From: Eledone cirrhosa
Lineage: Eukaryota
Assembly: GCA_964016885.1 (NCBI GenBank)
Contig: OZ024762.1
Span: 26,474,001 to 26,538,000, forward strand
Reading direction: 5' to 3'
Length of the DNA stretch: 64,000 nucleotides
The notes under the pieces were generated by a model that ran no database searches, was not told the DNA's origin, and worked only from the letters and a program-made list of their open reading frames with translations. The position numbers and the translations under genes are program-made. Positions 1 to 64,000 of this stretch are shown one piece after another (positions within the stretch are counted from its first letter, which is position 1; each line of letters starts with the position of its first letter).

Positions 1-29135: not shown

Positions 29136-29911
29136 GTGAAAGAAGAGGAAAAAGAGGAGACGAGGGAAGCACCTACTCTTTGTGCTCCTGAGGAGAAGGG
29201 TTGCACATTTTTTCCGGGGTGTGTGCGACCCATGTTAATGCCCCCTCCCTATTGAGGACTTCGTTTGTTGTTGTTATTTCATTGTTATATTTTTGTACTC
29301 GTTAATTATATATGTAAACTCCCCCCCCCCCTTGTATCCGTCCCTACCTTTTGTGCCCTGGTGGCAAATAAAGAAATTACTCTATATAAATTATTGTATT
29401 TTCATGGTAAAGGCTTTAGCTCTCATAATTATGTCACATAACATTTACATTACTCTATATATACTATTGTATTTTCACAGTAAAGGCTTTACCTCACATA
29501 ATTATCTCACATACCCTTTACATTACTCTATATATACTATTGTATTTTCACAGTAAAGGCTTTACCTCACATAATTATCTTACATAATATTGAATCTATG
29601 AAATTTGGATATTATTTCTTTTGAGAACAATACTTTAACATAAGTATGAGCAGCTGGTTATAGCCAATTTGAACAGAAAACGGTGAAAGAATTCTGGCCG
29701 GATAAGGCCGGTTTAAATGCTACAGGGTTAACTTTGGAAAGGTTTGGAAAGATTTTCTGATTTTCTTTGGAAAGATTTTCTGACTTTCTCTTGGAATAAT
29801 TAATATGTCCCAGGATGGTCGTGTATTAAAACCTGGACACAGTTGGATCGATGGCGGATTATGGACATTGCACCATATATGGTTAGATAATGTCAAATGT
29901 CGTTGTGTTTC

Positions 29912-30209
29912 TGGTGGTGGTGGTGGTGGTGGTGTGGGAGTTGTGATGGTGTTGTTGGTGGTGGTGGTGGTGCTGATGCTGCTCCTGCTGCTGCTACTGG
30001 TGATGGTGGTGGTGGTAGTGCTGACGGTGCTGGTGGTGACAGTGGTGGTGGAGGTGGTCGTGGTGGTGTTGTGGTGGTGGTGTTCGTGTTGGTGGTGGTG
30101 CTGGTGCTGGTGGTGACAGTGGTGGTGGTGGTGGTTGTAGTGGTTGTGGTGCTGGTGGTGGTGGTGGTGATGCTGGTGGTGGTGGTGGTGGTGGTGGTGG
30201 TGGTGGTTG

Positions 30210-30240
<31 letters not shown>

Positions 30241-30362
30241 GGTGGTGGTGGTTGTGGTGGTGGTGGTGGTGGTGGTGGTGGTTGTGGTGGTGGTGGTGGT
30301 GGTTGTGGTGGTGGTGGTGGTGGTGGTACATGCTGTTTTTACCGTGGTGATGGTAGTGGTGG

Positions 30363-30393
<31 letters not shown>

Positions 30394-30425
30394 GGTGGTG
30401 GTGGTTGTGGTGGTGGTGGTGGTGG

Positions 30426-30456
<31 letters not shown>

Positions 30457-30870
30457 GGTGGTGGTGGTGGTGGTACATGCTGTTTTTACCGTGGTGGTAG
30501 TAGTGGTGGTGCTGCTGCTGTTGCTGGTCAGTTAGAGGGTGTAGTGGTGATGACGGGCGGGGTTTTCTCAGTGGAGGTGTTGGTGGTGGTGGTGGTGGTG
30601 GTGCTGGTGGTGCTGGTGGCTGTGATGCCAGTGGTAGAAGCTGTGTTGGTGATGATGATGTTCATGGTATTTTTCCTTTTGTTGTTTTTGTTGTTGGTGG
30701 TGTTAGTGCTGGTGGTAGTGGTGGTAGTGGTGGTTATTGTGATAATGGCGGTGGTTGTGATTGTGATGATGTTGTTGGTGGTGGTGTTGTTGTTGTTGGT
30801 GGTGGCGGAGCTGGTGGTTTGTGTTGTTGGTGTTGTTATTGTTATTGGTGCTGGTGGTGGTGATGCTGGT
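29912..30870. repeat. (GGT)n compound microsatellite
   Basis: Read directly from sequence. Confidence 0.95.
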
Positions 30871-30879
30871 AGAGGTACG

Positions 30880-31400
30880 AGGGAGGAAAAATCGATTGAA
30901 TCAACCCAAGTACATTACTGGTACTTTATTAAAATGAAAGGCAAAGCTATCCGCGGCGGGATTTGAACTCTGATAGCAAAAGGGCCGTAACTCTGTACTA
31001 TAAATTATGTTGTCTGACACTCTACCAATATTGTCTCACAATTATGATAATGTTTTATTATTTAGGCACAAGGCCAGCAATTTTGGGGGAGGGGAATGTC
31101 AATTAAATCGAAGCCAGTGTATTACTGGTACTTTATTTTATCGATCCTTTAAGAATAAAAGAGAAAGTTATCCTCGACGGGATTTGAACTCAGAACGGAA
31201 AAGAGCGAAACTCTGTGCTATAAATTATGTTGTCCGATACTCTAACGATACTTCGTATAAATAATGGTTTCTGATCTAGGCACAAGGTCAGCAATTACCC
31301 CAGTGTATTACTGGTACATTATTTTATCGACCACATAAGGATGAAAGGCAAAGTTAAAAACCTCCGTGCGATTTGAACTCAGATCGTGCCGAGGTTAACT
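30880..31400 (-). mobile_element. Cluster of three degenerate SINE copies
   Basis: Repeated attactggtactttattt...gatttgaactc, the reverse complement of the SINE core and B-box. Confidence 0.75.
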
Positions 31401-31870
31401 TTGTCTTTAGGATACTGCCACTGGGAATGTGTCCGGCGCGCTACTGATTCTGTCAAGCCACAGAACTTAGCCACTTATGCTTATAATACAACGAGTAAGA
31501 AGATTTAACCAAATATATTTATATTAGGAATAATAATGGGATTAGTTTTAGAGAAATTCTTAATGGACAAGAGATTATCAAGTTGAAATGGTGAGAGTTT
31601 AAAATATCGAGCTTTATAGGATTAGCATTTCTCGTTGCATTAATAAGAACTCGTTCTGTTCGTGTGTGGCGTTATTTCTTTCGTCGTTCCATCGTTCTTG
31701 TCCCTAGCCACAGCCTATTGGTAAATGGATTGCTTGGGGTCGACAATTGACCGTCTCTTCCTTTGCACCGTCATATATATATATATATATATGAGACAGA
31801 AAGAGAGACTGAGAGAGAGCGAGAGAGTGAATTATAACATTGTATATTTAGTCTTCAAATTTATTATTAT

Positions 31871-31928
<58 letters not shown>

Positions 31929-31997
31929 GAGAGAGAGAGAAAGAGAGAGAGAGAAAGGGAGAGCGAGAAACTGAATAATGCTATAATTATCCCTCTT

Positions 31998-32034
<37 letters not shown>

Positions 32035-32039
32035 GTGTG

Positions 32040-32115
<76 letters not shown>

Positions 32116-32416
32116 ATAACATTATTCAGTTTCCGTTAGTGTAATCAATTAATTTGATTACTTAACAAGAATCAGAGGCCGCTTAGGGTAGTCTTTTACT
32201 CAACGGTCGAATTATTTCATTTGGTAAATCCTGTGGTAGTTACGCTAAAGGTTCCAGGTTCTACAATTTACGGAATATAGAAATTTACAAAATGATTATT
32301 TAAATCATCAGAATCCAGGAGATTGGCAATAACTGTTATTGCTATAAATGTTGTTCCCAATCTCCTGGATTTTGATGTTTTAAATGATAGATTTGTAAAT
32401 TTCTCTCAGTCTGTAC

Positions 32417-32539
<123 letters not shown>

Positions 32540-32580
32540 CGAAACATAAGTCAATTGCATGAACTCATAATCCTTTATTT

Positions 32581-32636
32581 ACTGCTATATATATTTCGAT
32601 GATAGCCATTCAGTGGCTATGACCTCATCAGGTAGT
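32581..32636 (-). ncRNA. Type I HHR motif with long stem II; homologous degenerate copy at about 34915-34977 (-)
   Basis: actac-CTGATGA-ggt c atagcca ctgaa tggctat c atc-GAAA-tatata-TA-gcagt. Second copy has stem II ggtcatagct/ggttatcacc. Confidence 0.6.
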
Positions 32637-32692
32637 TAGTCAGTTTTAATATATGCCAGCTCTGTGTTTATGGTGTTGATTGTATCAGAGCC

Positions 32693-32752
<60 letters not shown>

Positions 32753-33530
32753 ATTAGAACCCTGTAACCATTAAGCTCTAAGTATAAAGTACAAATAAAT
32801 ACTGAGCCGATTAACAATATATAGTAAGAAACACAGTAAACCGTGTGTCTAAAATTACAAGGGTTGAAAAACCACATATGCTTGAAATATTTAACCAAGA
32901 AACAGACAGAATGACAAAATGAAAATAAAAATATATTATCATAATAATACAAACCGCCTCAATAACCATTATATCTCTCGGACAGATTATCCCTTGTTGT
33001 GACTCAGAACCCCAATAGATTAACAACATCTAGACAGGAAGTAGAACCCTTTCTGTAACTTCCAGTCAGAACCCTATAAAACTAACAACTTTAAGTTCTC
33101 ACTCTCTCATTTGCCCTTCTGGCGCCTGGCCTTCGCCAGGCGTCTTCTGCCAGCCGCGTTTGCCTGGCAATCAAAACGGTAACTACTAACTTTGCTTCAT
33201 TCTTTCGTTTATTCATTGACATGTCAACTATACTGTTAAATTGTTGATTAAATATTATACACACAAACCATGTCTCCTTGTTACATTCATACAACCCAGT
33301 ATCTCGCTATATGTGTGTGTGCGTTTGTGTGTGTATAAGATAGAAAGCTTTTTCAACTTTTGTTTTCAAACAGCGGAGAAGTTGAAATTAGTGAAAATAG
33401 TGCTGCCGCTGTATATTTGACTAAGCAAATTAACTCCAAATTATTGAGCTAATATACTTAGTCAAAAATACAACTGTGGCACTATTTCTTTCATTATACA
33501 TATATATGCGATTCTCGCGGAATCTTTATT

Positions 33531-33603
<73 letters not shown>

Positions 33604-33610
33604 GTATATA

Positions 33611-33646
<36 letters not shown>

Positions 33647-33818
33647 GAAAATCTACGCACCTGTTGGATTTCAGTTCAATTCATTACTATGATTTCCCAG
33701 TCAGTTAGCTTAATAACTGAATGGTTGTTTAGATGGTGATTCTGATAAAACTTTTTCGTCACACATTATGAGATCTCCTCAATAACTACTTTATTTAATT
33801 CTCTCTCCCTCTCTTTCG

Positions 33819-33876
<58 letters not shown>

Positions 33877-33880
<4 letters not shown>

Positions 33881-34818
33881 AAATGGGGAGAAGAATACTG
33901 CTGGTTGCACATGGATAACATGTAATAAAATAATATAAGTCCCTCATCAGTGATTTGCCGACGATCATAGATATTTCATTGCATTAAAAATCATATACCT
34001 CACGTCGGTGCAATAATAACTAAATTAAGTTATTAGGACAATTAAAACGCGTAAAGCGAGTGAGACGAGATAACAACAAAGAGGATAGCTAACCGTAGAA
34101 GGAAGGGAACAAGCTTCATAGTTATTCTGTTAGCATAAGCTAGGTGAATATATGAGCGCTTAGAAAATAGACCTTTCAGCAGCGAATTCAAATGTGAGTG
34201 AGAAAGAAAATGATTTCGTCGCGAACGGGGTGAAGTGAGAAGAGGAGAAACAGTGAGTGAGTGAGTGGAAGTGTGAGGAAGAGTTAACGGACATGACAGA
34301 GGGGGCGAGAGAAAGTAGGAGAAACAGAGGGAGCAGTAAGAGAGAGAGAGAGAGAAAAAAAACAGAAGCGCAGTATAGGTAAATATACGTGAAAAAATGG
34401 GGAGAAGAATACTGCTGGTTGCACATGGATAACATGTAATAAAATAATATAAGTCCCTCATCAGTGATTTGCCGACGATCATAGATATTTCATTGCATTA
34501 AAAATCATATACCTCACGTCGGTGCAATAATAACTAAATTAAGTTATTAGGACAATTAAAACGCGTAAAGCGAGTGAGACGAGATAACAACAAAGAGGAT
34601 AGCTAACCGTAGAAGGAAGGGAACAAGCTTCATAGTTATTCTGTTAGCATAAGCTAGGTGAATATATGAGTGCTTAGAAAAAAAGACCTTTCAGCAGCGA
34701 ATTCAAATGTGAGTGAGAAAGAAAATGATTTCGTCGCGAACGGGGTGAAGTGAGAAGAGGAGAAACAGTGAGTGAGTGAGTGGAAGTGTGAGGAAGAGTT
34801 AACGGACATGACAGAGGG

Positions 34819-34822
<4 letters not shown>
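33877..34822. repeat. Tandem 514-bp repeat (about 1.8 units) flanked by (TA)n
   Basis: gaaaaaatggggagaag at 33877 and 34391; near-identical units. Confidence 0.9.
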
Positions 34823-34861
<39 letters not shown>

Positions 34862-35093
34862 ATGAAGTACAAGTCAACAACTCATAATACAATTCGTTTA
34901 TTCATAGTCGGTGTTTATATATTTATATATATTTCGGTGATAACCGTTTTGCAATAGCTATGACCTCATCAGACAGCCAGACGTTGAACAGAAGAAACAG
35001 ACAACCAGAATGATGAAATGAAGCTTACTTATCTTGTTTTGATTCATTGATATGCTCCGGGCTGAAAATTTGGTGTTGCCTTCTCAAAGCTGT

Positions 35094-35138
<45 letters not shown>

Positions 35139-35493
35139 AAATTCAATTCTACGAAAACAAGGATCAACGGGTTATGTCTTCGTTGTAGTAATGAAGGTAA
35201 TAAGTTATTAAAACAAGTCCCATCGACTGAGTTCTCTAAACCTTAGATACCTTTACCAAGCCATTACTTCACTACATTCATGAGTGTGGTTATGTGTGTA
35301 TGGGGAGAGAGTTAGGAAAGGAAATACATGTTAATTTCTATATATATATATATTAGAAAGTGAGGTTTTTTTACAAAATAAAAAAAAACGAGGTGTCCTA
35401 CACGAGTGAAAGTATAAGGAAAAATGATGAAATCGAAAATGCAACTGGAGTCTTTAAAAAAAATGTATTTATTTGGTACATTTACCATCTCAA

Positions 35494-35537
35494 TTCTACT
35501 TTTGAAAAGCAGAAGAACTGCGAAACCGGTAAAGGAA
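35494..35537 (+). ncRNA. Type I HHR with U3:A8 core (UUGAAAA); second copy at 60014-60057 (-)
   Basis: ttctactt-TTGAAAA-gcag aagaa ctgc-GAAA-ccgg-TA-aaggaa. Palindromic stem III accggt. Lies within a fold-back element 35412-35606. Confidence 0.65.
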
Positions 35538-35599
35538 CCAAATAAATATATAACTTTAAAAAAAAATACTCTAGTTGCATTTTCGACTTCAATTTTTTT

Positions 35600-35655
<56 letters not shown>

Positions 35656-35858
35656 GCATAACACATATTTAACGAAAGTTCATGGTTTTTCACTATAGGT
35701 GTTTAACAACACACAGATACATACATACATATATACATACGCACATACACACACGCATATATAGATTAACCGTCTGGATCAGGCAAGAACTCGGCGAGCT
35801 ACTTAGGCAAATACTAATACAAACATCAGCACCCCAGCTCTGTCTAAAGATATATCTA

Positions 35859-35923
<65 letters not shown>

Positions 35924-36299
35924 ATGTATAATAACATAAGAATGTGGGAATGCAGGAATAAAATGATACAAGAATATAAGAAGGGGTTTAATGGCATGCA
36001 CTTAGTTAAACTAGGTGAGCATGAGTAGAGAGGGAGAGAGAGTGCTAGAGGGCGAGAGAGAGAGGGGGATGAGAGAGAAAGCTTTTAAGCGTACATTCTC
36101 GTCACATGCAGTTACTACTAAAAAGTTCTACTAATATGTGTGGAAATCGATATTATATTCTATATGTATGTGTTTGTGTGTCTGTGAACGTGTGCGTATA
36201 TATATATATATGTGTGTGTAGGAGTGTGTTCCCGTGTATGTATATATATATATATATATATATCTTTGTGTATTTTGTTTTGTATATATAGATATATAG

Positions 36300-36360
<61 letters not shown>

Positions 36361-36428
36361 TATATATGTAGGCATGTATGTAAGTATATATATATATGGA
36401 TGTATGGGTATATATATATGTATAAATG

Positions 36429-36462
<34 letters not shown>

Positions 36463-36675
36463 TATATATATATATGTCTGTATAAATGTATGTATGTTTG
36501 TATGCATGTATGTATGTTTGTATATATGTATGCATATTTTCCGTAACAGTAGGCAATAATATGACGCCCACTCCACCAGCCTAATATAGCACAACAGAAA
36601 GTAGATGGGCTTTTAGTCATACGGTGCATATATATATATAAATATACATATGTATACATCAGTACATGTGTATCA

Positions 36676-36779
<104 letters not shown>

Positions 36780-37359
36780 TGTATGCGATATGCCATCATT
36801 TCAAGTTAGTTCTCATTATATAATATAGTCAGACCGTCTTACGTCCAATTTAGGCTTATAATTCAATATCAATTTCATTCTAACTTTTCAAATAATTCCA
36901 TATTGTAAACTCAACGGGTTAGAAAGATTGTTAACATTCCAAATGCGAGTTCACTATGAGAGATATATGGTACGTTGGCAAACTCCGAAACCATTCTGTC
37001 AATTGTAACTAATCAGAAAAACCGTGTGATTTATACATATGATATTTCCCGTTAGAAAGTCGGAGAGAATGATTTGTGGCGTTGTTTCTTGATCTCTGTG
37101 CATTTGAATGGTCGACACATACGTTTTTAGTCCAGTTACTACCGGGGTCTATTCTTCTTGTATATTTCTTCTTTACCTCCTCTTTTATCAATTTTGTTAT
37201 ATAATACTTATATACAAACATAGACACATACACACCCATACGTCTGTGTGTATATATATATACATATATATATATATATAACGAAGGAATTGTGGTAAGG
37301 AACCAGATGGACCATAACGCACCAGAATACTCAATACTTAGGGTAGTAGAGTGGGTAAT

Positions 37360-40185
37360 AGGAAAAAGTATGACCCCCGACGGCAGAGCTCAAGCCGTTT
37401 CGACGGCTATTTCTGGACTAAATTTGAATGTTTAGCCTGGTAAATAAATAGCCGAACTTGTCAAGGGATACTTCCTTATATGGGAGGATTATAGTTGTCA
37501 AGAGGATTGGTCAAAATTTGTTGTAAACAAAAATAAATCTATCATGGCATTTGGTGGGAGGTAGGAGTGGCTGAACTTGCCTGTAGAAAATCGAGGGAGT
37601 GAGTGGAGCCGGTCAAGCATTGAAACTGAAATCTATACAGCAGATTCTAAGGATAGTGTATGAAAAGTCGAAACATTGTTCTGGAGAAAATGGAGGAGGT
37701 GAGTTTATAGAATAGGTAAGTCAAATGAGAGTAGGAGACAATAAAAATAAAAAAATATATAAAATTAGAAATGAATAAAAAAAACAAAAACAGTAGAGTC
37801 TATAAACAGCTGCTATAATTAGTAGGTGTTGCTTGTACAGCGAAAGCTATAGAAAAGGTTAATAAGATGAGAATGGAAAATACTAAATAAGAAATTGTAG
37901 AAGTGGGTAGTGAAAAAATATATAACTTTTCAGGGGTCTAACACAGCTGCTATAAATAGTTAGTACAGCGTAATCCGCCAATGCTATCTTACAATTACAG
38001 GTTAATCAGTTGAGAATAGAAAATACTAAATAAGAAATTTTGAAATTTATGAATTGGAGTAGTAACAAAAAAGATACAAAATTACAGAGGTCTAACATAT
38101 CTGCTATAAATAGTTAGTCAAGCGTATTCGGCCAATTCTATCTTAAAATTACAGGGTTGGGGGCACTGAGACTACAGAGGCCCGATTGGCTGCATCGGGG
38201 TAGGCGAAAAGGGAAAAACAGACGACGAAGAAGATCGGGGGTGGAAGGAATTGATAGGGTGATACGGGAGGAAGAAGAAAACATAGAGGAAAAGTAAAGA
38301 GGTATATCTACCTGTGTAAGCTGGGGTTTCCTCTAACTTATTCGGCAGGTGTGTGGTATCAGCCCTTGTCTACCCACCCGGGTCGTTATGGGGTTTGAGG
38401 GCGAGGTAAGTCCTACGCAATCTGTGTTTGCATGGGGTTACCAGTTCGTCTTTCTTGTTTAGGAGTTGGTCCTTCGAAAACAGCATTTGTAATGTTTGCT
38501 CCGAGCATAAGTGAGCCAAGTGAGATTGTAGGTTATATTATTATCTTTGAGGTCCCAGATGTGGCCCGAAAATCTTCTTTAGGCTCCTCGAAAAGCACTT
38601 CCCACTACAACACCGTTACCACAACATAATCAACAAAAACACCACCAAACTCTCCTACAGCACCACACCTAACTTCGCACAACACATCGTCTCTTCAAAC
38701 AACAAAAAACTCCACCCCTATGGAAGAAACAACCTAGACATCAGTGGAGAGCCGACCAGGAGGTGTAACTGCCCTGATAGATCTACGTGCCCCCTCAACA
38801 ACAGATGCCGAGAACGTAACGTGATCTACCAGTGCAACGTGAGGACGGACACCTCCAACAAAGCTTATATAGGATTAACCGCTTGTGACTTCAAGACCCG
38901 ACTCTACCAACACAGTCATACGTTCCGAAACCCGGTCCGGTGACATGCCACTACACTTTCGGGCCACAACTGGGACCTCCAAGATAATAATATAACCTAC
39001 AATCTCACTTGGAACTTACTGTCCAGAGCTAACTCTTACACGGGAGGACGCCGTCCGTGTAAGTTATCCTCGGAGGAAACATTACAAATGCTGTTGTCGA
39101 AGAACCAACTCCAAAACAAGAAAGACGAACTGGTAACCGCATGCAAACACAGATTGCGTAGGATTTACCTCGCCCTCAAACCCCATAACGACCCGGGTGG
39201 GTAGACAAGGGCTGATACCACCCACTTGCCGAATAAGTTAGAGGAAACCCCAGCTTACATAGGTAGATGTACCTCTTTTCTTTTCCTCTATGTTTTCTTC
39301 TTCCCTCCGTCTCATCCTATCACTTCCTTCCACCCCCGTTCTTCTTCCTCGTCTGTTTTTCCCCTTTCGCCTACCCCGATGCAGCCAATCGGGCCTATGT
39401 AGCCTCAGTACCCCCACCCCTGTAATTTTAAGATATAATTAAGAAGAATACGTTTGACTAACTATTTATAGCATATGTGTTAGACCCCTGTAATTTTGTA
39501 TCTTTTTTGTTACTACTCCAATTCATAAATTTCAAAATTTCTTATTTAGTATTTTCTATTCTCAACTGATTAACCTGTAATTGTAAGATAGCATTGGCGG
39601 ATTAGGTTTACTAACTATTTATAGCAGCTGTGTTAGACACCTGAAAAGTTTTATATTTTTTCACTACCCACTTCTACAATTTCTTATTTAGTATTTTCCA
39701 TTCTCATCTTATTAAACTTTTCTATAGCTTTCGCTGTACAAGCAACACCTACTAATTATAGCAGCTGTTTATAGACTCTACTGTTTTAGTTTTTTTATTC
39801 ATTTCTCACTATCTAATTTTATATTTTTTTTTATTGTCTCCTACTCTCATTTGACTTACCTATTCTATAAACTCCCCTCCTCCATTTTCTCCAGAACAAT
39901 TTTTCGACTTTTCATACATTATCCTTAGAATCTGCTGTATAGATTTCAGTTTCAACGCTTGACCGGCCCCACTCACTCCCTCATTGTTCTACAGGCAAGT
40001 TCAGCCACTCCTACCTCCCACCAAATGCCATGATAGAATTATTTGTGTTTACAACAAATTTTGACCAATCCTCTTGACAACTACAATCTTCCCATATAAG
40101 AAAGTACTCTTACCAGGCTAAACATTCAAATTTAGTCCAGAAATAGGCTTGAAACGGCTTGAGCTCTGTCACCGGGGTCATACTT

Positions 40186-40190
<5 letters not shown>
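37360..40190. mobile_element. Penelope-like element as a large inverted structure: minus arm 37360-38572, plus copy about 38590-40190 with GIY-YIG remnant
   Basis: CNCPDRSTCPLNNRC, NVIYQC, YIGLTACDFKTRLYQH at 38765-38915. The ~1.2-kb arms are reverse complements with scattered differences. Confidence 0.85.
37363..37476 (-). ncRNA. Type I HHR with U3:A8 core (UUGACAA) and branched stem II at the PLE 3' end
   Basis: gtatccc-TTGACAA-gtt cggctattt...aaatagccg tc-GAAA-cggc ttgagctct gccg-TC-ggg ggtc atac. GUC triplet. Confidence 0.65.
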
Positions 40191-40248
<58 letters not shown>

Positions 40249-40251
<3 letters not shown>

Positions 40252-41418
40252 ATGTATATATAATGTATTTTGCAATACACTTTATGCTTAATTAAAAGCA
40301 TTTTGAAGACCGTAAGCTATTGTTTTAAAGTAGTGACAAATTCACTCACTTTGATCTCAGCAAACAGGGGAGATGAGCCGACAAGACTTGTTTCGCTTTG
40401 GTTGAAGCTTATCAAGGCCAACTACCCCACCTGTCTGCTGAGATCATTGATGTTATATATATAATAATCAGGAGCTGATTATTCAGAGCGGTTGTTGGTC
40501 AGGCAGAAATTAAAAATTAGAATTGGAGCTCTAAAATAGCAATATATATATGGATGTATATATAATGTATTTTGCAATACACTTTATGCTTAATTGAAAG
40601 CATTTTGAAGACCGTAAGCTATTGTTTTAAAGTAGTGACAAAGTCACTGAGATCAAAGTGAGTGAATTTGTCACTACTTTAAAACAATAGCTTACGGTCT
40701 TCAAATAGCTTTTAATTAAGCATAAAGTGTATTGCAAAATACATTATATATACATCCATATATATATTGCTATTTCAGAGCTCCAATTCTAATTTTTAAT
40801 TTCTGCCTGACCAACAACCGCTCTGCATAATCAGCTCCTGATTATTTACTAGATTTCTATAAGAATATAACATCAATGATCTCAGCAGACAGGTGGGGTA
40901 GTTGGCCTTGATAAGCTTCAACCAAAGCGAAACAAGTCTTGTCGGCTTATCTCCCCTGTTTGCTGAGATCAAAGTGAGTGAATTTGTCACTACTTTAAAA
41001 CAATAGCTTACGGTCTTCAAAATGCTTTTAATTAAGCATAAAGTGTATTGCAAAATACATTATATATACATCCATATATATATTGCTATTTCAGAGCTCC
41101 AATTCTGATTTTTAATTTCTGCCTGACCAACAACCGCTCTGCATAATCAGCTCCTGATTATTTACTAGATTTCTATAAGAATATAACATCAATGATCTCA
41201 GCAGACAGGTGGGGTAGTTGGCGTTGATAAGCTTCAACCAAAGCGAAACAAGTCTTGTCGGCTTATCTCCCCTGTTTGCTGAGATCAAAGTGAGTGAGTT
41301 TGTCACTACTTTAAAACAATAGCTTACGGTCTTCAAAATGCTCTTAATTAAGCATAAAGTGTATTGCAAAATACATTATATATACATCCATATATATATT
41401 GCTATTTCAGAGCTCCAA

Positions 41419-41424
<6 letters not shown>
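40249..41424 (+). mobile_element. Retrozyme-like array: inverted 1.3 monomers (40249-40646) plus about 2.5 tandem 316-bp monomers, in (TA)n
   Basis: 316-bp period (cores at 40908 and 41224). Homologous to the 310-bp family. Confidence 0.85.
40877..40971 (+). ncRNA. Type I HHR with U3:A8 core (UUGAUAA); copies at 41193-41287 (+) and 40352-40446 (-)
   Basis: ggcc-TTGATAA-gctt caacca aagc-GAAA-caa gtc ttg-TC-ggct. Long stem I extension tgatctcagcagacagg/cctgtttgctgagatca. Confidence 0.75.
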
Positions 41425-41499
<75 letters not shown>

Positions 41500-41531
41500 A
41501 GATCATAAGATGGTTAAAAAGTGTTCCAAGT

Positions 41532-41600
41532 ATTTTATTATGCGCATTTCAAAAACAAATATCATCATGGGATGATATCTGCGTTCTCATCAGTTAAAAT
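41532..41600 (-). ncRNA. Type I HHR (family also at 50535-50603 - and 50664-50720 +; fragment at 12940-13103)
   Basis: CTGATGA-gaac gcagatatcatc ccat gatgatatttgt tttt-GAAA-tgcgca-TA-ataaaat. Confidence 0.75.
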
Positions 41601-41659
41601 AGGGAGACATGATATGAAGCTTAAAAAACACTTGTGAACAGTGAAGTTTTAAATTAACA

Positions 41660-44070
41660 TATGTAAAATAAAGTAAGATGGATATATGAGATTGAGAAAC
41701 AAATGAGGAGGGTAGGAAAAGGTAAGGAAGAGGAAGATAGAAAATAAAGGATGGTGGGGGAGAGTATAAGAAGGAAGGATGATAGAGGAGGAGAAATGAG
41801 TGATAGAGAGAGAGAGAAATAGCCTTTACAACTGAGAAAACTTTGTCTCACAGAGAGAAATTAAAAAACCATTGGGAGATAATAGATAATTTAAAAAGAT
41901 TTTGAAATTAAAAGTTAATGAGGTTTATGGATGTTGATGTCTGTGATTGAAGAAAAAGGAATTAGGAATAGTATTAATTTAGGTTTATATATTGAAGGGT
42001 TTAATAATATGTGCGAAAAAAAAGAGTTTATTAATATGTATTATTAAAATAAAAAAGATTAAGGATATTAAGGATATAATGTGAAAGAAGGAGAAGAATA
42101 AATGAATTATGAACTTAGAGGAATTAGTTAGGGTTTAAGTTTGTTTTTATGTATTGTAATATGTAAAAGTAAATAATAGGTTTAAAACGAGCATGGAAGG
42201 AGAGAAGAATAAAAGAGAATTTAAGGAAGAAAACATATTTAACGTCAAAACGTATATATGTTTATAAACATTTTCTAATGGTAATATTATTATATATTAA
42301 AAAATATATAGTTTCTATGGCCAATAATATGATAAAAAATGGAAAAATGGAAAATGCTGTAGTGAGTAATAATATGAATTGAGAAGTAATTGGGAAGTAA
42401 AAGTTACAGATTAAAGATTAGAAATTAAAAAAGAAAAAAAGGAAGAAAGGGAAAAGGATAAAAAGAAGAAAGATAGGAGATCACAACGACATAGAGTGAG
42501 TAAATTGTATAATATAATATACTGAAATAAGGTAGAAAGATGGATATATTTGTAAACGATATATAGCCTTTGAGAAAAGAAGATTTTAAACTAATTAGGT
42601 TTTGAGATATTAGCTGTATATTTTATGGAATGTTCTATGGGATTTATGCAAGCAGAGCGAATATAAATCCGTACGTCTATTTATTATAGAATTAAAATTA
42701 GATATAATGGTAAATTTCTCGGCTAGGCAGAGATTACATGGGAAGGATAGGGAAGAATTCAGGTAAGGAAAGATGTTGCAAAACTTTCTCCAATAGATGT
42801 TATAGTTAATATGTTTGTCTTTTAAGGACCATATGAGTTCCGAGAGTGTCGTGTTAGTTCTTTTAAGTTGGTATTTTAAAGACGATTTGTGATTATAAAA
42901 TCTTGCATTAAAGGAAGTGGAAGTGGAACCGAAATAGGTAAAAGAATTAGTACCAGTTATAACCTTACATTCATACACTAAGTTTTTATCAAGACATTGG
43001 TTATTAAGAGGAAATTTAGTTCTAACAGGGCAATTACAATTACGATTAGAGAAATTAACAGAGTTATTAACAAGTGACCTATTATTCTTTATAGAAGGAA
43101 TTGGTTTGGAGAAGTTATTTACGATAGGAAATATAGTTTCCTGATTTAGATTGGTATTATGAACATTCAACGAAGTTACGTTTGACGTCGTATTTAAATT
43201 TACTGAATCTAACCTAGAGTTAACATTGACGTCGGGTATACTACTGCTATTATTATGACGCTCAGTGTTGGATGTATGTACTTTATTACTTAATATGTTA
43301 TTATTGTGTTTAGAGATAATGTTAGAGATGTTGGAAGTGGTGGAATAAGAGAATTTGATTGTATGTTTGTTAATGATTTTACTATAGATATGCGAGGGAG
43401 GGAAGCATTTATGTAAGGCCCTAAAGAATAGTTTAGGAATATTATTAGTGATAGATAGAGAAAAAGGAGCATTATACCAAATCATATTTTTGTATCTAGG
43501 TCTTTTATTTAAGTTATTGGAATGTTCATAATTAACTATTTTACTATAAGTCCTTCGATGATTGATTTCTTTACTGTATTTAATTTTATCAGGATAGCCG
43601 GCTTTGGAAAGCACATTTTTATAGTAATTGGCATTAGCGTCGAAGATAACTTTATTAGAGGATAGATTTGAGATTATCTTTTCAATATTACTGACTATAG
43701 CATTTTCAACGTTAGTGGGGTGGTTAGATTTAAAATTAACATAATTTAGATTCCCATTGTTTTTATGGTAAGGGTAATATAGGCCAGTGTCAAGATTAAG
43801 GGATATATCCAAGAAGTTATCTAGTTTGACGTTGTTATCAAATTCAATTTTAAGGTTATGGTGCTTAAATAGATCAAGTATATTGTTCTTAATAATTGTT
43901 TCAACTTTTGGCACAAGGCCAGCAATTAAACAGTGCATTACTGGTACTTTATTTTATCGACCCCGTAAGGATGAAAGGCAAATAATATTAAGGTTAACTA
44001 AATTACAGTTTAAGACAGTAAAAAGGGCATCGTCACGATAAATTCCACCGCGAAGTTGAGGAATTTTCCG
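41660..44070 (-). mobile_element. Penelope-like element, 5'-truncated (RT C-terminal part plus GIY-YIG), with SINE insertion
   Basis: GGIYRDDAL at about 44022-44050, NFLDISLNL, CNC..FPLNNQC, LVY, YFGSTSTSFNARFYNH, CNLCLAEK. Long 3' region. Confidence 0.85.
43893..43982 (-). mobile_element. 5'-truncated SINE inside PLE RT
   Basis: Reverse complement of the SINE 3' half; supplies the [15 protein letters not shown] start of ORF 42610..43938. Confidence 0.85.
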
Positions 44071-44975
44071 ATTTAAATATATATATATATTAGGTTATGC
44101 AAGAAATGCTTAGGATTATCGTGAATGCAGTAATGGTTAATTACTGCACTAGATAGAGTCGACGTATATATATATATATTTATTACTACATATATATAGA
44201 CCATTTTCATTTTAACTTCCTTCCTTAAATTTCTCACACTACTTCCTGAAGAAAGACTTCTGTCCGTAACGTTGAAACCTTCTCCAATTGATCGAAGCGT
44301 AAACCTGAAATAACTTTGTAAAATTACGTCCCGTGTTTTGTTCGTTTCGTTTATTATTATATGTATATACCTGTGTACATTTATCCATACACACTCACAT
44401 ACACACATACACACACACACAGACACACACACATATATATATAAATATGTATATATATATATACACATATATATATATATACATATATATATATATGTAT
44501 ATATATAAATTTATATATATATGTGTGTATGTGTGTATATATACATACATATATATACTTACATATAGATATGCTTGTATATATATATATATATAACATA
44601 CATCTATCTATACATAAATGCATATATATATACATATACATATACATATATATATATGTGTGTGTGTGTTTGTGTTTATACGTACCTGTACATATATGTA
44701 TACATAGATATGTGTATGTATGCGTGTGCGAGTATCTGTGTGTTTGCGTATGTGTACCGTATGTTTTTTTATGAAAACAACCGTGGCCTCGAATCACTAA
44801 GTAAAGTAAACTAAGTAACTACACCACAGGGGAGATAAAACCTTTAGAGAAACCACTTTGCTTTTCACAGCGAGGCGAAATTTCATTTCTATTAAAAATC
44901 TATGCCTTACATTTTGAATGACCTATAAATATAATGCACTATTAAACAAATCAATTAGTTTATAAGTGTAAGTGC

Positions 44976-45034
<59 letters not shown>

Positions 45035-45145
45035 TATATGTATACCGGGTCTCCCAAAAATGTATACACATTATTATTATTATTAGAATGGTGTCGAAGT
45101 GTGTATACATTGTTTGGGATACCCTGTGTGTGTATATATATATTC

Positions 45146-45179
<34 letters not shown>

Positions 45180-45189
45180 ATATATATAT

Positions 45190-45275
<86 letters not shown>

Positions 45276-45285
45276 ATATATATAT

Positions 45286-45345
<60 letters not shown>

Positions 45346-45357
45346 ATATATATATAT

Positions 45358-45416
<59 letters not shown>

Positions 45417-46209
45417 CTTGGACTGTTGAAGTGAACAGACGTGTTTCTATTGCTCTCTACAAAGTCAGTATCCAGCTACCCAGCTTTAAAGCCTATTTGA
45501 CCGAACATATATATGTATATATATTTGTAACCACGTGCTTTTCCTACCATCTCGTAAGTACGTTTTCATAACTACAGATTATTATATACATTCGTTTTTC
45601 TCTTAATATCTTCAAACAACCAAATAACCCAAAACTTTTAACAGCCTTAAACAACCAAATAACCAAATCTCACATCCATAAAAGAGAATACACATCTATA
45701 TATATACGCTACCTTAATATCTTCAAATAACCAAAGGCTCACTCACATAAGGAAAAAAAAGTATATACAAATACACGTGCTCTCCCTTCAAACTCGCAAG
45801 TAAGTCTTCTTAACTACAAACTATTATATACACTTTTTTTTCCTTGGATATCTTCAAACAACCAAATGACCAAAAACTATTAAGATCCTCAAACAACCAA
45901 ATTCACATCCATAGGAGAGAATATATATATATACACGATTCTTTAATTTCATCAAATAATATTATATACACCCGTTTTTTCAAATATTATATACACTCGT
46001 TTTTCCTTGGATATCTTCAAACAACAAATAACCAAAAACTATTAACATCCTCAAACAACCAAACTCACACCCATAAGAGAGAAAATATATATATATATAC
46101 GCGATTCTTTAATTTCTTCAAATAACCAAAGTCTCACTAACGTATCAAATAACAAATATCTTAAAACGCACACAAGGATAATAATAATTTAAAAAAAAAA
46201 AGAAAAAAT

Positions 46210-47088
46210 ATGACTACTGACCAGCAAACCCACAACGGACGAAATTGGTTTGAAAATGAAATTGACCCCTTACTAAACACATGGTTTTCTCTGTCACAAA
46301 CATCAAACATTAACGCGTCATGTCTGAATGAAATTGATGAAAAAACAGCCCAAACATTTACGACGAGGTCTGCTAAGCAGATATACAACAAATTAAAACA
46401 CATCGAAGTCTCTTTCAAACAAATTCAAAACCCTTTTGAAAAACTTCGACATATTTACTCTAATGGACAAACACAACAACAACAACAACAACAGCCAGAA
46501 AGCCAGGACCAACCACTACTGAATTCAAGCATCGCTGAACAACTAAATGACTGTATCACTCAGCCATCATTATCGCCATCACCATCACCACCGTCACCAT
46601 CTCCTGCCACACCTACACCTTCTGCCACACCAATTGCTAGTAATGGACCACTGCCCTCTCTCCCACCACAGTTGTCATCATCATCATCATCACCACCAAT
46701 GCTTTCTTTCCCCACATCACCACCACAACCATGCCATAGTCAAAAGAACTATAAAAAGAAAAGTTCTATGGAGCTGTATGCACCTCCCACTACACATACT
46801 AGAAACCCCCAAATATGCCGCTACTCACTACGTCAGAGGCTATGCACACGTAGCGACTGTACATTTACCCATTTACCGGGTACTAGGCGCACTAACGCTG
46901 CCAGCCATCACCAAAGCACGCTGCCCGCACGTATAGGTCGCAGTCCCAAAATCTGCCAAAATTCCAAACGTGAGAGGCTGTGTCTGCTGACTGACTGTCC
47001 CTTCACTCATCTTCCTGGGACACAATGCACGAACAGAAAAGGGGCTTCATGCCAACCCACAAACCACAATAAAGCCACCCCCTGCTGA
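46210..47088 (+). CDS. LINE ORF1 with two CCCH zinc-finger repeats
   Basis: CRYSLRQRLCTRSDCTFTHLPGT and CQNSKRERLCLLTDCPFTHLPGT (C-x8-C-x4-C-x3-H). Confidence 0.7.
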   Translation: MTTDQQTHNGRNWFENEIDPLLNTWFSLSQTSNINASCLNEIDEKTAQTFTTRSAKQIYNKLKHIEVSFKQIQNPFEKLRHIYSNGQTQQQQQQQPESQDQPLLNSSIAEQLNDCITQPSLSPSPSPPSPSPATPTPSATPIASNGPLPSLPPQLSSSSSSPPMLSFPTSPPQPCHSQKNYKKKSSMELYAPPTTHTRNPQICRYSLRQRLCTRSDCTFTHLPGTRRTNAASHHQSTLPARIGRSPKICQNSKRERLCLLTDCPFTHLPGTQCTNRKGASCQPTNHNKATPC

Positions 47089-47439
47089 GGTAATGCTGCT
47101 CCAGTCTCCTCACAAAGACATGATTACAACGACAACAAATACAACAACAACAAAAATAACGCTGCTCCAGTCTTTTCACAAAGACACAATTACAACAAAT
47201 ACAACAACAACAACAAAAGAGGGAACTGCAACCCTATCCAATGTTGTAACCACAAATCCAATCAAAAACTGCTCCCTGAACAAAAAAGAATCTTTCTTTT
47301 TTAGCCATGAACCTGGCAAAAGAGATAGAGAAAAACATTTTAGCCATCACCCAACACTATCCTTGCTGTCACTAACACACAATCACAAAACAAGCCCCCT
47401 GCAACAGTAAAAACCAGCCACCACACTAGCCACCACATT

Positions 47440-50366
47440 CTTACTCAATACACAAGGTATCAGCCCATCCAACAATGCACAGAAATGGAAGATCCAATTC
47501 ATTGAGGATTGGGTTGGTAACCATCTATTTCACACCCCCTTCTTCATTCTTACTGAGACCCACCTTGACAACTCCCACTTGGAGGCCGAAGTAAGAGTGA
47601 GAAATTTCACAACCATCCGTGCGGATCGTGTTGGCAGAAGGAAGGGTGGAATTGCCATTTTCCTGCATGATTCCTTTACGGCAGATGGCAACACAACATT
47701 CTCTAATGGATACTGTGAATCAGTCACTGTGCACAATAAAGCCAATGACCTGACATTAGTTGGGCTCTATAGGCCGCCACAAACACCCATAATCTGTTTC
47801 AAAGAATGCCTCAACATTATTAAATGCTTTATCAAACAGTGCCATTCTAGCAACATACTTTTGATGGGAGTCTTTAATCTACCCTGTGTCGATTGGTCTA
47901 CATGTAGTTTGAAACCAGGCTCCACGGCCTCAACCACTGACAAAGAGGCTGTCGAGTCACTTCTTGACTTCATGAATGAGTTTTTCTTGTCTCAACTTGT
48001 CCTTGCACGAACGAGGCATCAGAAGAACATTCTGGATCTAGTGTTTAGTAACCACACTAACACTATACATAATATTACAGTGGAAAAAACCCTTCTCTCA
48101 GACCATGACATGGTTCTTTGTAACCTGAGAGTCCACCAGCCGAAAGCTAATCCCAGGGTCCTCTCTCCAGCACACCCATTTGATAACATGGATCTCTACA
48201 ATGCCAACTGGGATGCAATTATGAACGAACTATCACATGTCGACTGGTCTTTTACACACGCACACACTTCCACCAACATCAAAACATCTTGGCAGATCTT
48301 TGTAGACACACTGTACCAAATATATGTACAAAACACACCCCACCAAAACCTGTGAAAAAAACCAAGTGCAGTATCCCCCAAAACAGAAAAACAATTATCA
48401 GAAAAATAAAAAGAACAAACAAAAAAATTAACACACTAAAATACTGCCAATAGCAACACACGCATTCAATGGCTATCACCCTGCTTGAGTCAACACAATA
48501 TAACCTCCAGCAATGCATGAAGACCATCATCAATAACCAAAGAATAGCTGAAGAGTGGTGGGCTATTGAGAAAATCAAACTCAACCGCAAAGTGTTCTTC
48601 TGATTCGCTAAAAAACACAAGGTCACCGTCTCCACTGATGGCCCCCTAGTTGAAAATGGCAGACTCCAGGACAATGCCAAAACCATGGGCGAGATACTGC
48701 AGAAACAATACTTCTGTTTTCAGCAATCACGATATGGCCGATCTGGGCCGTATCAGTGATATTAACCCCCAACACACTATATCAGACATAACGTTTGGCG
48801 CCCATGATGTCTTAGCGGCAATAAACGAAATTAAACACAATTCAGCAGTAGGCCCCGACAGGTTCCCTGCTTGTGTCCTGAATGTGTGTCGACACCAACT
48901 TGCAACTCCTCTTGCTAATCTGTGGAGGAACTCACTGGACACTGGCTACATTCCTGAAAACTTTCTGTCCCAGTCCGTGGTCCCAGTCTTCAAAAAGGGA
49001 AATAAGTCCCTTGCAGTGAACTACCGTCCGATCTCACTCACCTCTCATATTATCAAGGTATTTGAGAGGGCGGTGAGATCACGAATAACCGACTTTCTTG
49101 AAAGCAACGGCCTGCTGAACTCCAACCAATATGGGTTCCGTAATGGAAGGGACTGCCTAACGTAGCTCCTGCATCACGTTTGACGATGTTTTGAGAGCCT
49201 TGGGAGAGGGCTCCAAAACTGATGTCGTCTACCTTGATTTCAGCAAGGCCTTTGACAGGGTTGATCATAAGTTTCTACTGAAAAAACTATCCAATGTTGG
49301 TGTCTCTGGAAGGTTACTACAGTGGATCAAATGTTTCCTGACAGGCAGAATCCAGCATGTTGTAGTCGAAAGAATAAAATCAAGCCCTGCCAAAGTCCGC
49401 AGTGGCGTCCCACAAAGCACTGTGTCGGGCCCACTTCTTTTCATCATCTACATTAATGACATTACTGATATCATCAAACACAGTGACATCAGAATCTTCG
49501 CAGATGATTCCAAGCTCCAAAGGGTCATCCATGAGGTGGGTGACCGGACTAGCCTTCAGTCAGACCTACTGGCTGTTATCCAATGGGCAGAGATGAATAA
49601 TATGCTGTTGAATGAGGATAAATTTTAACTAATCCACTTTGGAAATAAGGATGCTCTGAAACTACCATACTCTCCTCCTTTGGGTGAAACTCTGGTGGCT
49701 TCCAATTACATCAGAGTCCTGGGAGTAATTGTGGACAACAGTATAAGCTGGGCCACTCATATAAACAGCAAAGTTGATATGGCCCGCAGAATGTGTTCCT
49801 GGATTCTCAGAATTTTCCAGTCGAGATATAACCACACTGTTATCCATCCCTTCTCCATTTTTCCCGACCCCACCCTGAATACTGTTGTCCACTGTGGTCA
49901 CCTCACACGAAACAAAGTATCATGAAAGTTGAAGCACCCCAAAGGTCAATTACTAAAAAGATAGTTGGCATGACAGGCCTTGACTATTGGGGGTCGATTA
50001 GAAAAGCTCAAACTTTATTCTCTCCAACGTCGCCGTGAGAGCTACATTATCTGTATGATGTGGAAAATATTCCATCAGCTTAGCCCAAATGATGTTGGCA
50101 TCATCTTTAGTGTACACCCAAGGCTTGGGATCCGTGCTATCTGCCCACGACAAAAATCCCACTCGCTTCACATAACAACAATACGGCACAATTATTTAAC
50201 CTCAATTGGCCCTGCACTCTTTAACATTACACCAAAACACATCAAAGCAGAGACAGAGCCCATCAAGTTCAAGAAGTCTTTGGATAAATTGCTTCAAGAA
50301 ATCCCGGATAAGCCTCCTACACCCGGATATGCCTCCGTAAACAATAACTTCTCGAGTGGGCCATAG
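47440..50366 (+). pseudogene. CR1-type ORF2 (APE-RT), fragmented
   Basis: ORF pieces 47579..48355, 48650..49165, 49191..49628, 49680..49925 and 49980..50366 are collinear LINE ORF2 segments. Confidence 0.88.
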
Positions 50367-50462
50367 TACCCAAACACTGATTTGTAAGACTTCGCCAGGT
50401 GGTGCTAGTAAGATAGACATGGCTTGGGCCAATACTGGCCGAAACCTATCAAAGTTATCATA

Positions 50463-50496
<34 letters not shown>

Positions 50497-50503
<7 letters not shown>

Positions 50504-50845
50504 AGATCAAAAGATGGTTAAAGGAGTTCCATATATTTTATTATGCGCATTTCAAAAACAAACATCATCAAGCAATAATATTTGTGTTTTCATCAGATAA
50601 AACATGTTGATTTAAAACTGCACTATCCACAAGTGTTTTTTACCCTTCATATCATGTTCTCCTGTTTTATCTGATGAAAACACAAATATCATCTTGTTTT
50701 TGAAATGCGCATAATAAAATATATGGAACACCTTTAACCATCTTTTGATCTTATATTATGCATACTCCAGTCCCACAAACTGTAGAGTGCTTCTTATCCG
50801 ATATCTGCATTGCTTTATTGTACTACAATAAAACTCACCTCCTAC
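50497..50845. mobile_element. Short non-coding fold-back element with two oppositely oriented HHRs (50535-50603 -, 50664-50720 +)
   Basis: gttttat-CTGATGA...GAAA-tgcgca-TA-ataaaat on both strands; 7-bp stem I; (TA)n flanks. Confidence 0.78.
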
Positions 50846-50857
50846 ATATATATATAT

Positions 50858-51761
<904 letters not shown>

Positions 51762-51925
51762 AATTAATATATCTACCGACATATGTATACAGATGCATAC
51801 TTATGCTAGCTGATATATATGTTTTGTCTTAGTAACTTTGTGGTTCTATGCAGGGGAATGCAGAACAATTATATGAAAGACGTAAATAAGAAAGTTATGA
51901 AAATTGACTTACTTACTAAAATTTC

Positions 51926-52003
51926 ACTCCAACTAATTAGTTTCTGTAAGGGTTAAATATAGTTATGTAATAACTATAGAGAAGCCTTACGTCATCAGGG
52001 AGT
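51926..52003 (-). ncRNA. Type I HHR motif with extended stem II
   Basis: actcc-CTGATGA-c gtaagg..tatagttat tac ataactata..ccttac a-GAAA-ctaattag-TT-ggagt. Confidence 0.72.
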
Positions 52004-52056
52004 CTGTTCTCAGCTGAGTTACCAGGCAATGCGGGGACACTGGAAACTTATATAAC

Positions 52057-52091
<35 letters not shown>

Positions 52092-52097
52092 GTGTAT

Positions 52098-52712
52098 GTC
52101 ATGTCACCAGTTGGTGATACTGATAACATGTATCCCAGTAAAACCTGTCTCATGGTCGGGTCGTTGGCGACTAAACTGACAACACTATCAAGGTTTCTTG
52201 GCGAGGAGGGTGACTTTGGACACCCTGCAGGACTAAAAACAAAACCTGGCAAAGGGCAAAGGAGCTCTTAAGATTCAATGGCAATACAAAATCACCGGGA
52301 GAGATGACCCCTTAGCCATTGTCGAGGCAGAATTCTAGGAGAAGAAAAACTCTGATATAACACCTGCAACCCTGATGGTATCCACTGATGTTGACTTGTT
52401 CTTCTTTTTGGTAAATATCATCTTGGTTAAGAGAGTGGGACTGGCTTTGTGCAGTGCCTTTGCTCACTATAAAAGCTTCACGGCACAGGCATTGCTTTAT
52501 ATCTGGAGATCTCTCTGCACTTGTCGTCACATGGTACCATGGGCCCAGCACTGTGTCAATAATTGTCACAAGTGTAGTGTTTGTACCAGAGTTTTCAAGT
52601 CGCTGGCTGGACTAAAAAGTCACACTCGTTCAGCGCATCGGTAGGAGTTCTCCTACATGGATATAAAGTAGTGGCCGTACTCGAAAATGAGTTGGCAGCC
52701 ACCATGTATGTA
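52098..52712 (+). mobile_element. Internally deleted RTE-like LINE derivative (5' UTR-like part joined to 3' end)
   Basis: C-terminal C2H2 motif CSVCTRVFKSLAGLKSHTRSAH followed by a stop, then a 3' hairpin and (tgta)n tail. No RT present. Confidence 0.55.
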
Positions 52713-52744
52713 CATATAAATATAAATATATATATATATATGTA

Positions 52745-53214
52745 TTTCGTTTCTGAATTTGTTTAGCAAGATTCTTTATCTGAAATCGTGTGTTGAAACC
52801 GATATTGTTATACTTTGGGAGGGTCATGTTGCCAATAAGAAACACACGCACCAGTTGCTTTCACTTCAATTTAATTTAATATATATTTATAAATTTCTGG
52901 TTGGTTGGTTGGTTCCACAACCAGATAGTTGTTTATATATATATAGTCATAGTTCTTTCGTCACACACTCTGTGACCTCTTCAGTGACTGGGGATTTCTT
53001 TCTTCGTAACGAAGAAAGAAATCCCCAGTCACTGAAGAGGTCACAGAGTGTGTGACGAAAGAACTATGACTATATATATATAAACAACTATCTGGTTGTG
53101 GAACCAACCAACCAACCAGAAATTTATAAATATATATTAAATTAAATTGAAGTGAAAGCAACTGGTGCGTGTGTTTCTTATTGGCAACATGACCCTCCCA
53201 AAGTATAACAATAT
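52745..53214. mobile_element. PLE pseudo-LTR palindrome (206-bp arms 52802-53214, 1-nt spacer) with an HHR on each strand
   Basis: Centre ttcgt-a-acgaa at 53008. Homologous to 11235-11495. Confidence 0.88.
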
Positions 53215-53226
53215 ATATATGTATTT

Positions 53227-53376
<150 letters not shown>

Positions 53377-53391
53377 GTATATATATATATA

Positions 53392-53538
<147 letters not shown>

Positions 53539-53634
53539 GTTTATATATATATATATAAAGTAGAGTCAGTAACTCATATTGAAACCCTGCAATTACCAAG
53601 GTCAACGTATAAATACTGAGCATTATAATATCAG

Positions 53635-53816
53635 GGTCGGTGAATTGGCAGTATCGGTAGAGGGTCAGACATGCTTTCCAGTGTAGTTACGTCCCTTTAC
53701 GATCTGAGTTCAAATTCCGCCGAGGTTAACTTTGCCTTTCCTCCTTACGGGGTCGATAAAATAAAGTACCAGTAATGCACTGGGTAATTGCTGGCCTTGT
53801 GCCAAAAATAGAAACA
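53635..53816 (+). mobile_element. tRNA-derived SINE
   Basis: Same family as 1521-1700; attataatat on both flanks (53622-53631, 53817-53826). Confidence 0.88.
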
Positions 53817-53836
53817 ATTATAATATTAGTTACTAA

Positions 53837-54027
53837 GGTGGTGGATTGGTAGTATCGTAGAGGGTCGGACGCCATACTTTGACGCAAAGACAAAGAGTTA
53901 CGGCCCTTTCCATTCTGAGTTCAAATCCCGCCGATGTCAACTTTGCCTTTAATCCTTACGGGGTCGATGAAATAAAGTACCAGTAATACACTGGGTAATT
54001 GCAGGCCTTGTACCGAAAGTAGAAACA
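53837..54027 (+). mobile_element. tRNA-derived SINE, second tandem copy
   Basis: 20-bp TSD 53817-53836 / 54028-54047 with one mismatch. Confidence 0.88.
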
Positions 54028-54223
54028 ATTATAATATGAGTTACTAACTCTACCTTTTATTTATATTTCGGCTCCCATCCTAGGTGAGATTATAAGTTGT
54101 GTGTATTAGATTATTATTTCTAGCCAATCCACTCACGCCACTTTTGACTTACGGCGCACGTGGTGAAGTATTTATTCATTCGTGTGAATGTCAGCATTAA
54201 GTGTTTGTCGCATTTAATCTGAT

Positions 54224-54305
54224 TCTCTCGCTGATGATGCCCAAGGATTATCTGTTACAAACACACTCAGCGCGAAACAGATTAATCGCTAGTCTGTCCG
54301 GGAGA
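54224..54305 (+). ncRNA. Type I HHR motif with full stem III
   Basis: tctctcg-CTGATGA...GAAA-cagatta atcgc tagtctg-TC-cgggaga. Stem II is poorly formed. Downstream flank is homologous to about 32790-32990 (-). Confidence 0.6.
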
Positions 54306-54429
54306 TGTAATTGTTATTGAGGCGATCTGTATATTTTTCTTACTGTTTCATGGTTAAATATTTCAAACAAACGTTGTTTTCAACTCTCGAAATTTTAAAC
54401 ACATGATTTACTGTGTTTATTACTACATA

Positions 54430-54472
<43 letters not shown>

Positions 54473-54696
54473 TATATAATAAGAAGAAGCGAAGTAGTTT
54501 CAGATGTTAAAGTCCATTATTGATAAGTCTGTGATAGATATTTTCATGACGCGATTCCACGTACCCTGTGCCATGATCTTGTCATAATGAGGTTACGTTT
54601 TCGAGGCAATCCATGTTAAAACGACAAGGAAACGCACGAAGATGATGTTCTTGAATCGGTCGTCCGATAAATATATATATATATATATATATATAA

Positions 54697-54730
<34 letters not shown>

Positions 54731-54736
<6 letters not shown>

Positions 54737-54981
54737 ATATTTGGGGAGGGTCATATTTGCGTAATATTGCCAGAATTAATAACAGAACACACTCACTGTT
54801 TGGTTGGTTTTCGCTTCTCGCTGTCTTTTATATATATATATCTGCGATCTAACCAAACAGTGAGTGTGTTCTGTTATTAATTCTGGCCATATTACGCAAA
54901 TATGACCCTCCCCAAATATAACAATATCTGTTTCGACACACGATTTCATATAAAAAACCTCGCAAAACTAATTCATCGCCG

Positions 54982-54982
<1 letters not shown>
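54731..54982. mobile_element. Short inverted-repeat element sharing the PLE terminus atgaccctccc.aa.tataacaatatc
   Basis: Arms 54731-54805 and 54851-54925. Terminus similar to 11408-11455 and 52745-52830. Confidence 0.7.
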
Positions 54983-55040
<58 letters not shown>

Positions 55041-55099
55041 GGGAGTGTAACTTGGAGTTACTGTAGGTTCACCCAGGTGAGCAGTCGATGTTTAGGTTC

Positions 55100-64000: not shown

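Follow-up and report, generated by a model that had tools for sequence, protein, structure and literature searches.

A stretch of 64,000 nucleotides of the genome of Eledone cirrhosa (contig OZ024762.1, positions 26,474,001 to 26,538,000), in the following called the window, contains two truncated copies, A and B, of a Penelope-like element (PLE) and two short 3'-end fragments. The features, with positions counted from the first nucleotide of the window, are:

37281..38571, minus strand: copy A, an inverted, 5'-truncated Hydra-clade PLE that ends in a hammerhead
37281..37357, minus strand: about 77 nt that extend past the shared 3' end, with (TA)n behind them; read depth is high at 37300-37343
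37358..37478, minus strand: type I hammerhead of copy A, made up of stem I, which is extended distally, the core, a long stem II capped by a hairpin, a stem III of 5 bp and GUC
37464-37458, minus strand: core strand U3-U4-G5-A6-C7-A8-A9, UUGACAA, the U3:A8 variant, supported by the descriptor and by reads
37380..37398, minus strand: stem III ACGGC/GCCGU with loop III, UUGAGCUCU, which contains the palindrome GAGCUC that could pair two copies
38551..40193, plus strand: copy B, the 5'-truncated partner, head to head with copy A; its core was lost by a 22-nt deletion near 40110, and it ends in (TA)n
38551..39204, plus strand: what is left of the GIY-YIG endonuclease in copy B; CxCx5C linker, YIG, E, N and CxH are present, the frame contains one stop, and RT is absent
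13651..13709, plus strand: short 3'-end fragment between microsatellites, hammerhead 3' half only
8243..8294, minus strand: short, decayed 3'-end fragment (fragment D) in a microsatellite, hammerhead 3' half only

The element and its copies

Copy A comprises the C-terminus of the endonuclease (38572-38373), a 3' UTR of about 0.9 kb, and the hammerhead. BLAST gives an identity of 88.7% for copies A and B, and 1184 ungapped columns contain 71 differences. The initial annotation called the element endonuclease-encoding, which is correct for a remnant but not for an intact gene: copy B has an in-frame stop, copy A has a 46-nt deletion in the endonuclease, which according to the reads is private to this copy, and an intact RT-EN ORF is absent from the A/B locus. 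The same annotation had noticed that the 3' half of the hammerhead recurs, and it was indeed found at 13651-13709 (+), 8243-8294 (-) and about 40136-40190 (+). Its statement that the copy near 40110 has lost the 5' core also holds, as the missing 22 nt include UUGACAA, and the 3' half is decayed there, too. Fragment D was also considered as the end of the Hydra-type ORF at 8927-9860, 630 nt upstream, but this was set aside; because it matches the A/B family and sits in a microsatellite, it is treated as a separate insertion.

The extension of about 77 nt has no second copy within the window. Reads matching up to 37366 continue into the hammerhead 3' half, while other reads end in (TA)n at 37358. 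Since reads run on through the extension, it represents family sequence, and it is likely an optional PLE "tail". It is longer than the tails of 30-40 nt given for Hydra-clade PLEs in the available parts of Craig et al. (2021, PMC8557442), and the 3' UTR of about 0.9 kb is a further difference from these elements.

The assignment to the Hydra clade, as defined in that study, rests on the endonuclease motifs (linker CxCx5C, YIG, E, N, CxH), on flanks of (TA)n and on a hammerhead at the 3' end. As in the Hydra-clade PLEs described there, a C-terminal GIY-YIG domain is combined with the linker and with CxxC and CxH around E and N, and CCHH is absent. The linker of copy B reads CNCPDRSTC, and C72, P81, C86, Y93 and G108 are invariant in an alignment of 27 rows. 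The first C of CxxC, E, N and CxH are present in copy B; the second C of CxxC is altered in copy B but present in copy A. Insertion into (TA)n, a hammerhead near the 3' end, an inverted, 5'-truncated partner and a tail, all found at the A/B locus, are further features shared with these PLEs.

A search of 1.84 billion proteins yielded 5365 relatives at E values up to 0.001. The best full-length matches are about 33-44% identical, and the best 150 of the 5365 include no close member of the family; one match is annotated as coming from Argonauta, a cephalopod, and another from a fish. In the 17 relatives of at least 580 aa YRDD is always present, DK[TSG] in 14 and RW[KR] in nine, and the window locus itself is 5'-truncated. 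Pfam gave no match for the 130-aa open part of copy B, and for 13 relatives it gave one weak match to GIY-YIG and one to RVT_1. A word-index search with the 130-aa piece did not detect longer homologs.

A complete type I hammerhead with a U3:A8 pair

On the minus strand, the hammerhead of copy A is flanked at its 5' side by ccc (37467-65), which precedes the core strand. Stem II is formed by 9 bp between cggctattt (37454-46) and aaatagccg (37412-04), and it is capped by a 7-bp hairpin (37437-37416). This helix is joined to the core by G10.1:C11.1 (37457:37402) and a 2x1 internal loop of U residues, a connection that was absent from the initial annotation. GAAA (37401-37398), stem III and GUC follow, with C17 at 37379 and a run of five G after GUC, and cleavage is predicted between 37379 and 37378. 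The three helices around a core with an open stem I define the motif as type I. U4, G5, A6, A9, G12, A13, A14, A15.1:U16.1, H17 and G10.1:C11.1 are all present; the 3:8 pair is the Watson-Crick pair U3:A8 instead of the consensus C3:G8, a published natural variant.

A hammerhead descriptor that allowed C3:G8 or U3:A8 had 22 matches in the window, compared to a mean of 0.18 in 60 block-wise dinucleotide shuffles, none of which produced a match with at least 8 bp in stem II and at least 5 bp in stem III, i.e., one as strong as copy A. The fold of the 121-nt stretch has a z-score of -3.3, and one of 200 shuffles folds as well. Therefore, the complete motif recognized in the initial annotation, from the core over the 9-bp stem II with its cap, GAAA and the 5-bp stem III to GUC, is real and exceeds what shuffled sequences yield. 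Rfam models gave no hammerhead match in 37290-37560 at E values up to 10, with just two weak, unrelated matches, and no hammerhead is among the best 150 of 217 Rfam matches.

A minimal PLE hammerhead, i.e., an obligate dimer without helix III or with 0-2 bp, was considered for copy A, but is ruled out by the 5-bp stem III; the palindromic loop is the one feature that both have. A second UUGACAA is found 38 nt upstream of the core, at 37496-37502 (-). It is kept in copy B and lacks a partner for G10.1:C11.1, and it is probably not a core.

The U3:A8 variant has already been published, also in association with PLEs. U3-A8 hammerheads with about 1,300 matches have been tied to the Cercyon PLEs of Schistosoma mansoni (Cervera and de la Peña, 2014, PMC4209133), and the accessible part of the supplement holds a PLE-marked UUGAAAA example. 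Like these, the motif described here is a type I hammerhead in a PLE terminal repeat with U3-A8, a long stem II closed by G10.1:C11.1 and a palindromic loop III; the option to dimerize via this loop is a trait of PLE hammerheads. In contrast to the minimal Cercyon motifs, which have almost no helix III, its stem III comprises 5 bp with a loop of 9 nt, its stem II bears an additional hairpin, and it belongs to the Hydra clade. For natural U3:A8 hammerheads of other families, activity in vitro has been stated by Perreault et al. (2011, PMC3088659). They exhibit the same compensatory change of the tertiary pair 3:8, and the available text contains no description for the present family. The Hydra rows available from Craig et al. 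(2021) have CUGAnGA in 26 of 26 cases, as required by the descriptor used there, in contrast to UUGACAA in copy A, and the octopus family Hydra-1_oBim has a motif different from this one.

Read evidence for the family state

Four public runs, with 20,000-44,000 records per run, were compared to positions 37300-38600. X1 and X2 represent one sample, and X5 and X6 are RAD libraries, the depth ratios of which are skewed by restriction cuts at 37424 and 38431; depth on the contig does not equal copy number. Near-fixed differences were taken from 40 of 430 difference rows, with 5% as the lower limit for a difference. The family is abundant in the public reads.

Position 37468 differs from copy A in about 98% of the read depth, and thus private changes of copy A do appear among the difference rows. 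The 40 of 430 rows do not contain a near-fixed change at 37464 (U3) or at 37459 (A8). On the plus strand, X1 and X2 have three T>C places each (38098, 38305, 38332); as all three are accounted for elsewhere, a change from A8 to G8 is below 5% in these two runs. X5 and X6 have seven and nine T>C places, respectively, mostly outside the 40 rows. From the retention of A8 together with the lack of a near-fixed U3 change in these rows it follows that U3:A8 is likely a family trait of this PLE, as far as this indirect reading can tell; a minority C3 or another allele may be present in the family. The initial annotation had proposed that the variant core also exists in a coding PLE lineage, with conservation of UUGACAA as the point to be checked. 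The reads support it, and together with the endonuclease motifs they place U3:A8 in a Hydra-clade PLE, probably as the family state.

The reads also reveal the age of copy A. At 33 near-fixed differences, copy B has the read allele in 22 cases and that of copy A in the remaining 11 (seven rows in a low-complexity stretch were left out). This indicates that the two copies had a common template and that copy A has aged. A G run shorter by one base accounts for 28% of the depth in X1 and for about 74% in X5 and X6, and together with the read allele at 37468 it results in a clean cccc/gggg stem I. The depth on the 3' half of the hammerhead (37375-37420) is about 10-20 times that on the 5' core, in agreement with the two short 3'-half fragments in the window; this drop indicates that many family-related copies may have another 5' half. 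Reads with loose ends at 37419 point to a possible subfamily in which stem II is shorter. The short 3'-half copies correspond to the substrate strand of a two-piece hammerhead.

Folding in silico

In copy A, the active fold lies 5-6 kcal/mol above a rival fold that pairs UUGAC with GUCGG, the largest gap of seven motifs compared (0.9-3.9 for the six others). If the letters of the read majority are used, the active fold comes to within 0.3 kcal/mol of the optimum, whereas a canonical core placed into this context has a gap of 5.2 kcal/mol. Such energies ignore tertiary contacts and are weak evidence, but the difference between 0.3 and 5-6 kcal/mol suggests that the family RNA is well shaped and that copy A may be impaired. 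In these models U3:A8 may avoid a misfold. For the piece 37375-37398, the homodimer formed via loop III has a predicted energy of -27.1 kcal/mol, compared to -6.6 per monomer hairpin.

Other elements in the window

Several other repeats of the window contain hammerhead motifs. A tandem array of 310-bp units, about 99% identical and with a C3:G8 core, lies at 3662-7603, and 316-bp units with a U3:A8 core lie at 40240-41473; both have an inverted copy, are retrozyme-like and related to each other, and as tandem hammerhead repeats they fit the animal retrozyme class (PMC7229834). The related inverted-repeat elements at 60075-61176 (cores near 60913, +, and 60529, -) and 57743-58869 (core 58427, +) are 72% identical. 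The former has a long type I hammerhead with GUGACCA (G3:C8), the latter one with UUGAAAA (U3:A8), and the inverted partner of 58427 has CUGAAAA, with 3:8 unpaired. Both look like PLE 3'-end pairs in (TA)n. A small UUGAAAA hammerhead with a 4-bp stem II and a palindromic helix III (ACCGGU) adjoins (TA)n at 35502 (+), and canonical-core type I hammerheads with a long stem II and a palindromic helix III are found at 51271 (+) and 51998 (-).

Further remnants of Hydra-type PLE endonucleases are located at 8927-9860 (-), 42613-43953 (-) and 55139-55485 (+). The second is accompanied by a hammerhead with the core CUGAUGA (near 41593), to which motifs at 50596 (-) and 50671 (+) are related, and the end of the third, near 56640, is a decayed 3' half that resembles a hammerhead. 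Two non-LTR retrotransposon remnants were recognized with Pfam, at 23904-29135 (+; zinc knuckle, APE endonuclease, RT, zf-RVT) and at 46165-48355 (+; Myb-like ORF1, APE endonuclease). From about 15700 to 23350 the sequence is repetitive, and both of its strands contain long open frames.

Similarity of the PLE to the 316-bp, 310-bp, 58.4-kb, 60.5-kb and 35.5-kb hammerhead families does not exceed that of shuffles: the local alignment scores were 18 versus 21 in shuffles and 26 versus 24, and the matches are short and AT-rich. A pseudo-LTR or 3'-end sequence common to the PLE and the retrozyme-like repeats of the window is absent. In contrast, the 316-bp unit (UUGAUAA, U3:A8) and the 310-bp unit (CUGAAGA, C3:G8) can be aligned over their entire length, core on core, with a score of 97 versus 23 in shuffles, and thus the switch at 3:8 happened inside that lineage. 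The 58-kb family (UUGAAAA) is likewise homologous to the 60-kb family (GUGACCA, G3:C8). The pair 3:8 has therefore changed within both lineages.

The 3:8 pair in other Hydra-type PLEs

Among 79 Hydra-type loci from metagenomes, 46 have a motif downstream, 44 with C3:G8 and one each with U3:A8 (L042) and G3:C8 (L041); the opposite strand contains three motifs. Counted as 40 families, 38 have C3:G8, one U3:A8 and one G3:C8. L041 is an intact Hydra-clade PLE of 711 aa (ORF 459-2594) with a G3:C8 hammerhead in both terminal repeats (285-330 and 2788-2833), and it is the sister of a C3:G8 family. A second intact element, with C3:G8, is present on the other strand of the same contig (3240-5441). In L042, a Hydra-type endonuclease ORF is followed by a U3:A8 hammerhead (UUGAUAA, 1248-1290). 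Both variants nest among C3:G8 relatives in the tree. The protein of the window PLE is on a long branch; its grouping with L042 has a p-AU of 0.245, i.e., a common origin is not rejected. Judged by these sequences, the 3:8 pair switches sporadically in Hydra-type PLEs.

Alternative explanations

Taken together, it is quite probable that a complete type I hammerhead ends an old, 5'-truncated and broken Hydra-clade PLE, that its U3:A8 pair is likely an inherited, compensated change of C3:G8, and that it is predicted to self-cleave. The opposite view, with C3:G8 as the family norm and U3:A8 confined to copy A or to a minor subfamily, would be in line with C3:G8 in 38 of the 40 related families and in all 26 published Hydra rows available (PMC8557442), with the retention of the core in only one copy of the window, and with the read evidence resting on 40 of 430 difference rows. 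However, it would require two compensating transitions in a single copy, G8 is below 5% of the depth in X1 and X2 by the T>C count, and neither 37464 nor 37459 has a near-fixed row although the neighboring position 37468 is among them, making this view very unlikely. There is a somewhat better, but still small, chance that the core is a decayed, inactive relic, so that the family, or at least copy A, no longer cleaves and U3:A8 is carried along without selection. Copy A is old, with 22 of 33 near-fixed read differences private to it, it misfolds in silico by 5-6 kcal/mol, and the core was lost in copy B; in addition, insertion of the anole PLE in vitro did not need hammerhead cleavage. On the other hand, all other core positions are intact and the change at 3:8 keeps the pairing, with the read-majority letters stem I is perfect and the active fold is close to the optimum, and the Hydra-type motifs reported have Watson-Crick states at 3:8 only.

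The initial annotation went further and regarded the family as a candidate helper or source for the non-coding families of the window. It has been proposed that animal non-LTR retrozymes are derivatives of PLEs, which would be their origin or helper (PMC7229834; Li et al., bioRxiv 10.64898/2026.07.22.740005), and a connection between the pseudo-LTRs of PLEs and these retrozymes has been made, with homology for 24 of 57 Xenopus families. The same rare core within one window, and a 316-bp array that directly adjoins copy B, might thus be taken to mean that this PLE was the source or specific helper of the U3:A8 repeats (316-bp, 58-kb, 35.5-kb) and that these inherited its core. The claim of a source did not survive the comparison of sequences, since alignment scores stay at the shuffle level, the designs of stems II and III differ, and the U3:A8 unit of 316 bp has a colinear C3:G8 relative. 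The pseudo-LTR homology on which the retrozyme-PLE model is built (PMC7229834) is missing for this family. Moreover, U3:A8 recurs in unrelated PLEs, and the switches within lineages together with the nested variants make a common U3:A8 weak evidence of descent. The claim of a helper fails for the locus itself, which has no RT and a broken endonuclease and thus cannot mobilize anything; the A/B locus is a dead copy. This origin of the repeats is therefore very unlikely. A generic helper role of PLEs is plausible and has already been proposed in print, and nothing ties this family to it.

Proposed mechanism

The reading favored here, an inherited and probably functional U3:A8 hammerhead, would imply the following life cycle. 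A full-length tandem element would have a hammerhead in each pseudo-LTR, and, by analogy with known PLE hammerheads, the folded RNA would cut after GUC and thereby process multimeric transcripts. U3:A8 would keep the tertiary pair, with the cleavage chemistry expected from the hammerhead class. The 5-bp stem III should permit folding as a monomer, and the palindromic loop III would allow dimers as well. Most published metazoan PLE hammerheads cleave poorly in vitro. As the genomic copies run past the cut site, their templates were presumably uncut at the 3' motif, or re-ligated. This is consistent with work on the anole PLE, where reverse transcription starts downstream on uncut RNA, and where the hammerhead is protein-assisted and its cleavage dispensable for insertion in vitro. 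Reverse transcription that often stopped early would explain the many 3' halves of 50-60 nt in (TA)n and inverted pairs like A/B, the structures of which are directly visible. In this PLE, U3:A8 would most likely have arisen independently of the U3:A8 non-coding repeats in the window.

Significance

The result adds one Hydra-clade family to the PLEs known to have a U3:A8 hammerhead, and little beyond that. That PLEs may act as helpers of retrozymes or give rise to them has been published before, and this locus contributes nothing specific to the idea. A practical consequence is that hammerhead searches with a fixed CUGAnGA under-count PLE ribozymes. One may go further and speculate that the 3:8 pair of PLE-type hammerheads is freely exchangeable under selection, with several switches in this genome, each fixed as an escape from a local misfold. 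For U3:A8, the instances would be the Hydra family, the 316-bp retrozyme and the 58-kb family; for G3:C8, they would be the 60-kb family and the metagenomic element L041. We regard this as possible but rather doubtful. A natural G3:C8 hammerhead was not found in the openly licensed literature, including supplement text. If free exchange were true, descriptors bound to CUGAnGA would miss whole high-copy ribozyme families, including natural G3:C8 ones. Related sequences of the window naturally have C:G, U:A or G:C at 3:8, and they represent a set with which the influence of RNA context on the tolerated pair could be tested. A more interesting lead than the proposed source of the non-coding repeats is that the 3:8 pair has switched repeatedly, with natural G3:C8 among its states.

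Follow-up and report, generated by a model that had tools for sequence, protein, structure and literature searches.

The locus at 40249-41424 of the window, a stretch of 64,000 nucleotides from Eledone cirrhosa (GCA_964016885.1, contig OZ024762.1, positions 26,474,001 to 26,538,000 of the forward strand), raises the question of how a tandem repeat came to lie head-to-head with an inverted copy of itself between two (TA)n tracts. The direct arm of this array (array B; 40647-41424, plus strand) holds 2.5 units with a period of 316 nt and its outer end, tail included, lies at a position termed site 2. The inverted arm (about 40249-40648, minus strand) holds 1.3 units with an internal deletion of approximately 19 nt and has its outer end at site 1, an internal AU run. 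The (TA)n target tracts occupy 40190-40249 on the left flank and 41424-41499 on the right, the latter being common to the 3’ end of an unrelated minus-strand Penelope-like element (PLE). A second array (array A) likewise has (TA)n on both flanks. Its inverted arm (3708-3979, minus strand) amounts to 0.9 unit, lacks 25 nt internally, has its outer end at site 1 and is joined to (TA)n at 3662-3715; its direct arm (3992-7567, plus strand; 11.5 units, period 310) ends at site 2, fused to (TA)n. The original prediction, made from the letters of the window, placed the array ends about 25 nt beyond the internal run; the direct arms were found to end 26 nt (array A) and about 23 nt (array B) past the G of GCTATTTC, and both inverted arms are fused to (TA)n at the run itself. 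The tail of array B extends from site 1 at about 41389-41399 to site 2 at 41424 (plus strand), a length of 25-38 nt. A scan of array B for frames of at least 120 aa found none overlapping it. Rfam matches to miRNAs at 40613-40693 were rejected, as they represent the perfect DNA palindrome of the array B arm junction.

The units of the two arrays define families A and B, which align over 144 nt with 73% identity (E 1e-19) and a local score of 150, compared with 28.8 ± 4.9 and a maximum of 67 for 1000 dinucleotide shuffles. The families are homologous and belong to one superfamily, in agreement with the proposal of two diverged families sharing a scaffold, and a motif search together with the alignment located every motif named in that proposal in both arrays and in the stated order. 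An exact search of the 3.0-Gb genome gave 19,348 matches to the scaffold pattern and none to a control pattern, so that the superfamily numbers at least 19,348 copies by this count. An A-specific 23-mer occurs 15,638 times, corresponding to approximately 5 Mb of family A DNA (15,638 x 310 nt), and a B-specific 24-mer 704 times. Intermediate and older lineages were also recovered by similarity searches. Complete units clustered at 94% yielded 25 representatives, of which 18 were aligned, the remaining seven being short, deletion-bearing or redundant. Identity between lineages is 71-87% in the scaffold (columns 1-175) and 48-62% in the ribozyme domain. Families A and B very probably represent two young lineages within a single superfamily of non-LTR retrozymes, apparently non-coding. 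The description of an old family holds for the superfamily, which is old, but not for A and B themselves, which are very young since six of 24 A arrays contain no single-copy variant.

Metazoan non-LTR retrozymes as described by Cervera and de la Pena in 2020 (PMC7229834, main text) are dispersed arrays of tandem, low-GC units of 150-450 bp with one type I hammerhead each. The tandem units of A and B likewise have a GC content under 50% and lengths within 150-450 bp, and are scattered in many arrays. Several of the details that had seemed striking in the window are ordinary for this class. The class is described in the available text of PMC7229834 and of bioRxiv 10.64898/2026.07.22.740005, which limits the suggestion of an undescribed family; that suggestion stands in so far as no Rfam family was matched at gathering threshold by units of A or B. 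Neither the families nor head-to-head retrozyme arrays were found in the literature searched, mostly open papers whose supplements may list such families. The retrozymes of PMC7229834 were shown to be expressed as circles, whereas A and B are known here from DNA alone and are likened to them on grounds other than sequence comparison. The main text of that paper proposes, as a hypothesis, that a PLE produces tandem cDNA from a circular template; the text available gives no head-to-head anatomy, mapped ends or haplotype test, and the words ‘inverted’ and ‘microsatellite’ are absent from the main text.

Each unit of A and B has the topology of a type I hammerhead, comprising stem I, core, stem II, GAAA, stem III and cut site, and this fold in every tandem unit supports the retrozyme-like character first ascribed to them. 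In the direct arm of array B the hammerhead at 40878-40970 (plus strand) has its core at 40908-40914 with a U3-A8 pair, a long stem I extension, a near-palindromic stem III and a predicted cut after 40943 (z -7.6; Rfam HH9 E 0.002, below gathering threshold). A second copy at 41194-41286 (plus strand) carries a private C>G at 41223 that breaks the stem I pair beside the core, and the copy in the inverted arm (40359-40429, minus strand; core UUGAUAA at 40415) matches HH9 below threshold at E 0.009. The family A hammerhead at 4241-4329 (plus strand), repeated every 310 nt, has its core at 4270-4276 with a C3-G8 pair, the stem III palindrome ACGCGU, a predicted cut after 4300 and a 16-bp stem I extension (z -6.2; HH9 E 0.24, a weak match). 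HH9 was the only sub-threshold Rfam match that is meaningful by E-value (E 0.002-0.24).

The cores CUGAAGA/GUA and UUGAUAA/GUC are present in the respective families as predicted. They differ by the C3-G8/U3-A8 exchange published for PLE hammerheads (PMC4209133, in the text available). Positions 3 and 8 read U-A in 15 of 18 aligned rows and C-G in three, with no mixed pair; position N7 is free, most A copies among the mapped loci reading CUGAUGA. Stem III occurs in six distinct sequences, each a full or near palindrome for which dimer pairing is far more favourable than hairpin formation. The minimal and dimeric PLE hammerheads of the same source share the palindromic helix III, published there as acting in a dimer, and U3-A8 in place of C3-G8, but the elements examined here have stem I extensions of 11-16 bp and lineage-specific palindromes of 6-12 nt. 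No hammerhead was found on the opposite strand of either unit, and a viroid-like RNA with ribozymes in both polarities is thus not what these units encode. In its core and stem II, family A agrees at 25 of 28 columns with a distinct element of 130 nt (window 655-786), and its flanking segment (columns 291-336) has 35-46% identity to the other lineages, compared with 82-93% among those. From these comparisons the family A ribozyme may reasonably be regarded as a module swapped in from another small element.

RNAalifold predicted hairpins H1 and H2, the longer-range helices P1 and H5 around the end sites, and the ribozyme stems. In a 57-pair model 92.3% of cells were paired, compared with 87.2% in shuffles and at most 44 in slid controls, and 66 cells were changed on both sides compared with 24.3 in shuffles. 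Pairs with double-sided change numbered 15 against 12.3, a count reached by 30 of 500 shuffles; as the 18 rows represent approximately five lineages, these counts are not independent. Of the 15 pairs with compensation, 11 belong to the ribozyme domain. The claim of a covarying structure is borne out for the conservation of pairing (92% of cells; 66 against 24 double changes), but the scaffold contributes only three convincing compensated pairs, its other helices being nearly invariant and so little informative. Helices H4, H6 and H7 were discarded, real compensation being absent. As circles, A and B fold at z -4.4 and -5.9; the reverse complements also fold well (-4.6 and -3.4), so that folding energy alone cannot pick the strand.

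Hairpin H2 of family B, GUGUAUU-GCAA-AAUACAU (41043-41060, plus strand; also 40727 and 41359), and GAAUAUU-UUCG-AAUAUUC of family A are one and the same hairpin, as had been recognised, and both fall in alignment columns 28-47 with two compensated pairs across the families. The stem is conserved and the class of the loop is variable: relatives carry UUCG, GCAA, AUCA, ACCA or GCCA. The extra-stable form of UUCG requires a C-G closing pair; the UUCG loop of family A is closed by U-A. Computed hairpin energies were -2.3 kcal/mol for UUCG and -2.8 kcal/mol for ACCA. Selection for two stable tetraloop classes, as originally proposed, finds no support, given the AUCA, ACCA and GCCA loops and an energy for UUCG no better than for ACCA. 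The stem I extensions, first described as unrelated, are indeed unlike between A and B (48% identity over that domain), but are positional homologues linked by compensatory changes through intermediate families. The conserved scaffold core (GCUAUUUCAGAGC ... CAACCGCUCU; 41085-41140 in array B, plus strand), in which helices P1 and H5 bracket both end sites, is likely to be a docking site for reverse transcriptase, in the sense of a putative assignment.

Arms were mapped in 38 A and 46 B loci, picked as the best similarity matches or the first places on contig C1 and so not at random; 13 one-armed loci were left out, together with loci rearranged or cut by a sequence edge. Two arms, with an inverted, 5’-truncated copy lying head-to-head, were present in 69 insertions among these 84 loci. 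Site 1 was defined as -10 to 0 from the G of GCTATTTC, at the internal AU run, and site 2 as +15 to +32. The outer ends of the 69 insertions comprised 61 site 1/site 2, one site 2/site 2, none site 1/site 1 and seven with one unclassifiable end. Unlike ends were thus found in 61 of 62 classifiable insertions (p about 1e-17 under independent even choice), with site windows that were chosen after the data had been seen; slightly wider ones would make L019 (+29/+34) a site 2/site 2 insertion. The lone site 2/site 2 insertion looks like a local re-duplication. Both sites are also used by older lineages, in which site 1 lies approximately 12 nt before the G with a target overlap of approximately 3 nt because (AUAC)n stands in place of (UA)n; owing to this shift the tail spans 25-38 nt. 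Pairing of (UA)n with the target was rejected as a requirement, since these older (AUAC)n families end at the same place with the same short overlap. Target flanks were AT-rich or microsatellite across the mapped loci. Inner ends were truncated at scattered positions with junction overlaps mostly of 0-7 nt, and fell at the cleavage site in 5 of 48 cases in family A (p 0.34) and 9 of 60 in family B (p 0.045). A pile-up of inner ends at this site was dismissed as weak and partly due to stem I microhomology. With no clear enrichment, the inner ends provide no real DNA footprint of cleavage in vivo.

PLE insertions comprise an inverted copy with a tail of 30-40 bp, often at one end only (PMC8557442), and a PLE enzyme studied in vitro starts at two internal sites, both target strands being cut and extended by a predicted dimer (PMC11167929). 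As far as the available text of these papers extends, PLEs resemble A and B in the inverted 5’-truncated copy, the tail at one end and the AT-rich or (TA)n targets, and in PMC11167929 also in two internal start sites downstream of the hammerhead. A and B differ from PLEs in being apparently non-coding and in that both arms are multi-unit arrays. The match in end anatomy, an inverted copy with a one-sided tail, indicates insertion of the PLE type, and A and B are very probably retrozymes that depend on a PLE. The coupling of one site to each arm is near absolute in A and B, whereas the in vitro work saw no difference in start site between strands and, in the text available, offered no coupling. 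The value of the present observations lies in this rule and in the copy-rank variant patterns described below, neither of which was found in the literature searched. Priming of both arms on one and the same RNA is probable.

A cleavage site is traversed by 44 of 48 arms in family A and by 59 of 60 in family B. The arms average 4.4 units in A (maximum 12.7) and 1.9 in B (maximum 9.3), and in 16 of 24 A arrays and 16 of 30 B arrays each of the two is longer than one unit. Twin priming on one cut linear monomer is ruled out, since the arms overlap in sequence and run across cleavage sites. In the 24 A arrays, 15 alleles were fixed in all copies of both arms. Seven of these were each private to a single array, five of them within the main family and two within a divergent subfamily, and a lighter mask added two further array-private fixed alleles. 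One private allele, 145T>G, is present in 19 of 19 copies of array L075 and disrupts a conserved P1 pair. Sharing of variants between the arms of family A was 2/15 at equal rank and 13/105 at other ranks. Alleles fixed in both arms without an excess at the same rank indicate a bottleneck of one monomer followed by amplification, and on balance the variants suggest that the family A template would have been a circular monomer. Amplification of a monomer circle from RNA to RNA by a host polymerase in the manner of a viroid, followed by reverse transcription, would impose the same bottleneck as rolling-circle reverse transcription, and amplification of this kind is reported for a plant retrozyme (PMC9695139, in the text available). 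This route is nonetheless highly improbable here, given that the opposite strand of both units is without a hammerhead and that the DNA pattern needs no extra step.

In the 30 B arrays, derived variants were shared at equal rank in 6 of 58 cases compared with 3 of 127 at other ranks (p 0.028), and arm-to-arm mismatch was 1.19% at equal rank compared with 1.63% (p 0.0045). Array L215 of this family has two linked variants at rank 1 in both arms. The two arms can accordingly copy one heterogeneous RNA in the same order. The signal is modest and most B variants are unshared; the first 14 arrays contain 54 singletons that had the opportunity to be shared. An alternative favoured by the variants mirrored at equal rank in B is that the same two-site PLE priming always acts on a long uncut multimer, with the ribozyme largely idle and no circle formed. 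Insertion in vitro is independent of ribozyme cleavage and uncleaved RNA is the main substrate (PMC11167929, in the text available), L198 shows that a source array can reach at least 23 units, and young A arrays are so uniform that copies of a multimer would also look uniform. However, a multimer could neither fix new variants across 19-22 copies of both arms (L075, L205) nor explain the preservation of the core, the 3-8 pair (18/18 rows) and the stem III palindrome across lineages; arms longer than their parents would be impossible, and family A shows no same-rank sharing. As an explanation for both families it is unlikely.

In L071, L218, L022 and array A of the window the copies combine two haplotypes in a mosaic, the switches between them falling within units. 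With haplotypes at non-adjacent ranks, copying from one pure circle does not suffice, and either template switching or gene conversion must be invoked. In array L217 (family B) a 10-nt deletion is present in three consecutive outer units of one arm and not in the inner ones, consistent with a template switch.

A further alternative holds that insertions of one to two units were later amplified by unequal crossing-over and homogenised by gene conversion, and local amplification after insertion is proposed in the available text of bioRxiv 10.64898/2026.07.22.740005. It would explain both the array-fixed alleles and the scattered shared variants, and DNA re-duplication is clear at L200/L201, with a second copy at L199. 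Neighbouring copies, however, are no more alike than distant ones (divergence 0.20 against 0.17% in A, 1.33 against 1.44% in B), and copy number shows no rise with single-copy variation (rho -0.39, p 0.06 in A; 0.17, p 0.38 in B); the arrays were likely born in a single insertion. The longest arrays are in the youngest family and the shortest in the oldest, the arms of the oldest lineages measuring about 1.3-1.5 units, a value partly set by how these were found. Arrays of 8-15 copies without any single-copy variant also exist, and long arms on both sides retain exact outer ends. Later amplification is for these reasons improbable as the general origin of the arrays. At L200 and L201 (contig C14, 25.216-25.238 Mb) a family A insertion has been re-amplified in DNA as a higher-order repeat with its flanks, in contrast to the remaining loci.

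The unmet Rfam gathering thresholds, and the possibility that assembly polishing lowered variation within arrays, would be compatible with ordinary satellite DNA bearing chance ribozyme-like motifs or with an assembly artefact. This is scarcely credible in view of the full hammerhead topology with covarying stems, the dispersed insertions with fixed ends on many contigs, the resolution of locus-specific alleles and single-copy variants, and independent contigs from a sequencing run (X1) that show loose ends into TA at both sites.

The reading preferred here, held at a probability of roughly 70% as the whole explanation, is that head-to-head arrays are born in one event by two-site, PLE-driven reverse transcription. 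After transcription of an array, neighbouring hammerheads would cut as a dimer through the palindromic stem III, and a lone monomer circle would stay uncut; cleavage dependent on dimers, followed by circularisation of the RNA, would be in line with the available text of PMC7229834. Cleavage was seen in one of nine retrozyme dimers tested in bioRxiv 10.64898/2026.07.22.740005, in the text available. On the 175-nt scaffold the PLE protein would dock and begin synthesis, and the ribozyme domain would be free in sequence and constrained in shape. The PLE enzyme would cut both strands of the (TA)n tract and reverse transcription for each strand would begin at its own site, the two sites lying next to each other on one RNA. 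The template in family A would mostly be one circular monomer copied repeatedly, with an occasional switch to a second molecule; in family B it would at least sometimes be an uncut or oligomeric RNA copied in the same order by both arms. The process would end by truncation and microhomology joining of the inner ends. More tentatively, the insertions could be an in vivo record of a PLE dimer that assigns one start site to each strand, with rolling-circle reverse transcription from both ends giving a satellite-like palindrome of 2-7 kb in one step; family A, with its presumably swapped-in ribozyme, might then owe its rank as the most abundant family (at least 15,638 occurrences) to more efficient formation of stable circles.

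How animal retrozymes move, and how inverted PLE insertions with one tail arise, are stated to be open questions in the available text of PMC7229834, PMC8557442, PMC11167929 and bioRxiv 10.64898/2026.07.22.740005. The one-site rule and the rank patterns make the insertion mechanism of retrozymes and PLEs directly testable: thousands of very young insertions are available in which ends and copy variants discriminate coupled from independent priming, a circular from a multimeric template, and birth from later amplification. A minimal signal for reverse transcription of the PLE type may be seen in the 175-nt scaffold, a candidate on which two start sites are mapped. On the preferred reading, arrays resembling satellites, which make up about 5 Mb in family A alone, could each arise in a single event.

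The same preprint treats retrozymes as non-autonomous derivatives of PLEs and, like the present data, reports co-occurrence with PLEs and a similar unit length. Its available text deals mostly with vertebrates, reports homology to pLTRs in as many as 24 of 57 Xenopus families, where none was found for A and B among the PLE ends compared, and invokes local amplification after insertion, where the A and B data favour birth at insertion. Non-autonomous Chlamys elements such as MRC1 (PMC8557442, in the text available) are also PLE passengers with multicopy insertions but, unlike A and B, share 3’ sequence with autonomous families and are without canonical hammerheads. No match to the scaffold was found in the PLE ends compared here, which comprised fragments and three families, a minority of the PLE families of the genome, in roughly 1 Mb. 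Each of these three families (that of 42610-43953, a young intact relative of 38551-38940, and a third in which the cysteine linker differs) carries hammerheads and end sites of its own, and other hammerhead-bearing elements here also have two end sites of their own. An intact PLE is present in the genome as 784-aa frames in tandem and inverted copies with YRDDG and YIGLT motifs; its Atlas neighbours carry HTH_animal, GIY-YIG and RVT_1 at 0.95-0.97, the Pfam scan itself being blank. One two-armed insertion of the young intact PLE has one arm per site, at sites of its own.

A family A query matched 20 sequencing-run rows with 18 organism labels from 17 studies; RNA runs were not among the matches listed, which is neutral on expression. 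Run X1 has very high depth, many variants and the loose ends described above, and resembles genomic DNA of this organism. Family A is nearly unchanged in runs X4-X20, labelled as 17 other organisms, and runs X5 and X13 each contain one closed unit-length contig. Run X24, raw DNA with the organism label of X5, yielded no family A reads in the approximately 1% sampled, too little to count as a test. The matches in other organisms probably reflect cross-library contamination by a very abundant repeat; alternatively, family A may have been transferred between species.

Several further elements were observed in and around the window. The 5’-truncated PLE at 41500-43953 (minus strand; 447-aa frame at 42610-43953) belongs to a very abundant older family, has a minimal hammerhead at about 41590 and has its 3’ end in the (TA)n of array B; at 50500-50850 two of its ends lie head-to-head, each arm stopping at a different end site. 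At 38551-40190 (plus strand) there is an older copy of the PLE family that has young intact members, with a tail of approximately 85 nt. Such young members occur on contig C1 at 437201900-437214600 as 784-aa frames in 3531-bp tandem units and head-to-head pairs. The 130-nt hammerhead element (window 655-786, plus strand; also L204, L076, L109 and L152; approximately 2000 first-look candidates) is inserted in (TA)n as pairs in inverted orientation, the two arms of which use different end sites, and its ribozyme resembles that of family A. A short motif of its tail recurs in the young PLE, and this PLE may drive the element. Two retrozyme-like families with units of approximately 430 and 467 nt and canonical hammerhead cores (window 59000-59950; L069:150-1500, L143, L150) share a short motif with the end of the third PLE family (window about 10700-11490). 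A hammerhead-like motif with a long stem II lies at 12480-12540 (minus strand). Two regions with frameshifted endonuclease and reverse-transcriptase frames, at 23904-29135 and 46165-50366 (both plus strand), resemble non-LTR retrotransposons. Simple repeats of the types (GTG)n, (GTA)n and (GTGGT)n fill approximately 7 kb at 16053-23262 and show a strong strand skew.
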